From Clostridia bacterium (GTDB taxonomy: Bacteria; Bacillota; Clostridia; RUG12999), in contig JAZQCS010000121.1 in the NCBI GenBank assembly GCA_045546415.1, forward strand, positions 1 through 63,474: DNA of 63,474 bases, given 5' to 3'. The position numbers and the translations under genes are program-made. This document shows positions 1-63,474 of this stretch, one piece after another; position 1 is the stretch's first letter; every line of letters starts with the position of its first letter. The notes under the pieces were generated by a model, which worked only from the letters and a program-made list of their open reading frames with translations, was not told the DNA's origin and did not search any database.

Positions 1-113
1 GCATCCTGAAATCGAAATTTTTGTATGAATTTCAAGGCGAAAAATGCACATAATCCTGACGGATATGAGCATTTTTTAACACAGAAATTCGACAAAAAGA
101 CGATTTTCAGGAC
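1..113. repeat. Hairpin-dense non-coding segment, truncated by the window edge
   Basis: No ORF. Inverted repeats: gaaatt(14-19)/aatttc(28-33); aaaaatgc(40-47)/gcattttt(69-76); gaaattcg(84-91)/cgattttc(101-108, 1 mismatch). Long-range pair atcctgaaatcg(3-14)/cgattttcaggac(101-113). The word ATCCTGA occurs at 3 and 53. Confidence 0.5.
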
Positions 114-174
114 AATACTTCCTTATCTGGCTGTGGCGAAATCACACTCACAACAGTTTCCTCAGCAAGTGATT

Positions 175-226
175 TAAAAAACTCCCTTTCCGCAAGGCAT
201 TTTGCCTACGGAAGGGGAGTTTCTTT
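175..226 (-). terminator. Intrinsic terminator downstream of the phosphoesterase gene (works in both directions)
   Basis: Stem ctccctttccg / cggaaggggag with an inner aggc/gcct stem. T-runs flank it on both strands (tttttt on the minus strand at 175-180). Confidence 0.7.
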
Positions 227-1054
227 TTATTCAGGTTTTATTGTAATAAGTACAATTTCCGGACGGTTAAATATTCTCGGCAGCTTTGTATTTTCCTTTG
301 AAAGCCCTCTTCCTACTATCAGCGTTTTTCCGGCAAAATCATATTTACCGCCGGCAAGCTCCGGGAAAAAACCCTGATTCGGAGCATAAAAACCGTTCAT
401 CAAAAAAGGTATTCGGAACTGGCCGCCATGGGCATGACCGCATAGTGCCATATCAAACCCGTGTTCAAAATATGTTTCCGCCTTTTCCGGTCTGTGAGAA
501 AGAAGAAGGTTAAAAGCATTGTCCTCCACATTCTTTGCGGCACCTTCAAGTTGTTTTTCCCAATCTCCGGGAGACAAATATTTATCCACCTCCGGGTCAT
601 CAACACCGCAGATGTTAACTGTAGTTTCTCCCACCTTAAAAGGTACGCAATCGCCACGAAGCTCCTTTATTCCAAGAGCTTTTATACGCCTGAAATATTC
701 CGTCATTTTCCCGGTCCACCACTCGTGGTTTCCGCTGACATAGAATGCCGGATAGTTTTCCGACACTCTTTCAAGCAAAATCCACGCATTGGTTTCGGGA
801 ATTACATCGTCAATTATATCTCCGCCAAAAAGCACAGCATGAGGATTGAACTTCTCAATTTCTTTCATGATATTCTGCTGATTTTCGCCATATTGACAAG
901 AATGAAGGTCAGAAACAAACGCAAGCCTTATTTCCTCTTTAACCCCGGTGGTTTCTATCTCATAATAAACCGATTTAAGGTCGGTACGAAAAGCAGAAAT
1001 ACCTAAAAACACAACACACACTAAAGCAAAAATAAATATCAGTTTCTTTTTCAT
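227..1054 (-). CDS. Membrane-anchored calcineurin-like metallophosphoesterase (YkuE-type)
   Basis: Motifs SDLH, GGDIIDD, SGNHEWW and CGHAHGGQ. N-terminal hydrophobic anchor MKKKLIFIFALVCVVFLG. Start taken at the internal ATG (1054) rather than the longest ORF (1075). Confidence 0.85.
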   Translation of the reverse strand: MKKKLIFIFALVCVVFLGISAFRTDLKSVYYEIETTGVKEEIRLAFVSDLHSCQYGENQQNIMKEIEKFNPHAVLFGGDIIDDVIPETNAWILLERVSENYPAFYVSGNHEWWTGKMTEYFRRIKALGIKELRGDCVPFKVGETTVNICGVDDPEVDKYLSPGDWEKQLEGAAKNVEDNAFNLLLSHRPEKAETYFEHGFDMALCGHAHGGQFRIPFLMNGFYAPNQGFFPELAGGKYDFAGKTLIVGRGLSKENTKLPRIFNRPEIVLITIKPE

Positions 1055-1058
1055 TTTT

Positions 1059-1811
1059 TTATCCCAACAGCACATCGCTTACAAGCATAAGACAAAAACC
1101 TACAAGAAGGGAATATGTTGCACCGCGCTGACTTCCGTGAGCATGGGTTTCCGGAATCATTTCGTCGCTTATAACATACAGCATGGTACCACCGGCAAAA
1201 GCAAGTGCAAAAGGCAGCACAGTCTGAGAAACACTTACTGCAAAGTAGCCAATTAAAGTACCCACAACCTCAACAAGTCCCGTAAGCAGAGCAATAAAAA
1301 ATGTTCTGCCGGGCTTTACTCCTGCCGCCAGCATAGGGCCGATAATTACCATACCTTCAGGAATGTTCTGCAGAGCAATACCTCCGGCAATGAGAAACGC
1401 CTGAGAGGTATCTCCTGAGCCAAAGCCAACACCGGCAGCAATGCCTTCCGGAAGGTTATGTATTGCTATTGCCATGACAAACAAAAGTACCTTGCCCAGG
1501 TCTGCATTGTTATGGTTTTCCTGCTCTCCCCCTGCAAGCTTATGCAGATGGGGAACAAGCTTATCAATAAAATTAAGACACAAGGCTCCGGCAAAAATGC
1601 CTGCCACAGTAATTGCCACACCGTATTTTCCTCCGTATTCCACCGAAGGTATAACAAGTCCAAGCACCGCAGCTGCAAGCATAACGCCTGCCGCAAAGGA
1701 AAGGACAATATCCGAAAAACGGTGGGATATTTTTTTAAAGCAAAAGCCGATAATCGCACCGAAAACTGTGGCACCGCCAACACCAAGTGCTGTAATTAAC
1801 ACCAGATTCAT
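1059..1811 (-). CDS. ZIP-family divalent metal (zinc) transporter, ZupT-like
   Basis: Polytopic membrane protein with paired HNLPEG / QNIPEG motifs and an HLH..ENHNN His-rich loop. The second ATG has the better AGGAG spacing. Confidence 0.85.
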   Translation of the reverse strand: MNLVLITALGVGGATVFGAIIGFCFKKISHRFSDIVLSFAAGVMLAAAVLGLVIPSVEYGGKYGVAITVAGIFAGALCLNFIDKLVPHLHKLAGGEQENHNNADLGKVLLFVMAIAIHNLPEGIAAGVGFGSGDTSQAFLIAGGIALQNIPEGMVIIGPMLAAGVKPGRTFFIALLTGLVEVVGTLIGYFAVSVSQTVLPFALAFAGGTMLYVISDEMIPETHAHGSQRGATYSLLVGFCLMLVSDVLLG

Positions 1812-1877
1812 TTTCATTCTCCTTTACAGAATGTTCTTTATGATATTTTATCATTAAAAAACAAAAAAGTCAACTGT

Positions 1878-3971
1878 TTACTCCGCTTCATCTGCAAAGG
1901 GAAGAGTAAGGGCAACATAGGAGGCAAAGCCGTGATCAAGGCTTCCTCCGGGTGCATCGCGATATTCCCATAGGGTATCAGTTGCACCGCACATATCCTT
2001 AAAAAATCCGTTTATGTTTTCCAGCATGAGCTTGCTGTCCTTCATATCAAGCAGAACATTCATTCTGAGATAAAGTCCTATAAACGCATTTATTCTGCAG
2101 AATTTACCCTCCGGAACAAACTCCGCAAAGTTATTGCAAATGTGTTTTTTAAGCTTTGCAAACTCAGGAGAATTAATATCTATTCCGCAGTACAAAGCAG
2201 CGTAATACTGACAGGCTTCCGAAACATTTGTGGTGTTTTCAAGCTCGCCATCAACGCTTCTTACGGCATTATCCACAAACACTTCACCGTTAAATGCCAT
2301 ATCTACCACATTTTTGCGGATTCTGCCCGCCTTTTCACAAAGACCTTTTATTCCGAAAACCTTTTCTGTGTTTTCAAGCATTGCCGCATAAAGCATATTT
2401 GTGGGGTAGTTTACATCCTGACCCCAGGAATTTGCTTCGGACCATTCAATAAACTGCCATGAAGGAAGCTTTTCAAGAAGTCCAAGCTCATTTTCATACT
2501 TTTTGAAAAAATTAATAAGTCCGGTTACGGTAGGACGGAAAATTTCTTTATCCACATCGGGACGGCGTTTTGTAAGGTACTCACAAACCTCCATTACGTA
2601 CCACATATCCCATTGGGGAATAAACTTGTTGTTTTCGTGAGGGTCTGAAGGGTACACCATGGGAAGCACACCCTCAGGGAATTCCCCTTCGTTTTTATAA
2701 AGTACATAGTTTTCCAGGAAAACATCCTCAACATCGGTATTGCCCATAAGAAAATATTCTGCTCTGCCCGTGAAGAAGGAATCACAAAGCCAGCCTGCCC
2801 GTTCACGGGAAGGGCAATCAGTGAAAATATCCATTGCGTTGTGGGCAAATGTACGCTGCGCTGCACGGTATACATCATTTAAAATCGGTTTATTAAATGT
2901 TCTCTTCACCGCTGCGGACATATCCCTCTCTAAAGCTCTTACGCCCGTTCTTTCTATTATAATACTACCCCTTTTTACAAAAAACGCAACCTCCATAAAA
3001 TTATAGGGCTCGAAGGTTTCTGCCTTTATCTCCTTTCCTGCCGGAATGAGATATTCCGCAACACATTGCATATTTGTAAGCCGCATGGAATAAGGCTGAT
3101 TCATACTTTCCTCAGTAAAGGAAATTACAAGCTGTGTATCCTTTTCTGCCTTTGCATCAAAACGGATAAAGCCCGATTCTATCCTTCCGAAATCCACCTT
3201 CATCCATTCGCCCTCATTTAAATGTACGGGCATCTCACCCTTGCCGTTTTCAGCGTTTAAATCAAGAGACCATACATAGCGGTAAGGTTTGAATTCTATT
3301 TCATCCTCTTCAAAGTACCCCCAATCAGGTTCTCCTCTCATATTTATAGAATATGCATTTGCTTTGGGAATAGCCTTGTCTGTGCCTACAAAGGTACCCT
3401 TTGCGGCATATTCCGAAAGCTCGGTTACACCAGTAAAAGGCTTAGGAGCGCGTCTTGGAATGAACTTTATATTTTCGCAAACCGTTATGGTTTCTGCCAA
3501 ATTCTCCGGCGCAAAAATGTCATCTGCGAAATAATCCATATGCTCTTCAAAATGCCTCTGAATTGAAAAGCGTTCCACCTTGCGGATAAAGCGTGTATCG
3601 TGGAAGCAAGAGAAATCTCTTCCGGTATAAAGCACAGGCTCACCGCCCATTTCCACTTCTGCGGCAAAAAAGGAATCCTGATACACCGTTGAAAGTGAAC
3701 AACAGTTATAGCCTGCAACAAAAACCGTAATTTCTGCACTTTTGTATCCGCTCAGGTCATATTCATCCACACGGGCGTAACCCTTTGCCGCTCTTGCGGG
3801 ACCGTGACCTGCAAATTCACCGTTTATGTAAAGCTTGTAAAAATCCGCACAGGCAATTTTAAGCTTTGCCTTTTCAGTATTTTCCACCTGTGTCCTGAAA
3901 ACCAGGTGTCGATTAAACTTATCCATTCTGTCTTTTGTTTTTATCCATACCGGAACCGCTTTTTTAAACAT
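1878..3971 (-). CDS. GH78-like alpha-L-rhamnosidase family protein (six-hairpin glycosidase), no signal peptide
   Basis: The motif TDCPSRERAGWLCDSFF resembles the GH78 DCPxRER-GW-GD signature. The N-terminus (PVWI...YINGEFAGHGP) matches the rhamnosidase N-domain pattern. AGGAG lies 8 nt before the ATG at 3971. Confidence 0.7.
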   Translation of the reverse strand: MFKKAVPVWIKTKDRMDKFNRHLVFRTQVENTEKAKLKIACADFYKLYINGEFAGHGPARAAKGYARVDEYDLSGYKSAEITVFVAGYNCCSLSTVYQDSFFAAEVEMGGEPVLYTGRDFSCFHDTRFIRKVERFSIQRHFEEHMDYFADDIFAPENLAETITVCENIKFIPRRAPKPFTGVTELSEYAAKGTFVGTDKAIPKANAYSINMRGEPDWGYFEEDEIEFKPYRYVWSLDLNAENGKGEMPVHLNEGEWMKVDFGRIESGFIRFDAKAEKDTQLVISFTEESMNQPYSMRLTNMQCVAEYLIPAGKEIKAETFEPYNFMEVAFFVKRGSIIIERTGVRALERDMSAAVKRTFNKPILNDVYRAAQRTFAHNAMDIFTDCPSRERAGWLCDSFFTGRAEYFLMGNTDVEDVFLENYVLYKNEGEFPEGVLPMVYPSDPHENNKFIPQWDMWYVMEVCEYLTKRRPDVDKEIFRPTVTGLINFFKKYENELGLLEKLPSWQFIEWSEANSWGQDVNYPTNMLYAAMLENTEKVFGIKGLCEKAGRIRKNVVDMAFNGEVFVDNAVRSVDGELENTTNVSEACQYYAALYCGIDINSPEFAKLKKHICNNFAEFVPEGKFCRINAFIGLYLRMNVLLDMKDSKLMLENINGFFKDMCGATDTLWEYRDAPGGSLDHGFASYVALTLPFADEAE

Positions 3972-4063
3972 AGTTTTCTCTCCTTGCATAATTGTTTACT
4001 CGATTTTAGCACAAAACCATATTTATGTCAATAGCTTTTTTGCTCATTTTTGTGATTGTTTTT

Positions 4064-4870
4064 TCAAAAGTTGTAAATGTATGCCGATGGCGAAACTCCC
4101 GTGTGTTTTTTAAATTCGGAGGAAAAATGCTTTTCATCATTGTATCCGCACTGAAAGGCTATTTCACGAATGGAGAAATAGCCTGCAACCAACAGACCTT
4201 TGGCATATTCCATCCGTTTTTCTATAACATATTGTTTTGGCGAAACCCCCAATTCCTTTTTAAACAGCTTCCTGAAATAGGTTTCGCTCATAAAGGATTT
4301 TTCAGCTGCTATTTCAAGTGAAAAATCCCGTTTCAGGCAGTTTTGTTCAATGTACAGTACCGATTTTGCAATTTTACTGTCTCCGATTATATTTTTGCTG
4401 TCCCTGTAAATATCTGCAAGTATTTTGCTGAAAATTGCCGCACATTCGTTTTTATACCCTATTCCGCGGTTGTTCCAGCAATCAAGGAGTGTCCGGAAGC
4501 TTTCACGGTATTTCTCCGGATTTCCGGGGTAAAAATGCTCAATTTCATTTGAGTGATAGTTAAAGGATTTAAAATGAACCACTATAAGGTTGTCCTTTAC
4601 GGAATCCCTTGTATAATTCACATTTGAAGGCACGTAGCACAGAGAATTTTCCGTAAGTGCCGTTTCCTTTCCCGAAACTGTTAACACCGTATCCGCTTCA
4701 AAACGAAAAGACAATGCATCAAAATTACGGTTATGATTAAAAGCTTTTGAGCCTGACATATCAAGGCTTAAAACCTCAAGTATTTCAAAAGCTATATATT
4801 CCTGACCGAAAAACACAACATCATCTCCTTTTTTCGCTTTAATTCTATCAGATTTGTTTCGAAAAGTCAA
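4064..4870 (-). CDS. AraC-family transcriptional regulator (cupin + HTH)
   Basis: C-terminal AraC HTH (ETYFRKLFKKELGVSPKQY...GY.DEKHFSSEFKKHTGVSPS.Y). TTG start of the longest ORF; the start is uncertain. Confidence 0.8.
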   Translation of the reverse strand: MTFRNKSDRIKAKKGDDVVFFGQEYIAFEILEVLSLDMSGSKAFNHNRNFDALSFRFEADTVLTVSGKETALTENSLCYVPSNVNYTRDSVKDNLIVVHFKSFNYHSNEIEHFYPGNPEKYRESFRTLLDCWNNRGIGYKNECAAIFSKILADIYRDSKNIIGDSKIAKSVLYIEQNCLKRDFSLEIAAEKSFMSETYFRKLFKKELGVSPKQYVIEKRMEYAKGLLVAGYFSIREIAFQCGYNDEKHFSSEFKKHTGVSPSAYIYNF

Positions 4871-4942
4871 CTCTTTTGCTCATTTTTGGGGTGTACTTTT
4901 TATTTCATTAATGCTATAATCATATCAAAGGAGTTGATTGTA

Positions 4943-6298
4943 ATGAGCGAACGCAGAAAAGTCCTTGAGCTGTTTGAAGCTCAAAAACAGTTTATGGAGG
5001 GTAAAATCCAAACAGGCATCGAATCACACCGTAAAGGTTTCGGAAACCTTACCGTTACCGACCAGAACGGCAATCCGGTGTCGGGTGCGAAAATAACCGT
5101 AAACCAGAAATCTCACGAGTTTAAGTTCGGTGCAAACCTTTTTATGCTTGAAGAGTTTGAAACCCCTGAAAAAAATGAAAAATACAAAGAGTATTTTTCG
5201 GATTTCTTCAACATGGCAACTCTTCCCTTTTACTGGAATGCTACCGAACCGGAAAAAGGGCAGACCCGTTATGACAAAAACAGTCCCAAGCTTTACCGCA
5301 GGCCTCCAATTGACCTGTGTATGGAATTTTGCGAAAAGCACGGCATAGAGCCCCGTGAACACGCTCTTGCCTATGAACAGTTTTTCCCCGAATGGCTCAG
5401 TCAATGCTCTGTTTTTGAGGTGAAAAAAGCTTTCGAAAAACGGTGCATGGAAATTTCCGAAAGATACCGGGACAGAATTCCCACCATTGAGGTTACAAAC
5501 GAAATGGAATGGCCAAAAGGAAAAACTGCTTTTTACAATGAACCGGATTTTATTGAGTGGTGCTTTAAAACCGCAGAAAAATATTTCCCGTCAAATCAGC
5601 TTGTAATTAACGACCACACAGCACTTGTATGGGGAGATAACATCCGGCCCTCTGCCAAATATTACGCATACACCGAGGCGGCTATGCTTAAAGGTGCCCG
5701 GGTTGATGCCATAGGCTTGCAATACCATATGTTTTACCGCAAAGAAAGCGAATACAAGGCAACAAGACCATATTATAACCCCCAAAACCTTTATGCTCAT
5801 ATGGATTTATATTCAGCCCTCAGCAAGCCCTTACAGGTAACAGAGGTTACCATTCCGGCTTATTCTGGCGGAGCCGAGGATGAACAAATTCAGGCAGAGA
5901 TTCTGGAAACTCTTTATTCCATATGGTTTTCCCATCCTGCAATGGAACAGATTGTTTACTGGAACTTAGTTGACGGTTACGCCCATGTGGCAGATGCTAC
6001 TCCGGAAAAAATAAGAGCAACACAGGGAAATATGGCAATTGGCGAAAACTATTTCCACGGTGGACTTATCCGTTTTGATATGTCCCCTAAGCCGGCTTAC
6101 TACACCCTTAAAAACCTGATACAGAACAAATGGCACACCGCAGAAAAGCTTGTCAGCTCCGCTGATGGTACAGCCGCCTTCAAAGGTTTTTACGGAAAAT
6201 ATGATGTAACCGTAGAAGCAGAAGGTAAAACCGTCACCTGCGAAATCAATCTTTATTCAAAGTCACCTCAAAACAACAATTTCATGATAAAGCTTTAA
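4943..6298 (+). CDS. GH10-like glycoside hydrolase (xylanase family), apparently cytoplasmic
   Basis: IEVTNEMEW (acid/base NE) and LQVTEVTIP (nucleophile TE) with GH10-like spacing. GLQYHMF is present. No signal peptide. AGGAG lies 9 nt upstream of the ATG at 4943. Confidence 0.65.
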   Translation: MSERRKVLELFEAQKQFMEGKIQTGIESHRKGFGNLTVTDQNGNPVSGAKITVNQKSHEFKFGANLFMLEEFETPEKNEKYKEYFSDFFNMATLPFYWNATEPEKGQTRYDKNSPKLYRRPPIDLCMEFCEKHGIEPREHALAYEQFFPEWLSQCSVFEVKKAFEKRCMEISERYRDRIPTIEVTNEMEWPKGKTAFYNEPDFIEWCFKTAEKYFPSNQLVINDHTALVWGDNIRPSAKYYAYTEAAMLKGARVDAIGLQYHMFYRKESEYKATRPYYNPQNLYAHMDLYSALSKPLQVTEVTIPAYSGGAEDEQIQAEILETLYSIWFSHPAMEQIVYWNLVDGYAHVADATPEKIRATQGNMAIGENYFHGGLIRFDMSPKPAYYTLKNLIQNKWHTAEKLVSSADGTAAFKGFYGKYDVTVEAEGKTVTCEINLYSKSPQNNNFMIKL

Positions 6299-6415
6299 AT
6301 TTAAACATTTACATAATTATCACATTCCTTTCATAATTGCCGTGTATATTATAAATGAAGGATGAAAAGGTACCTTTCATACATACACTCATACAATTAT
6401 AAAGGAGGTAATAAA

Positions 6416-7063
6416 ATGAAGAAAAAAGTCATTGTTACAAGTGTGTTGGCGGCTCTGCTGATTGGCTGTGTTACCGCTTCGGCTTTTTCCGCCGGCGGTA
6501 TGTTCGGCAAAGGTCCTATGCACAAAGGTGGCAAACATGGCGAAACTCAAAGCTTCGTAGAAGGTTTTGTACCCCCTTCAAGACCCTATATGCCTGAGCT
6601 TACTGAAGAGCAGAAGGCCGAAATGCAGGAAAAAGCTTTGGAAAGACTTAACAAACAGCTTGAAAACGGCGAGATAACTCAGGAGGAATATGACACCATG
6701 CTTACGGCAATTGAAAACGGTGAGTTCCGTTTTGGTGGTAAGCGTCCGGGCAGAAAGCCTATGGGCAAGCCGGGTTCTGATGTTTCATTTAAAAAGGATT
6801 CCGAAGCTTATGAAAAACCGCCTGTGCCTGAGCTTACCGAAGAGCAGAAAGCCGAAATGAAGGAAAAAGCAATAGAGAAGCTCAACAAAGAGCTCGAAAA
6901 CGGCAAAATAACTCAGGAAGAGTACGAAAACGTGCTGGAAGCAATTGAAAACGGTGAATTTGCTTCCGGTTTCAGAGGTAAAAAAGGAGGTCCCCGCGGT
7001 CATTTCAAACCGGACCGTGAAAAGTTTGAAACCCCCACCGAAGAAGCTTCTGCTGAAGAATAA
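6416..7063 (+). CDS. Secreted protein or lipoprotein with two tandem SHOCT-like helical repeats
   Basis: Signal peptide with a possible lipobox (LLIGC). Two 45-aa repeats: PELTEEQKAEM.EKA.E.LNK.LENG.ITQEEY...L.AIENGEF. AAAGGAGG RBS. Confidence 0.7.
   Translation: MKKKVIVTSVLAALLIGCVTASAFSAGGMFGKGPMHKGGKHGETQSFVEGFVPPSRPYMPELTEEQKAEMQEKALERLNKQLENGEITQEEYDTMLTAIENGEFRFGGKRPGRKPMGKPGSDVSFKKDSEAYEKPPVPELTEEQKAEMKEKAIEKLNKELENGKITQEEYENVLEAIENGEFASGFRGKKGGPRGHFKPDREKFETPTEEASAEE
6593..6962 (+). repeat. Intragenic tandem duplication (2 units, 234-bp period)
   Basis: Unit 1 at 6593-6728 and unit 2 at 6827-6962 are near-identical at DNA level (cctgagcttac.gaagagcaga..gccgaaatg...attgaaaacggtga). 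Confidence 0.8.
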
Positions 7064-7078
7064 TCCCCCATAAAAAAC

Positions 7079-7106
7079 AACCCGCAATGAAATTTCATTG
7101 CGGGTT
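7079..7106. terminator. Bidirectional intrinsic terminator between convergent genes
   Basis: Perfect 14-bp stem aacccgcaatgaaa/tttcattgcgggtt, with an A-run upstream and T-rich sequence downstream. Confidence 0.8.
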
Positions 7107-7117
7107 TTCCGGTTGTA

Positions 7118-7630
7118 TTAAAGTACAAGCGAGGGTGCTGTGTAAACTCTTGCTGCAAGCTCAGAATTAAGCATATAAAGGCTCTTGGGGTCAGAACCGA
7201 AAAGCTCCATCTTTGTAATCATATCGTTGGCATTGGTTTCTTCTTCACCCTGTTCCTTTACAAACCAGTCAAGGAACTGCATTGTTCTGAAATCCTTAAC
7301 GCTGTATGCCTCGGCATAAATGTCATTGATAAGTGAGGTTACATATTCCTCGTGTTCAAGACCAGCCTTAAGAACTGTCATATCGCTGTCAAGCACCTTG
7401 TCAGGCTTTGCAATTGCCTCTAAGGTTACCTTTTCGTTGTTGTTCTGCAGATATTTGTAGAACAGCATTGCGTGGTCTCTTTCCTCCTGAGCCTGAACAT
7501 AGTACCAGTTAGCAAAACCGTCAAGTCCTCTGTCCTCAAAATAGTTTGAGAAATCCAGATAAAGGTACGCTGAATAAAGCTCCTTGTTTATCTGCTGGTT
7601 AAGCAGATCTCTTACTTTTTTGTCCATCAT
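7118..7630 (-). CDS. ftnA: Non-heme ferritin
   Basis: 170 aa. Ferroxidase-centre pattern (ELYSAYLY...QAQEERDHA...EHEEYVT) is typical of bacterial Ftn. Confidence 0.9.
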   Translation of the reverse strand: MMDKKVRDLLNQQINKELYSAYLYLDFSNYFEDRGLDGFANWYYVQAQEERDHAMLFYKYLQNNNEKVTLEAIAKPDKVLDSDMTVLKAGLEHEEYVTSLINDIYAEAYSVKDFRTMQFLDWFVKEQGEEETNANDMITKMELFGSDPKSLYMLNSELAARVYTAPSLVL

Positions 7631-7655
7631 TTTAAATTCCTCCTAAAATATAAAT

Positions 7656-8204
7656 TTAATCGGTTAAATAAATTTTAACCGTATCGGTTACCTTTTTTTC
7701 TTTTACAGCCGAAACCTGCACATAGGCATATTGCCCCTTGTGAAGCTTCTGATTTCTTTCGCTGTATTCCTTTTTGGGTATGTATTTTTCTTCAACCTCA
7801 CCCTTTTCGCTGAATTCCTGTATAAGCATTTCATCAGCGTGCCTGGGCATATATGCCTTGAGGTCTACCGAATCCTTATCTGTGCGGAAATAGTATTCAT
7901 CAGCCTTTTTGTTATACTCTATGGTGTACTCATCACTTTCAAGCAGCTTAATGTTTGACACCTCGGTGTACACTTCAAAAAATCCGCCGAGCAGAATGAG
8001 TACCACAAATACAATTTTAAAAACAATGTGGTCGGTTATTTTCTTAAGAAAGAAGTTATCCCATTTATCCGAAAGCCTGTCAATGAAGCCCCATACCGTG
8101 TGCTTATAATCCTCTTCGTAATAGCCTGCAGGGATTTTTTCACCGCAGGAATTACAGAATTTATCACCGTAATGAAGCTCACAGTTACATTTTTCGCATT
8201 TCAT
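7656..8204 (-). CDS. Zinc-ribbon, single-pass membrane protein of unknown function
   Basis: N-terminal CxxC-x13-CxxC (CEKCNCELHYGDKFCNSCG), one TM helix (IVFKIVFVVLILLGGFF), and a C-terminal extracytoplasmic domain. Confidence 0.65.
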   Translation of the reverse strand: MKCEKCNCELHYGDKFCNSCGEKIPAGYYEEDYKHTVWGFIDRLSDKWDNFFLKKITDHIVFKIVFVVLILLGGFFEVYTEVSNIKLLESDEYTIEYNKKADEYYFRTDKDSVDLKAYMPRHADEMLIQEFSEKGEVEEKYIPKKEYSERNQKLHKGQYAYVQVSAVKEKKVTDTVKIYLTD

Positions 8205-8300
8205 TTTATTACCACTCCTTTATGTCAGTCGTAGAAGTTTTGTGACGATTTCCGTAAGGTAATTCGTAGCATTGATGCTAAAGGCACAAAGCTTCAGTTT

Positions 8301-9197
8301 TTACACTCCCTTTCTTTCAACAAGCACTTCTTCTGCTATGTACCATTTTTCTTCCTTTGTCTTCCTTGTTAAAAGGAAACGGTATTTCAGAAGCTCGTAA
8401 GGGTTTTTTTCCAACGGAGGCGGAGCATCAAAGTTATATTTGAAGACTCCCCTGAATGTCATAAGATAGTAGTCACATTCCATAACATCATAGCCGTTTT
8501 CATAAAGCTCTTTTCCCAGAGCACTTGTTACATTTTCATTTGTAACTACAGAGGATTCAATCCAGTCTCTCTGACCGTAAGGTTCCTGACCTTCTTCCCA
8601 GTAAAAATTCTCATTCACTTCATCAAGGCTTATGTTTATGGGATTTGTGTACATATCGTGCCTGCCGCGCCAGGTATAGCCATCAATGTTGTTCTCAGCA
8701 AAAAGCTGAGCGGCATCGGTATATTCGTCATCATCTACCCAATATGTATTTGTTACCCTTAAGGTGTTGTCAATTTTAGCATCGTAAGCAGTCAGAACAT
8801 GAGCAAGCCTTTTGTGGTCACGTTCGGTAAGCTCAAGAGATTTTTTCATTTCAGGGTTTTCGGATTCACTTGCTGCAACTCTTTCCGAGGGAGGCGCCGC
8901 AACAGGTTTTATGTAGGGAGTTGCAGTTACTGCCACCGCAGTTCCCGTTGCCACAACCGAAAGTGTAACAATTGTTCCGTAAAGATGCCTGAAAAGAAAA
9001 TCCTTCAATGCATCAAAGATATCACTTTTTATTTTGTTTTCTACGCCACCCTTTGTATGTTTCTTTACAAAATCCCAAACAGGTCTGTGGCGTATTATTA
9101 TCTTCTTACCGCACTCTTCGCATATAACCGCGCTCTTTTTGTTTACGGCACCGCACACGGTACAATACTGTATTTCTTCGGTTTCAATGTTGTTCAT
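8301..9197 (-). CDS. Zinc-ribbon, single-pass membrane protein of unknown function
   Basis: CTVCGAVNKKSAVICEECG zinc ribbon, a TM helix (GTIVTLSVVATGTAVAV), and a 190-aa C-terminal domain. ATG at 9197 lies 8 nt after AGGAG; the longest-ORF GTG overlaps the RBS. Confidence 0.65.
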   Translation of the reverse strand: MNNIETEEIQYCTVCGAVNKKSAVICEECGKKIIIRHRPVWDFVKKHTKGGVENKIKSDIFDALKDFLFRHLYGTIVTLSVVATGTAVAVTATPYIKPVAAPPSERVAASESENPEMKKSLELTERDHKRLAHVLTAYDAKIDNTLRVTNTYWVDDDEYTDAAQLFAENNIDGYTWRGRHDMYTNPINISLDEVNENFYWEEGQEPYGQRDWIESSVVTNENVTSALGKELYENGYDVMECDYYLMTFRGVFKYNFDAPPPLEKNPYELLKYRFLLTRKTKEEKWYIAEEVLVERKGV

Positions 9198-9296
9198 TTG
9201 TCGCACTCCTTTCGTTTGGATTCATTGTATAAAGACTGTATAATCTAGATGCCACCGTTTTTGTTGGTAGTTCATACAAAGTTAGAACTAAAAAAA

Positions 9297-9776
9297 TCAC
9301 CATTTTCTATCTGGGCGAATATTATTCCAATAATACTTGATTTTATCACAATCAATAACCATTTGAAATTCATATGCCCAATTTTTCTTCTTTGTTGTTA
9401 CTCCGCCAAAAAATAAAACTTGATGAACCCCATTATATTGCTCATTAAACTCTATTTTCCACTCGCCTTTATTTATTTTTTTATATACTTCTTTCAATTC
9501 TACTTCTTTTCTTGTCGTGCATAAACGCTTACCAAATATATAGTGTCTTTTGAATAAATAGAACACGGATAGCTGTTCATCAAATTCAGTAATATTTATT
9601 TTTGATTTATCTGTTCTAACTGTTTCTCCGCAAGAATTATATTTTGTATCTGCCAACATCCAAAAACCATCATCAAAAGTTAAAGACAATACATCATCAA
9701 AAGCTTCTGCACTATTGACAACGCAATCATGTAAAGTTATGTATCCTTGTGCATCTTCAATACAATTTTTCCACAT
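9297..9776 (-). CDS. Hypothetical cytoplasmic protein (159 aa) in an AT-rich islet
   Basis: Clean ORF with AGGAG 9 nt upstream. I recognise no motif. Confidence 0.55.
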   Translation of the reverse strand: MWKNCIEDAQGYITLHDCVVNSAEAFDDVLSLTFDDGFWMLADTKYNSCGETVRTDKSKINITEFDEQLSVFYLFKRHYIFGKRLCTTRKEVELKEVYKKINKGEWKIEFNEQYNGVHQVLFFGGVTTKKKNWAYEFQMVIDCDKIKYYWNNIRPDRKW

Positions 9777-9849
9777 ATCTTTTTACTCCTCTTATTTCAA
9801 CAAATTTCGACAATACTTATATGATTTTGTCAAGTTAGGGACAAAAAAA

Positions 9850-10560
9850 TTATTCTTTTTCTATTTCGCTCATATAACCTGCCGTGATGATGCCTGCGGG
9901 TAAAGCAACAATAGCAATTCCAAATATTGAAGAAACCATTGTTACTATCCTTCCTATTGTTGTTACAGGATAAATATCTCCATAACCAACAGTTGTTAAT
10001 GAAACTGTTGCCCAATATATCGCATCAAAAAAGTTATTAAATGATTCAGGTTCAACATTGAAAACTACCAAAGCTGAAATTATTATGTATGCAATAGCCA
10101 AAGTCCCTACAGCAATCAATGATTCTTTTGATTTCTTAAAAACTGCTACAATAATTTTAACGTTTTTTGAGTATCTAAACATTTTAAATGCTCTGAAAAC
10201 TCTAAACGCCCTTGCCATTCTAAAAATCCTCAAAAGTTTAAAACCATTATTCAAAATAGAAATCGACGGCAAAATAGATACGATATCAATTATAGCAAAA
10301 ATACCAAATGGATATTGAACAAAAGAAACTATAGAGTTCTTATTATATTTGTAATCAGCAGTTATCCAACGTAACAAATAATCAACAATAAATACGAGCA
10401 AACAAACAGTATCAATAATAGTTAAAACATCACTCGTTTCTTTAAAGCATAGTGGTAACAAACTCAACAAGATAATCACTATCATAAAACTGTCATATAT
10501 TAAGCTAAATGTGTTGCTCTTTTGAGCTGGTTCAATTATATCAAAAATCTTCTTTCTCAT
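9850..10560 (-). CDS. Voltage-gated-type (6TM) potassium channel
   Basis: Selectivity filter TVGYGD. S4-like helix with a basic residue every third position (LRIFRMARAFRVFRAFKMFR). ATG at 10560 is preceded by GGAG; the longer ORF extension to 10677 uses TTG and lacks an RBS. Confidence 0.85.
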   Translation of the reverse strand: MRKKIFDIIEPAQKSNTFSLIYDSFMIVIILLSLLPLCFKETSDVLTIIDTVCLLVFIVDYLLRWITADYKYNKNSIVSFVQYPFGIFAIIDIVSILPSISILNNGFKLLRIFRMARAFRVFRAFKMFRYSKNVKIIVAVFKKSKESLIAVGTLAIAYIIISALVVFNVEPESFNNFFDAIYWATVSLTTVGYGDIYPVTTIGRIVTMVSSIFGIAIVALPAGIITAGYMSEIEKE

Positions 10561-10666
10561 GTATTTCTCCTTTTGGGAATTTTCTTCATCAAAGTGTTTA
10601 TAATTTTTGTCCCTTGTATATAAAACTTTAAAATTAGTGAACAATTTAGATGACACTAATTTTTTG

Positions 10667-11051
10667 TCGATATGCAAACTAAAGTTTGCTCGATATATTT
10701 ACTCCGTAAATTCGATATGTTTTTCGTTTCACTCAAAACTCGATATGATATAAATCTCGTTGCGTCAGCAACATATCGAGCCACAAGGCATATCGAGTGC
10801 AATCGCTGAATTCAAGCTTTGCTTGAATTCATTATATAATTAGGTGATAGAAAAGATGCACCTTGTTTTTAATGAATTGACAACCATGTCCTGATGCGAT
10901 GGCTAAAGCCATGAATTGTTGCTATCGCAACATGAATTGAATTGCCTTTTAATGCACGAAGTGTAATTCATGAGCCGCAGGCTCAATTCATAAAATCGCA
11001 GATTTCAATTCACGCCGAAGGCAATTCATTGATTTCATCTTCGATGAAATC
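10667..11051. repeat. Array of about 14 short hairpins, each flanked by recurring 7-nt words (TCGATAT/ATATCGA, then GAATTC/ATGAATT/AATTCAT)
   Basis: See the finding for unit-by-unit coordinates. No ORF. Lies between the terminator of the upstream gene and the Kv channel gene. Confidence 0.8.
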
Positions 11052-11059
11052 ATTATATC

Positions 11060-11099
11060 ACAAAAAACAACAAAAGGCAAGCGGTAATGCCTGCCTTTT
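11060..11099 (-). terminator. Intrinsic terminator of the GH78-like gene
   Basis: On the minus strand: aaaaggcaggc-attac-cgcttgcctttt followed by gttgtttttt. Confidence 0.75.
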
Positions 11100-11112
11100 A
11101 CATTTTTTTGCA

Positions 11113-13233
11113 TTATTTTAAGTTTACTTTTATTTCCTGCGGGTAAGTAATAACAGGGTCAGAACCTTCAGCCATGCTGCATACAATACTTCCGTAGGGT
11201 GTAATAAGCTCTGCCTTTGCCTCTCCAAGACCCAGCAAGGATGGGTCAAGGGTCACTTCCTTAAAGCCTGCTCCATTTATTTCCAGACCCAGAAGTGCTT
11301 TAGGCAACGAATACAGCGGAGTTCCGCCCCAGGCGTGACTGTAATCGAAACGGTATGAAGGCTCAGGCTTCACAAATCCTTCCACAAGACCCTTGGGGCA
11401 TTCAAGTGCTTTTTCCTTCCACATTTCAAGGGCTTTTAAAGTGTATTTTTCCCTGAGTCCGCTTTTAAAAATTGCCTCCAGCAAATAGTGGGCAAAATAG
11501 GGCTGAATATCTCCAAGCTCAGGCTGATTCATAACCTTATCGATTATATCCTTTTGCTTGTCCTTTTCGCACACACCAAAATACACCGCCAGAACATTTG
11601 AATGCTTCATGTAATACCTTTTTTCTGTATTCTGCGGCATATAATGACCAACAAGGTGTTCAGGTGTTTGTGTATTGAGGCCCTCAAAATAAAGTCCGCG
11701 ACCGGCATCAAAAAGCAATGTGTTTATTGCCTTTTTCAGATTTTCCTTTTTTGTTATACATTTTTCTGCCATAGCTGTTTCGGACAACACCGTAAATATG
11801 TCCGCTGCAGTTTTAAGTGCTCCGTAAAGAAACATATTAAGACAGGTCTGTCCCAATGCTTTTGGCGGATGGTGCATGGATATTCCGTCAATAAACAGCC
11901 AGTCAATGAACATATAATCCGGTGGATTTTCAACCAGTCCGTTATCGCCCATATAGGTTTCAAACCGGTTCAGCAGAAGAATCAGCGCATCCCGGCATTC
12001 GTATAAAAGCTCCTTATTCCCCGTGAACATATAAACATCATACAGCATCTGCACCCATATAAGGCTGTAGGTGGTATGAAACATCCTTCCATCGTTATTC
12101 CTGAGAAGCCTTGCGGTGCGTTTTACATCAAACTCCGCAAGGGACATATCCCCAAATGAAAACAGAGTCATTAGTGTTTCAATGTAATAATCCCCGGTAC
12201 AGGCAAGGGGCTCGCAATGTCTTGGGCTGTCAAGATGATGAAGCTGTCGGCAGTTTTTCAGGGTATGCCTGCATATATCAAGCACCGCATTCAACTTTGC
12301 ATCGTCGGTTACAACCGCTGCAACCTTTTCCACAGGATAAAAGGTGGAAATAAGGCTTACCGAAAACTCCGATTGCTCTGCCGAATCATTTTTAAGCAGA
12401 ACAAGAAAGCTGCCTGCGCTGTGCAATGCAAATCCGCGGTATTCACCACTTCCGGCAAAAACAAGCTTTTCCCGTGAGCCCTGTTCATCAATTTCGCTGC
12501 ATATAACCTCGGCAAATAGCTTTCCCTTTGTTTTAGCAAAGACGTGTATGAATCCGGCGTGTATTTTCTCAAAGTTTAAAACGACTTTCTTTTCTTCATA
12601 GGGCATCAGCACTATACTGTTGCTTTCAATGGGGTAAAGCTCTTTTTCGGTACGCACACGGATTGGCGCTGTTTCCGCGTGCCAGATATCGTCAACCTCC
12701 TCTGCCCCGGTATATTCAGGCAAAAAAAGACTTGAATCGTACTCATAGGGTGCTGTATAGGCGCTGTTTTTTCTTGCTTTCCAGGAGGAATCAGTTGAAA
12801 TTACCGTTTTTGTTCCGTCCTCAAAGGTAACCTCCGCCCCAAGCATAAACCCTCCGTGACCTTTGGAATATTCACATATTCTTGTCGGCATCATTTTAAC
12901 CCTTGCAAAGAAACAAATTTCCTTTGAATCCGGTTTTATTTCCTTCTGCATTTTGTAAAATTCATTTCTCTCGCGGTCGTTTCCCAGAAAATCACCACCG
13001 GCAAAAGCAGGACCTGTTGCAACAAATTTGTCATTGCAAAAAAGCTGAAACTCAGTATCTCCGCTGAATATCATATTCAGGGAAACAACCTTTTTGCCAA
13101 AACGGTATTCTTTGGTAAACTCCGCAACGGTAAAATTCCCGGCTCTTATTCCGTCAAATCCGTTGTACCGGGTTTTCTGCGATTCGGGATATTCTTTTTC
13201 CGGGAGCCATATCCATTTTTCAGGAAGCAACAT
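11113..13233 (-). CDS. GH78-related six-hairpin glycosidase (alpha-L-rhamnosidase-like), no signal peptide
   Basis: N-terminal KWIWLP...FCNDKFVATGP pattern and a degenerate catalytic-region motif LDSPRHCEPLACTGDYY. Size and layout match the 1878-3971 paralog. Confidence 0.6.
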   Translation of the reverse strand: MLLPEKWIWLPEKEYPESQKTRYNGFDGIRAGNFTVAEFTKEYRFGKKVVSLNMIFSGDTEFQLFCNDKFVATGPAFAGGDFLGNDRERNEFYKMQKEIKPDSKEICFFARVKMMPTRICEYSKGHGGFMLGAEVTFEDGTKTVISTDSSWKARKNSAYTAPYEYDSSLFLPEYTGAEEVDDIWHAETAPIRVRTEKELYPIESNSIVLMPYEEKKVVLNFEKIHAGFIHVFAKTKGKLFAEVICSEIDEQGSREKLVFAGSGEYRGFALHSAGSFLVLLKNDSAEQSEFSVSLISTFYPVEKVAAVVTDDAKLNAVLDICRHTLKNCRQLHHLDSPRHCEPLACTGDYYIETLMTLFSFGDMSLAEFDVKRTARLLRNNDGRMFHTTYSLIWVQMLYDVYMFTGNKELLYECRDALILLLNRFETYMGDNGLVENPPDYMFIDWLFIDGISMHHPPKALGQTCLNMFLYGALKTAADIFTVLSETAMAEKCITKKENLKKAINTLLFDAGRGLYFEGLNTQTPEHLVGHYMPQNTEKRYYMKHSNVLAVYFGVCEKDKQKDIIDKVMNQPELGDIQPYFAHYLLEAIFKSGLREKYTLKALEMWKEKALECPKGLVEGFVKPEPSYRFDYSHAWGGTPLYSLPKALLGLEINGAGFKEVTLDPSLLGLGEAKAELITPYGSIVCSMAEGSDPVITYPQEIKVNLK

Positions 13234-13346
13234 TTTTTCACCCCTCCGAGGTTTCTATCACGGCAACAGCCTTATTGTGAGTTCTTAAATATGAAATCTA
13301 CAGTAACCGAGTTATCCCCTAATTCCTTTTTCCACTCTTCCTTTTG

Positions 13347-14066
13347 TTATAAAACCTCATCTACAGTTTTCTTTACAATCTGAATATTTTCAGCACTTAT
13401 TTCCTCATCAAACTCTGAAAACCCATTGTTTTTAATGTCGTTTCCGGTCAAAGCCCTGTACCATAGCAACCCCAAAGCATATCTGCCAATTCCCCGGCTT
13501 GCGTGAAAGGTGTCTCTGTGTATCTTTTCGCTGCAAGCTTCCACTAATTTTCCGAAAAGTTCTCCTGAAGGAATAAGCAAATCGGGGTTCACATCTTTCA
13601 CCGCTTTGTTGTAGGAGGCTTTAACCTCCTCCAGCATATCAGCATAATTACTGTATCCCAGCTCCACATTAAGGCGTTCGCTGTCCTGCTCATATGCCCA
13701 GGTCTGGTGAATTGCAATACGGGCACCCGGCTGATATTTCTTCACATATTTTACAAGCTCGCACAAATACGGCTGATAGGTGTTGTAATCGGGCGCCAAG
13801 TGGCTTACCTGCTGAAGGGTTATAATATCCCATGAAAATTCCGAAAGCATTTCTTTAAGCGAAACCTTCTCCCCCGTGCTTTCTCCGTTTTTTTCCAAAG
13901 CATATGCTTTATCTTCGCTGAGCATATTGTTGTAATGAGACTCCAGAGAACATCCGCCTATGCACAGATTAAAGGTATCCAGAACATAGCCGTCCGCCTT
14001 TGCAATTCTGTGCAAATACCTCTGTGCATCCTGGGAAAAACTGTTTCCTATTGATAAAATCTTCAT
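13347..14066 (-). CDS. SGNH/GDSL-type hydrolase (DUF4886-like esterase)
   Basis: The N-terminus MKILSIGNSFSQD carries the block-I Ser of the SGNH fold. GGAG lies 9 nt before the ATG at 14066. Confidence 0.7.
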   Translation of the reverse strand: MKILSIGNSFSQDAQRYLHRIAKADGYVLDTFNLCIGGCSLESHYNNMLSEDKAYALEKNGESTGEKVSLKEMLSEFSWDIITLQQVSHLAPDYNTYQPYLCELVKYVKKYQPGARIAIHQTWAYEQDSERLNVELGYSNYADMLEEVKASYNKAVKDVNPDLLIPSGELFGKLVEACSEKIHRDTFHASRGIGRYALGLLWYRALTGNDIKNNGFSEFDEEISAENIQIVKKTVDEVL

Positions 14067-14079
14067 TCGCTGAATCTCC

Positions 14080-14376
14080 TTAACACCCGTTTTTTCTGTC
14101 AATAACCAGATTTCTGAAATAAAGAACAATGTCCGCACTTACCATCAGAATATTCAGAAAATAGAAAAACAAAACATACCATTTTTCTGAAAAAGCTGCC
14201 ATGTATGCTTCATTTGTAAACTTTGAAGCAATGCCTGCTATGTATCCGAAAAATATCAACAGCAAAAATGAAATGCTTTTTCCCTTTGCGGTGCGTGCCC
14301 TATATGACTTTATAACATTCATCGGCCAGGAAAAGCCAAAGCTCAAAATCATAATTATCTCTAAAATTTCCGACAT
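14080..14376 (-). CDS. 3-TM PQ-loop / SemiSWEET-like small transporter
   Basis: 98 aa with three predicted TM helices. TM1 ends in WPMNVIKSYRARTAKGKSIS, which resembles the SemiSWEET/PQ-loop signature PQ.IK..R.K...G.S. Confidence 0.55.
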   Translation of the reverse strand: MSEILEIIMILSFGFSWPMNVIKSYRARTAKGKSISFLLLIFFGYIAGIASKFTNEAYMAAFSEKWYVLFFYFLNILMVSADIVLYFRNLVIDRKNGC

Positions 14377-14405
14377 GGTCTTCCCCCCCTGAATTTTACA
14401 TTTAC

Positions 14406-16208
14406 TTATCTGATATTTCTGTACATAGGTCCGTAAGCACTGCAGGCTCTGTAATCCTGACCTTCTTTATCCATACCGAAAGCATTCCAGCTTGCAGGAC
14501 GGAAGATTTTTTCTTCGGGTACATTGTGCATACAAACAGGAATTCTCAGCATTGAGCAAAGTGTAATAACATCCGCACCAATGTGTCCGTAACTGATTGC
14601 GCCGTGGTTTGCGCCCCAGTTGTTCATTACATCATAAGCGGTTTTGAATGCACCCTCCCCTGTAATTCTGGGTGCAAACCATGTGCAGGGCCAGGTGTAG
14701 TCGGTGCGTTTCCAAAGCACATCCGAAACCTCATCGGGAAGGTTAACTGTCCATCCCTCGGCAATCTGCATAACAGGGCCCAGACCCTTAACCATGTTAA
14801 GTCTCATCATGGTAACCGGCATTTCGCTTCTTGTTAAAAATCTTGAAGAATAGCCTCCTCCACGGAAATAGCCAAGGTCTGCCGCATTCCATGTGGTTGC
14901 CTTAAGGCAAGCCTGCATATCCTCTTCTGTCATTTCCCAGAAGGGCTTGATTATGCCATTTCCGTTCTCATCCTTTACCTCACCGCAGGCATCAATACAA
15001 GCCGCACCGGAATTAATAAGGTGAATAAATCCGCCTGCTTCCTTTGCCTTGCCTTCAAGGTCATAATTTGCTGCCTTCTTTACAGCTTCGGGGCTCCAGT
15101 ATGTACGGACATCCGCAAAAATCTGTGCTGTGTTGGTAAGGAGCTTGCCGAACAGCATACAAATTCCGTTTAAAGTATCGTTTTCCGTAGCAAGAATGTA
15201 AGGCTCTCTTGCACCGTTCCAGTCAAAGGAGGTGTTAAGCATACTTTCGGGGAAATCACAGTTGGGGTAAAAATCTGTCCATTGGCGCTGACCCTGGAAA
15301 CCGCCTGCAATGGCGTTATGACCTACCATTTCCTCTTCGCAGCCTTTGGGAAGGTTGGGGTTGCCGTTGAACAAATCCTTGATGATGCACATCATCTTAA
15401 CAACAAATTCCCATTCCTCCTCCTTCTTTTCGGGAGACTTCTGCATATCCTCGGGGTTTTTGTCGAAACCCTCGGGACAGTTTTTTTTTGTCCATTCAAG
15501 AGCCTTTTTAAACTCTGCTTCGTCATAAATTCCTTCTGTCATTCTGCGGATAATTTCCACCTCATCCACAGATTCCACACGCATACCGAGGTAATCTTCA
15601 AACAGCTCGGTATTTATAATTGAGCCGCCTATACCCATACAGATAGAGCCTATCTGCAGGTAGGATTTTCCTCTCATTGTGGCAACAGCCACAGCCGATT
15701 TTGCAAAACGGAGTATTTTTTCCTGAACATCGGCAGGAATTGTTGTGTCATCCGCCTCACATACATCGTGGCCGTAAATACCGAAAGCAGGCAGCCCCTT
15801 CTGTGCGTGAGATGCAAGCACCGATGCAAGATAAACCGCACCGGGGCGTTCTGTTCCGTTAAAGCCCCACACACCCTTTATGGTCATGGGGTCCATATCC
15901 ATAGTTTCTGAACCGTAGCACCAGCAAGGGGTAACGGTAAGTGTAATGTCCACATTTTCCTTTTTGAACTTTGCTGCACAAGCTGCAGCTTCCGCAACCC
16001 GTCCGATTGTAGTATCCGCAATAACCACCTTTACAGGGTCACCGTTGGAATATTTAAGGTTAGACGAAATAAGCTCAGCTGCAGATTTCGCCATATTCAT
16101 TGTCTGCTCCTCCAGGGATTCTCTTACCTTAAGAGGGCCGCGTCTTCCGTCAATTGTGGGACGGATACCAATTACGGGATATTCACCAATAAGTCTGTTT
16201 TTTGCCAT
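14406..16208 (-). CDS. fucI: L-fucose isomerase
   Basis: 600 aa. The N-terminus [35 protein letters not shown] is nearly superimposable on E. coli FucI. Confidence 0.95.
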
Positions 16209-16236
16209 TTTTATTACCTCCTGATATTTTTATTAT

Positions 16237-16659
16237 TTATTCTGTTACAACACCCTTTTTCAAAAGGATGTTTGCATAAAGGGCAGTTTCACCTGTAGCA
16301 ATTACCGCATAAGCATTTTTTGCTCTTTCGTAAAACTCAAACCTTTCTATCTGTTCAAAGCTTTGCTCTGTATAATTTTTTGCTATTTCCTTATATTTTT
16401 CCCAGATAGGTGTTTCAACATTGTCACCGGGAGTGACCTCCATAAGATACAGCGGTTTCTGATATGTATCCAGAGGAAAAATTTTCAGTACAGCGTCAAG
16501 GACCTCATCTGCACCGTTTCCCGACATATAAATTACCCTCTGTCCGATATTTGCCGAGGGGAAATTTCCGTCAGCTATTACAATTTCATCACCGTGTCCC
16601 ATTTCGCACAGAACCTTTAAAAGCTCCGGCGGAAGGATTTTGGGTATACCTTTAAGCAT
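16237..16659 (-). CDS. fucU: L-fucose mutarotase (RbsD/FucU family)
   Basis: 140 aa. MLKGIPKILPPELLKVLCEMGHGDEIVIADGNFP matches the FucU N-terminus. Confidence 0.9.
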   Translation of the reverse strand: MLKGIPKILPPELLKVLCEMGHGDEIVIADGNFPSANIGQRVIYMSGNGADEVLDAVLKIFPLDTYQKPLYLMEVTPGDNVETPIWEKYKEIAKNYTEQSFEQIERFEFYERAKNAYAVIATGETALYANILLKKGVVTE

Positions 16660-16661
16660 AT

Positions 16662-19007
16662 TTATAACTCCTTACTTCTTGAACTTATTAAAACACATTC
16701 CCCCGCTTTTGCACAAATGCTTATGTCATTCTCTGAGGTGTGTGTTTCTTTGATGGAACTTACACTATATCTGAATTCCTCCGGCAAAACAATTTTCACT
16801 TTGGCATTCTTCGTAAATTTAATTTTTACGGAAATAAAAGCTTTTTCAGTATCCCACTCAAAATCCGCTGTTCCCTGATAAAACCTGAATCCCTTTACCT
16901 TGCCTTTTTTAAATCTGCCGGGTAAAGCGGGCAAAATTTTCAGAGTATTCTCATCAAAGCTCAGCAGCATCATCTGAACAAGATTTGTAAAGCCCATATT
17001 GGCATCAAGCTGTACCGGAGCCATTCTGCCCAGGTCCAGGGTAATACCCATATTACGGAAATCGTTATGCAAAGTAAACAAATTAGGCATAATGCAGGAT
17101 TTTGCAAGAAGCTCCATACATTCAAGAGCTTTTTCACCGTCACCGAAGGAGGCGTAAATTGCTCCCATATGCATAAGTGACCATCCGCTCTGGCTGTCGA
17201 TTTCTCTCAGCTCCACCGCTTTCCGGAAAGCTTCAAACAAAGGATGTCCCTCCGTTACCTCATCTCCGGGAAAAACGGGATATAAGTGAGATAAATGTCT
17301 GTGTGCGTAATTATCCTGCAAATCTGCACAGTTCCACTCTTTAACCGCTCCTTCTTCATTTACCGTATAATCAGGAAAACAGTCAAGCAGTTCACGGTAA
17401 TGGTTGACCTCTCCGGAATTTTTCTCCAATTTTTCATTCAGGGAGATAAGATTTTTAAGTAATTCTTTATATATGGCTATATCCATTACCGCATTTTTTG
17501 CCACGGGCATAGGATGTGACATTTTGTTTTTTGTATAATCCATATAGTTCCCCGGTGTGTTTTCCGGTGAAACTGAAGGATATATTTCCATTTTTCCGTT
17601 TTTGTCATATGTGACATAGTCCTCGTAAAACAGCGCCGCTTCTGTCATGAATGGCAATATGTACTTTTCTGCCGTTTCTACATCATTGGTCATAAGAAAG
17701 TATTTATAAAAATGTTGTGAGAGCCATCCTGCAACACTTATGTAGTGTATAATTACCGGAACTACCGGTCCGGGCTGTGAATTAACCGGTGAAGAATAAA
17801 CACTCACAAAAATTCCCCGGCAGCCAAACAGCTTTTTTGCGTATTCTCTGTATTCTTCAATTTTTGAGCAATAATACTTAATCAGCGGTTGCATAAGTCC
17901 GCAAAGGTTTCCGGTGAGAATGTGCCAGTATATCATTTCGACATTCTCATTTGCCACATTCTGCGACCACGGCGGATAATATTCACCGTTCCACAATCCG
18001 TACAGAGGAAAAGGATATCCCTTTTCATTGCTTCCGCAAATCATAAGATATCTGCCGAAGCTCCACATTTTTTCAACAAGCTCTGCAGGAATCTCCCCCC
18101 TGTAGGCTTCCTGCAGAAGCTGTTCGTTTGATTTATTTCGGTTTCCGCTGTATAACCTGACACTTGCACTCCCAAAAAGCTTCTTGTGTGACGGAATATG
18201 CTTTTTCAGTAAAGCACCGTAATCTGCCCCGACGGAATCAACGCCAAGCCTCATTACTTCGGAAGAAATAGCAGCACTTCCGGAATAGCATTTCACAATT
18301 ATTGTAACATTGTCGGAGCTTATTTCCAGGCTGTTTTCTGTACTGCTTGCACCAATTACCTTTACAGCCGCACCGTAACGCTTTCCGTCTTCATTTATTC
18401 CTTCATAGAACATATATTCCCCGGCATATTTTATTTTATGGTCATTTCCCTGCTGTTTTCTTTTGTTCTCTGCCGCAGATGTTCCGTCGTTATGCATATC
18501 AAAAGTAATTACAAGCTTTTTCTTTTTCCCTGACCTGAATGAATATGCGAAAATGTCATCCGTTCTTGAAACAAAGCATTTTCTTTCAGTCAGAACACCT
18601 TCATCTGCAAAAGAAACTGTACATTCTGCCGTTTCAAGGTTCAGTTCTCTTTTGTAATTCGAAAAAATCTGCTTTTCAGGAAAGCTTATTTTTAAAGTGC
18701 CCAAAGGAAACGGGTACCCGGCATCCGTCTGGTAATTCTGTGCTTTCAGCTTGTTGCACAGAATATCCTTTGCTTCGGACAGCTTGTTTTCCTTTGCAAG
18801 TACACGCATCTTTTTCAGCTCCTGCGATGTATCGGGAAGCTGACATTTTACGGCACCGTGCCACAAATCGTATCTGTTAAAAACAATGGTTTCTGTACCT
18901 GCACCACCGTAAACAACAGCTCCCGTAAGACCGTTTCCCACGGGAAAGCCTTCTCTCCACATCTGCCCGAAAGCCGATGCCGGATAATGCGAATATACCG
19001 TTTTCAT
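16662..19007 (-). CDS. GH95 alpha-L-fucosidase
   Basis: 781 aa. N-terminal W.EGFPVGNGLTGAVVYGG motif of the GH95 N-domain. No signal peptide. Confidence 0.8.
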   Translation of the reverse strand: MKTVYSHYPASAFGQMWREGFPVGNGLTGAVVYGGAGTETIVFNRYDLWHGAVKCQLPDTSQELKKMRVLAKENKLSEAKDILCNKLKAQNYQTDAGYPFPLGTLKISFPEKQIFSNYKRELNLETAECTVSFADEGVLTERKCFVSRTDDIFAYSFRSGKKKKLVITFDMHNDGTSAAENKRKQQGNDHKIKYAGEYMFYEGINEDGKRYGAAVKVIGASSTENSLEISSDNVTIIVKCYSGSAAISSEVMRLGVDSVGADYGALLKKHIPSHKKLFGSASVRLYSGNRNKSNEQLLQEAYRGEIPAELVEKMWSFGRYLMICGSNEKGYPFPLYGLWNGEYYPPWSQNVANENVEMIYWHILTGNLCGLMQPLIKYYCSKIEEYREYAKKLFGCRGIFVSVYSSPVNSQPGPVVPVIIHYISVAGWLSQHFYKYFLMTNDVETAEKYILPFMTEAALFYEDYVTYDKNGKMEIYPSVSPENTPGNYMDYTKNKMSHPMPVAKNAVMDIAIYKELLKNLISLNEKLEKNSGEVNHYRELLDCFPDYTVNEEGAVKEWNCADLQDNYAHRHLSHLYPVFPGDEVTEGHPLFEAFRKAVELREIDSQSGWSLMHMGAIYASFGDGEKALECMELLAKSCIMPNLFTLHNDFRNMGITLDLGRMAPVQLDANMGFTNLVQMMLLSFDENTLKILPALPGRFKKGKVKGFRFYQGTADFEWDTEKAFISVKIKFTKNAKVKIVLPEEFRYSVSSIKETHTSENDISICAKAGECVLISSRSKEL

Positions 19008-19052
19008 TTTTTCACCCCCAATGCAGAATACTTATTCAATAGCTTGTAGCAA

Positions 19053-20297
19053 TTATTTAAACTTAATTTCTGCAACTCTTACACAATAATGTGTACCGTA
19101 ATGATAACCGTCAAGATTTGCATAAAGGTTACCGTCTTCCTGTTTAAACGGTACATCATATCCGTTATCCATCCAGGTGATTTTTTCAATTTCACGGTCA
19201 ATGTTTTTATAGGTTACCTGATTATCCGTATTAAACTCAAGGGTTACATGAGCATCTCCGCCCTTAACTCCGGGCTTGAACCTGAACAGATATGCAATTT
19301 TTTCGTCATTTACATCCTTAAGCAGGAAGTCACGGGTATCTTCATATACAATATAAGGTCTGCCGTTATAGATAGCCTTGCCGTATATAGACATCCATCT
19401 ACCGATACATTCCATTGTTGCCTCCTGCATTTTTGGGATTGTGCCGTCTGCATTCGGTCCAATATTAAGAAGGAAATTTGCACCGATTTTACGACATTCG
19501 CAAAGCTCCTCAATAAGCTGCGGAACAGATTTAAAGTTGATGTCATCTGCCACGCCCCAGTGCTCATAAAGGGTTTCGCACATTTCCCCTGCAACATATT
19601 TCGCAGCGCCTGTACGGTCAATGGGCGTGGGCATACCTCTTTCATAGGTTACCGAGTCAATCTCCTCTGCACCAAGTGCGCCGCGGGCTACCATACCCGT
19701 GTTGTTGATTATCATAGCCTCGGGCTGATGCTTTCTTATAACCTTGTACATAACATCCTCATGCCAGTCCGCATCCTTTTTGGACCAGTTGCCGTCAAAC
19801 CACAAACCGCCGATTTTCCCGTAATTTGTACAAAGAATTTCAACGCTTTTGTTAAGATATTCAAGATATGCATCGAAATCCTTGTTGAAATCCTCATTGT
19901 ACCAGTCAAGGGTTGTGTGATATAAGAATGGTACAATATCCTCTTTTCGACATTCATCAACAAATTCCTTCACAAGGTCTTTTCCCGTAGGTGAATGCAT
20001 TACATCAAAATCGTTAAGTCCTTTTGTATCATACAGGGAAAAGCCCTCGTGATGTCTTGTAGTAAGGTTGATGTACTTACATCCTGCCTTCTTACCCAGT
20101 TCAACAATTTCTTTCATTGTAGGCACATTGAAGGTGTCCTTCAGCTTCATGTACTCTTCTTTATTGAGTCCGTGAACATTATACACCCATTCACCCTTGC
20201 TAAGCTGAGAATATAATCCAAAATGTACAAACATTCCGAATCCCAACTGTTCAAAATCCTTAATGTACTGTGCTGCCTCTGGTATGTTTTTACTCAT
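19053..20297 (-). CDS. GH29 alpha-L-fucosidase
   Basis: FGMFVHFGLYSQLSKGEW is the GH29 signature. 414 aa. Confidence 0.9.
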   Translation of the reverse strand: MSKNIPEAAQYIKDFEQLGFGMFVHFGLYSQLSKGEWVYNVHGLNKEEYMKLKDTFNVPTMKEIVELGKKAGCKYINLTTRHHEGFSLYDTKGLNDFDVMHSPTGKDLVKEFVDECRKEDIVPFLYHTTLDWYNEDFNKDFDAYLEYLNKSVEILCTNYGKIGGLWFDGNWSKKDADWHEDVMYKVIRKHQPEAMIINNTGMVARGALGAEEIDSVTYERGMPTPIDRTGAAKYVAGEMCETLYEHWGVADDINFKSVPQLIEELCECRKIGANFLLNIGPNADGTIPKMQEATMECIGRWMSIYGKAIYNGRPYIVYEDTRDFLLKDVNDEKIAYLFRFKPGVKGGDAHVTLEFNTDNQVTYKNIDREIEKITWMDNGYDVPFKQEDGNLYANLDGYHYGTHYCVRVAEIKFK

Positions 20298-20326
20298 ATA
20301 AAATCCTCCTTAAAAGCGTTGTATTG

Positions 20327-23152
20327 TTACTTAATCTGTAAATTTTTAATGTATATAATATTGCCCGAAGCAATTACAAAAGCAAATTCGGTGCAAGCCT
20401 CTTTGAATCCCGAAATATCTACTGTGTATGTTTTCCACTCACCAAAAGGTATTTTCAGCTCTTCGAATTTTGATGTAGAGTTGAAATCAATATATCCGTC
20501 TACTTTGGAGTCTATTTCAGGTTCAAGGTCGTTTGCTTTTATACGGAGGGCAAATTCACCGTAACCGCCGAGCTTTTTAGTTGATGTTGCGGGGACAAAA
20601 GCATCAAAGGTAAAGGTGGACTTGTTTTTCACAAGCTCAGCATCAATATACACCTTGCCCTGTGACAACGCCGTTAATTCATAAGCATTGTAGCCCCCTG
20701 CTCTCCCTGTTTCCACCGCAATAGAACTTGCCGCCGAAAGCTCGCCCGATTCAAAGGACAAGCCGGGAATTGTAGTTACTGTTTTTAGATTTCTCAGGTA
20801 AATTATATTTCCTGTAGGAATAACAAAGGAGAATTCTGTACAATCTTCTTCAAAACCGGATATGTCAACTGTATATGTTTTCCACTCATCAAAGGGTATT
20901 TTCAGCTCTTCAAATTTTGATGTAGAGTTGAAATCGATATATCCGTCTACTTTGGAATCTATTTCGGGTTCAAGCTCATTTGCTTTTATGCGGAGGGCAA
21001 ACTCACCGTAACCCCCCAGCTTTTTAGTTGATGTTGCCGGAACAAAAGCCTCAAAGGTAAAGGTTGTTTGGTTTTTTACCAGTTCCTTATTAATGAAAAC
21101 TTTACCCTGACCCTTTGCGGTACACTTGTATGCAGAAAGACCGCCACCGTATGCCGCTTCACAATTAATGTTTGCATCGGTTGACAATTCCGTTCCATAC
21201 TTCATACCCGGAACAATAATGTCACCGGGTTTAATGCCGCCTTCAGCTGTGTCGCAATAAAAGATATAGCAATCATTAAAGCTTCCGTCTGTTTTTGACA
21301 TTTTCATAACTGTGCCGCCAACTATCGGTGTGCCCTCGTCGCTGTAAGAGCCTACAATTGCGCCGGATGCGTTAATATAGTTTGCACGGTCATAGCAGGA
21401 GGATTTCTGCCCATACTGGAACCGTGTTCCGTCATACATAACCGAGGCGCTGTTACAATGCTCGTGTCCTACAAAATGAGAATCGCAGCCAAGGGCTTTC
21501 ATTCCGTTATAAATTGCATAATCTGTATCCCAGGGACCTTTTAAGGTTCTGCCAAGGTATCCGAAATCGGTTTCTGCCCTATTTGCCGCCGCATCAATGT
21601 TTATGGGATTGTTTATAACATTACCGTCAACAGTGCCGTACTGTGACAAAGCAACCCTGAAAATCTCCTGCTGAATGTGGTAAACAAAGGAATATTTCAT
21701 ATCCGGAGCAAGACGGTTAATTTCACCTGCGACCCCGGTGTACCACTGAATCTGGTCTGCTCCGAAGCCTGCACTTGTTTTGAAATGGCCGTTTGCCTTT
21801 GTTGCCGCACTCATTCCTCCGCAACCGTTGGAATCAAGCATAAAGAACACTCGTTTCAAAATACCACCCTGGGTTATACCCACAGTATAGTTTCCGTTAC
21901 CTGTAAGAGTCCTCTGTTTAAACAAACAATATGTAGCTTTTTCAAGTTGTTCACATTGCCAATCTGCACCTAAAGCACTTTCGTTTTCGTGGTTACCGAA
22001 AACAGGTGCCCAGGGAATTTTAAAGCTTTCCATAACTTCAATAAGCTTCAGAAGCGCTGTTCCGTCATCATCAAACTCACCGTAAACAAGGTCACCCGTC
22101 AACAGAATAAGGTCGGGCTTTGTCTGATTTACTGTTTCCCTTAAATAGTCAAAGCATCTTTCGTCCATTTTATCGGTTGCCCAGTATTCGTCCGAAGTGC
22201 TGCCCAAACGGTCAGGCGTTCTCTCCTGTGCCGCATCAATTATCTGCGTATCGGTAAGCTGAAGAATAACAGGATCCCGTGTGCTTTCAACCTCAACAAC
22301 AAAATCCACAAATCTTGCAGGATTCACCCTGTCGGTCTTTTTAAGGGTTACGGTCTTTTTCATGGGTACAAGTCCCCCGGTTGTTTTCCATGCAAAAGCC
22401 TTTGCATATTCCGCATCCTTATGCTTTTCGATTTTTATTTCTGCTTTATTATTTTTTGAATTTACAAGTTCAAAAGCAACAAGCTTGTTATTTGAACCGT
22501 AAAGTGCAATAACTCCCTGAAATCTTACGGTTTCACCGGCATTGGGAATATATTCCGCCACCGCTTTAATTTCATCCGAGCTGAAATCTGTTACAAACTC
22601 AACATCAAAATTTCCTGTACCGTTTTCAACATAGGTAATTACAGTTGCCTCCAGATTAAGACATTGCCCTGCCTGAGCATTACCGTTTATAAAGCAACAG
22701 TCTTCTGCATTTACCGCATTTGCAGAAGGGGAGCTGTATACCGCAACGCGTTCGGTAGGGTCGGTAACCGTAAGCAGGAAGGTTCCGCCGTGACTTGTTT
22801 CTGCGGCCATTGTTATTTTGGAATTGTCCGTAAAATTAACAAATGTCTGTTTTGCAAGAACCGTCCCTGCAATTGATGTATCATAGTCTTTATCCCATTT
22901 ATACAGAGTCAGGGTAAGGTTTCCTATATTGTTAAGATGACTGGCAACCCACAACGAAACCTCCGTAAGCTCCTGATTTTCGTTAATTGTAAACCTCTGC
23001 GCCACACTTGCTTCCGGTGAAAAAAGATTATTTGGCGTACCCGAATAGGTTTTAGTGGCATATTTAATTACATTTTGTCCCGATGATGCAAATGTCTGAA
23101 CAGTTCCAAGCACCAACAAAAATACCAGAAAAAACGCGATTTTTCTTTTCAT
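20327..23152 (-). CDS. Secreted multidomain protein: novel N-module + calcineurin-like phosphoesterase + two C-terminal CBM-like repeats
   Basis: Signal peptide MKRKIAFFLVFLLVLGTVQTFA. N-module shared with 24139-27483 and 53833-57201 (LTLTLYKWD). Metallophosphoesterase motifs LTDTQ, TGDLVYGEFDD, FGNHENE and VGHEH. Two 118-aa repeats at the C-terminus. Confidence 0.8.
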   Translation of the reverse strand: MKRKIAFFLVFLLVLGTVQTFASSGQNVIKYATKTYSGTPNNLFSPEASVAQRFTINENQELTEVSLWVASHLNNIGNLTLTLYKWDKDYDTSIAGTVLAKQTFVNFTDNSKITMAAETSHGGTFLLTVTDPTERVAVYSSPSANAVNAEDCCFINGNAQAGQCLNLEATVITYVENGTGNFDVEFVTDFSSDEIKAVAEYIPNAGETVRFQGVIALYGSNNKLVAFELVNSKNNKAEIKIEKHKDAEYAKAFAWKTTGGLVPMKKTVTLKKTDRVNPARFVDFVVEVESTRDPVILQLTDTQIIDAAQERTPDRLGSTSDEYWATDKMDERCFDYLRETVNQTKPDLILLTGDLVYGEFDDDGTALLKLIEVMESFKIPWAPVFGNHENESALGADWQCEQLEKATYCLFKQRTLTGNGNYTVGITQGGILKRVFFMLDSNGCGGMSAATKANGHFKTSAGFGADQIQWYTGVAGEINRLAPDMKYSFVYHIQQEIFRVALSQYGTVDGNVINNPINIDAAANRAETDFGYLGRTLKGPWDTDYAIYNGMKALGCDSHFVGHEHCNSASVMYDGTRFQYGQKSSCYDRANYINASGAIVGSYSDEGTPIVGGTVMKMSKTDGSFNDCYIFYCDTAEGGIKPGDIIVPGMKYGTELSTDANINCEAAYGGGLSAYKCTAKGQGKVFINKELVKNQTTFTFEAFVPATSTKKLGGYGEFALRIKANELEPEIDSKVDGYIDFNSTSKFEELKIPFDEWKTYTVDISGFEEDCTEFSFVIPTGNIIYLRNLKTVTTIPGLSFESGELSAASSIAVETGRAGGYNAYELTALSQGKVYIDAELVKNKSTFTFDAFVPATSTKKLGGYGEFALRIKANDLEPEIDSKVDGYIDFNSTSKFEELKIPFGEWKTYTVDISGFKEACTEFAFVIASGNIIYIKNLQIK
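20330..21130 (-). repeat. Intragenic tandem duplication (two 354-bp units, 447-bp period)
   Basis: Units at 20330-20683 and 20777-21130 encode near-identical 118-aa modules (...FVPATSTKKLGGYGEFALRIKAN.LEPEIDSKVDGYIDFNSTSKFEELKIPF.EWKTYTVDISGF...). Confidence 0.9.
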
Positions 23153-23176
23153 TATCATTGCCTCCAAAAAAATTTG

Positions 23177-23251
23177 CATATTATAATTATACACTTGATT
23201 TATATATATATCTTGTGTTATAATAATAAAAAGTATAAAAATTTCCAGGTT
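23177..23251. promoter_or_regulatory. Divergent promoter/operator block, copy 1 (paralogous to 27508-27568)
   Basis: Block A catattataattatacacttga (23177-23198). Block B tcttgtgttataataataaaaagtata (23211-23237) contains an extended -10 TGtTATAAT (23216-23224) facing the AraC gene. ttccaggtt at 23243-23251. Confidence 0.6.
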
Positions 23252-23264
23252 TTGAGGTGAGTTT

Positions 23265-24107
23265 ATGATTTACAATGAAATTTTAACCAGAGGAACGGCA
23301 GATTTTCCCATAGAATACTATTTCGTGGACAGGTATCATGCACGATATGATATGTCAGCGCATTGGCATTCCGAGATAGAAATTGTGCGTATTCTTGAGG
23401 GAAGTCTTCAGTTAAAGCTGGACAATAATTCCTACCATGCCTCAAAGGGAGATGTTATTTTCATAAACCCCGAAACTGTCCACAGTGCCACCCCCGAAAA
23501 CTGCGATTACGAGTGTATTGTTTTCCGTCCGGATTTTTTATACGTGAGCACCTACAGCTGCCGTTTTTTCTTTGACAGTCTGCTCAGCCACGAATATGCG
23601 GTAAATGAATTTAATCCTTGTTCCGACAACGAATTTCAACAAGCAGCCGATGAGCTTTTTGAAGCAATGCAGAACAAAACTTCGGGTTATAAATTCCGTG
23701 TTATTTCCGCCATTTTCAAGCTTTTCGGCATTATAACCGACCGTCGGCTTTATTCAGACCTGACAGCAAACGAAAAAGCCGGCAACAAAAAAAGTATTTT
23801 AAAGCTGAAAAAAGTGCTGTCCTTTATGAGAGAACATTTTGACAAGCAGATAACCCTTGAGGATATGGCAAATGCATCGGATACCTCCCTTAAATATTTC
23901 AGCACATTTTTTAAAAATATGACCGGCAAAACTCCTTTTTCCTACCTTAACGATTACCGCATAGAGAAGGCGTCACAAATGCTTGCAAACTCTGACAAAA
24001 GCGTTACGGATATTGCATATTCCTGCGGTTTCAATGACCTGAGCTATTTTATTAAAACCTTCAAAAAAACAAAGGGCGTTTCGCCGGGACAATTCCGTAA
24101 AAACTAA
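23265..24107 (+). CDS. AraC-family regulator (cupin + HTH), paralog of 27730-28572
   Basis: DFPIEYY...WHSEIEI..ILEG...KLDNNSY....GDVIFINPETVHSATP cupin domain. C-terminal AraC HTH ...GFNDLSYFIKTFKKTKGVSPGQFRK. Confidence 0.9.
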   Translation: MIYNEILTRGTADFPIEYYFVDRYHARYDMSAHWHSEIEIVRILEGSLQLKLDNNSYHASKGDVIFINPETVHSATPENCDYECIVFRPDFLYVSTYSCRFFFDSLLSHEYAVNEFNPCSDNEFQQAADELFEAMQNKTSGYKFRVISAIFKLFGIITDRRLYSDLTANEKAGNKKSILKLKKVLSFMREHFDKQITLEDMANASDTSLKYFSTFFKNMTGKTPFSYLNDYRIEKASQMLANSDKSVTDIAYSCGFNDLSYFIKTFKKTKGVSPGQFRKN

Positions 24108-24137
24108 ACCGGGAGAAAAACTTTCTCCCGGTTTTTT
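24106..24137. terminator. Bidirectional intrinsic terminator
   Basis: Stem aaaccgggagaaa/tttctcccggttt followed by tttt. Lies between convergent genes. Confidence 0.8.
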
Positions 24138-24138
24138 A

Positions 24139-27100
24139 TCAGTTAAAATTAAATTCCTCAAAAATCCTTTGAATGCCACCGTTTACAAGCAGTTCAATAT
24201 AACCCTCCTCTGCTCCGCAAAGAATAAGTCCCGGTTCTTCCCAGTAACAGTTTATTCCAAGAGCCTCTACTATATCTCGAAGAGGCACATATGTCCTGTT
24301 TTCAATTTCCATTGCGGGGGTCTGAAGAGTTCGTTTTTCCTTTTCAATCCTCATAACATCACTACCCATGTTAAGGATAACTCTCTTTATTCCGTCTTCA
24401 ATCCGGATTTCCTGAGTTTCCTCAGTCCATGTAACCTTCCAGCCCAGGCTTTCCGCAAGGAATCGTACCGGAACAAGTGTCTTTCCGTTAACAATAACCG
24501 GAGCGGTTACATCGCTTGCCGTATCAATTACAGTTTCCTTGCCGTAAGCAAATGCCTTGCTGTTGCCGATTGCCATTACCACAAACCGGCTGGTAAGGTG
24601 CGGAAGCGTAAGAGCCGGGTCAACAGGCTCGTCTACAGCTTTGTTTTTAACGCTTGCCTCATCCGCATAGCGATATGCAAATCTGCCAATGGGAGCGGTG
24701 TCACCATTTACATAAAAGTCCATAATATCGCCCTGCTGTTGCATATTATCATTCCACTTGAACTCTATGTCAATTTTGTCACCAACACCAACAAGCACTT
24801 TGGGAATTTTAATCATCATTTCATTGCCGGAGTAAGTATAATCCACCTCTGCAACCCTTTCAAACTTCCAGTCGGTAACATATTTACCGTTCCATTTTTC
24901 AAGTGTTGCTTTATTTTGAGTGGGGCTTACTCTGTTAACAATAAAGTCGTAGCCTTCCCAACCGGATTTATACTTGCGGTCGGTGTTGATGAAAAGCCGC
25001 ATCCAATTTTCGTCTGTGTGAGGTGTAAGGTTTTCTGCAGTCTGTACATAGAAGTAAAGGTTTTCAGCATCTCTTGCCACCTTGGAAAGCACAATGTCGT
25101 TTCTGCCGGTGGTATTTGTAACCACGGAAAGGTCCTGAAGGCTGTGTGCATTACGAGGCTCTGTTCCGCCTTTTATACCAATAAAGTCGGGTCCGACATT
25201 ATCCCATTGAGCAAAATCCGAAGACAGATTAATTGTTTTTTCTGCAGAAGCTGTGGGGGTAGGTCTTACACCCTTGAACTCACGGATTTTATTTACAAGA
25301 AGGTAATAATAGGTATCCTTAAATTCACCCTTTGTAGGCTCAATGTCACGGCTGTATTCATCACTGTACTGGTCAGGGAAAGCATTAACTACACCGTACC
25401 ATTTTGAAGTTTTGGTAGCAGACCATTCATTCCAGCCGGTCACAAAAACGAACTCAGGGTCAAGCTCCATTGCTCTGTCCCACTGCTCCACAAAGTTGTA
25501 GCCGTAGAAATCCGAGGTTGTGGAAAGCTTGGAAAATCTGTCCTTATAGGTGTAGCTTCTGCCAAGAATACCATCACCGTTCATGGGAGCAATACTCTTT
25601 TCGGTAGAGTTTTGTGCAACACCTACTGCTACTGCTTCACAGCCGTATTTATCACTTGTTCCGTAAGGCTTCTGAGGGTAAACCTCAAGCCATGGCCACT
25701 GGTCATCCTGAGTGGGACCTTTGCGGTAATCTGCCTGACCGGGACGGAAGGTGAAGAAATCCAAAATCTCTTCATGCTGAGCCTTAACCTCATCATTTTC
25801 CGCATTTTTTACAAGGTTGTCGGGATATCCCATAATTACGGGCTTACCCTCCCAATAATACCAGGTATCATTATAAAGACCAATGGAATACATACTTTCG
25901 TAAAGCTTTTCAAGGTCCGTTACATTCCAGTTTTTGTCAAAGAACGGAAGCATAAACGCCATATCGGGGGTCTGTGTGCCCTCAAGGTGCATCTTATGCA
26001 TGGTTTCCGCCATCTTCATATAAGCACCCGTCCACACATTTGTATTGTTTGTGGTATCGTAGAACAAAACGTCAACACCTGCTGCGGAGAACTGTTCAAG
26101 GTGCTTTCTTACAACCCATTCATCAAAGCCGGAATATATGCCGTAAATTGATTCGTTCCATATACCCGTACCGGAGCAGTCACTCCAGCCCCTGTAAGTA
26201 AAGTCGTTTTTAATATCACTTTCGGGACCGGGATAGCTGTCAATAACCCTCTGGTTTATGCTTGCCCTTAAATTACGGCGGTATTTTTCAATATGCCAGG
26301 TCCAGTAGAAAAGACCAACCTGTCTGTTCGGGTCATATTCCCGAACTGTACTGCTGTCCACAAGCTTTCTTCCGAGAAGGTCGTTACCTGCCCAGGTATC
26401 GGAATATGTATCAATAAGCTCAAAATCTTTTGTTGCATTGAACTCTTCAAATCTCTTTTCATCCCAGGACGGTTCAGGCTTCTCCTGAAGAAAAGTAAGG
26501 TCATACAGGAACATATCGGTCAGAACAGGATCCTTGTTAACCTTTATAACAACATAAATTGTATGTTCACCTGTTATTTCCTTATGCATTTTTGATGTAA
26601 GCTCTCCGTCAACATCAAAAAGTCCTTCCATTTCCGCATAAAATTCGCAAAGAATGGGACCTTTCTGAATATCGTCTGCAATAATCTGTACCTTTGATAC
26701 GTCACATACACCGTTTCTTATATTAAGCTTTGCGCCCTTGGGAGCTTCCTTTCCGAAATCAACCTTAAAAGCAAGATAACCTTTTGTTTCGCCTTTTTCA
26801 TTCACGGCATAACTTTTGCCGTCACGGGTGCCAAAGCTCATTTTCTGTGATGCTACGGGTTTTGAAAGGTCAATGGGGCTGTATGCATCGGATGCCTTTA
26901 TTTCAGTTTCCAGAGAACGGTTTGATTCCGTTGTGGTTTCAACGTTGAGACACATACCGCTCTGTTGCTGACCGTAATTAAACAAACAGTCGTCTTTGCT
27001 AACCACGTTGCTTGCCGTACTGCTGTATACCGCAACCCTTTGTGTGGGATTTGAAACAATAAGTAAAAACACTCCCGTGTGGCCGGAGGGGACATCCATT

Positions 27101-27483
27101 GTTATTTTTGAGTTGTCCGGGAAATTTTCAAAGGTTTTGGTTACAATAGCCTTGTTTTTAAGGGATTTTTCATAGCTTTCGTCCCATTTGTAAAGCGTAA
27201 GTGTAAGGTTGCCTATACTGTCACCGTGGCTTGCCACCCACAATGAAACGGTCCTCAGCTCGTCATCTTCATTGATAGAAAATCTCTGTGCGGCAACATC
27301 GGTGGGGTTAAACATATTTATAGGGGTACCCGAAGAACCTCGAGCCGCAACATAATAAACATTAGCCGCATTTCCGCTGAGGTTCATGGGGATTCTGGGC
27401 GTAAGCTGACCTGCAGATGCAAAAGCCGGAGCTGCCCCCAGCAGCATAAGAGAAGCAATCATAAAAGTAATTATTCTTTTCAT
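24139..27483 (-). CDS. Secreted about 1114-aa protein: novel N-module + CBM6/35-like module + TIM-barrel-like glycosidase domain (family not recognised) + beta-sandwich + copper-amine-oxidase-N 'stalk' domain
   Basis: Signal peptide MKRIITFMIASLMLLGAAPAFA. LTLTLYKWD N-module. GEHTIYVVIK...YDLTF CBM-like end. FVFVTGWNEWSA and DDQWPWLEVYPQ motifs. C-terminal VNGKTLVPVRFLAESLG / YVPLRDIVEALG repeats. GGAGG lies 8 nt before the ATG at 27483. Confidence 0.8.
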   Translation of the reverse strand: MKRIITFMIASLMLLGAAPAFASAGQLTPRIPMNLSGNAANVYYVAARGSSGTPINMFNPTDVAAQRFSINEDDELRTVSLWVASHGDSIGNLTLTLYKWDESYEKSLKNKAIVTKTFENFPDNSKITMDVPSGHTGVFLLIVSNPTQRVAVYSSTASNVVSKDDCLFNYGQQQSGMCLNVETTTESNRSLETEIKASDAYSPIDLSKPVASQKMSFGTRDGKSYAVNEKGETKGYLAFKVDFGKEAPKGAKLNIRNGVCDVSKVQIIADDIQKGPILCEFYAEMEGLFDVDGELTSKMHKEITGEHTIYVVIKVNKDPVLTDMFLYDLTFLQEKPEPSWDEKRFEEFNATKDFELIDTYSDTWAGNDLLGRKLVDSSTVREYDPNRQVGLFYWTWHIEKYRRNLRASINQRVIDSYPGPESDIKNDFTYRGWSDCSGTGIWNESIYGIYSGFDEWVVRKHLEQFSAAGVDVLFYDTTNNTNVWTGAYMKMAETMHKMHLEGTQTPDMAFMLPFFDKNWNVTDLEKLYESMYSIGLYNDTWYYWEGKPVIMGYPDNLVKNAENDEVKAQHEEILDFFTFRPGQADYRKGPTQDDQWPWLEVYPQKPYGTSDKYGCEAVAVGVAQNSTEKSIAPMNGDGILGRSYTYKDRFSKLSTTSDFYGYNFVEQWDRAMELDPEFVFVTGWNEWSATKTSKWYGVVNAFPDQYSDEYSRDIEPTKGEFKDTYYYLLVNKIREFKGVRPTPTASAEKTINLSSDFAQWDNVGPDFIGIKGGTEPRNAHSLQDLSVVTNTTGRNDIVLSKVARDAENLYFYVQTAENLTPHTDENWMRLFINTDRKYKSGWEGYDFIVNRVSPTQNKATLEKWNGKYVTDWKFERVAEVDYTYSGNEMMIKIPKVLVGVGDKIDIEFKWNDNMQQQGDIMDFYVNGDTAPIGRFAYRYADEASVKNKAVDEPVDPALTLPHLTSRFVVMAIGNSKAFAYGKETVIDTASDVTAPVIVNGKTLVPVRFLAESLGWKVTWTEETQEIRIEDGIKRVILNMGSDVMRIEKEKRTLQTPAMEIENRTYVPLRDIVEALGINCYWEEPGLILCGAEEGYIELLVNGGIQRIFEEFNFN

Positions 27484-27507
27484 CGTCTGTACCTCCGAAA
27501 TATTCTG

Positions 27508-27568
27508 TATATTATAATTATATACTTGAAATTCCAGGTTGTCTTGTGGTATAATAGTAAAAAGTATA
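27508..27568. promoter_or_regulatory. Divergent promoter/operator block, copy 2
   Basis: Block A tatattataattatatacttga (27508-27529), ttccaggtt (27532-27540), and block B tcttgtggtataatagtaaaaagtata (27542-27568) with an extended -10 TGgTATAAT (27547-27555). Confidence 0.6.
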
Positions 27569-27729
27569 GTTATATTCACATTTTATATTTAAATCGTCTT
27601 AATTTGTCAACCGGGAGTAATTACCGCCATTTTACGCAATACAGCGGTTTTACCATTCCACCCATATTGAAATTTACGTTTAAATGCGATATGTCAAAAT
27701 ATGGTTATATTCACTTCGGAGGTGTTTTT

Positions 27730-28572
27730 ATGTATATAGAACTGTTGAACCGCGTATCATCGGACTTCCCCATAGAATATTATTATACCGATACAAACGA
27801 AAAACCTCGTTTCCGATTCCCTGCCCAATGGCATTCGGATGTTGAAATGTTGCATATCCTTGAGGGAAATTTCTCTGTAACGCTTAACAATGACAGCTAT
27901 ACTCTCTGTGCGGGCGATGTTCTTTTTATTAATCCCGAAACCATTCACAGCGGTACCCCAAAAAACTGCATTTATGAATGCGTGGTTTTTAATCCTTCAC
28001 TGCTTTTTTCAGAAACCTTCGGTTGCCGCTTTTTCTTTGAAGGCCTGGCAACCTGCGAATATTTTGTAAATGAATATTTCCCTGCAGGCTCCGAGCAAGC
28101 TCTGCTGGCAGAGAAAATATTTGAAAGTATAGCAACACGCACACCGGGATATAAATTCAGAGTGATTGGTGCCTTCTATGATTTTTTCGGCAATATTGTA
28201 GATAAACACCTCTATTCCGCCACTACCGAAAAGGACACCTTTAAAAATCGTGACATTCAAAGGCTGAAAAGTGTAATTACCTATATACAGGCAAATTACT
28301 CAGCTCCCCTGACCCTGAATCAGCTTGCGGAAACCACAGAACTTTCTGCCAGGTACTTTTGCTCATTTTTCAGAAGGATGACGGGTAAAACTCCCTTTGC
28401 CTATCTTACCGAATACCGCATAACCCGTGCCGCTCAGAAGCTCACAGATTCCAATCTCAGCATTACAGAAATAGCATATTCCTGCGGTTTCAACGACCTG
28501 AGTCACTTTATAAAAACCTTCAGGCAAAACAAAGGGGTCTCTCCCGGAGAATATCGCAAAAAAGAATGTTGA
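27730..28572 (+). CDS. AraC-family regulator (cupin + HTH), paralog of 23265-24107
   Basis: Same motif series (DFPIEYYY, WHSDVEMLHILEG, GDVLFINPETIHSGTP, GFNDLSHFIKTFRQNKGVSPGEYRK). GGAGGTG RBS before the ATG at 27730; the longer ORF from 27526 covers promoter DNA. Confidence 0.9.
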   Translation: MYIELLNRVSSDFPIEYYYTDTNEKPRFRFPAQWHSDVEMLHILEGNFSVTLNNDSYTLCAGDVLFINPETIHSGTPKNCIYECVVFNPSLLFSETFGCRFFFEGLATCEYFVNEYFPAGSEQALLAEKIFESIATRTPGYKFRVIGAFYDFFGNIVDKHLYSATTEKDTFKNRDIQRLKSVITYIQANYSAPLTLNQLAETTELSARYFCSFFRRMTGKTPFAYLTEYRITRAAQKLTDSNLSITEIAYSCGFNDLSHFIKTFRQNKGVSPGEYRKKEC

Positions 28573-28577
28573 AAAAG

Positions 28578-28871
28578 TTATTCTTCAAAATCGAGACAGA
28601 GTCTGGTTTGGGTAAAAGGACGGACAAAGTTATCCGCAACAAAAACATGGTTGGGATGCACGGCATAGCCCTTCAGAGCCTCTTCGCTTTCAAACTCGGA
28701 ATAAAGCATAACATCTGCATTTGAAGAGGCAAGCTTTTCGGTTTGTACCTGAATTTTCAGAAGCCCCGGAATTTTTCCCGAAAGGCTTTCGAGATTTTCC
28801 TTTATGTTCTTTTTTACATCATTGTTGTTGCAGTCCTCTTTCAGTTTCCATAAAATTATGTGTTTTACCAT
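28578..28871 (-). CDS. Dabb (stress-responsive A/B barrel) family protein
   Basis: 97 aa. MVKHIILWKLKE... and ...HPNHV... are typical of Dabb domains. Confidence 0.8.
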   Translation of the reverse strand: MVKHIILWKLKEDCNNNDVKKNIKENLESLSGKIPGLLKIQVQTEKLASSNADVMLYSEFESEEALKGYAVHPNHVFVADNFVRPFTQTRLCLDFEE

Positions 28872-29073
28872 TTTCTTTTAATCCTTTCCTATTTTATCTT
28901 CTAATATTTTAACACAACAGAATACCAATGTAAACACAAAAATAATGGAATTTTCTGTAAAAATTAAAAAAAGTGAATTTTTTTCAATTTCCCCCTTGTT
29001 TTTTGTTTCAAAATCTAGTATAATATAATAGTGTCTTTTTTTATTTAACTAATTTTTTGAGGGAGGTCAGCAC

Positions 29074-29745
29074 ATGGCAACAAAAAAAATCGCCATTGAC
29101 GGACCTGCAGGTGCAGGCAAAAGTACAATTGCAAAACACCTTGCAAAAAAAATGGGTTTCGTTTATGTTGATACCGGTGCTATGTACCGCAGCGTTGCTC
29201 TTTTTTGCATAGAGCACGGGGTTTCTCCATCATGTGAGAATGAGGTAAACGGTCTTCTCCCTGAAATTGATGTTGACATAAAATACGAAAACGGCGTTCA
29301 GCAGATTTTTCTGTGCGGGCGAAATGTCAGCGAGCTTATACGCACACCTGAGGTTTCCATGGGTGCTTCGGATGTTTCAAAGCACGGCAAGGTGCGTGAA
29401 TATCTTGTAAAGCTTCAGCAGGGCATTGCAAGCCGTCAGAATGTTATTATGGACGGTCGGGATATTGCAACCGTTGTTCTTCCCGATGCAGATGTTGCGG
29501 TTTTCCTTACAGCAGATGTTGAGGACAGAGCAAAACGCAGATACGACGAACTTGTTTTAAAGGGTGAAAAGGTTTCCTTTGAAGAAGTTCTTGAGGATAT
29601 GAAAATCCGTGACCATAACGATTCCACCCGGGCAAACTCTCCTCTGAAACAGGCTGATAACGCTATTCTTGTTGATACCACCGGCTGTACCCTTGAGGAA
29701 GCAATTGAAAAGCTTACAGCCATCATAACCGGCAACCTTAACTGA
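29074..29745 (+). CDS. cmk: Cytidylate kinase
   Basis: IAIDGPAGAGKST P-loop, VDTGAMYR and GRDIATVV motifs. Confidence 0.95.
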   Translation: MATKKIAIDGPAGAGKSTIAKHLAKKMGFVYVDTGAMYRSVALFCIEHGVSPSCENEVNGLLPEIDVDIKYENGVQQIFLCGRNVSELIRTPEVSMGASDVSKHGKVREYLVKLQQGIASRQNVIMDGRDIATVVLPDADVAVFLTADVEDRAKRRYDELVLKGEKVSFEEVLEDMKIRDHNDSTRANSPLKQADNAILVDTTGCTLEEAIEKLTAIITGNLN

Positions 29746-29757
29746 GGTGATTTTTAA

Positions 29758-30363
29758 ATGTATAATTTTTGTATAAAACTTGTGCGCCTGTATTACAAGC
29801 TGTTTTTCAGAGTGAGATATCACGGTGCGGAAAACCTGCCTGCTGAAGGCGGAGCGCTTATTTGTCCCAATCATTTAAGCAATAATGATCCGGTACTGGT
29901 TGCCAGCAATGTTTTCAGACCCATGCGTTTTATGGCAAAAAAAGAGCTTTTCCGCGTTCCCATTCTGAGCAGCGTAGTAAAGGCCTTCGGAGCATTTCCC
30001 ATTGACCGTTCAACCTCCGACCTGGGAGCCGTAAGAACAACAATGGCAATTCTCAAAGACGGCAACCCCCTTGTAATTTTCCCTGAAGGAAGACGCAATA
30101 AAGAATTTGTTGCCGAAAATATCAAACCGGGCGTAGTAACCATTGCAGCAAAAGCCGGTGTTCCAATATTACCGGCATACATAAAAGGAAAATACCGTCT
30201 TTTCGGAAAAACAGAGCTTTTCTTCGGCAAACCCATCCCTCCCGAAAAGCTTCACGAGGTTATTGAACACGCCTCGGCCGACAAAGAAAACAAAAACAAA
30301 ATACTCAGCCGCTTTTTATACGATGCTATAACCGGCGCTGAAGGAGAGGTAAAAGTTGATTAA
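29758..30363 (+). CDS. plsC: 1-acyl-sn-glycerol-3-phosphate acyltransferase
   Basis: NHLSNNDP (HX4D) and FPEGRR motifs. Confidence 0.85.
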   Translation: MYNFCIKLVRLYYKLFFRVRYHGAENLPAEGGALICPNHLSNNDPVLVASNVFRPMRFMAKKELFRVPILSSVVKAFGAFPIDRSTSDLGAVRTTMAILKDGNPLVIFPEGRRNKEFVAENIKPGVVTIAAKAGVPILPAYIKGKYRLFGKTELFFGKPIPPEKLHEVIEHASADKENKNKILSRFLYDAITGAEGEVKVD

Positions 30364-32719
30364 ACTTACTCTTGCAGAACAGGCAGGCTTTTGTTTTGGC
30401 GTACGCCGTGCGGTTGACCGTGCGACTCTGCTGGGACAAGCTGAAGGAAATGTTATTAACACTTACGGTGAGCTTATTCACAATTCTCAGGAAATTGAAC
30501 GCCTGAAAAAGCTGAACATCATACCTGTGCAAACGCCGGATGAGGTAACCAGCTCAAAGGTTATTCTCCGCACCCACGGAGTAGGTAAGGAAACAGTCCG
30601 CAGTTTTGAAGACCGCGGAATTGAAATAATCGACCTTACCTGTCCCTTTGTTAAGAAAATTCACGCCATTGCAGAAAAATACAGTAAGCAGGGCTATTTC
30701 ATAGTAATTGTAGGTGACCGCAACCACCCCGAGGTTCAGGGTATATGCGGATGGTCCTGCGGTGATTATGCCGTTGTTGACCCCACCGAGCCTTACCTTG
30801 ATGTTAAGGAAACAGGCAAAAAAAATCTGTGTGTTGTTTCCCAGACAACCCTCGACAGAAGCTCCTGGGAAAAATGCACGGAATATATCAGCGCAGGTTT
30901 TGGAAAAGACCGCGAAATTCTTATTTTTGACACAATTTGCAGTGCAACCTCCGAGCGTCAGTCAGCGGCACTCCGTTTGGCAAAGGAATCGGATGTAATG
31001 CTTATTGTCGGAGGAAAACACAGTTCAAACACGAAAAAGCTTTTCAAGGTTTGCAGCGATGTTTGTCCTCTTGTGTATCACATCGAAGATGCCAATGAAA
31101 TTCCCGAAAATTTACGGGAGCTTCAAAAAATAGATAAAACTATTAAAATTGGTATAACGGCCGGAGCCTCAACGCCCGACCAAATAATAAAGGAGGTTAT
31201 TAAAACCATGGAAAACAAAGAGATTTTAAATAATCAGGAGGAGCAGAGCTTTGCGGAAATGTTCGAACAGTCCCAGCAGGCTCAGGTTACATTGACAACC
31301 GGCGAAACAAAAACCGGTAAAGTTGTCAAGGTTACACCTACAGAAGTTGTTGTTGATTTAGACTTCAAGTTCGAAGGCGTAATTAAGCTTGAAGACCTTA
31401 CAGACGACCCCGATGCAACCCCCGCAGACATCTGCAAAGTTGGCGATGAAATCGAAGTTTTCATCATCAGAGTTAACGACTCCGAAGGTGTAGTTTCTCT
31501 TTCCAAGAAAAAGCTTGAACAGGCAAAGAACTGGGAAGCTATTTTAGCCGCTGCTGAAAGCGAAGAAATTCTCACCGGTAAGGTAGTTGATGTTCTTGCA
31601 AGCGGTGTAATCGTATTCGTAAAAGGCAACAAGGTATTCGTTCCTGCTTCTCAGGCTGCAGAGCGTTATGTTGCTGACCTTTCCACACTCAGAGGCGAAG
31701 AAGTAAGCCTTCGCATTATCGATGTTAACGAAAGACGCCACAGAGTTGTTGGTTCAATCAAGAAGGTTGCCAAGGAAATTGCTCAGAAAGCAAAAGAAGA
31801 AGCATTTGCTAAAATTGCAGTTGGTGACATAATCGAAGGTACAGTTAAATCTGTTACCGATTTCGGTGCTTTTGTTGATATCGGCGGCGTAGAAGGTCTT
31901 GTTCATGTAAGCGAGCTTACATGGAAGAAGGGTGTTCAGCCTAAGGATGTTGTAAATGTTGGTGATACTCTTTCTGTATTCATCAAGGCTATTGATACAG
32001 AAAAAGGCAAGGTTTCTCTTGGCCATAAGAATCCCGAAGATGACCCCTGGGTTAAGTTTACAGCTAAGTACACTGTTGGCGATATCGCAAACGGTACAGT
32101 TGTAAGACTTGTTCCCTTCGGTGCTTTCATTGACATTGACGGCGTTGACGGTCTTATCCACATCAGCGAGCTTTCCTGGAAGCCCATCAAACATCCCTCC
32201 GAGGTTCTTGCTGAAGGACAGGTTGTTGAAGTAACAATCAAGGACATTGACCTTGAAAAGAAAAAGATTTCTCTTGGCTACAAGAAAATTGAGGACAACC
32301 CCTGGGAAATCTTCAAGAGCAAATACAATGTTGATGATGTTGTTAAATGTAAGGTTGTAAGAATTGTTCCCTTCGGTGCTTTTGCTGAAATCATCGACGG
32401 TGTTGACGGTCTTATCCACATTTCTCAGATTGTTCCCGACAGAAGAATCAACGCAGTTACCGAAGTTCTTAACATTGGTGATGAGGTTGAAGCTAAGATT
32501 ACAGATATCAAGCTTGAATCCGGCAAGGTTTCTCTTAGCATAAAGGCGCTTACCGCTCCCGAAGAAGTTGCTGAAGAAGTGGTAGAAGAGGAAGAAGAAG
32601 TTTACGAGGTTCCCGCTGAAGAACCCGGCAAAACCGCTATGGAAGAAGCTCTTGAAAAGGTAGAAGTTGAAGCTGCTGAAGAAGCTGCAGAAGAAGCTAC
32701 CGAAGAAACTGCTGAATAA
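30356..32719 (+). CDS. ispH: Bifunctional 4-hydroxy-3-methylbut-2-enyl diphosphate reductase / 30S ribosomal protein S1 fusion
   Basis: N-terminal IspH (GFCFGVRRAV, HNPEVQG, SSNT). This is followed by four S1 OB-fold repeats (G..V.G.V..V..FGAFVDI.G..GL.H.SE) and an acidic E/A/V tail. TTG start 7 nt after GAAGGAGAGG. Confidence 0.9.
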   Translation: MIKLTLAEQAGFCFGVRRAVDRATLLGQAEGNVINTYGELIHNSQEIERLKKLNIIPVQTPDEVTSSKVILRTHGVGKETVRSFEDRGIEIIDLTCPFVKKIHAIAEKYSKQGYFIVIVGDRNHPEVQGICGWSCGDYAVVDPTEPYLDVKETGKKNLCVVSQTTLDRSSWEKCTEYISAGFGKDREILIFDTICSATSERQSAALRLAKESDVMLIVGGKHSSNTKKLFKVCSDVCPLVYHIEDANEIPENLRELQKIDKTIKIGITAGASTPDQIIKEVIKTMENKEILNNQEEQSFAEMFEQSQQAQVTLTTGETKTGKVVKVTPTEVVVDLDFKFEGVIKLEDLTDDPDATPADICKVGDEIEVFIIRVNDSEGVVSLSKKKLEQAKNWEAILAAAESEEILTGKVVDVLASGVIVFVKGNKVFVPASQAAERYVADLSTLRGEEVSLRIIDVNERRHRVVGSIKKVAKEIAQKAKEEAFAKIAVGDIIEGTVKSVTDFGAFVDIGGVEGLVHVSELTWKKGVQPKDVVNVGDTLSVFIKAIDTEKGKVSLGHKNPEDDPWVKFTAKYTVGDIANGTVVRLVPFGAFIDIDGVDGLIHISELSWKPIKHPSEVLAEGQVVEVTIKDIDLEKKKISLGYKKIEDNPWEIFKSKYNVDDVVKCKVVRIVPFGAFAEIIDGVDGLIHISQIVPDRRINAVTEVLNIGDEVEAKITDIKLESGKVSLSIKALTAPEEVAEEVVEEEEEVYEVPAEEPGKTAMEEALEKVEVEAAEEAAEEATEETAE

Positions 32720-32740
32720 TCAGGTTTTACAGAAAACACA

Positions 32741-32765
32741 CCCCCATTGCTGTTGCAATGGGGGT
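32741..32765. terminator. Bidirectional hairpin terminator between convergent genes
   Basis: cccccattgc-tgtt-gcaatggggg, a perfect 10-bp stem. Confidence 0.65.
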
Positions 32766-32773
32766 TAATCATT

Positions 32774-33769
32774 TCAAAAACCGCAAGCCTTAAGAACATA
32801 CCTGTAAAGCATCAACTCATAATCATAACTCCACGGATTTTCTTTTTCGCCCCTTACCATTTCACCAAAGGCTGCCATCATACTGTCATAACGGTCAAAC
32901 CCGCCCGTTGTTTCAAAAGGGGCATCTGCGTGCCATCCGTCACTGTATACCTCTCTGTATTCTGTTGTCAGGAAAGGGTACTCTTCGGCATTTTCAAGCG
33001 GTCTTATTTCTACTGTTCCCTTCGTTCCCGTAACAACAAGTTGTCGCCTTTTAAAGCCGCCCCGTTCAATATCGGTAGTTTTGGCAAAGGAAACACCGTT
33101 TTTATATTCAAAAATCGCCATACCGAAATCCTCACCCGAAACTCCTTCCATGCCGGTGCGTTTATTAAGGGGAATTACTCTTTCCGGTTCACCTTGTAGT
33201 TGCAAAATCAAATCAACAAGATGACACCCCAGGTAAAACATCATTCCGCCGGGGAAATTTTCCATCCATTGCCGTACATTGCGGGGATGAAATCCGCTCA
33301 TTTGCGCTTCAGCACTTATAATTTCCCCAAGCTCGCCGCTTTTTACCTTTTCCATAAGCGACATAATGCAGGGATTGTAACGGTACATATACCCCGTGTG
33401 AAAAACTGTTTTGTTTTTCTTTACAATGTTTATAAGCTTTTCAAACCCCGCAGGGTCAACCCCTCCGGGTTTTTCCATATGTATATGCTTACCTGCCTGC
33501 GCCGCCATAATCGCATACCTGACAAGATGAATTTCATCGGTTTCCACAGTTACCGCCTCAATTTCTCTGTCATTCAGAATTTCCTCTACGGTCATTTCTC
33601 TGTAGCCGTCAAAAGTGCCCATTCGTTCGGGCATTGTCTGTTTTTCGTTTTCAGGAAGGGCATAACCCACAATCTCAAAAATATCCGATTGTTTTTTTAT
33701 ACTTGCAAAAACCTCCGGTCCGTGGGAATTTTTATTCATTCCAATCTGGGCAATTTTTATCCTTCGCAT
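32774..33769 (-). CDS. Gfo/Idh/MocA-family NAD(P)-dependent oxidoreductase
   Basis: N-terminal Rossmann IKIAQIGMNKNSHG and the EKP motif (HIHMEKPGG). Its start overlaps the upstream stop (TAATG). Confidence 0.85.
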   Translation of the reverse strand: MRRIKIAQIGMNKNSHGPEVFASIKKQSDIFEIVGYALPENEKQTMPERMGTFDGYREMTVEEILNDREIEAVTVETDEIHLVRYAIMAAQAGKHIHMEKPGGVDPAGFEKLINIVKKNKTVFHTGYMYRYNPCIMSLMEKVKSGELGEIISAEAQMSGFHPRNVRQWMENFPGGMMFYLGCHLVDLILQLQGEPERVIPLNKRTGMEGVSGEDFGMAIFEYKNGVSFAKTTDIERGGFKRRQLVVTGTKGTVEIRPLENAEEYPFLTTEYREVYSDGWHADAPFETTGGFDRYDSMMAAFGEMVRGEKENPWSYDYELMLYRYVLKACGF

Positions 33770-34788
33770 TAAACTTCACTCCAATCAAACTGAACAACTG
33801 TAGGGAAATCTTTTTCGTTTATAAGCCGTGTATATACCTCTTCACAATTTGCAGGTGTATGTGTTTCCCTTATCATATCCTCCAGAGCAATTCTTCCGCC
33901 CTCGCACAGTTTCAGCACAGCTTTTATATCATCCCGATGTGTGAAGCACCCGGGATACGACTCTGTTTCGGGTCGTGCCATTGTATGAGCCCCAATAAGA
34001 GATATACCCGGAAAATGCACTTTCCGGTAATAATCAATGGTGAATTCCTTGTTTCGTGTGCAGCCCAGAAGTGCCACTCTGCCAAAGGGTGCCATACAAT
34101 CCAATATGCCATCAAGTCCTGCGCCCACTCCTGTAACTTCAATTCCCGCTTTTGCGCCGCCACCCGTTACATCTTTTACTTTTGCGGCAAAATCCGCATC
34201 AAATGGGTCAAAAGCATAATCCGCACCGTAAACCAGTGCTTCCTCCCGTCTTTTTTCTATAGGGTCAACCGCAATAACCGGTGCCGCACCCCCTGCTCTT
34301 AAAAGCTTTACTGCAATTTGTCCCAGTATTCCCAATCCCATTACTATGGCAGGTTCACCCAATTCAAGGCGGGTTTTTCGCACCGCTGCAAGAGGAAAGG
34401 TTGCAATAAAGCTTATTGCCGCTTCACGAAGGGATACATCACCCTCAACTTTTACAACATTGTTTTCGTGTACTGTGTTGTATTTTTTATGATGCCCCCA
34501 GTAAACAACAACTTTGTCCCCTACACTGACATTCTGTACATTCTCACCTGTTGCCACAACCGTACCTGCACTGCTGTAGCCTACCATTCTGGGGAAAACC
34601 ACAGAGGATGCACCGTTTCCCGACACATTCGGGTCACCTGTCAGGTTTGCTTTTTCCGTACCGCAACTTATTGTGCTGAAAGCCGTTTCCACCACCACCT
34701 CATATGCCGAAGGCTCACGGTATTCCACATCCAGCAGCTTTGCAGTATTAACCTCTGTAAATATAATCTGTTTGTTTTTCATAAACAT
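33769..34788 (-). CDS. Zinc-type (MDR) alcohol/polyol dehydrogenase family protein
   Basis: GTEKA... / GDKVVVYWGHH and a GLGILGQIAVKLL (GxGxxG) Rossmann fold. Translationally coupled to the downstream gene. Confidence 0.8.
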   Translation of the reverse strand: MFMKNKQIIFTEVNTAKLLDVEYREPSAYEVVVETAFSTISCGTEKANLTGDPNVSGNGASSVVFPRMVGYSSAGTVVATGENVQNVSVGDKVVVYWGHHKKYNTVHENNVVKVEGDVSLREAAISFIATFPLAAVRKTRLELGEPAIVMGLGILGQIAVKLLRAGGAAPVIAVDPIEKRREEALVYGADYAFDPFDADFAAKVKDVTGGGAKAGIEVTGVGAGLDGILDCMAPFGRVALLGCTRNKEFTIDYYRKVHFPGISLIGAHTMARPETESYPGCFTHRDDIKAVLKLCEGGRIALEDMIRETHTPANCEEVYTRLINEKDFPTVVQFDWSEV

Positions 34789-34900
34789 TACCTCGCAAAA
34801 TATTGTATCTCATATGGATTGTACTATATTGACACAACAAATAAAATATATTATAATATAAAAAAGAGGTAATATTCTATAAAAAACGAGGTGTTTCCCT

Positions 34901-35671
34901 TTGAAAAGTGTAATTTCCTATGATAATTTTCTGTTTCTCAACATAAAGTTCAAAAACTATCATCATACCGATAACAGAGCAGGTTGTCCCTATCATTATC
35001 TTGCAAAGCTTTTAAAAGGCACGGCTAAAATTGTATCCGAAAACAAAACTCTTGAAATAAAAGCAGGGGATGTTTTTTACATCCCCAAAAACCTCCCCTA
35101 TCAATCCTATTGGTATGGAAACGAAAACGGCGATGTGGACTTTCTTTCCTTTGGTTTTGATGAGCTTGAAACAAAAGAACTGTTAAAGTATGAACTTCAG
35201 GTTATTCCCGTAACCCCCGGAACCTCTGCAAAAATCGACAATATTCCCACAAACGGAAACCACATCACCTGTAAAAGTCTAAGCATTTTTTATGATGCTC
35301 TTGCGGATATTCTTCCCGTTCTGAAAATCGGTTACGAGGATAAAGAGGAAATGCTGGTAAAAAAAATCAAACAGTGTATTCATATGCATCCTCACGCGTC
35401 TTTGGGTGAAATTGCCGGGATGTGCGCTGTCAGTGAACCTTACTTGTACCTTTTATTCAGGAAAAACACCCGTTACACTCCAAACTTCTACAGACAACAG
35501 GTTTTGTGTAAGCTCGGAGTGGAACTGCTTATTACCACGGACAATAAAATTGAAGACATTTCTGCCTCATTAAATTTCAGTTCCGCTTCCTATTTTCGCA
35601 AAATCCTGAAGCTTCATACCGGCAAAACGCCCCGTGAAATACGGAAAGAAAGAAGCCTTCGGACTATGTAA
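34901..35671 (+). CDS. AraC-family regulator
   Basis: Cupin (AGDVFYIPKNLPY) plus a C-terminal AraC HTH (SASYFRKILKLHTGKTPREIRK). TTG start. Confidence 0.8.
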   Translation: MKSVISYDNFLFLNIKFKNYHHTDNRAGCPYHYLAKLLKGTAKIVSENKTLEIKAGDVFYIPKNLPYQSYWYGNENGDVDFLSFGFDELETKELLKYELQVIPVTPGTSAKIDNIPTNGNHITCKSLSIFYDALADILPVLKIGYEDKEEMLVKKIKQCIHMHPHASLGEIAGMCAVSEPYLYLLFRKNTRYTPNFYRQQVLCKLGVELLITTDNKIEDISASLNFSSASYFRKILKLHTGKTPREIRKERSLRTM

Positions 35672-35676
35672 TTTAC

Positions 35677-36294
35677 TTACAACAACACCGTCTTAATCTG
35701 ATTTTTAAGCTCCGAAAAGGAAACCAGAATTTCCATAGTCCGTGTTTCCTCCTTAAGGGACCCCCGTGGTATTAAAAACACAAACCCTTCGGGGCATACA
35801 TAGTAGCCTGTATTCTGCCACGAGGAATAAAGTCTGCTGTGCCAGTCGGAAAAAAACTTTTCTCCCGATGCAATTTTCTCCTTTATTTTCCCCGAAAGAA
35901 TGTACAGTATCATTTCCCGATACCGCACATTTCCCCGAAAAAACTCTTTAATATTCACCCCCGACCCATCTGAGGTGTTCCACACCGCACCGGTTACACA
36001 ATTATAGGGTTTTAATTTTTCGTCAAACAGATGCATTTCGTATTTGAAGGAAATCACAAACCTTGATGTGTACATAAGCTGATAGCACCTTGTTATGCTG
36101 TTTTCCTCTTCCATTTTTTCTCCGATACACGCTGCATATTTCACAAATTCACCGCAGGCATGCCTCGAAAAGTTGTTTATTGTCCGGGTTGCACTGTTCT
36201 CCGGCTTTGTTATAACCGGACAGTAGGAGGTATACTGGAGCTTTCCCACTTCTCCGCTTATTATTTCCGGAGTAATTGTGTATAAATTTCTCAT
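35677..36294 (-). CDS. Hypothetical protein with a DUF3298-like C-terminal end (RsiV/PdaC-type fold), no signal peptide
   Basis: The C-terminal YYVCPEGFVFLIPRGSL...MEILVSFSEL resembles the DUF3298 signature. Start taken at the ATG after AGGTGGG. Confidence 0.45.
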   Translation of the reverse strand: MRNLYTITPEIISGEVGKLQYTSYCPVITKPENSATRTINNFSRHACGEFVKYAACIGEKMEEENSITRCYQLMYTSRFVISFKYEMHLFDEKLKPYNCVTGAVWNTSDGSGVNIKEFFRGNVRYREMILYILSGKIKEKIASGEKFFSDWHSRLYSSWQNTGYYVCPEGFVFLIPRGSLKEETRTMEILVSFSELKNQIKTVLL

Positions 36295-36404
36295 TTTCCC
36301 ACCTGCTTTCTTACTATATACATATGAGAAATACATTGCCGTTATCACTCTTGACTAAATTGTTCCTATGTGGTAAAATAAATGATATAAAGGATGTGAT
36401 ATCA

Positions 36405-37475
36405 ATGCAAAACCAGGATTTTTTCTATCCGTCATTTTCTCCTGCTGAGGAATATTTCCGCAACTTTTTTCAGAACTTCCCGGCAGTTTATAACGACCCG
36501 CTTTACCGCCTTTTCGGACATCTTTTCATTTCCGCAACCAACGCCGCCTTCATAAACGACATTCCCGAACAGTCAAACCGGCTTTTTTCTGTTCCCCTTC
36601 CGGAGGATACCTTTAAAAATCTTAATGCTACCGGTGGCAGCAACGTTGTTTTTTCAATGCATCAACGCTATATTCCTTCCAGGTTTCATTGCCACGGATA
36701 TTTTGAAATGATTTATCAGTACAGCGGTTTCTGTATCCATAACATAAACGGTTTTGAGCTTCGGACAAAACCCGGTGATCTTATAATTCTCACTCCTTAC
36801 ACCTATCACTCGGTTATTTCTCCGTGCGACGACGGTCTTGCTGTTAACATCGGAATAAAATGCTCCGATTTCATGGAAAAATACCCCTACATTTTAAACG
36901 ACAGTTCGCCTCTCTCCCGGTTTTTCAAAAGTTTCAAAGGTGAAGGTAAAAAAACCTACGATTTTATTCTGTTTGAAACTACTGAAAAAAATTTGCCTTC
37001 GCATATTGTACTGCACCCTTTGACAGTACAGAATGCCGATAATAATGTTAACAGTACAGAAATCAGCATCTACCTTCAATCTGCCGTTCATCAGATTTTC
37101 TCTTCTCTGCTTCTGTTTTGCGACAAATTCATTCTAATGCCCTATACCAATAAAAATACCGATACCCTCATAAAAATTATGCTATACATGAAAAACAACT
37201 ATAAAACAGTTGACCTCGGAACTCTTTCAAAAGAGTTTCACTTCACCGAGCCCTACCTCAGCCGAATGATAAAATCCGGAACAGGACGCACTTTTTCCCA
37301 GCTCTTATGTAATATCCGTCTGAATTCCTCGCTCCTTCTACTTGAAAAAACAAAGCTGCCCATTGCAGAAATTTCTGCAATGGTCGGTTATAAAGCACCC
37401 GAAAACTATATGCGGAATTTCAAAACCGTATACGGAATAACTCCTTCAGAGCACAGAAAAAGCAAAAAAGCATGA
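36405..37475 (+). CDS. AraC-family regulator
   Basis: HCHGYFEMIYQYSG cupin and a C-terminal HTH (EPYLSRMIKSGTGRTFSQ...GYKAPENYMRNFKTVYGITPSEHRK). The start is uncertain (36405 or 36324). Confidence 0.75.
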   Translation: MQNQDFFYPSFSPAEEYFRNFFQNFPAVYNDPLYRLFGHLFISATNAAFINDIPEQSNRLFSVPLPEDTFKNLNATGGSNVVFSMHQRYIPSRFHCHGYFEMIYQYSGFCIHNINGFELRTKPGDLIILTPYTYHSVISPCDDGLAVNIGIKCSDFMEKYPYILNDSSPLSRFFKSFKGEGKKTYDFILFETTEKNLPSHIVLHPLTVQNADNNVNSTEISIYLQSAVHQIFSSLLLFCDKFILMPYTNKNTDTLIKIMLYMKNNYKTVDLGTLSKEFHFTEPYLSRMIKSGTGRTFSQLLCNIRLNSSLLLLEKTKLPIAEISAMVGYKAPENYMRNFKTVYGITPSEHRKSKKA

Positions 37476-37571
37476 AGCTGAGCAGACGCTGAGAAACGAA
37501 GGTATATTTCGCGAGGTTGAATTCGTCGGCGTACGCGGGTACGGTAGAGTTCAACCTCGTGGAAAGCAAGA

Positions 37572-37606
37572 AACGAAGCGGTTTCCGAGAAGGAAACCGC
37601 TTCGTT
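37572..37606. terminator. Strong hairpin in a convergent intergenic region
   Basis: Perfect 15-bp stem aacgaagcggtttcc-gagaa-ggaaaccgcttcgtt. A second 10-bp hairpin cgaggttgaa...ttcaacctcg lies at 37512-37559. Confidence 0.65.
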
Positions 37607-37695
37607 ATGTTTAGTGTGAAAATGTTGAATTTTAAGCAAACCTATTCTTATTTGTTGTTTTTTCTTGCGGTAGACCGAGTTTGTCAGCGGTCTGA

Positions 37696-37724
37696 CCCGT
37701 TTTGCATTTGCAAAACGGGTTTTA
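37696..37724 (+). terminator. Intrinsic terminator
   Basis: cccgttttgca-tt-tgcaaaacggg followed by tttta. Confidence 0.65.
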
Positions 37725-37726
37725 TG

Positions 37727-39604
37727 TTATTCGGGTATTTTGCGGTCGTAAAGCAATGTGGCAATAAGCACCACAAAAACGGAACCGGCATTGTGTACGA
37801 GTGCACCGGTGGTGGGGTTAAGCACATTCAGTACCGAAAGCACAATGGCAACAAGATTTATTATTAGAGAAAGGCTTATGCTGAAACCTATTGTTTTAAG
37901 GGTTGCCATTGAGAGCCGTTTAAGGTAGGGCAGCTTGCCGATATCATCTGTCATAAGAGCAATGTCGGAACAGTCAAGCGCAATGTCACTTCCCATTGCA
38001 CCCATTGCCACACCAACCGAGGCGGTTTTAAGTGCGGGAGCGTCGTTAACACCGTCTCCTACCATACATACTTTTTTACCATCTGCCTGAAAATCTGTTA
38101 TTTTCTGTGCTTTATCCTCCGGCAAAAGCTCACCGTAAACCTTTTCAATGTTTACCTGAGAGGCAAAATATTCAGCGGATTTTGTGTTGTCACCGGTAAG
38201 GAGTACAACCTGGGTTTTAAGTGCTTTAAGCTTTGAAACGGCAATGTTGCAGTCCGGCTTTAAGGTGTCCGAAAGACCTATAATTCCAAGCACCTGACCG
38301 TTTTCGCAAACAAATACGGAGGCCTTGCCCTGAGCTCTCAGTTTTTCTGCGTAGCAGACGGAGGCTTCTGTGAATACACACCCTTTTGATGTGATAAATT
38401 TCTCGTTACCGCAAACAATTTCCCTGCCTGAAACTGAGGCTGTAACGCCCCTGCCTGCTTCCATAAAGAAGCTTTGTGGGGCAGAGAAGGAAACAGCGTT
38501 TTCCTTTACATAGGCTACAATTGCCCGGGCTAATGGATGCTCGCTTTTCATTTCAGCACTTGCTGTAACAGAAAGAAGCTCCGTTTCTGAAATATTATCC
38601 GAAAGCAGAATAACATCACTTACAGAAAGCCTGCCTGTGGAAATTGTACCGGTTTTGTCAAAGGCAACAACATCCGCCTTGCCCATTTTTTCAAGAGCTT
38701 CGCCGGATTTTATAATTATACCGTGTTTTGTTGCCTGACCTATAGCCGCCATAATGGCTGTGGGAGTTGCAAGCACAAGGGCGCAGGGACAGAAAACAAC
38801 AAGTATTGTTACAGCCCTTACGGGGTCGCGGGTTATAATGAATACAATTATTGCAATAAGCAGAGCCACAGGCACAAGGTAGCTTGCCCATTTATCAGCA
38901 GTTCTCTGCATGGGAGCTTTTTTGTCCTCTGCTTCTTTAACCAGGCGGATAAGCTTTGCAAGTGAGCTGTTTTCTCCAACCTTTGTTGCACATATATCCA
39001 CAGAACCGAAACGGTTTATTGTTCCGCAGAATACCTCATCACCTGCCGATTTATCAACAGGCAGAGCTTCACCGGTCATAACCGACTGGTCAATTGAGGT
39101 TTCACCGGAAACAATGGTGCCGTCCACGGGAATAACCTCACCGGGAAGAATACGCAGAATATCACCTTGCTTAATTTCGGAAACCTCTATGATTTTTTCT
39201 TCACCGTCCGCTATAAGTCTGCCGGTTTCAGGGGTAAGAGAAATAAGCTTTTTCAAGCCTTTTTTTGCGCGGTCGGTGGTTTTATCCTCCAGAATTTCGC
39301 CAATTGCCATTATGAAGGCAACCTCACCGGCCGCAAAAAGGTCTCCTATAATTATTGCTGAAATCATTGCAATTGATATAAGAAGGGCTGAGGAAATTTT
39401 CGAGATGCCCCGGTTTTTTATAATGCGTTTTATTGCAAGCCATAAAAGAGGAATGCCCGAAATTGCCACAGATACCCAGGCGGGGTCAAGGGGGAGAGCA
39501 ACACCCAACCTTGGTAAAACAAAGCTAAGCACAAGAAAAATACCGCTGATTATTGTCAAAGGTATTGAAGTGAGCTTTTCCATAAATTCAGAAATCTGTT
39601 CCAT
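37727..39604 (-). CDS. P1B-type heavy-metal-translocating ATPase without an N-terminal HMA domain
   Basis: TGE, CPC (VFCPCALVLATP), DKTGT and GDGVNDAP motifs. ATG at 39604 lies about 6 nt after GGTGA. No GMxCxxC domain. Confidence 0.9.
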   Translation of the reverse strand: MEQISEFMEKLTSIPLTIISGIFLVLSFVLPRLGVALPLDPAWVSVAISGIPLLWLAIKRIIKNRGISKISSALLISIAMISAIIIGDLFAAGEVAFIMAIGEILEDKTTDRAKKGLKKLISLTPETGRLIADGEEKIIEVSEIKQGDILRILPGEVIPVDGTIVSGETSIDQSVMTGEALPVDKSAGDEVFCGTINRFGSVDICATKVGENSSLAKLIRLVKEAEDKKAPMQRTADKWASYLVPVALLIAIIVFIITRDPVRAVTILVVFCPCALVLATPTAIMAAIGQATKHGIIIKSGEALEKMGKADVVAFDKTGTISTGRLSVSDVILLSDNISETELLSVTASAEMKSEHPLARAIVAYVKENAVSFSAPQSFFMEAGRGVTASVSGREIVCGNEKFITSKGCVFTEASVCYAEKLRAQGKASVFVCENGQVLGIIGLSDTLKPDCNIAVSKLKALKTQVVLLTGDNTKSAEYFASQVNIEKVYGELLPEDKAQKITDFQADGKKVCMVGDGVNDAPALKTASVGVAMGAMGSDIALDCSDIALMTDDIGKLPYLKRLSMATLKTIGFSISLSLIINLVAIVLSVLNVLNPTTGALVHNAGSVFVVLIATLLYDRKIPE

Positions 39605-39632
39605 TAAAATCACCTGATTCACAAAGAGATTA

Positions 39633-39654
39633 ATACCTATAGGGGTATAGGTAT
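39633..39654 (-). promoter_or_regulatory. CsoR-type operator (9-bp inverted repeat around a G4/C4 tract)
   Basis: atacctata-gggg-tataggtat sits immediately downstream of the -10 of the ATPase promoter. It resembles the B. subtilis copZA operator architecture (TACC..GGGGTA). Confidence 0.65.
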
Positions 39655-39683
39655 ATTATATACCAATAAAAGTGTTTTGTCAA
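39655..39683 (-). promoter_or_regulatory. Sigma-A promoter of the ATPase gene
   Basis: Minus strand reads TTGACA (39683-39678), a 17-nt spacer, then TATAAT (39660-39655). Confidence 0.75.
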
Positions 39684-39763
39684 GAGAAAATTTAAAATGT
39701 GTTGCTTGTTTGTAAATTATAATCATAGCAGCCTCCGTGAAAAACACGAAGGCTGCTGCTCTG

Positions 39764-40039
39764 CTATTTCATATTTGCAAACCTGTCCACGGCTTTTGTG
39801 AAGCTTTCAATGGTTTTTTCTGCGTCTCCGTGCTCTAAGCCGTCGCGGACACAATGACGGATATGCCCCTCAAGCACCACCTGGCCTGCCTTATGCAGGG
39901 CGGATTTTGCGGCGTTTATCTGTGAAAGCACATCCTCACAGGGAACATCTTCATCAACAAGACGGTCAATTGCCTGAACCTGACCGATTATTTTTTTCAG
40001 CCTTCTGTGAAGGTTTTCGGTATCCATACATTTTTTCAT
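39764..40039 (-). CDS. csoR: CsoR/RcnR-family metal-sensing repressor (x-C-H-C fingerprint)
   Basis: 91 aa. L.RLKKI.GQV..I; Cys in PCEDVL, and H-x3-C in GHIRHC. Confidence 0.85.
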   Translation of the reverse strand: MKKCMDTENLHRRLKKIIGQVQAIDRLVDEDVPCEDVLSQINAAKSALHKAGQVVLEGHIRHCVRDGLEHGDAEKTIESFTKAVDRFANMK

Positions 40040-40121
40040 TGTGACCGCCTCCGGAATATTTTCTTCATTTCTATTATATACTTTAACAGAAGGTTTGTCA
40101 AGAAAAAACTTGAATACTCAT

Positions 40122-40226
40122 GAGATTCTTCGGTCAAAGTTAAACCGCAGGTTTTACTTTTTCCTCAGAATGACAGGCAGAGGAGAAAACTTTGCGTATG
40201 TCATTCTGAATCCGAAGGATGATCTC
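40122..40226. repeat. Palindromic intergenic repeat of the widespread GTCATyCTGA..CGAAG..GAAGGATC type, copy 1
   Basis: gagattcttcgg ... cctcagaatgac ... gtcattctgaatccgaaggatgatctc. The arms are mutually complementary. It translates to the familiar LRMT / VILN..KD pseudo-peptides. Confidence 0.6.
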
Positions 40227-40251
40227 TGCAAGAAAAAATTTAAAAAAATAC

Positions 40252-40280
40252 TTGACAAAGCAAAAAATCTGTGGTATAAT
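40252..40280 (+). promoter_or_regulatory. Sigma-A promoter of the infC operon
   Basis: TTGACA (40252-40257), a 17-nt spacer, then TATAAT (40275-40280). Confidence 0.8.
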
Positions 40281-40286
40281 CCTTAG

Positions 40287-40426
40287 GTAAACAAGCAGAG
40301 GTTTTCGTCTCTCGCCTGCCGCAAATAAGCGGAGGGCAAATATTTCGGTGTTTCCCGTAAGGGGAATGCTGCGGTATTTTGAGGCGGAAATTTTTTCCGG
40401 CTCAATTTTTTTTGGAGGTGTTGAAC
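40287..40426 (+). promoter_or_regulatory. Ribosomal protein L20-type leader (infC-rpmI-rplT attenuator)
   Basis: Sits between the promoter and infC. GTAA-capped hairpin ttccc/gggaa (40352-40366). Terminator-like stem gaggcggaaa/tttccggctc (40381-40403) followed by T8 (40406-40413) just before the RBS. Family assignment is by position and architecture only. Confidence 0.5.
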
Positions 40427-40936
40427 ATAGCTAAGGAGCTTTTAATCAACGATGAAATCAAACATAAGGAAATAAGGGTTGTCGGTGAGGACGGCAGTCA
40501 GCTGGGTATAATGTCAGCAGCTGAGGCACTTAAAATTGCTGATGATAAAAACCTTGACCTTGTAGAAATTGCTCCCCAGGCAAAACCGCCCGTATGTCGC
40601 ATTATGGACTACGGAAAGTTCCGTTTTGACCAGGCAAAAAGAGAAAAGGAAACCCGTAAGAATCAGAAGGTTGTAAGCGTTAAGGAAGTGAGACTCACTC
40701 CTTCAATTGATGTTGGCGACTTTGAAACCAAGGTTAAGCAGGCAAGAAAGTTCATCCAGTCCGGTGATAAGGTTAAGGTTGCACTTCGTTTCAGAGGAAG
40801 AGAGCTTGCTCATACCGAAATCGGAGCCCCCCTTCTTGATAAGTTTGCGAAAAGCTTTGAAGACATTGCAGTTGTTGACAAGGCGCCAAAAATGGAAGGC
40901 AAGAGCATGGTAATGTTCCTGTCACCCAAACAGTAA
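40427..40936 (+). CDS. infC: Translation initiation factor IF-3 (non-canonical ATA start)
   Basis: IAKELLINDEI...IRVVGEDGSQLGI... GGAGG (40414-40418) lies 8 nt before the in-frame ATA at 40427. IF-3 genes classically use AUU/AUA starts. Confidence 0.9.
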   Translation: MAKELLINDEIKHKEIRVVGEDGSQLGIMSAAEALKIADDKNLDLVEIAPQAKPPVCRIMDYGKFRFDQAKREKETRKNQKVVSVKEVRLTPSIDVGDFETKVKQARKFIQSGDKVKVALRFRGRELAHTEIGAPLLDKFAKSFEDIAVVDKAPKMEGKSMVMFLSPKQ

Positions 40937-41020
40937 AACCGTATATGAATTACAGAAGATAAGCTTTTTGTTTTCTGAATTTCACATAAAAAGTAAAATT
41001 TCTGAGAGGAGAGAAAAAAT

Positions 41021-41218
41021 ATGCCTAAAATAAAGACACACAGAGGCGCAGCTAAGAGATTCAATCTCACCAAGAACGGTAAAGTTAAGAAGAATCACGC
41101 CGGAAGACGTCACATTCTTACAAAGAAGACAACAAAGAGAAAACGCGGACTCAGAAAGATGAGCTACGCAGTTCCTGCAAATGCAGCAGTAATTAAGAAG
41201 TTAATTCCCTATAAATAA
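41021..41218 (+). CDS. rpmI: 50S ribosomal protein L35
   Basis: [14 protein letters not shown]... Confidence 0.95.
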
Positions 41219-41237
41219 TTGAGGAGGTTGAGTTTAA

Positions 41238-41591
41238 ATGGCAAGAGTTAAAGACGCACTCGCTACAAGAAAAAGACGCAAAAAAGTATTAAAGCTTGCA
41301 AAAGGTTATTTTGGCGGCAAATCCAGACTTTATAAAACAGCTAACGAACAGGTAATGAAATCCCTTGTATATGCATACATCGGCAGAAAGCAGAAAAAGC
41401 GTGACTTCAGAAAGCTTTGGATTACCCGTATCAGTGCAGCTGCAAAAATCAACGGTATGAACTATTCTACATTTATGCACGGTCTTAAAAAAGCCGGCAT
41501 CACCATGAACAGAAAGGTTCTTTCTGAAATGGCTATTAACGATGCAGCAGCTTTTGCAGCACTTTGCGAAACAGCTAAAAAGGCTCTTTAA
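41238..41591 (+). CDS. rplT: 50S ribosomal protein L20
   Basis: MARVK....[16 protein letters not shown]... Confidence 0.95.
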
Positions 41592-41602
41592 GAGTAAAAG
41601 TG

Positions 41603-41635
41603 AACCCTTCTCTTTGTGAGAAGGGTTATTTTTTT
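41603..41635 (+). terminator. Intrinsic terminator of the infC operon
   Basis: aacccttctc-tttgt-gagaagggtt followed by attttttt. It overlaps the 3' end of the convergent XRE gene. Confidence 0.85.
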
Positions 41636-41961
41636 AATATTTTACCATCCTTTATTCCCGATGTGATTTCACGGATTATTCCTGTTATGAAATTAATTTC
41701 ATCGGGATTTTTTTCTTTTAGAAGTTTTATTATTTCATTGTATGAATTTTCCGGACTTACCTTACCAACTATGGTGTCAATGGTCGTACCAAGTGCAACA
41801 GAAAGCTTATAAACGGTTTCAAGACTAGGTTTACGGACAGAAGTTTCAATTTGACTAATAAAGACCGTGGATACATCTATTTTTTCTGCAAGTTGCTCCT
41901 GAGTAAGATTATTTTTCTTTCTGAATTTTGATATGTTCTTACCGATTAACTTATAATCCAT
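41626..41961 (-). CDS. XRE-family HTH transcriptional regulator
   Basis: IGKNISKFRKKNNLTQEQLAEKIDVSTVFISQIE HTH_3 pattern. ATG at 41961 follows AGGTGA. Confidence 0.8.
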   Translation of the reverse strand: MDYKLIGKNISKFRKKNNLTQEQLAEKIDVSTVFISQIETSVRKPSLETVYKLSVALGTTIDTIVGKVSPENSYNEIIKLLKEKNPDEINFITGIIREITSGIKDGKILKK

Positions 41962-42115
41962 ACATTTCACCTCTCTTTATATAGTATAACCCATATTTGC
42001 TTACAGTTTAATATGCTATTAGTTAAATAAAATTAGCCAATAGTATTGACAAGTGAATGGGGGTGTGTTATACTTTATTAAGTTAAAATATTAAATAAAT
42101 TTTGGAGGGTTGGTC

Positions 42116-43780
42116 ATGAATAATAAGGCAAAGTTATTAATGTCTTTAGTTTTAACGGCAATATTGATTTGTGTATTTGCAGTTTGTGGAAGTGCAAATA
42201 CAAGTGGATCTTGTGGGGAAAATCTCAAATGGGAATTAAAAAATGGAGTGCTTTCAATAATTGGCGAAGGTGAAATGACGTATTTTGAGGTACCTCAGGA
42301 GGCACCATGGTGTTTTAATGAGCAGATTACGGAGCTTAATATAGAAGATGGTGTAACTGCAATAGGCGGATTTGGAGGCTTGCCTGCTCTTAAAAGAGTA
42401 AACATTCCGAAAACAGTAACACAGATACAACCGAATGCGTTTAGAGATTGTAGTGAGCTTGCGGATATTAGCATCCCGGACGGAGTAACTTTTATTGGAG
42501 AAAATGCCTTTGCCGAATGCGAAAAGCTTATCAACATAAATATTCCGCAAAGTGTAACGATAATACAAAAAAATGCGTTTTATAATACCGGATACTTAAA
42601 TGATGAAATGAATAATGTTGACGGAGCTTTTTATCTTGATAATTGCTTAATTAGTATAGCAGACGAAGCTGATAAAAATTTTGTGATACAGAATGGGACA
42701 AGAATGGTGGCAGACGAAACCTTTGCCTTCTTTGAGAATCTCGAATCAGTTGTAATTCCGAGTAGTGTAGAAGTAATAGGGGATGCAGCTTTTTTTGAGT
42801 GTGAAAATCTTGAATATGCGTATTACGAAGGATTGAAAAACGAATGGGAAAAGGTAAAGGTGGGTGTTAGCAATGTAGCACTCATCAATAATATCTGGTT
42901 TACAAAAGACGGAATTAAATGGAGATTATGTGAAGGAATATTGACAGTTGATGGAATGGATGGGATGGAAGGATGGACAGAGAAGGATATTCCGTGGAAA
43001 GATGAAAAAGGAAAAATAAAAAAGTTAATAGTAGCTGAAGGTATTACTGTTATAGGTATTAGTGCATTTATGGATTGTACAGAACTTGAAGAAATTAGCC
43101 TGCCAAATAGCTTGAATAAAATAAAAGCCCATGCTTTCAATAATTGTTCGAAACTTAGTAATGTTGATATTCCCGTAGGTGTAAATATTTATTACTCGGC
43201 ATTCAGAAACTGTACAGGGCTAAAAGAACTGATTATTCCTGAAGGAGTACGATTTATCGAATACGCCGCTTTTGCAGGATGTAGCGGATTGGAAAAGGTC
43301 ACCTTGCCTAAGAGCTTAAGCCAAATTGATGGTTTGCTTTTTGGAAACTGTACTGCATTAAAAGATATATATCTTCCTGAAGGAATTAAAATAATAGGCG
43401 AAATGGCCTTTAGCGGATGTACGAATCTTGAAAAAATAGTATTTCCGGAAAGTTTGAACCTTGTAAAAACTGGTGCTTTTACAGGTTCGGGAATTACTGA
43501 TGTATACTATAATGGGACAAAAAGATCCTGGGAAAAAATACAGGGCAGTGATCTTATAAATGCAGAAATACACTTTTTAAAAATTTTAGGGGATGCCGAT
43601 ATGGATGAAAGAGTTTCGGTTTTTGATGCAGTTACCATTCTCAAATATGTTGCCGGCATTGAAGAACTTAACCCGGAACAAATAGCACTTTGCGACATAA
43701 ATTGTGACAATGACCTGACAGTTTCTGATGCGGTTGAAGTGCTGAAATATGTTGCTAGATTGATTACGGATTTTCAATGA
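42116..43780 (+). CDS. Secreted BspA-type leucine-rich-repeat protein with a C-terminal type-I dockerin
   Basis: Signal peptide. Repeated I(P/S)..V..I...AF..C..L LRR_5 units. C-terminal duplicated Ca-binding loops GDADMDERVSVFDAVTILKYV / CDINCDNDLTVSDAVEVLKYV. Confidence 0.85.
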   Translation: MNNKAKLLMSLVLTAILICVFAVCGSANTSGSCGENLKWELKNGVLSIIGEGEMTYFEVPQEAPWCFNEQITELNIEDGVTAIGGFGGLPALKRVNIPKTVTQIQPNAFRDCSELADISIPDGVTFIGENAFAECEKLININIPQSVTIIQKNAFYNTGYLNDEMNNVDGAFYLDNCLISIADEADKNFVIQNGTRMVADETFAFFENLESVVIPSSVEVIGDAAFFECENLEYAYYEGLKNEWEKVKVGVSNVALINNIWFTKDGIKWRLCEGILTVDGMDGMEGWTEKDIPWKDEKGKIKKLIVAEGITVIGISAFMDCTELEEISLPNSLNKIKAHAFNNCSKLSNVDIPVGVNIYYSAFRNCTGLKELIIPEGVRFIEYAAFAGCSGLEKVTLPKSLSQIDGLLFGNCTALKDIYLPEGIKIIGEMAFSGCTNLEKIVFPESLNLVKTGAFTGSGITDVYYNGTKRSWEKIQGSDLINAEIHFLKILGDADMDERVSVFDAVTILKYVAGIEELNPEQIALCDINCDNDLTVSDAVEVLKYVARLITDFQ

Positions 43781-43849
43781 AAATTCCGGTTCAAGAACCA
43801 ATATTGATGCATCCTGTGGAAACCGAAAAAATTTTTTTTGCGAAAACTA

Positions 43850-43878
43850 TTGACAACCGGCAAAAAAAGTGCTAAAAT
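43850..43878 (+). promoter_or_regulatory. Consensus-like sigma-A promoter (upstream of a second one)
   Basis: TTGACA (43850-43855), a 17-nt spacer, then TAAAAT (43873-43878). Confidence 0.55.
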
Positions 43879-43997
43879 TAATATCACCACAACAAAATTT
43901 GCTGTCGAGGCGGGGGTCTTAGCGTTAGTGCAGGGTCTTCGTCTTTTTTTATGAAAAAAAACGCTGTGAACATTTTGTTAAATCGCGGTGAAAAAGC

Positions 43998-44026
43998 TTG
44001 ACATCTGTGGTAAATTGGTGTATAAT
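43998..44026 (+). promoter_or_regulatory. Sigma-A promoter of the 44079 gene
   Basis: TTGACA (43998-44003), a 17-nt spacer, then TATAAT (44021-44026). Confidence 0.7.
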
Positions 44027-44078
44027 CTAAAATAGTTTGTTTAACTTAATTTAAATAAAAAAGAAATGAGGTCTTAAA

Positions 44079-44771
44079 ATGGATCAGGAAAAAAACTTAA
44101 ATGAAGAAATACTTGAAACAGCTGAAGAAGCTGTTGAAACAGTAGAAGAGGTAGTTGAAGAAGCTGCAGAGGTAGTTGAAGAGGTTGCCGAAACAGTTGA
44201 AGAGGTTGAGGAAAAGGTTCGTCCCGTTGTTTATGACGATTTTTCCGAAGAAGAAGCTCCTGCACCTGAAAAGAAGGAGAAAAAGGGTGTTGGTTTTGGC
44301 GGTCTTGCTGTTTCAACAATTGTTTCATCCGCTATTTCAGTTGTTGTAACTCTTGTAATTTTGTTCTTTATAAACGCTGTTCCTCAGTGGGTTTTCTCTG
44401 CGCAGATTCAGGGCGTATGGGAGTTCCAGGGTATTTACTCCGTAATTGACGGTAAGGATTTTACAATCATTTTACCTAACACACAGACAGGCACCTCTGA
44501 GTATGCCGAGTTTGTATACGAGGTTGAAGAAAACGGTGTTATAAAAGTTTCCGACAAAGATGACTCCACAGGCGGTATGATGGCACAGAGTCTTTTCGGA
44601 ACAAATAAGGTTGAAATTGAAAAGGGCAAAGATACAATCACCTTCCTTGGTATGGAATGGAACAAGGTTGACAAGGAAACAGCAGCAAGTGTTAAGGCAG
44701 ATGTTGAAGCAAACAGAAAGCCTGTAGCAGATAATGAAGCAACTACTGACCTTACCCAGCCTGAAGAATAA
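44079..44771 (+). CDS. Single-pass membrane protein with an acidic E/V/A-rich N-terminal tail; function unknown
   Basis: EEAVETVEEVVEEAAEVVEEVAETVEEVEE low-complexity region, then the TM helix LAVSTIVSSAISVVVTLVILFFI, then a 120-aa extracytoplasmic domain. Confidence 0.7.
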   Translation: MDQEKNLNEEILETAEEAVETVEEVVEEAAEVVEEVAETVEEVEEKVRPVVYDDFSEEEAPAPEKKEKKGVGFGGLAVSTIVSSAISVVVTLVILFFINAVPQWVFSAQIQGVWEFQGIYSVIDGKDFTIILPNTQTGTSEYAEFVYEVEENGVIKVSDKDDSTGGMMAQSLFGTNKVEIEKGKDTITFLGMEWNKVDKETAASVKADVEANRKPVADNEATTDLTQPEE

Positions 44772-44778
44772 TAGCTTT

Positions 44779-44840
44779 AAAAAAATCGCAGAGTTTTTGC
44801 CACAGCCTTACCCGGCTGTGGCATTTTCTGCGATTTTTTT
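44779..44840 (+). terminator. Long two-tier intrinsic terminator
   Basis: Outer stem aaaaatcgcaga/tctgcgattttt, inner stem tgccacagcc/ggctgtggca, with a T-run after. Confidence 0.85.
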
Positions 44841-44850
44841 TGTTTATATA

Positions 44851-44879
44851 TTGACATAGAATTCATTTTGTAGTACAAT
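44851..44879 (+). promoter_or_regulatory. Sigma-A promoter
   Basis: TTGACA (44851-44856), a 17-nt spacer, then TACAAT (44874-44879). Confidence 0.7.
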
Positions 44880-44913
44880 TAGTGCAAACTTGAAAAATTA
44901 AGAGGTGCTTGAA

Positions 44914-46020
44914 ATGAGCGTAACAATTACAGGAAAGCTTCCGGACCCATTTTTAAATGCTGACGGAACCCGTATGACTCCTGAAGAGTGGTACAAAAAC
45001 AGAAACCGTGTTTTTGAAAAAATTTGCGATATAGAGTATGGCGGTATGCCTCCCGTACCTGAGGTTGTAAAGGTGGTAAGACTTACGGCAGGTCGTGAGG
45101 ACGGCGGAGTAAATGTGTACAAAATTTGGGCGGGAACAAAGGAAAAACAACTTTCCTTTAAGCTTGAAATATCTGCACCGCCAAGTAAAATTGACGGCAG
45201 CGTAAGGCATCCTGTGCTTTTGACAGGTGACGGTTGCTACCTTAACTGCGAAAGTGATACCATAGCTTATGCAAAAGCACGGGGATTTGCTGTTGCAGTA
45301 TTTGACCGTCTGGAAGTTGCTCATGATGATATGGCACAGCCACGAGAAGGCGGTGTTTATGACATATATCCCGACTACCCTGATTTTACCGCTATTTCTG
45401 CGTGGGCGTGGGGATATAGGGTGGTTATGGATGCCTTTGAACAGATACCACACATTGACGCGGAAAATGTTGGTATAACAGGTCATTCCCGTGGTGGCAA
45501 AACCGTTATGCTTGCGGCGGCATGGGACGAAAGGATAAAATATGTCTGTCCCAACAACAGCGGATGTCACGGTGCAGTAAGTCACCGACTTAAGGAAACC
45601 GGCTACGGTCACGCAGGTAAAACCGAGGATATAGGCAGTATGGTTAAAATGTTCCCGTTATGGATGGGAAAAAAGCTTAACGATTACATTGACAGGGAAC
45701 AGGAGTTACCTTACGATATGCACTTTTTTGGTGCACTTGTTGCTCCCAGATTTTACATTCAATGCGAGGGTATGCAGGATTACTGGATAAACCCCAAGGG
45801 TGCGTGGATGAACTTTTGTGGTGTAAAAGAAGCATACAGGTACCTCGGATGTGAGGATAATGCAGCTGCCTGGTTCAGACCGGGCATACACAGACAAAAG
45901 CTGCCGGATTTTGAACAGTTTATAAGCTTTATGTCGGACAAAAAGAACGGCAGACCGACTGCGGAACATTTGAAAATAAACCCGTATCCGGAGCTTGAAA
46001 TTGATACCGATTGGGAATAA
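44914..46020 (+). CDS. CE15-like glucuronoyl esterase family protein (alpha/beta hydrolase)
   Basis: GHSRGGKTVMLAAAWDERI resembles the CE15 GCSRxGK nucleophile motif. No signal peptide. Confidence 0.6.
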   Translation: MSVTITGKLPDPFLNADGTRMTPEEWYKNRNRVFEKICDIEYGGMPPVPEVVKVVRLTAGREDGGVNVYKIWAGTKEKQLSFKLEISAPPSKIDGSVRHPVLLTGDGCYLNCESDTIAYAKARGFAVAVFDRLEVAHDDMAQPREGGVYDIYPDYPDFTAISAWAWGYRVVMDAFEQIPHIDAENVGITGHSRGGKTVMLAAAWDERIKYVCPNNSGCHGAVSHRLKETGYGHAGKTEDIGSMVKMFPLWMGKKLNDYIDREQELPYDMHFFGALVAPRFYIQCEGMQDYWINPKGAWMNFCGVKEAYRYLGCEDNAAAWFRPGIHRQKLPDFEQFISFMSDKKNGRPTAEHLKINPYPELEIDTDWE

Positions 46021-46033
46021 GGAGGAAAAAGAT

Positions 46034-47077
46034 ATGCTTACATTTGAACAGATTTTTGTGCCGATTTGGGATACCGATATGGTTTACGGAGAAACCTTTA
46101 CAATGTACAGAAATGAAGATGGTAAGGTCTGTGCTCCGTTTTTATACAAACCGGAGGAAATAATTTCGGTGCAGAGTGCCACTTATGAAAAAACTTATGA
46201 GGAAGGCAAAGACTGGTATGTTGAAGGAAATATGCTTTATCTGACGGAAAACACAACAATTCCGTTTATGGAACATAAAGATATTTTTATGAAAGAGCCT
46301 TTGCCGGGTCACAGCTTTCCTTACCCGGAAGGCCATTTGCTTTTCCACGAGGGACATTTCTTTCAGGACAGACAGATTGCGGTTACATACAAATGTAAAA
46401 AAGGCGGTTGGAAAGGCTATGTACCTCAGTTTGAAGGCACCAACCTTCCTAAAACAATGAAAAAGCTGAAAGAGGACAAGCAGCTTCGGATTGTTCTTTT
46501 CGGTGACAGCATTTCAGCAGGTTCAAACGCATCGGGCAGAACTATAAATCCGCCATTTCAGCCTATATGGGGCGAGCTTGTGTGCGAAAAGCTTCGCAGA
46601 AGCTATGGTGCAGATATTAAGTTCATAAACGTTTCGGTAGGCGGTACGGATTCCGTATGGGGTATGAATGAGACTGAAAACAGAGTATGTGCAAACAACC
46701 CCGATTTGCTTATTCTCGGATTTGGTATGAACGGAAGCCACAAGCCTGAGGTTTTAAAGGAGCATATTGATACAATTATAAAAAAGGCAAAGGAAACAAA
46801 CCCGGATGTGGAGGTTATTATAATTTCAACATCTACTCCAAACCCGATTCTTACATCTCCTGCGGCAAAATTTATGACATATCAGCCTTTCTATAAAGAG
46901 GCACTTGATGAGCTTTGTGAAGAAGGAATTGTTGTTGCAAATGTCCGCGATGTACAGAAGGAACTGCACAGCAGAAAAAGGTTTATTGATACCACGGGTA
47001 ACAATGTAAACCACCCCAATGACTTCTTTATAAGAATTCACGCACAGATTTTAACTACAATGCTTATTGAAGAATAA
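46034..47077 (+). CDS. SGNH/GDSL hydrolase with an N-terminal extra domain
   Basis: RIVLFGDSISAGSNASG (block I), GFGMNGS (block II/III) and a late NHPND (block V DxxH-like). AAGGAGGA RBS. Confidence 0.8.
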   Translation: MLTFEQIFVPIWDTDMVYGETFTMYRNEDGKVCAPFLYKPEEIISVQSATYEKTYEEGKDWYVEGNMLYLTENTTIPFMEHKDIFMKEPLPGHSFPYPEGHLLFHEGHFFQDRQIAVTYKCKKGGWKGYVPQFEGTNLPKTMKKLKEDKQLRIVLFGDSISAGSNASGRTINPPFQPIWGELVCEKLRRSYGADIKFINVSVGGTDSVWGMNETENRVCANNPDLLILGFGMNGSHKPEVLKEHIDTIIKKAKETNPDVEVIIISTSTPNPILTSPAAKFMTYQPFYKEALDELCEEGIVVANVRDVQKELHSRKRFIDTTGNNVNHPNDFFIRIHAQILTTMLIEE

Positions 47078-47125
47078 AAAAGTGAAACATGATATACGGT
47101 GTTATTTAAAATGTGGTAATTTAAA

Positions 47126-47159
47126 AGGCTGAACGAAATTAATCGTTCAGCCTTTTTTT
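47126..47159 (+). terminator. Intrinsic terminator
   Basis: aggctgaacg-aaattaat-cgttcagcct followed by tttttt. Confidence 0.9.
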
Positions 47160-47262
47160 GTTGTAGGGAAGATTTACGAATTGCCAGCGTATAAGGTCTT
47201 AAGACTATCCTACACATTTATTCTTGATTGTCACAGTACAGAATAAAAAATATAATTTATTG

Positions 47263-47291
47263 TTGCATTTCCTGGGTTTTGGTGGTATAAT
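47263..47291 (+). promoter_or_regulatory. Sigma-A promoter driving a long leader
   Basis: TTGCAT (47263-47268), a 17-nt spacer, then TATAAT (47286-47291). Confidence 0.65.
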
Positions 47292-47297
47292 ATTATT

Positions 47298-47517
47298 GCT
47301 ACATGAAATCTAAAATTAAATTACGAAAGCACTTTTTTGTTACAGGGGGTATTGTACCCTCTTGTTTGTGTATCGTCATACTATTTGAATAGGCAAAAAG
47401 GCAAATTCCACGTATGACGGCACAAACAAGTGCGTTTCGTATGTTTATGATTTCGTGTAGCAACAAATCGGAGTTTGCGTTTTTCGGTGTGCAGCTTCGA
47501 TAGTTGCACACCTTTTT
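47298..47517 (+). ncRNA. Candidate structured leader / cis-regulatory RNA ending in an intrinsic terminator (class not recognised)
   Basis: 18-bp interrupted stem 47361-47381 / 47412-47430 with a 30-nt A-rich loop. Terminator ggtgtgca-N11-tgcacacc + T5 (47486-47517). A possible competing pairing gtgtagcaac (47455-47464) with gttgcacac (47502-47510). There is 85 nt between the terminator and the start codon. Confidence 0.45.
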
Positions 47518-47602
47518 AATTTATGGAGAGTCGAAAGGAGTATAGTTGTTTTTCGTAAAAAAGTGTGCATAAAACATATTAAAAAGTAAGGAGAATTTTC
47601 AA

Positions 47603-49300
47603 ATGAAAAGAATTATAAGTTTTTTTATTGTTTGTATGCTTTTATGCGGAAATGCTTTTGCTGAAAATAATTATAAAATTATCAATATGTCAGAATTTGC
47701 AAATGTCGATAATTTTGCAGAGGGTTTATGTGCTGTTCAAGATAAAACAAATGGTCGGTGGGGCTTTGTTGATATAAATAAAAATTGGGTAATTTCGCCA
47801 CAGTATAAAAGTGCAAGTTATTTTAAAAATGGTGTATGTGCGGTAAATACTGTGGACGGTGAGTCGGTCCTAATAAACCATAACGGCGATGTTGTTTTTA
47901 AATGTACAGAATATTATAATAATCTTACAAGTGAAGATGTATATATTGAGAAACACGGAAAAAATTTAATGGTATGGGAAGATATGAATAAGTGGGTTAC
48001 GCGCTACCAGGTTACCTTGTTGGATGAAAGTTATAATGTTATTACTCCAAACGCTATAAAGCTTCATAGTTTCATTGCAACAACAGACGAGTCTCCAATA
48101 ACTAGCCGAACTCTGTTTTGGGAGACTAGTCAGGGAGGCGTTTATAACTATAAGGGAATAGATATTAGTAATAGATTAACCGATGAAAATGTTTCGCTGT
48201 CTGACAAAATGATTGCGAATAATAAATATATTGTAGGCAAGGTAGATGGTAAAATAAAATGCTTTGATATAGATGGAAATAAAATTGCAGAATTTTCCAA
48301 TAGCGGAAAGACTTTATTAGATGGTGATTTAATTATTTGTAACAACAAAGTACATAATATATCAAAAAATAAAACTGTGTTTGAAAACGAAGATTTTAAT
48401 CTCGAAAAAATAGACGCATATTACAGTAAATTCTTTACCGTAAAAAAGAAAAATGGAACATCTGCACTCTATTCGGCAGATGGTGAAAAACTTGTAGATT
48501 TTGGAAAGTGGGACTATATTTATCCAACGTCAGCATCAAACAATGTTGTAGTTTGTGTCAATAATAAATATGGAATTGCTAATTATGAGGGTAATTTACT
48601 TTTACCTCTAGAATATGGTTTAAAGTCTATTTTTGTTTCTAGCAAAAACCCTATGTACTACTCAATTCTGTCAAACGATGGCAAATACGTAGTGTTAGCA
48701 AAAGGCAATGAAATAATCATTGTAAATACAGCAAACCTAAAAACCTACAATATCTCTAATACCAATAGTATATATACTGGGTACAAATATCACAAAATCA
48801 AAGGGGTGATTTTAGACAATAATTTTAATCCTATCTATAGTAATGAAAGCATTGATTATGTTGGTAAAGTCAATGGTATCAGTAATGGAATTATAAAACA
48901 AATACATTCAGGGAAACCTAATACATACGGGTTTGTAGTATTTAATGATAGTGGTGTAAAGGTTGAGATTGATAGTTCAAGATTAGAATTTGATGTGTTG
49001 CCGATTATTCAAAATGGACGGACACTTGTCCCGATGAGAGCAATTTTTGAAGCGCTGGGAGCTGATGTTGAGTGGAACGGAGATACACAGACAATAATCG
49101 CAAAAAACAAGAATGTTACCATTCAAATGCAGATAGGAAATAACACTTTAATAAAGAACGGACAAAATATACAGATGGATATATGTCCACAATTAGTAGA
49201 TGGTCGCACAATGGTTCCGGTCAGAGCGGTTTCGGACAGTTTCAATGTGACTGTTGACTGGGACGGCTATACACAGACAGTTTCGTTATTTACAAACTAA
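47603..49300 (+). CDS. Secreted WG-repeat (KWG-type) protein with a C-terminal copper-amine-oxidase-N 'stalk' domain
   Basis: Signal peptide. Repeats of the type G.WGFVD..G..VI.P.Y (GRWGFVDINKNWVISPQYKSASYFKNGVCAV; KYGIANYEGNLLLPLEYG). C-terminal GRTLVPMRAIFEALGADVEW / GRTMVPVRAVSDSFNVTVDW. AT-rich. Confidence 0.8.
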   Translation: MKRIISFFIVCMLLCGNAFAENNYKIINMSEFANVDNFAEGLCAVQDKTNGRWGFVDINKNWVISPQYKSASYFKNGVCAVNTVDGESVLINHNGDVVFKCTEYYNNLTSEDVYIEKHGKNLMVWEDMNKWVTRYQVTLLDESYNVITPNAIKLHSFIATTDESPITSRTLFWETSQGGVYNYKGIDISNRLTDENVSLSDKMIANNKYIVGKVDGKIKCFDIDGNKIAEFSNSGKTLLDGDLIICNNKVHNISKNKTVFENEDFNLEKIDAYYSKFFTVKKKNGTSALYSADGEKLVDFGKWDYIYPTSASNNVVVCVNNKYGIANYEGNLLLPLEYGLKSIFVSSKNPMYYSILSNDGKYVVLAKGNEIIIVNTANLKTYNISNTNSIYTGYKYHKIKGVILDNNFNPIYSNESIDYVGKVNGISNGIIKQIHSGKPNTYGFVVFNDSGVKVEIDSSRLEFDVLPIIQNGRTLVPMRAIFEALGADVEWNGDTQTIIAKNKNVTIQMQIGNNTLIKNGQNIQMDICPQLVDGRTMVPVRAVSDSFNVTVDWDGYTQTVSLFTN

Positions 49301-49305
49301 ACATA

Positions 49306-49341
49306 AGTCAAAAAATGCTCTCGCAGTTTTGCGAGAGCATT
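49306..49341 (-). terminator. Intrinsic terminator of the ADP-ribosylglycohydrolase-family gene
   Basis: aatgctctcgca/tgcgagagcatt 12-bp stem with a T-run on the minus strand. Confidence 0.8.
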
Positions 49342-49382
49342 CTACTGTTCTGGAACTCTTTAAGCATATTGTGGCTTTTGCT

Positions 49383-51284
49383 TTAAGCTTTGCTTTCTGT
49401 TTTGTGGAAATAACGGGATTTATCGTAAGAGTTCCGCACCGACCAGCTGAATTTGAATTCATCAGCACGGGTAATTTTAAAAATCATTCGGTTTTTACCT
49501 TTTTTTATTGTAACTCCGGGGTTGTTGTTGAAGGGAGTCCAGCTGCGGTGAATCTGAGAATCTGCCACAAGTCTGCCGTTTTCCCAAACCTTGAAAGGTG
49601 CGTTGCAACCAAAGTGGTGACAGCCTGCAACATCTTCTTCGGATACAAAATCGTAAACAAGGTAAACGCAGGCAGGTCCTTTGTATGTAACCTTGTCCTG
49701 AAGGTCGAAAATATCACCGTGAATATTGACGGTCTGAGTCAGGGTTTCATCTGCCAGAATTTCATCAAGATTTTTAAAGCTTTCGTCAATATACTCACGG
49801 TTTACATTTACAAAACCGCTGAACATTGCGGCAATATCTGCGTTACCATTAGGGGTTTTCTGCATTTTTTCACCATAGGGGTCGCTGTCGTAAAGGACGG
49901 TATCATAATTGTCAAAGAAAGGACCAATGAGCTTCATGGACATTGCTCCAAGGAGACCGAATTCGCAGGTTGCTTTGCCAAAGGTGGCTTTGCAGATGTT
50001 TGTAACGGGAAGAGTATCATCCTTTACCGTAAACACCGCTGTTGTGGAAAAGGACATTCCGGGCATAAGCACCAGGTCAACAGGGCTTCCGTGGAATTTA
50101 AGTGCTTTTGCCGGAGTAATGCGAAGTACACCTTCAATTTCTTCTTCACCGTTGTTGGTAACGGTAATTGTTACCGCTCTGCTTTCACCAATGCCGATGG
50201 TGGGGTCGCCCTCGTAATCGGCAATAATTGAAATTTCAGGGTATTCCGATGCCGGCAATGAGCCGTTTATACCTTTGGGAATATCGGTGATTTCAATATC
50301 CAGAAGCCCTTCTTCGTAGAAGGAGAGACCTGCTTTTACCGAAGCTTCGGCAAAGCTTTCAATGGTTTTGTAGGGACAATCAATATCAACAGTACCAACA
50401 ACAAGCTCGGTGCCGATTTTGTCAAGCCAGAATTTTGGGGTTTTCTTGGCACCGGTTATAATTCCCAGCAGGGAAAGAGCCGTTGCAGCGGTACAGTCGG
50501 TATCAAAACCACCGTTTACCGCATAAAGCAAGGTTTTGGTATAATCCTTTTCACCGTAAAGCAGGGCAAGAAGGGTAAGACCGCAGTTTGTGGGGGCATA
50601 GGAGGCATCCTGAGAGCCATATTTTGCTACAAGGCGGTTACGGGCGTTTTCCCAGGGAGTGCCACTTTCATATAAATCAAGAACAAAAAGAGCCACATCG
50701 TGAATGATGCTGTTTTCGGGGATGTGCTCAAGACCTTTTGCTATAAGCTTTTTCAGGTCACTTTCAAAGAATGCCTCACATTCCATAACGCTGTTGAAAA
50801 CCTCGGAATAAACAGATGGAAGGTCGTGGTCAACCGAGCCGTCTGCCATGGCATAGCTTTTTGCGGTTTCAGGGCTTCCCGGGGCAACTACCGCCCATAT
50901 TTCGCTACGGATGGGGCAACCCATTGAATTTTTAAAATAATCATTGTTAAAAACTCCGCTTGCAGGAGGCATAATGCCGCATTCTATGTTGCGGATTGCT
51001 ACAGCGTATTCGTTTGCAAGACATATGTTGTACCGTGCAAAGGATTTTGCAAAATCCGAGGAGGTCAGGGCTGTGCCCTTCTTTTCGAGCAAATCCACAA
51101 GCCAAAGCACCTGAAGGTCAAGGTCGTCGTTTGGGGGAATAACCTCAGGGAAAACATTGTCCAGAGTGTAGTGCAAAAGGGCTTTGTTGTTTTCAGAAAG
51201 AGCACCGCAGGCACCACCAATAGATTTTCCAAGCCAACAGCCAAAGGCTTTGTCAAGATATGTTTTGTAACTGAGTTTACGCAT
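49383..51284 (-). CDS. ADP-ribosylglycohydrolase-family protein with an about 300-aa C-terminal beta-rich extension
   Basis: N-terminal half: GCWLGKSIGG, PNDDLDLQ, and GGFDTDCTAATALSLLG (the metal-binding D-T-D of the ARH fold). ATG at 51284 lies 8 nt after AGGAG. Confidence 0.8.
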   Translation of the reverse strand: MRKLSYKTYLDKAFGCWLGKSIGGACGALSENNKALLHYTLDNVFPEVIPPNDDLDLQVLWLVDLLEKKGTALTSSDFAKSFARYNICLANEYAVAIRNIECGIMPPASGVFNNDYFKNSMGCPIRSEIWAVVAPGSPETAKSYAMADGSVDHDLPSVYSEVFNSVMECEAFFESDLKKLIAKGLEHIPENSIIHDVALFVLDLYESGTPWENARNRLVAKYGSQDASYAPTNCGLTLLALLYGEKDYTKTLLYAVNGGFDTDCTAATALSLLGIITGAKKTPKFWLDKIGTELVVGTVDIDCPYKTIESFAEASVKAGLSFYEEGLLDIEITDIPKGINGSLPASEYPEISIIADYEGDPTIGIGESRAVTITVTNNGEEEIEGVLRITPAKALKFHGSPVDLVLMPGMSFSTTAVFTVKDDTLPVTNICKATFGKATCEFGLLGAMSMKLIGPFFDNYDTVLYDSDPYGEKMQKTPNGNADIAAMFSGFVNVNREYIDESFKNLDEILADETLTQTVNIHGDIFDLQDKVTYKGPACVYLVYDFVSEEDVAGCHHFGCNAPFKVWENGRLVADSQIHRSWTPFNNNPGVTIKKGKNRMIFKITRADEFKFSWSVRNSYDKSRYFHKTESKA

Positions 51285-51343
51285 TAAAATCACTCCTTTT
51301 GATTTATTCTATCCTAAAAGGTGGGAAAAGTCAAGCGAAATAC

Positions 51344-51372
51344 TTGATTTTGGTTTGAATTTGTGGTAAAAT
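51344..51372 (+). promoter_or_regulatory. Sigma-A promoter with an extended -10
   Basis: TTGATT (51344-51349), a 17-nt spacer, then TGgTAAAAT (51367-51372). Confidence 0.65.
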
Positions 51373-51456
51373 GATTTCGTCAAGAATGAACTAAGCTAAA
51401 TTGCATGCGACAGCTAAATATGCTGCGCACACATATATTTAAGGAAGGTGCGAAAA

Positions 51457-52017
51457 ATGAAAATTACTTTACTTGGAGATTCCATAAGAGGTATAGGCTA
51501 CGGTACAATGGTTCCGGGACTTCTCGGTGACGATTTCGAGGTGTTTCAGCCTCACGATAACGGCAGATTCGCAAAATACACTTTAAGAGGAATTCACGAC
51601 TGGGCAGGTGCTATGCAGGGAAGCAGAATTGTTCACTGGAACAACGGTCTGTGGGATATATGCAAGCTTTTTGATGACGGAAGCTTTTCCTCCGAACAGG
51701 AATATATTGACTGTATGCTGAGAATTGCAGGGATTTTGCTTGAGAGATATGAAAAGGTTATTTTTGCAACAACAACTCCCGTTAACGAAAATCATCCTCA
51801 GCTTAAAAATGCGGATATTGAAAGATACAACAGCATTATTGTGCCTGTTCTTGAGGAAAAAGGCATTATAATCAATGACCTGTACACCCCTGTAAGTACA
51901 GATATTGATAAGTTTATCCGTAATGACGATAACATTCACCTGACAGAAGAAGGCATTGTTTTGTGCTCAAATCAGGTGGCAAAAGTTATCCGTCAGGTGG
52001 CGGAGAGTCTGGAATAA
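51457..52017 (+). CDS. SGNH/GDSL hydrolase
   Basis: MKITLLGDSIRG (block I) and a late DDNIHLTEEG (DxxH). Confidence 0.8.
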   Translation: MKITLLGDSIRGIGYGTMVPGLLGDDFEVFQPHDNGRFAKYTLRGIHDWAGAMQGSRIVHWNNGLWDICKLFDDGSFSSEQEYIDCMLRIAGILLERYEKVIFATTTPVNENHPQLKNADIERYNSIIVPVLEEKGIIINDLYTPVSTDIDKFIRNDDNIHLTEEGIVLCSNQVAKVIRQVAESLE

Positions 52018-52030
52018 AAGGAGTCAGAAA

Positions 52031-52981
52031 ATGAAAATAACCCTTCTGGATGATGCAACACTTGGTGAGGGGCTTGATTTTTCCTTGCTTTCCCGTTTCG
52101 GTGAGGTGGAAACCTGCGGAAAAACCCCACAGAATATGGTTGCGGAGAAAATTACAGACAGCGATGTCGTAATTATAAACAAAATAAAAATGAATGAGGA
52201 AAGCCTGCGTTTTGCAAAGAAGCTTAAGCTTATATGTGTTTTTGCGACTGGATTTGACAATATTGATGTGGGCTACTGCCGTGAGCACGGTATTGGAGTG
52301 TGCAATGTGAAGGGATATTCCACCGACAGCGTGGCACAGCTTACCCTGGCACTTGTGCTTCAGCTTATGAACAGAATTCCGGAATTTACGGATTATGTGG
52401 AAAGCGGAGCTTATTCAAAAAGCGGCTTGCAGAACTATTTAAAACCGCAGTTCTATGAGCTTTCAGGTAAAACCTGGGGAATAATTGGTTGCGGAAACAT
52501 AGGCGGCAAGGTTGCGGAAATTGCAACAGCCTTTGGGTGCAGAGTGCTTGTGAACAAGCGCACACCTCACCAGGTTTACGAAAACGCCACGGTGGATGAA
52601 ATATGTGAGAAAAGCGATATTATTTCAATTCACGCACCTCTGACTGATGAAACACGGGGAATTATAAGCCGTGAAAGAATAGGCAGAATGAAAAAAACAG
52701 CGGTGGTTGTGAATGTGGCAAGAGGGGCAATAACCGATGAAGAGGCAATTGCCGATGCCATTGAAACCGGTGCGCTGGGCGGTTTTGGTGCGGATGTGTA
52801 TTCCACAGAGCCTTTTCCGGTAAATCACCCATTTACACGGATTATGCACAGGGATAATGTTTGCCTTACACCACATATGGCGTGGGCGGCTGTGGAGGCA
52901 AGAAGGCGTTGCCTTGACGAGATTATTTTGAACATTGAAGCCTTTTTAAAGGGCGAAACGAGAAACAGAGTGGAGATGTAA
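52031..52981 (+). CDS. D-isomer-specific 2-hydroxyacid dehydrogenase (glycerate/hydroxypyruvate reductase-like)
   Basis: GIIGCGNIGGKVA Rossmann fold, VNVARG, and the PHMAW catalytic His region. Confidence 0.85.
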   Translation: MKITLLDDATLGEGLDFSLLSRFGEVETCGKTPQNMVAEKITDSDVVIINKIKMNEESLRFAKKLKLICVFATGFDNIDVGYCREHGIGVCNVKGYSTDSVAQLTLALVLQLMNRIPEFTDYVESGAYSKSGLQNYLKPQFYELSGKTWGIIGCGNIGGKVAEIATAFGCRVLVNKRTPHQVYENATVDEICEKSDIISIHAPLTDETRGIISRERIGRMKKTAVVVNVARGAITDEEAIADAIETGALGGFGADVYSTEPFPVNHPFTRIMHRDNVCLTPHMAWAAVEARRRCLDEIILNIEAFLKGETRNRVEM

Positions 52982-52983
52982 TT

Positions 52984-53532
52984 ATGAACAACATAAAACA
53001 GCAGACAAAACAGGCAGTTTGCGAGCTTATTGAAACTGCAAAGCTTAAACCGGGACAGATTCTTGTAGTGGGATGCTCCTCAAGTGAAATCGCAGGGCAG
53101 AAAATAGGCACCGGCTCAACTGTTGACATTGCAAGAGAGGTTTTTGAGGTTATTTTTGAAGAGGCAAAAAAACAGGGCATTTTCGGTGCGGCACAATGCT
53201 GTGAGCACCTTAACCGTGCAATAATAATTGAAGGGGAATGTGCTGAAAAATATTTCCTGGAGCCCGTGAATGTTGTTCCGCAGATTAAGGCAGGAGGTTC
53301 TTTTGCCACAAGTGCCTATCAGGCATTTGAAAACCCGGTGGCGGTGGAAAAAATCCGCGCCCACGCAGGGCTTGACATTGGGGACACATTTATAGGAATG
53401 CATCTTCGTGAGGTGGCTGTTCCTGTAAGACTTTCCGTGAACAAAATTGGTGAAGCTCACCTTACGGCAGCAAGAACAAGGGCAAAGTTCATAGGCGGAG
53501 AAAGAGCGGTTTATGACCCGGAGAAAATGTAA
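52984..53532 (+). CDS. TIGR01440/UPF0340-family protein (DUF436)
   Basis: LKPGQILVVGCSSSEI.GQKIG..S...A is the characteristic N-terminal motif of this family. Confidence 0.7.
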   Translation: MNNIKQQTKQAVCELIETAKLKPGQILVVGCSSSEIAGQKIGTGSTVDIAREVFEVIFEEAKKQGIFGAAQCCEHLNRAIIIEGECAEKYFLEPVNVVPQIKAGGSFATSAYQAFENPVAVEKIRAHAGLDIGDTFIGMHLREVAVPVRLSVNKIGEAHLTAARTRAKFIGGERAVYDPEKM

Positions 53533-53545
53533 AGAGGTAAAAGCT

Positions 53546-53722
53546 ATGCAGACCAATTGTGAAGAATGTATGAACTTTGTTTATGATGAGGAATTTGAAG
53601 AATATGTCTGTGCCGTGGATATGGACGAGGACGAAACCGCGGAGTTGCTTGCGAATCCGCGGAAGCGCTGTCCCTATTTCCGGTTCGGAGACGATTACAC
53701 AATCGTAAAAAAACAAAATTGA
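53546..53722 (+). CDS. Small acidic Cys-containing protein (58 aa), function unknown
   Basis: MQTNCEECMNFVYDEEFEEYVCAVDMDEDE...RKRCPYF has four Cys in a zinc-ribbon-like arrangement. AAGAGG RBS 8 nt upstream. Confidence 0.55.
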   Translation: MQTNCEECMNFVYDEEFEEYVCAVDMDEDETAELLANPRKRCPYFRFGDDYTIVKKQN

Positions 53723-53768
53723 CAATAATGTAAAAATCAACTACTAAATGTAAAATTTGACTATTGAT

Positions 53769-53832
53769 AAAACATCCTTTATGTTGTAAAATATATATGA
53801 GTGAGTATATTTTACAGAAAGGATGTTTTTTT
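53769..53832 (+). promoter_or_regulatory. Two-tier 23-bp hairpin plus T-run overlapping the RBS of the downstream paralog
   Basis: Outer stem aaaacatccttt (53769-53780) / aaaggatgtttt (53818-53829). Inner stem tgtaaaatata (53785-53795) / tatattttaca (53806-53816). Both are perfect. The right outer arm contains the AAGGA RBS, and T7 abuts the ATG at 53833. Confidence 0.7.
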
Positions 53833-56800
53833 ATGTGTAAAATTCTGAAAAATACGGTGTGTATTGTTCTTTGTTTTTTGATGTGTGTTTCGGTTACGGC
53901 GTTTGCAGAAATAAACAGAACAGATTTCAGAACACCGGTGAGTATGTCAGGAGCAAGGTCTCAGAAGGTTCTGGGTAACTCTGCAGGTCATAAGCCCACA
54001 CATCTTACCGATAAAACGGGCTATCTTACACAGTATTTCAACATTCCCGAGGATGTGGGCGTACTTGATGCGGTAAAGGTGTGTATTCACGGTCAGGGTC
54101 CTGCGGATACAAAGACAATTACCCTTCGTGTTTATAAATGGGATACCGACGAGGCAACAACGCTGAAATCCGAGCCTATTGCGGAGACGGTGCTTGACGG
54201 TTACACAAACAACGGAATTTATGAAATTTATGTTGAAGATGATTACAATGGTCCCCTTTTGTTCTGGGCAGGCAACAGTATAGGAAGCGGTGGCTTGTGG
54301 AACACCGAGGGTATGTTTAACTATGACGCAAAGCTTCGGGTTGACGGTGTTGAAATGGAAGGCAGACTTCTTGAATCCACAGTATACACAAGAAAGCCTA
54401 TAGAGATTCCGGAGGAGGAGGGCACAAGAGATGCCTATGCTCTTCACAGTGCGGTGGATTTCTCTGTAAACAAGCTTGACTTTTTTGAAAGAGATATGGG
54501 CACGGGTGAAAAAATCCCCATGCTTGATTCAAACGAGGCAGGCAAATGGGTTTGCTATAAAAATGTTGATTTCGGAGATGTTTCGCCCAAAAGCCTTGCG
54601 CTTGGTGTTTATAACCGCGCCTGCGCTGAAAACTCGGTTGAAATTCAGCTTGTGCTGGACGATGCAAAAAAAGGTCCCATTGCAGGTACAACTATGACCT
54701 ATTACTATAAAAATGAAGAGTTTAAAGAAACTCTTAATATGCGGCTGAATCAGGAAATTACCGGTGTCCACGACATATACCTCACATTTAACCGTGGAGG
54801 CATAAGCCTTTTGGATTGGCAGTTCAGCAGAGAGGCACTTCCTTACACCTCTCTTGATAAGCTTCAGGCAGAGTTCAAGCCCGTGCCTGACAGCGAAATT
54901 ATTGATGATTATGCCGACACCTGGGTAACAAGTGATATGGTAGGAAGAAAGCTTCCCTCAATTGACAAGGTTGGTCCCGTTAAAGAGGAAGAAAAATATG
55001 TTGCCATGTTTTACTGGGCATGGCACGCCAGATACAGTATGCTCAGCGCAAGGGATGCGGTGCTGAATGTTCAGAATGTTCTTGACCTTTACGAAGGAGA
55101 CTTTGAAGATATCCGTTTCAACGACAGCTACGAGGGCTGGAAAGGTTCCCGTGCAGTTTTCTGGAACGAGTCAATTTACGGCTTCTTTGCAGGTCTTGAC
55201 GACTGGGTTGTAAGAAAGGAAATGGAACTTCTTGCGGCGGCAGATGTTGACCTTCTGGTGCTTGACTCTCCCGGTAATACATATTCCGGCGGATACCTTA
55301 ATGTCTGTGAAAATATGCATGAAATGCGTAAGGACGGTATAGAGCCTCCCAAGCTTGCACTCCGTACCGGATGGGGTCCGAACGGTAACGATACCGAGCT
55401 TATCGAACGCCACTATCACGAGTTTATCGAGCCCGGTCTGTACAGCGATTGCTGGTTCTACTATGAAGGAAAACCTTTTACTGCAAGCTATCCCGAAAGC
55501 CTTGATTTTAAAACAGGTGACCCTGAGCGTGACGCATACCGTCAGGAAATCAAGGAAAATATGACCTTCCGTACAATGCAGGCATCATACTTTACAGGTC
55601 CCACAAGAGATGACCAGTGGCCCTGGCTTGAGGTGTACCCTCAGCATCCCTTCGGAAAAACCGAAACAGGCGGTGTTGAATGTGTGGGTGTGGGCATTGC
55701 ACAGAACACTGCTCCCGGTTTTACCACATATACAGCATTTAACCAGCCTGATTGCTTCGGACGAAGCTACACCTATAAAGACAAGTTCTCCAAGCTTAGT
55801 GAGGATTCCGACTATTACGGCTACAACTTCCAGGAGCAGTGGGACAGAGCCTTTGAGCTTGACCCCCGTTTCGTTTTCGTAACCGGCTGGAACGAGCTTG
55901 GAACAGGCCGTTTTCCAAGCTACGGCAACAACGGTGTAAATACCATTACAAACGGTTTTGGTGATACCTTCTGTGATGAATACAGCCGTGACATTATACC
56001 GGTTAAGGGTGATTTTAAAGATACTTACTATTTGCAGCTTGTTTCCAATATCCGTAAGTTCAAGGGTGTAAGACCCACTCCTGTTGCAAATGAACAGAAA
56101 ACTGTTGCTCTTGGAGATTTTGCCGCCTGGGAAAGCGTTGAGCCTACCTTCTACGGCTACAAGGGCGGTACAGAGCCCCGTGACGAATACAACTATTTCG
56201 GCAGAAGAAAATATCAGAACTACACCGGCAGAAACGACATTGTAAAAGCCAAGGTTACAAGAGACGACAAAAATATTTATTTCTATGTTGAAACGCTTGA
56301 TAATCTTACACCTTACACAGATGATGCGTGGATGAGACTTTTCCTTAACACCGACCGTGTTTATTATACCGGCTGGGAGGGTTACGATTTTGTAATTAAC
56401 CGTGTATCTCCCACAGAAAACAAGGTTACTGTTGAACGAAACATCGGTGTGGACAACATCTGGAAATGGGAAAAGGCCGGTGAAGGTGAATACACCGTTT
56501 CGGGCAATAAAATGATGTTGACTGTTCCGAGAAGCGTCCTTGGTCTTGAAGGCAAGGCACTTGATTTTGAATTCAAATGGAACGACAATATGCAGCAGGA
56601 CGGTTACCTTATGGATTTCTATGTAAACGGTGATACTGCACCTGTGGGCAGATTCAACTATCATTACATTGAAGAGGCTTCTCAGGATAAAACTCCGGAG
56701 AATGAGTTTATTGTGCCCTACAAACAGCTTCACGATATGGTGAAATATGACATTGTAATGGCAATTAACGAGCCCAAGGGCTTCCTTTCCGGTGATGTTG

Positions 56801-57201
56801 AATACATTGACCCCAAAAACCACGCAGTAACTCCCATTATTGTGAATGATAAAACCATGGTTCCCATCCGTTACATTGTTGAAGCTATTGATGCTACCGT
56901 TGAATGGAACGATGAAACAAGCACAGCTGTTATTTCACATGGAAACAATAAAATCAGCATAAAAGAGGGCGAAAGTCAGCTTAAAGTGAATAAGCGTCCC
57001 AGAAGTCTGCAGTCACCTGCAATTACTGTGAACGACAGACTTTATGTTCCTCTTCGTGATATTGTTGAAAGCCTTGAGCTTGAATGCTACTGGCACGATG
57101 CAGGTATTATAATTATAGGTGAAACAGCATACAGAACAGCTACAGAAACAACAATGAGCTTTTTGCTTGATTTCTATCAGAACATTAATTTAAAAAAATA
57201 A
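53833..57201 (+). CDS. Secreted about 1122-aa paralog of 24139-27483 (N-module + CBM-like + TIM-barrel-like glycosidase domain + stalk domain)
   Basis: Signal peptide MCKILKNTVCIVLCFLMCVSVTAFA. ITLRVYKWD N-module. GVHDIYLTF...LLDWQF. Shares DDQWPWLEVYPQ, GRSYTYKD.FSKLS, FVFVTGWNE, FKWNDNMQQ.G..MDFYVNGDTAP.GRF and the C-terminal VNDKTMVPIRYIVEAI / YVPLRDIVESL. Confidence 0.8.
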   Translation: MCKILKNTVCIVLCFLMCVSVTAFAEINRTDFRTPVSMSGARSQKVLGNSAGHKPTHLTDKTGYLTQYFNIPEDVGVLDAVKVCIHGQGPADTKTITLRVYKWDTDEATTLKSEPIAETVLDGYTNNGIYEIYVEDDYNGPLLFWAGNSIGSGGLWNTEGMFNYDAKLRVDGVEMEGRLLESTVYTRKPIEIPEEEGTRDAYALHSAVDFSVNKLDFFERDMGTGEKIPMLDSNEAGKWVCYKNVDFGDVSPKSLALGVYNRACAENSVEIQLVLDDAKKGPIAGTTMTYYYKNEEFKETLNMRLNQEITGVHDIYLTFNRGGISLLDWQFSREALPYTSLDKLQAEFKPVPDSEIIDDYADTWVTSDMVGRKLPSIDKVGPVKEEEKYVAMFYWAWHARYSMLSARDAVLNVQNVLDLYEGDFEDIRFNDSYEGWKGSRAVFWNESIYGFFAGLDDWVVRKEMELLAAADVDLLVLDSPGNTYSGGYLNVCENMHEMRKDGIEPPKLALRTGWGPNGNDTELIERHYHEFIEPGLYSDCWFYYEGKPFTASYPESLDFKTGDPERDAYRQEIKENMTFRTMQASYFTGPTRDDQWPWLEVYPQHPFGKTETGGVECVGVGIAQNTAPGFTTYTAFNQPDCFGRSYTYKDKFSKLSEDSDYYGYNFQEQWDRAFELDPRFVFVTGWNELGTGRFPSYGNNGVNTITNGFGDTFCDEYSRDIIPVKGDFKDTYYLQLVSNIRKFKGVRPTPVANEQKTVALGDFAAWESVEPTFYGYKGGTEPRDEYNYFGRRKYQNYTGRNDIVKAKVTRDDKNIYFYVETLDNLTPYTDDAWMRLFLNTDRVYYTGWEGYDFVINRVSPTENKVTVERNIGVDNIWKWEKAGEGEYTVSGNKMMLTVPRSVLGLEGKALDFEFKWNDNMQQDGYLMDFYVNGDTAPVGRFNYHYIEEASQDKTPENEFIVPYKQLHDMVKYDIVMAINEPKGFLSGDVEYIDPKNHAVTPIIVNDKTMVPIRYIVEAIDATVEWNDETSTAVISHGNNKISIKEGESQLKVNKRPRSLQSPAITVNDRLYVPLRDIVESLELECYWHDAGIIIIGETAYRTATETTMSFLLDFYQNINLKK

Positions 57202-57202
57202 C

Positions 57203-57243
57203 AAAAACCCCCGGAATTTATATGAATTCCGGGGGTGTTGTTA
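57203..57243. terminator. Bidirectional intrinsic terminator
   Basis: cccccggaatt-tatatg-aattccggggg flanked by A-run and T-rich sequence. Confidence 0.85.
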
Positions 57244-58107
57244 TTATTTCGCAACTTCAAGATATTCACCGTTGTACTTTATGTCAAAAAAAACGGCTCT
57301 TTCCATTGGACGATAATTGGGTGAGTGAAGGCTGAGTTTAAGGCTGCCGTCCTTGTCACGGAAAACCATACCGTGACCGCCATCGGTGTTGAAAATAAGG
57401 GGTGCGGTGTGGTTCCACAAACCGAAAATATCACCGGTGTTTGATATTGCCTGAGTCTGAATGTAACCGTCATTTCCGATTGAGGACCATATCATAATAA
57501 GCCTGCCGTCCTCTGCTCTGTAAAAATAGGGTCCGTCGGTTACTTTGCCGTAACAGTCTATGCCATTTGGCTTTCCTGTAATTTCCTTTGTGTAAGGGCT
57601 ATCTCCGGCTTTGAACATAAGCACCGGTTCACCTACAGGTGCGGAAAGGTCCGGAGTAAGCTGTATGTAACACATCTCACCGTTGTGAACCTGAGTCCAT
57701 TCGTGGCAGAAAACCATGTAGGGGGTTCCGTCGGTGTGCACATAAAGTGTACCGTCAAGACAGTCCCAGGCTTCGGGGGTTATGGGACCGTCCGAGTGGG
57801 GAACAAAAGGACCTTCAAGGCTGTCAGCCTTCAGAATCTGTGTGCCACGGTGATGGGAATCGCTGCGGAAGGATGCAAACATATAGTATGCACCGTTATA
57901 TTCATGCACCTCAGGAGCCCAGAAATCATGTGTGCCCCAGAAAGATTCATCCGGTGCAAAGCACTCCTTCATTTCCCAGTTTTCGCCATCATCACTTGTA
58001 CAAACATGAAACTTCCGGTTACCGGGAGCGGTGGTTCCATACATATAATATTTGCCGTCTTTAATTAAAATAAAAGGGTCTCGTATATGAATTTCATTTA
58101 ATTTCAT
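57244..58107 (-). CDS. GH43-family glycoside hydrolase (arabinofuranosidase/xylosidase type)
   Basis: IRDPFILIKDGKYYMYGT, FWAPEVHEY and DGPYFY blades are typical of the GH43 five-bladed propeller. Confidence 0.85.
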   Translation of the reverse strand: MKLNEIHIRDPFILIKDGKYYMYGTTAPGNRKFHVCTSDDGENWEMKECFAPDESFWGTHDFWAPEVHEYNGAYYMFASFRSDSHHRGTQILKADSLEGPFVPHSDGPITPEAWDCLDGTLYVHTDGTPYMVFCHEWTQVHNGEMCYIQLTPDLSAPVGEPVLMFKAGDSPYTKEITGKPNGIDCYGKVTDGPYFYRAEDGRLIMIWSSIGNDGYIQTQAISNTGDIFGLWNHTAPLIFNTDGGHGMVFRDKDGSLKLSLHSPNYRPMERAVFFDIKYNGEYLEVAK

Positions 58108-58118
58108 TTTTTTACCTC

Positions 58119-59315
58119 CTATTTATTAATCCATATGGGACTTGTCCAGGCGCATCTGCCGTCCTCAAGCTCTACACGGAGATAGTACACGTCGGTATCC
58201 TTTTCCTGCTTGTAATCGTAAAGGAAGCATTCCTTGTAACGACGGAAAATGATGTAATCACGCTGGTTTTTAACAAGGGTGACCTTCTTTACGGGAACCT
58301 CGGTGGTTAAGTGGAAATAAACCTCTCTGTCACCCTCATCGGTTATTTCTTCGCCCATATAGTGACCGTTAATGCGGAAATCTATGGTAATTCTTTCAGG
58401 TCCCATAAAACCGTAGCATCTCCGGGCTTTCAGGGCTTCAAAAATACCCTCCACGGTGTTTTCCTTTGCCCACACACCGGTTATACCGGGGAATTTCTGC
58501 AATCCGGGATAATCCTCGCAAAGAAGTCCGTTTTTACAGCAATGGTCATCGGAACCGGCATATACGCCCATTTTTGCACCGCGGTTTAAGGCATCCTGCC
58601 AGAAACAGCCTTCAATCTGAATATCGTGGTCGTTGTAGGGATTGTCAAAATATTCGGCACAGTCACCTCTGGAATAAATCTCCATAAGGGAGGTGTAAAG
58701 CTCCTGGGGAATTGAGCTTAAATCTGTATTGGGTGTAAGCATAGCTGTGTCGTGGGGAGCAAAAATGCAATCCTCACGGGCAAGAAGGGTTTTAAGCTGT
58801 TCTTTTGTTATATCACCGGGTACGCCTACATCGAACATTTCCGCATCGTGGCTGTTAAAGAAAATTGCGGAATTGTTGTACCAGGGGTAGGAATCACGCT
58901 CATAAGCCAGAAGAGTGGTAAATTTGCCGGGTTCATAGTATTTTTTTGCGGCAGCTTTGACCTCTTCCCACACACCGTTAAAAAGCTCAGGCTTTGCAAT
59001 TCCGCCGTGGTCGTGGTCGGAAAGTGCCGCGAAATCAAGCTTTGCATTGTCACGGATGTTGGTGTAATATTCATCAACTGTGGGGAATCCGTCCGAAAGG
59101 CGGGTATGACCGTGCATTTCACCGAAATATATGTTGTATTCCGGAGCATCAGGGTAAACGGAACGCTCTGTAGCAAAGGTTTCTGCATAGTAGGCTTTGC
59201 GGTCCTCCTGATAGCCACTGTATACTCTGTCGGTAAAATCCCGGCTGCGGTTGGGAGTATCAACCCGTTTTGCCTCGTATCTTTCCGGATTTGTCATTTT
59301 TTTGTTTTCTGCCAT
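58119..59315 (-). CDS. PHP-like/CehA-type metal-dependent hydrolase family protein, function unknown
   Basis: FGEMHGHTRLSDG (PHP motif I) and ALSDHDHGG. Start taken at the ATG at 59315 (MAENKK...); the longer ORF extends over the repeat element. Confidence 0.55.
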   Translation of the reverse strand: MAENKKMTNPERYEAKRVDTPNRSRDFTDRVYSGYQEDRKAYYAETFATERSVYPDAPEYNIYFGEMHGHTRLSDGFPTVDEYYTNIRDNAKLDFAALSDHDHGGIAKPELFNGVWEEVKAAAKKYYEPGKFTTLLAYERDSYPWYNNSAIFFNSHDAEMFDVGVPGDITKEQLKTLLAREDCIFAPHDTAMLTPNTDLSSIPQELYTSLMEIYSRGDCAEYFDNPYNDHDIQIEGCFWQDALNRGAKMGVYAGSDDHCCKNGLLCEDYPGLQKFPGITGVWAKENTVEGIFEALKARRCYGFMGPERITIDFRINGHYMGEEITDEGDREVYFHLTTEVPVKKVTLVKNQRDYIIFRRYKECFLYDYKQEKDTDVYYLRVELEDGRCAWTSPIWINK

Positions 59316-59437
59316 GGTATCACAACCTTTTTTATTTGATAACTTTATTATATCATTAGTTTGTTTTGATTTCAATAGTATTTTTTTGTGAGAATGAGGG
59401 ATTTGATAAAAATTTGGGATTTGGGTGAAATTTGTTG

Positions 59438-59510
59438 CGGGCGACCACATAGGGTCGCCCCTACGGAGCCGGTGTCATCCTGAACGAAGTGAAGGATCCC
59501 GGAAAATACC
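59438..59510. repeat. Palindromic intergenic repeat, copy 2 (GC hairpin + GTCATCCTGAACGAAGTGAAGGATC)
   Basis: gggcgacc-acata-gggtcgccc is followed by gtcatcctgaacgaagtgaaggatcc. Compare 40198-40226. Confidence 0.6.
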
Positions 59511-59550
59511 GCTGTGAAGAAGGACACGGAAGTATTTTTTGTGTAAAATC

Positions 59551-59583
59551 AAACCGCTGCAAAAGGGAGTTTTGCAGCGGTTT
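59551..59583. terminator. Hairpin terminator overlapping the XRE stop codon
   Basis: aaaccgctgcaaaa-gggag-ttttgcagcggttt, a 14-bp stem. Confidence 0.7.
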
Positions 59584-59791
59584 ATTCTTCGTAAAGGATA
59601 ATGTCCGAAACAGAGCATTTAAGGGCAGAACAAATCCTGTCCAGCACATAGGCATCATAACGTATCACTTTGTTTTTATAGTATTTATCAATTATATGGT
59701 ATTGAATGCCTGTGCGTTTTGCAAGCTCGTAACGGGTAATTCCGCGCTTTGTCAGAGCTTCTTCAAGAGTTATTTTTATCATGTAAATCAC
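59582..59791 (-). CDS. Small XRE/Cro-type HTH protein
   Basis: 69 aa. RGITRYELAKRTGIQYHIIDKY HTH. Confidence 0.75.
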   Translation of the reverse strand: MIYMIKITLEEALTKRGITRYELAKRTGIQYHIIDKYYKNKVIRYDAYVLDRICSALKCSVSDIILYEE

Positions 59792-59823
59792 CTCAGTATA
59801 TATTGTATTAAATATATTTCTAC

Positions 59824-59852
59824 TTGACAGTTCACCTTTTTAGATATATACT
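59824..59852 (+). promoter_or_regulatory. Sigma-A promoter divergent from the XRE gene
   Basis: TTGACA (59824-59829), a 17-nt spacer, then TATACT (59847-59852). Confidence 0.65.
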
Positions 59853-59877
59853 TATATAAACATAAAGGAGGTATAAA

Positions 59878-60734
59878 ATGAGTGAAGGAAGAAAATGTCT
59901 TCGAAATTGTGAAACCATTAAGGATTTCCTTGACTTTATGGAGGGTAAGGCAGAGAGCCATACCGAGTATTGCCATTATACCCGCTTGGAAACTATAGAA
60001 AAATCGTAGAAACAGGTGAACTGTGGCTTTCGTCTCCAAAAGGTTTTAACGATGCAATAGATAGAAAATCGGGAGATTATGGAACTTTTACATTTTGTTT
60101 TTCTACCGGTACAGCCGAAAACCTTGCTTTATGGTATTTGTATAGTGGAGTTGACGGAAAAGGCGGAAGGATACGTTTCACAAAGAATAATGTAAAAAGG
60201 TTAAAAACAGCATGTAGACTTTTTCTTTGTGAAAAAGGTGAAGTGTGTTCCGAAAATGGAATAGAACTTGAACAGGGTCGTGATGTGGAAGTTGATGTCA
60301 GGGATGTTGTATATATAGATGTTAATGATAAAAAGAACTGTGTTATACGGTACAATAATGAAACTAATTGCAAACTTCCATATGGCGAATACGATGTTAT
60401 TAAAAAAAGCAAAAAATTTTTCCTGAAAAAAACTATGTGGTATCACGAAAAGGAAACGCGGCTTGTTGCAGAACTTACCCGGGAAGGGCGAAAACTGTTA
60501 AAACCTAATACGGAATATGTTATAGTTCTGAAACTGCCCAATAACCTTCGTAATAAAATTAAAATAGAGTTTGCTCCTGAGTGCCGGAGAGATAGTATGG
60601 AATTTCTGGATAAAAAGCCAAATATAAAAGCATATATGGAAAGTACAGATAATGTTAATTTCAGTAAGTTTTCGGGAGAAGTTGAAATGAAACTTTTGGA
60701 AAAAGTGTGTGAATGTTGTAAAAATAAAAAATAA
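59878..60734 (+). pseudogene. DUF2971-family gene interrupted by a 1-nt frameshift in an A5 run
   Basis: Frame A (59878-60009, good AAGGAGG RBS) ends ...CHYTRLETIEKS*. Frame B continues ...KIVETGELWLSSPKGFNDAID... Joined, they give the DUF2971 N-terminal signature HYT..e....I.e.geLw.S....fND. One extra A at 59999-60003 would restore the frame. Confidence 0.7.
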
Positions 60735-60756
60735 AATATTAAAGGAGAGAGTTAAA

Positions 60757-63474
60757 ATGAAAAAGGTATTAAATTTTATGCTTACACTTTGTATGGTGCT
60801 GATGCTATTTGCGGTAGTGCCTGCAACCGTAAGTGCGGAAAGCGGTACTTGTGGTGATAATCTTACTTGGGATTTGACGGATGGTGTACTTACAATTTCG
60901 GGTACGGGTAGTATGTATACGTATTCAAACAGTCCTTGGAACAGATTTGGTGATAGCCTTAAAACTGTGCGTATTTCAGAAGGGGTAACAAGTATAGGTG
61001 GTCAGGTGTTTCTCAATTGTACAGGTATTACAAGTGTAACAATTCCAAATACTGTAACATCTATAAGCAGCCGGGCTTTTGTAGGTTGTACAGGACTTAC
61101 AAGTGTGACAATTCCGGACAGCGTAACAAGCATAGGTTCTTCTGCATTTTATAATTGCACGGGACTTACAAGCATAACAATTCCCGATAGTGTAACCAAT
61201 ATCGGCTCTAATGCCTTTATGGGCTGTGACAATTTAAAGAAATGCCATATAACGGATATTGCAAAATGGTGTGAGATTGAGTTGGGTAACACATATGCAA
61301 ACCCTATTTTTTATGCAAGATTAAATGGTAATGGTGGAAATATTTATTTAAACAATAAGTCGATAGGTGATATAATAATACCTGAGGGAGTATCCCGAAT
61401 AGGAGATTATGTGTTTGCGGGTAGTCGTATGACAAGTTGCGAAATACCTGATAGCGTAACTGAAATAGGAAAAGCTGCATTCTACTTGAATGGTAGACTT
61501 GACGAAATTGTTATTCCTGAAAGTGTTGTGAGCATAGGTGGTAGTGCTTTCGCGAACTGTACAAGTCTTAAAACTGCAATATTACCAAACGGTTTAACCA
61601 TATTACCTTCAGAAATCTTTTCTCACTGTACAAAGCTTGAAAAAGTTAAAATCCCATCGGGAGTAACATCAATAGGCTATCGTGCCTTTTATGCTTGTTC
61701 AAATCTTGGTGATGAAATCGTAATTCCTAAAGGGGTATCGGTCATTGCCAATGAAACCTTTTTCTCATGCAAAATGCTTAAAAATATATATTTGCCGGAA
61801 AGCATCGAAAGTATAGGGAAAAGTGCCTTTTACGCTTGTTCGGTTTTGGAAAATGTGTTTTTTGAAGGAAATGTCGACAAATGGGACAAAGTTCAGGTCT
61901 TAGATAATAATAAAAAATTATTAAGCGCCAGAGTTAGTTTTATGAATGGTGATACAGCACCTGATTTGTTTTATGCAATAGACGGAAGCGAAGCTATCAT
62001 AACTCGATGTAAAGCAGATGCTGTGGGCACGGTTGTAATCCCTTCAACAGTTGAAGATTATGAAGTCACAAAGTTGGATGATGGAGTTTTTTACAACTGC
62101 AAAGAAATACAAAGTATAACTGTTACGAACAGTATAAATTATATTGGAGCAGAAGCCTTTGAAGGATGCGATGGACTTAGTGAAATTTGTTATATAGGAA
62201 CTAAACAAGAGTGGGATAGTATTGAAATAGCAGAACAAAATGAAAAATTGTATAGTATAAAATTACAACTTTATGGTGCAACTGTTGACGGTAATTCCTA
62301 CTTAACTTTGACAGAAGCTATTGAAAATGCCGAAACAGGTTCCGTAATTACACTTATGGGCGACAACGAAGGTGAAGGAGTTGTAATTGACAAGGATGTC
62401 GTAATTGACCTTAATGGCAATACATATTCATTTACAATAGGAGTTGGCTCTGAAGGTACTGAATCAAACGGTTTCCAAATTCTTAACGGAAATACAGTGG
62501 AAATTAAAAACGGTACTTTGAATGTTGCAGAAGAAAGCAAGGACAAGTTTTACATTCTTGTTCAAAATTATGCAAATCTTACCCTTACGGATGTAACTCT
62601 TGACGGTACAAACCTTGATAAGTGGTCACTCACAGATGGTGATTCTTATGTTCTTTCAAACAACAGCGGTAATGTAACAATAGAGGGTGAAACCAATATT
62701 ATTGCAAACGACGAAGGAGATAAGGCCTTTGCGTTGGATGTTTGCCAATATGGCTCGTATGAACCACCGATTGTTATGGTAAACACATCAGGTAAAATTG
62801 ACGGAAATATCGAAGTGTCAAAAGAAATCGCAGATAATATCACAATAGTTGACGGCATATATAATTTTGATGTGACAGAATACTGCCGTGAAGACTTGAA
62901 AGCGATGTTAAGTAAAGACGGGACTTACAGCATAGTTTCAGCTTTCGAGGCAGAGTCAAACGAAAATTTATACAGAACTCTTGCTGATGCTATAGCTGCA
63001 ACAGAAAATGGTACAATCAAGTTGCTTGGAGACACATCGGTAGCAGGTTCTTTAACTATTGCAAAGGGCGAGGATATTACAATTGACCTTAACGGCAACA
63101 CAATTACAGGTACAGACACAACAACCAAAAACTTTGGTTTGTTCAACAATAACGGTACTCTTACAATTGAAGATTCTGTTGGCGGTGGTGCAATTGAACT
63201 TACAGCCACAGTAAACAGCGGATGGAACAGATATTCTGCAGTAATTTCCAACAACCCCGGCGGTGTACTTGTTGTAAACGGTGGCAGAATTGAGCACCTT
63301 GGCGGTACCGATATGGCATACGGCATTGACGCTCTTACAAACAGCAACATTGCTCCCGTTGAAACAACCATTAACGGCGGTGTAATAAAATCTACATACC
63401 GCGGAATAAGACAGTTCCTTAATTCCACAGCTACCCTGAACAAGCTTACCATAAACGGTGGTGTTGTTGAAGGT
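60757..63474 (+). CDS. Very large secreted surface protein (3'-partial): BspA-type LRRs followed by parallel-beta-helix-like repeats
   Basis: I translated 906 codons by hand and the frame stays open to the window end; it is absent from the ORF track because there is no stop. Signal peptide MKKVLNFMLTLCMVLMLFAVVPATVSA. LRR units VTSIGS.AF..CTGLTSITIPDSV. Later repeats G.DITIDLNGNTITG...NNGTLTI. AAAGGAGAGAG RBS. Confidence 0.85.
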   Translation, partial: MKKVLNFMLTLCMVLMLFAVVPATVSAESGTCGDNLTWDLTDGVLTISGTGSMYTYSNSPWNRFGDSLKTVRISEGVTSIGGQVFLNCTGITSVTIPNTVTSISSRAFVGCTGLTSVTIPDSVTSIGSSAFYNCTGLTSITIPDSVTNIGSNAFMGCDNLKKCHITDIAKWCEIELGNTYANPIFYARLNGNGGNIYLNNKSIGDIIIPEGVSRIGDYVFAGSRMTSCEIPDSVTEIGKAAFYLNGRLDEIVIPESVVSIGGSAFANCTSLKTAILPNGLTILPSEIFSHCTKLEKVKIPSGVTSIGYRAFYACSNLGDEIVIPKGVSVIANETFFSCKMLKNIYLPESIESIGKSAFYACSVLENVFFEGNVDKWDKVQVLDNNKKLLSARVSFMNGDTAPDLFYAIDGSEAIITRCKADAVGTVVIPSTVEDYEVTKLDDGVFYNCKEIQSITVTNSINYIGAEAFEGCDGLSEICYIGTKQEWDSIEIAEQNEKLYSIKLQLYGATVDGNSYLTLTEAIENAETGSVITLMGDNEGEGVVIDKDVVIDLNGNTYSFTIGVGSEGTESNGFQILNGNTVEIKNGTLNVAEESKDKFYILVQNYANLTLTDVTLDGTNLDKWSLTDGDSYVLSNNSGNVTIEGETNIIANDEGDKAFALDVCQYGSYEPPIVMVNTSGKIDGNIEVSKEIADNITIVDGIYNFDVTEYCREDLKAMLSKDGTYSIVSAFEAESNENLYRTLADAIAATENGTIKLLGDTSVAGSLTIAKGEDITIDLNGNTITGTDTTTKNFGLFNNNGTLTIEDSVGGGAIELTATVNSGWNRYSAVISNNPGGVLVVNGGRIEHLGGTDMAYGIDALTNSNIAPVETTINGGVIKSTYRGIRQFLNSTATLNKLTINGGVVEG

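Follow-up and report, generated by a model that had tools for sequence, protein, structure and literature searches.

Background

Pneumococcal BOX elements, Correia, ERIC and RUP elements and MITEs are small dispersed repeats that occupy intergenic regions in many copies, near genes. Repeated short motifs are also found in RNAs read by homo-oligomeric proteins, such as the trp leader with the TRAP 11-mer and CsrB and RsmZ with CsrA, and in the type III toxin-antitoxin system ToxIN identical ToxI repeats of 34-36 nt are followed by a terminator, the protein being an endoribonuclease. Stand-alone proteins of the PF05635 family, Avd-like four-helix bundles that also go by the name '23S rRNA intervening sequence' proteins, are widespread, and to our knowledge this family has no role outside diversity-generating retroelements (DGRs) and no known nuclease fold. 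Avd, the DGR protein of the same family, is a barrel-shaped oligomer over which a structured RNA is laid to form a ribonucleoprotein (10.1101/2023.10.23.563531), and DGR targets need a DNA hairpin or cruciform whose GC-rich stem is variable and whose GRNA loop is conserved (PMC3240598).

The closest described relative of the locus presented here is the RNA motif Gut-1 (Rfam RF01706), in which short variable hairpins stand between recurrences, usually four, of a purine-rich word, and which shares with this locus its habitat in gut Clostridia. As published (Weinberg et al. 2010, PMC2864571), Gut-1 covers only what we call below the W half, comes from unassigned gut reads, and was scored 'Y' as an RNA and 'n' as a cis-regulatory one, that is, as a free small RNA of unknown function. 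In the literature that we searched, a single paper mentions the motif.

Results and Discussion

The window (the whole stretch of 63,474 nucleotides that was analysed, from a Clostridia bacterium contig) contains a single array of short words and small hairpins, at 10667-11051. The words and all the 13 hairpins listed in the original prediction are present. TCGATAT occurs at 10667, 10690, 10712 and 10740 (four of the five copies in the 63-kb window), ATATCGA at 10773 and 10790 (two of three), TGAATTG at 10873, 10912, 10933 and 10938 (four of six), CAATTCA at 10984, 11006 and 11022 (three of five), AATTCAT at 10965, 10985 and 11023, and GAATTC at 10808 and 10825. The spacing of the words is irregular, at 16-28 nt, and Tandem Repeats Finder did not detect the array because only 7-9 nt per unit recur. 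Counting only hairpins without mismatches, of at least 5 bp in the stem and 2-4 nt in the loop, we found nine in 10660-11058 versus 2.13±1.47 in 5000 dinucleotide shuffles, only two of which reached nine, and we regard the array as real; the mean across the window is 1.7±1.3 per 400 nt. The folding z-scores of 10562-11112 were -6.45 for the minus and -6.99 for the plus strand. The region had been described as free of ORFs, and although mechanical ORFs of 40-59 aa exist in it, no support for their being coding was found. A second hairpin-rich stretch, at 43.6-44.1 kb, proved to be a gene end plus promoters plus acidic repeats with no word array.

The array consists of two tandem, partly decayed copies of a modular dispersed element of ~190-240 nt, both on the minus strand and pointing towards the Kv-channel gene (Table 1). 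Each module is bounded by TATAAT boxes and runs from a hairpin adjoining TATAAT, through units of a word (W) plus a mini-hairpin, to a centre, and then through units of a mini-hairpin plus a second word (W') to a conserved 3' block. W' is the reverse complement of W and both are present inside each module, as UGAAUUG and CAAUUCA in module 1 and as UCGAUAU and AUAUCGA in module 2. The W-then-W' order in two modules and the TATAAT bounds had escaped the earlier description. The terminator of the upstream gene marks the 5' limit of the array unit.

Table 1. Features of the array and its surroundings, with their positions in the window
Feature	Positions	Strand	Remarks
Intrinsic terminator of upstream glycosidase-like gene (11113-13233)	11070-11101	-	13-bp stem, then T run; gene by Pfam
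Sigma-A-type promoter	11052-11080	-	-35 TTGCCT (11075-11080), 17-nt spacer, extended -10 TGATATAAT (11052-11060)
Module 1 leader hairpin, TGATTTCATC-GAA-GATGAAATCA	11030-11052	-	Abuts -10 box; identical in at least 118 loci
Module 1 W half	10955-11029	-	Full-length Gut-1 alignment, 26.5 bits
Module 1 W words	AUGAAUUG 11022-11029; GUGAAUUG 11006-11013; AUGAAUUG 10984-10991; CAUGAAUU 10965-10972	-	
Module 1 W-half mini-hairpins	11014-11022, 10993-11005, 10971-10985, 10955-10963	-	Loops UUC, UGC, UGC, UUC
Module 1 centre, CAUUAAAAGGCAAUUCA	10938-10954	-	
Module 1 W' half	10873-10944	-	CAAUUCA at 10938-10944, 10933-10939, 10912-10918, 10873-10879
Module 1 W'-half hairpins	10917-10932, 10899-10912	-	
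Module 1 3' block, AAGGTGCATCTTTTCTATCACCTAATTATATAAT	10831-10864	-	Final TATAAT abuts module 2 leader hairpin
Module 2 leader hairpin, TGAATTCAAGC-AAA-GCTTGAATTCA	10807-10831	-	Covarying leader variant
Module 2 W half, truncated, 2 units	10759-10798	-	CUCGAUAUG at 10789-10798, 10772-10781
Module 2 W-half hairpins	10780-10789, 10759-10772	-	
Module 2 centre, GAGAUUUAUAUC	10747-10758	-	Conserved in T family; complementary to W1 plus hairpin-1 arm of full copies
Module 2 W' half	10667-10747	-	AUAUCGA at 10740-10746, 10712-10718, 10690-10696, 10667-10673
Module 2 W'-half hairpins	10719-10739, 10697-10711, 10674-10689	-	
Module 2 3' block, TCATCTAAATTGTTCACTAATTT (10631-10653) in 10-bp inverted repeat	10630-10663	-	
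Kv gene, 236-aa voltage-gated-type K+ channel (Ion_trans)	9850-10574	-	RBS AAAAGGAG and ATG at 10558-10574

Within module 1, AAGGCAAUUCA (10938-10948) is perfectly complementary over its 11 nt to W1 together with the 5' arm of hairpin 1 (11018-11028), and this W1:centre helix is the one chosen by RNAalifold in 11 copies of the E family (the relatives of module 1). The third W' unit of the same module (10880-10898) is decayed, with CCATCGCATCAGGACAT where the family consensus has CCAATTCATGACAACG. Module 2 is identical in 169 of 172 nt (98%) to the copy L117, which stands before an unrelated gene. The 3' block type of module 1 also closes many copies of the E family and of the T family (the relatives of module 2), and that of module 2 is present also upstream of Kv orthologues that have no array. 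The stem of the leader hairpin covaries among variant leaders, and the locus L095 carries an intermediate one, GATTTCAAGC-AAA-GCTTGAAATC. Inspection by eye of the 3' block gave no convincing fit to a sigma-A, sigma-54 or sporulation-sigma promoter or to a cre site, and its pairing with the 3' arm of the leader was inconsistent between variants.

The view that no described element has this organisation did not hold, as the 5' half of the element has the plan of Gut-1. Module 1 displays four words (A/G)UGAAUU(G) with hairpins between them, as that plan requires (at least three hairpins), and 10960-11031 of the minus strand aligns with the full model (1-77) at 26.5 bits (E = 0.005); the gathering score of Gut-1 is 50 bits, and no match at that level was found anywhere in the window. 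The consensus word of Gut-1 is xUGAAAU, whereas those found here are UGAAUUG and UCGAUAU, the module 1 word representing an A-to-U change plus a G. True matches were obtained in the copy L041 (56 bits) and in 18 of the 20 PF05635 loci tested (51-80 bits), in the latter 130-230 nt ahead of the PF05635 start codons. The true Gut-1 copies stand in tandem with family members, and the Gut-1 seed sequences themselves have a W' half downstream. The published Gut-1 motif is half of a mirror-symmetric word-and-hairpin module, and the W' half, the word families, the promoter, the dispersal before other genes and the link to PF05635 go beyond what was published.

The original classing of Gut-1 as not cis-regulatory (PMC2864571) would suit a free-standing, trans-acting small RNA, for example a multi-site sponge for a protein or for the W' arrays of other transcripts, that exerts no action on the Kv gene. 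The same applies to the L041 Gut-1 copy, which has its own terminator and lacks the W' half, and to the tandem arrays with a 240-nt period in the Gut-1 seed alignment. We consider this improbable, however, since no terminator was found between the window modules and the Kv gene, 85% of the copies point at a close downstream gene, and true Gut-1 matches precede the PF05635 genes at the distance given above.

An exact scan yielded at least 118 loci in 88 metagenome-assembled genomes (MAGs) of gut Clostridia, with up to five per MAG. The element is dispersed in the genomes of gut Clostridia (Oscillospiraceae and relatives). There are at least eight word families, and W and W' are complementary in all eight (TCGATAT, GCGATAT, TGAATTG, GTGAAGT, AGCTAAA, ACATCATT, GTGATAT and GTGAAAT), and the words are invariant within one family. 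The modal unit count is four W plus four W', and the number of units varies from two to four W and reaches at least eight in L144. Copies from one genome show 64-100% identity and have unrelated flanks, and contig ends fall within the element. At orthologous loci, the promoter and the leader are common and the interior has been exchanged or lost. In view of the unrelated -35 regions and spacers that precede identical copies, we considered whether entire elements had been inserted into existing promoters. This was contradicted by the orthologue pair L014/L111 and by L133, where promoter and leader are shared and the interior alone differs, and exchange between conserved ends therefore better explains the sharp boundaries. 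No terminal inverted repeats were found, and the 3' block is not the leader hairpin in inverted form. As to a target-site duplication, L117 has TACAAT on both sides, but L105 has TAAAAT and TATAAT.

The element resembles the BOX type of repeat in being built of modules, with internal units that vary in number between conserved ends, in folding strongly and in having no transposase of its own. BOX-type repeats are also co-transcribed with their neighbours, as the array may be. In contrast with them, the units of the array differ in their stems and have in common only a word of 7-9 nt, the halves are mirror images, and the copies stand precisely behind sigma-A promoters, with neither inverted ends nor duplicated targets. 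A dispersed repeat that is selfish or neutral, BOX- or MITE-like, multiplied and homogenised by gene conversion or some route of transposition, tolerated near promoters and with a structure serving its own spread, would account for the many copies per genome with unrelated flanks and for the contig breaks inside them, for copies 98% identical before unrelated genes, and for the variable unit number and the interiors swapped or lost at orthologous loci. It would also agree with the lack of a common functional theme among the downstream genes and with the partial decay of the window copies, and the 23S rRNA intervening sequence that carries S23p has been described as a selfish element (PMC4990558). 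Nevertheless, the ±3 kb around the copies shows no enrichment of transposase, integrase or reverse transcriptase genes, the element lacks terminal inverted repeats and a consistent target duplication, the copies are strictly placed and oriented with respect to promoters and genes, and words, loop classes and pairing are under strong purifying selection, all of which makes this explanation unlikely.

The promoter in the window matches the consensus at 10 of 12 positions and has in addition the TG. In 118 unique upstream flanks, the only conserved features are TTG at -35 (99, 98 and 95 of 118), TRTG and TATAAT; the 17-nt spacer is not conserved. Of 88 nearest downstream ORFs, 75 (85%) shared the strand of the copy and 13 lay on the other one, with a median gap of 113 nt. 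Among the roles proposed for the array in the original prediction, a structured leader of the Kv gene came closest, as there is a sigma-A promoter upstream and no terminator before the gene, but the element is not Kv-specific because the dispersed family precedes many unrelated genes. Neither the Kv channel nor the upstream glycosidase had a match when looked up as an exact protein, and a weak K_chan_RES match inside the Kv gene (E = 0.13) was attributed to chance.

The other roles proposed were a rolling-circle or transfer origin, an IS200/IS605- or attC-like substrate, and a plasmid-type iteron or centromere array. They would find a basis in the many small GNA-loop hairpins on one strand of module 1 and in the short words repeated at 16-28-nt spacing. 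They are largely refuted, however, and we regard them as very improbable. No relaxase, Rep, integrase or TnpA gene was found in the window or within ±3 kb of ~110 copies, and no Par gene in the neighbourhood of the array or near those copies; searches of viral contigs, phages and plasmids gave no match to the element. The hairpin grammar lies on opposite strands in the two halves, unlike the single-strand substrates of attC and IS200/IS605, and the irregular word spacing and the neighbours, a glycosidase-like gene and a K+ channel, provide no contextual support for an iteron or centromere.

The constancy of the words around variable cores had been taken as a sign of selection for structure, and the alignments bear this out. 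In 28 related T-family copies, 99.6% of cells are paired, and 11 stem pairs are altered in both partners with pairing preserved, a number that none of 500 shuffles reached; slid controls gave at most three both-side changes. Only one pair changes on both sides in the E family, because there is little variation in it. One-sided stem changes produced G·U on the minus (sense) strand at 11 pair positions and A·C at two. The full ladder, from W1:W'4 to W4:W'1, was obtained for T-type copies with RNAalifold and in 15 of 18 single-sequence folds, with long-range pairs that add -19.5 kcal/mol on average. The E family favours the W1:centre closing helix over the ladder, so that the pairing register is not fixed, and a flank-extension test of the nested register was neutral.

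The explanation that we prefer, to which we would give about even chances, is that the array is transcribed as a leader RNA and that a cognate oligomeric partner reads its words, the copies in the window being orphans. The element would be transcribed on the minus strand within the 5' leader of the Kv-channel mRNA. The RNA would fold its mini-hairpins, and W would pair with W' in a ladder of short helices with flanking hairpins or, alternatively, W1 with the centre in a closing helix. Since the words are identical within an element while the stems drift, we infer a sequence-specific reading by a factor made of multiple equal subunits. Against this explanation, the leader hairpin begins 0-1 nt past the -10 box, so near that a normal start (~7 nt downstream) falls inside its 5' arm and RNA from its own promoter cannot form the hairpin; the unfixed pairing register tells against it as well.

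When 993 ORFs lying up to 3 kb on either side of the copies were clustered, PF05635 was the only recurrent neighbour. In a first set of loci, 23 of 24 PF05635 genes had an array at most 330 nt upstream, and subtypes corresponded 1:1 to words; an independent, protein-anchored metagenome set yielded 39 arrays for 44 unique upstream regions. The Q[LIF]ERS clade was paired with xTGAAAT in all 25 cases. These data show a tight, word-specific linkage of arrays to PF05635 genes elsewhere, with one word per protein clade, although the protein-word match is equally expected from plain co-inheritance of gene and leader. In the PF05635-linked copies only the RBS stands between the last W' and the start codon, and the array must therefore be inside that mRNA. 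The closest solved homologue of these proteins, 2RLD, has five chains in its single entry. No PF05635 gene was detected in the 63-kb window by tblastn, which tells against this partner; the window copies are orphans.

The best candidate reader would thus be a cognate PF05635 oligomer, which would control its own mRNA at 'master' copies, and either control or just tolerate orphan copies such as the two before the Kv gene. Copying or gene conversion may have spread the orphans and exchanged them between their conserved ends, the leader hairpin and the 3' block. A more specific proposal, which we put forward only tentatively and find possible rather than probable, is that of orthogonal pairs, each PF05635 clade reading its own word of 7-9 nt, shown 4-5 times between C-G-closed GNA-loop mini-hairpins in the RNA, and perhaps also in extruded DNA; masters would autoregulate, and orphans would wire unrelated genes, e.g. 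that of the Kv channel, into the circuit. Such pairs would resemble TRAP and CsrA systems in that several copies of a short motif follow one another closely in a leader or sRNA, in a number near that of the subunits, with an effect that would be autoregulatory or titrating, but the TRAP and CsrA motifs are of 3-5 nt and have no antisense copy in cis, whereas the array words have their complement in the same molecule. The order of promoter, structured RNA repeat array and small protein gene, whose product is a putative repeat binder, is reminiscent of ToxIN, from which the array is set apart by units that differ in sequence. With the DGR Avd system it shares the protein family and variable-stem hairpins with G..A loops. 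Nonetheless, no reverse transcriptase, template repeat or variable repeat was found near ~110 copies, and, in contrast to the DGR target hairpin, the hairpins here measure 3-7 bp, are numerous in each element and stand together with repeated words.

The linkage brings together two orphans, the Gut-1 RNA motif (an orphan since 2010) and the stand-alone PF05635 proteins, and their function can now be tested by simple binding and reporter experiments. If true, the orthogonal pairs would be the first function for both. For the window itself the message is modest: two orphan copies of a dispersed leader cassette, both in partial decay, precede a Kv gene.

For specialists in RNA and DNA structure the element poses a puzzle, as its words are identical, its loop types mirrored and its stems drifting. 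The loops of the W half were of the U..C type in 70 cases and of the G..A type in none, and those of the W' half G..A in 71 and U..C in two (Fisher p = 4e-39), nearly all of them closed by C-G. The GAA and GCA triloops previously pointed out are indeed present on the plus strand, but they are confined to one half of module 1. There is no obvious reason for mirrored loop types in a single transcript, and kissing of U..C with G..A loops was discarded, as no complementarity exists between the loops of hairpins that are partners within an element. Among DNA mini-hairpins, C[GAA]G and C[GCA]G are classic loops of high stability. Stems of nearly pure Watson-Crick pairing, in which G·U is almost absent, are unusual for RNA.

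These observations favour the main rival, which we judge to be rather unlikely on the whole: a site in the DNA with dyad symmetry, at which local palindromes are extruded as hairpins or cruciforms, or fold when single-stranded. In the left half, the units of a C-G-closed GNA-loop hairpin plus a word would be on the bottom strand, and in the right half on the top one; a protein, possibly a PF05635 oligomer, would read these units and so control the adjacent promoters or copy the cassette. The leader hairpin abutting the -10 box is in keeping with this, and so is the W' half of L151, which scores as a reverse-strand Gut-1. At classical Gut-1-type loci the array starts 2 nt after the terminator that ends tRNA gene arrays, with no visible promoter in front, and at some of them TGnTATAAT lies between the array and the PF05635 gene, as would also suit a DNA site. 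The hairpin or cruciform of DGR targets provides a precedent in the Avd system (PMC3240598). Against the DNA site, a sigma-A promoter reads into the array in the 118 flanks, the array is necessarily within the mRNA in many PF05635 loci, and the one-sided changes favour sense-strand G·U (11 versus 2 positions). Moreover, plain duplex binding would give the variable palindromic spacers no role, and stems of 3-7 bp are short for cruciform extrusion.

Regarding the composition of the stems, 288 of 424 distinct inter-word segments had perfect hairpins, with an internal G·U in five and an internal A·C in one. A crude scan for G·U versus A·C had given 18 versus 11, a difference that was not significant in a noisy scan, and its segment-based repeat brought out chiefly the rarity of any mismatch.

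Array anatomy

The intergenic region 10561-11112 is bounded by two minus-strand genes and contains a 385-bp array (10667-11051) of 7-nt words (W), their reverse complements (W') and mini-hairpins. The word positions of the original prediction were all correct, its 13 listed hairpins were all found in the sequence, and the words are concentrated in this array, which holds four of the five TCGATAT copies of the 63-kb window. When perfect hairpins were counted as stems of at least 5 bp with loops of 2-4 nt, the array had nine versus 2.13±1.47 in shuffled controls (2 of 5000 dinucleotide shuffles reached nine), and both strands folded far better than their shuffles (z = -6.5 and -7.0). The two word families described earlier are the W/W' pairs of two tandem modules directed towards the gene of a voltage-gated-type K+ channel (Kv). 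This is the only array locus in the window.

Features of the array and its surroundings (window positions, unless a related locus L in another genome is named)
Feature	Position	Strand
Glycosidase-like gene (upstream neighbour)	11113-13233	minus
Terminator of upstream gene	11070-11101	minus
Sigma-A-type promoter TTGCCT-17-TGATATAAT	between upstream terminator and module 1 leader	minus
Module 1 leader hairpin	11030-11052	minus
Module 1 W half: four 'xUGAAUUG + mini-hairpin' units, then centre		minus
Module 1 W' half: 'mini-hairpin + CAAUUCA' units		minus
Module 1 3' block, terminal TATAAT	10831-10864	minus
Module 2 variant leader hairpin	10807-10831	minus
Module 2 W half: two CUCGAUAUG units		minus
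Module 2 centre GAGAUUUAUAUC		minus
Module 2 W' half: four AUAUCGA units		minus
Module 2 3' block (second 3' block)	10631-10653	minus
RBS and ATG of Kv gene	after module 2 3' block	minus
Kv gene, 236 aa (downstream neighbour)	9850-10560	minus
3' block in other genomes	L001 2795-2825; L007 2900-2935; L008 2935-2965; L127 2300-2335	

The GC content is 31-32% at 9000-11000 versus about 42% in the rest of the window, and this low-GC stretch spans the array, the Kv gene and two ORFs that were assigned to no family (9297-9776 and 8301-9206, the latter with a weak zinc-ribbon match). By raw hairpin count, segments 43580-43780 and 43850-44030 equal the array, yet they lack recurring words; there, a gene ends in dockerin-like calcium-binding repeats, and beyond it lie two canonical TTGACA/TATAAT promoters and then a gene that carries acidic EEV repeats. 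A weak Rfam match to the eukaryotic potassium-channel RNA editing signal (RF00485) within the Kv coding sequence (9877-9990, minus; 23.7 bits, E = 0.13) is almost certainly due to chance.

A dispersed, promoter-linked family

Relatives of the Kv protein were Oscillospiraceae or Clostridia MAG proteins, and the orthologous locus L001-L004 carries the leader hairpin of the window but the words GCGAUAU/AUAUCGC. An exact scan of species-representative genomes with the 21-nt leader yielded at least 118 stretches; every match listed came from a gut Clostridia MAG, a single MAG having as many as five loci, and several contigs break off within the element. Among these listed matches, the word families were TCGATAT, GCGATAT, TGAATTG, GTGAAGT and AGCTAAA, and four W plus four W' was the commonest unit count. 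Module 2 is identical to L117 at 169 of 172 positions and module 1 shares about 90% identity with L040 and L100, each of the three copies being in front of a different gene. One locus (L144 870-1150) bears an expanded array of at least eight tandem 'CATGAATTG + hairpin' units, and another (L148 990-1190) is a hybrid, its W half being of the GCGATAT type and its W' half of the AATTCAT type.

Only three features are conserved across 118 unique upstream flanks of the leader: TTG at -27 to -25 (in 99, 98 and 95 of them), T-R-T-G at -9 to -6 and TATA(AT) at -4 to +2. Judged by sequence, this is the Firmicute promoter TTGnnn-17-TRTGnTATAAT with an unconserved spacer. Among the matches listed, the nearest downstream ORF was co-oriented in 75 cases versus opposite in 13 (median gap 113 nt), and the downstream genes were diverse. 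The promoter pattern and the co-oriented ORFs are evidence for transcription towards the gene. The earlier proposal of a structured 5' leader of the Kv gene is partly borne out, but the element is dispersed before diverse genes; those of a single-stranded-DNA, transfer or recombination site and of an iteron or centromere found no support, and phage, plasmid and viral collections gave no match to the element.

The leader hairpin begins 0-1 nt past the -10 hexamer (window 11030-11060 and 10807-10836; all loci L009-L126), so that transcription starting at the usual distance would begin within its 5' arm and the whole hairpin would be impossible in such an RNA. Its stem still covaries among variants (GATTTCATC, GATTTCAAGC, GAATTCAAGC, GAGTTTGC, GAATTCAAT, AGATTTAAC), which does not fit a simple RNA leader. 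The other end of most modules is a conserved 3' block, (G)GCATCTAAATYGTTCACTRATTYTATAAT, with TATAAT at its end and then the next leader or gene; it also stands alone upstream of array-less Kv orthologues. No sigma-A -35 box was found in the block, whose hairpin potential is not conserved, and a different sigma factor may use it as a promoter.

Hairpin covariation and word pairing

In 28 copies of the T family (word TCGATAT), 99.6% of the predicted-structure cells were paired. The compensatory stem changes anticipated in the original prediction were present: 11 pairs, all within mini-hairpins, had changed on both sides, a number reached by 0 of 500 shuffles, and slid controls gave at most three. 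The local mini-hairpins can be regarded as demonstrated. The words are invariant within each family, and within-family data are therefore silent on their pairing. Nevertheless, W and W' are exact complements in all eight families, including ACATCATT/AATGATGT (L128) and the words of the Gut-1 RNA motif, and RNAalifold predicted for the T family a ladder (W1:W'4, W2:W'3, W3:W'2, W4:W'1) with which 15 of 18 single-sequence folds agreed. Since a hairpin lies on either side between rungs, these would be linked via stacked four-way junctions, and the mean contribution of the long-range pairs is 19.5 kcal/mol. Alternatively, the centre can pair in all families with W1 and the adjoining 5' arm of hairpin 1, a complementarity that covaries with hairpin 1 (GATATAAATCTC/GAGATTTATATC versus GATATGAATTC/GAATTCATATC); this closing helix is preferred by the E family (TGAATTG) and by module 1 (11018-11028 with 10938-10948). 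From these models we infer long-range word pairing, as ladder or closing helix.

The stems are almost purely Watson-Crick (among 424 distinct inter-word segments, 288 had perfect hairpins, and internal G·U occurred in five and A·C in one), which is unusual for an RNA; however, the one-sided changes in the aligned T family yielded 11 G·U positions and two A·C positions. Loop types are mirrored, with 70 U..C and no G..A in the W half versus 71 G..A and two U..C in the W' half (Fisher p = 4e-39), and C-G closes nearly all loops. Read as 'C[GNA]G hairpin + word', the unit thus switches strand between the W half and the W' half, and the plus-strand GAA and GCA triloops noticed at the outset, although present, are one side of these mirrored classes.

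Gut-1 and the PF05635 partner

The sole notable Rfam match was Gut-1 (RF01706; 10960-11031, minus, full model; 26.5 bits against a threshold of 50, E = 0.005). No described element had been thought to have this organisation, but Gut-1, with a word-hairpin-word consensus (xUGAAAU), is a described relative, found in 'human gut only' and with no function assigned (Weinberg et al. 2010, PMC2864571). In those authors' own alignment, several seed flanks run on into a reverse-complement word array (for example, three to four GUGAUAU, then four AUAUCAC). Gut-1 matches repeat in tandem with a 240-nt period, and a W' half scores as reverse-strand Gut-1 (L151). Gut-1 was above the Rfam threshold in 18 of 20 loci tested, on the gene's strand and 130-230 nt before the start codon of a PF05635 gene; L173 is one of Weinberg's seed sequences, and GTGATAT and xTGAAAT are the classical Gut-1 words. 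The element is a variant of Gut-1, a motif known but without assigned function, while the searchable literature appears to contain no description of the mirror-symmetric module, of the word families, of the link to promoters or of the obligate pairing between true Gut-1 arrays and PF05635 genes.

In ten or more loci listed here (L151, L158, L163, L170-L173, L180, L199, L217; about 100-350 nt upstream of the match), a tRNA gene array has a classical Gut-1 array and its PF05635 gene at its 3' end, with five consecutive tRNA genes ahead of the array in L171. These arrays start 2 nt past the T run of the terminator with no promoter visible, and the array-to-gene interval of Gut-1-type loci has TGnTATAAT in some and an RBS alone in others. 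Taken together, these arrangements, the position of the leader hairpin, the Watson-Crick stems and the mirrored loops keep a DNA-level or two-strand function in play.

The PF05635 protein (about 116 aa; '23S rRNA intervening sequence protein', Avd-like) was the sole recurrent neighbour among 993 ORFs near the loci listed, its gene beginning just past the array. In the first locus set, 23 of 24 PF05635 genes, a count that takes in bystander genes with other leader hairpins not selected via the leader pattern, had an array at most 330 nt upstream, and protein subtype matched word strictly (G, GCGATAT, 9/9 loci; T, TCGATAT, 6/6; E, TGAATTG, 5/5; A, AGCTAAA, 3/3). The lone array-less gene (L127 1277-1636) is a distant relative (45% identity) preceded by a 106-aa ORF; it is divergent from a Kv orthologue that bears its own AGCTAAA-type module. 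An independent protein-anchored metagenome scan (80 loci, 49-87% identity) found arrays in 39 of 44 unique upstream regions, with GTGATAT in 28 of the 30 members of a human-gut cluster and xTGAAAT in 25/25 of a clade with the Q[LIF]ERS motif. The 63-kb window has no PF05635 gene, and its two modules are orphans.

The mini-hairpins drift freely via compensatory change while the six to eight words per element remain identical, even across copies with diverged hairpins and diverged linked proteins. Pairing alone would let each rung drift. A sequence-specific reader with several equal subunits would keep the words identical, and the obvious candidate is the linked oligomeric PF05635 protein. Among solved structures its closest homologue is 2RLD, the single entry of which has five chains; Avd is a barrel with structured RNA lying over it (10.1101/2023.10.23.563531), and DGR targets require a hairpin or cruciform whose stem varies and whose GRNA loop is conserved (PMC3240598). 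The clade-word match would also be expected from plain co-inheritance, and the word-reading partner is thus one that we infer. As a best estimate, we give an even chance to a transcribed leader putatively read by a cognate PF05635 oligomer, and rank below it a DNA-level function, which seems unlikely, and a purely selfish repeat, which seems more unlikely still.

Spread and exchange of interiors

No transposase, integrase or reverse transcriptase was enriched among the 993 nearby ORFs, and the related loci compared showed neither inverted termini nor a consistent target duplication. The regions upstream of Kv orthologues differ in content by lineage: the window has E and T modules, L001 has a G module together with PF05635, L127 has an AGCTAAA module, L128 has a ACATCATT array, the W/W' stem of L007 has three hairpins, and L008 and L129/L130 have no array. 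Two loci with 93%-identical epimerases have the promoter flank and leader in common, one with a full T ladder as interior and the other with just one word and a degenerate 3' block. The sharp boundaries of sequence similarity are best accounted for if the interior, flanked by the conserved leader and 3' block, is exchanged or lost, as gene conversion among copies would do. Small GC-rich palindromes that start with GTAGGG (REP-like) form a second family, inserted within or just past arrays (L109 at about 870-970, L103, L105, L124, L127 2203-2262, and after the 3' block in L033, L126 and L011).
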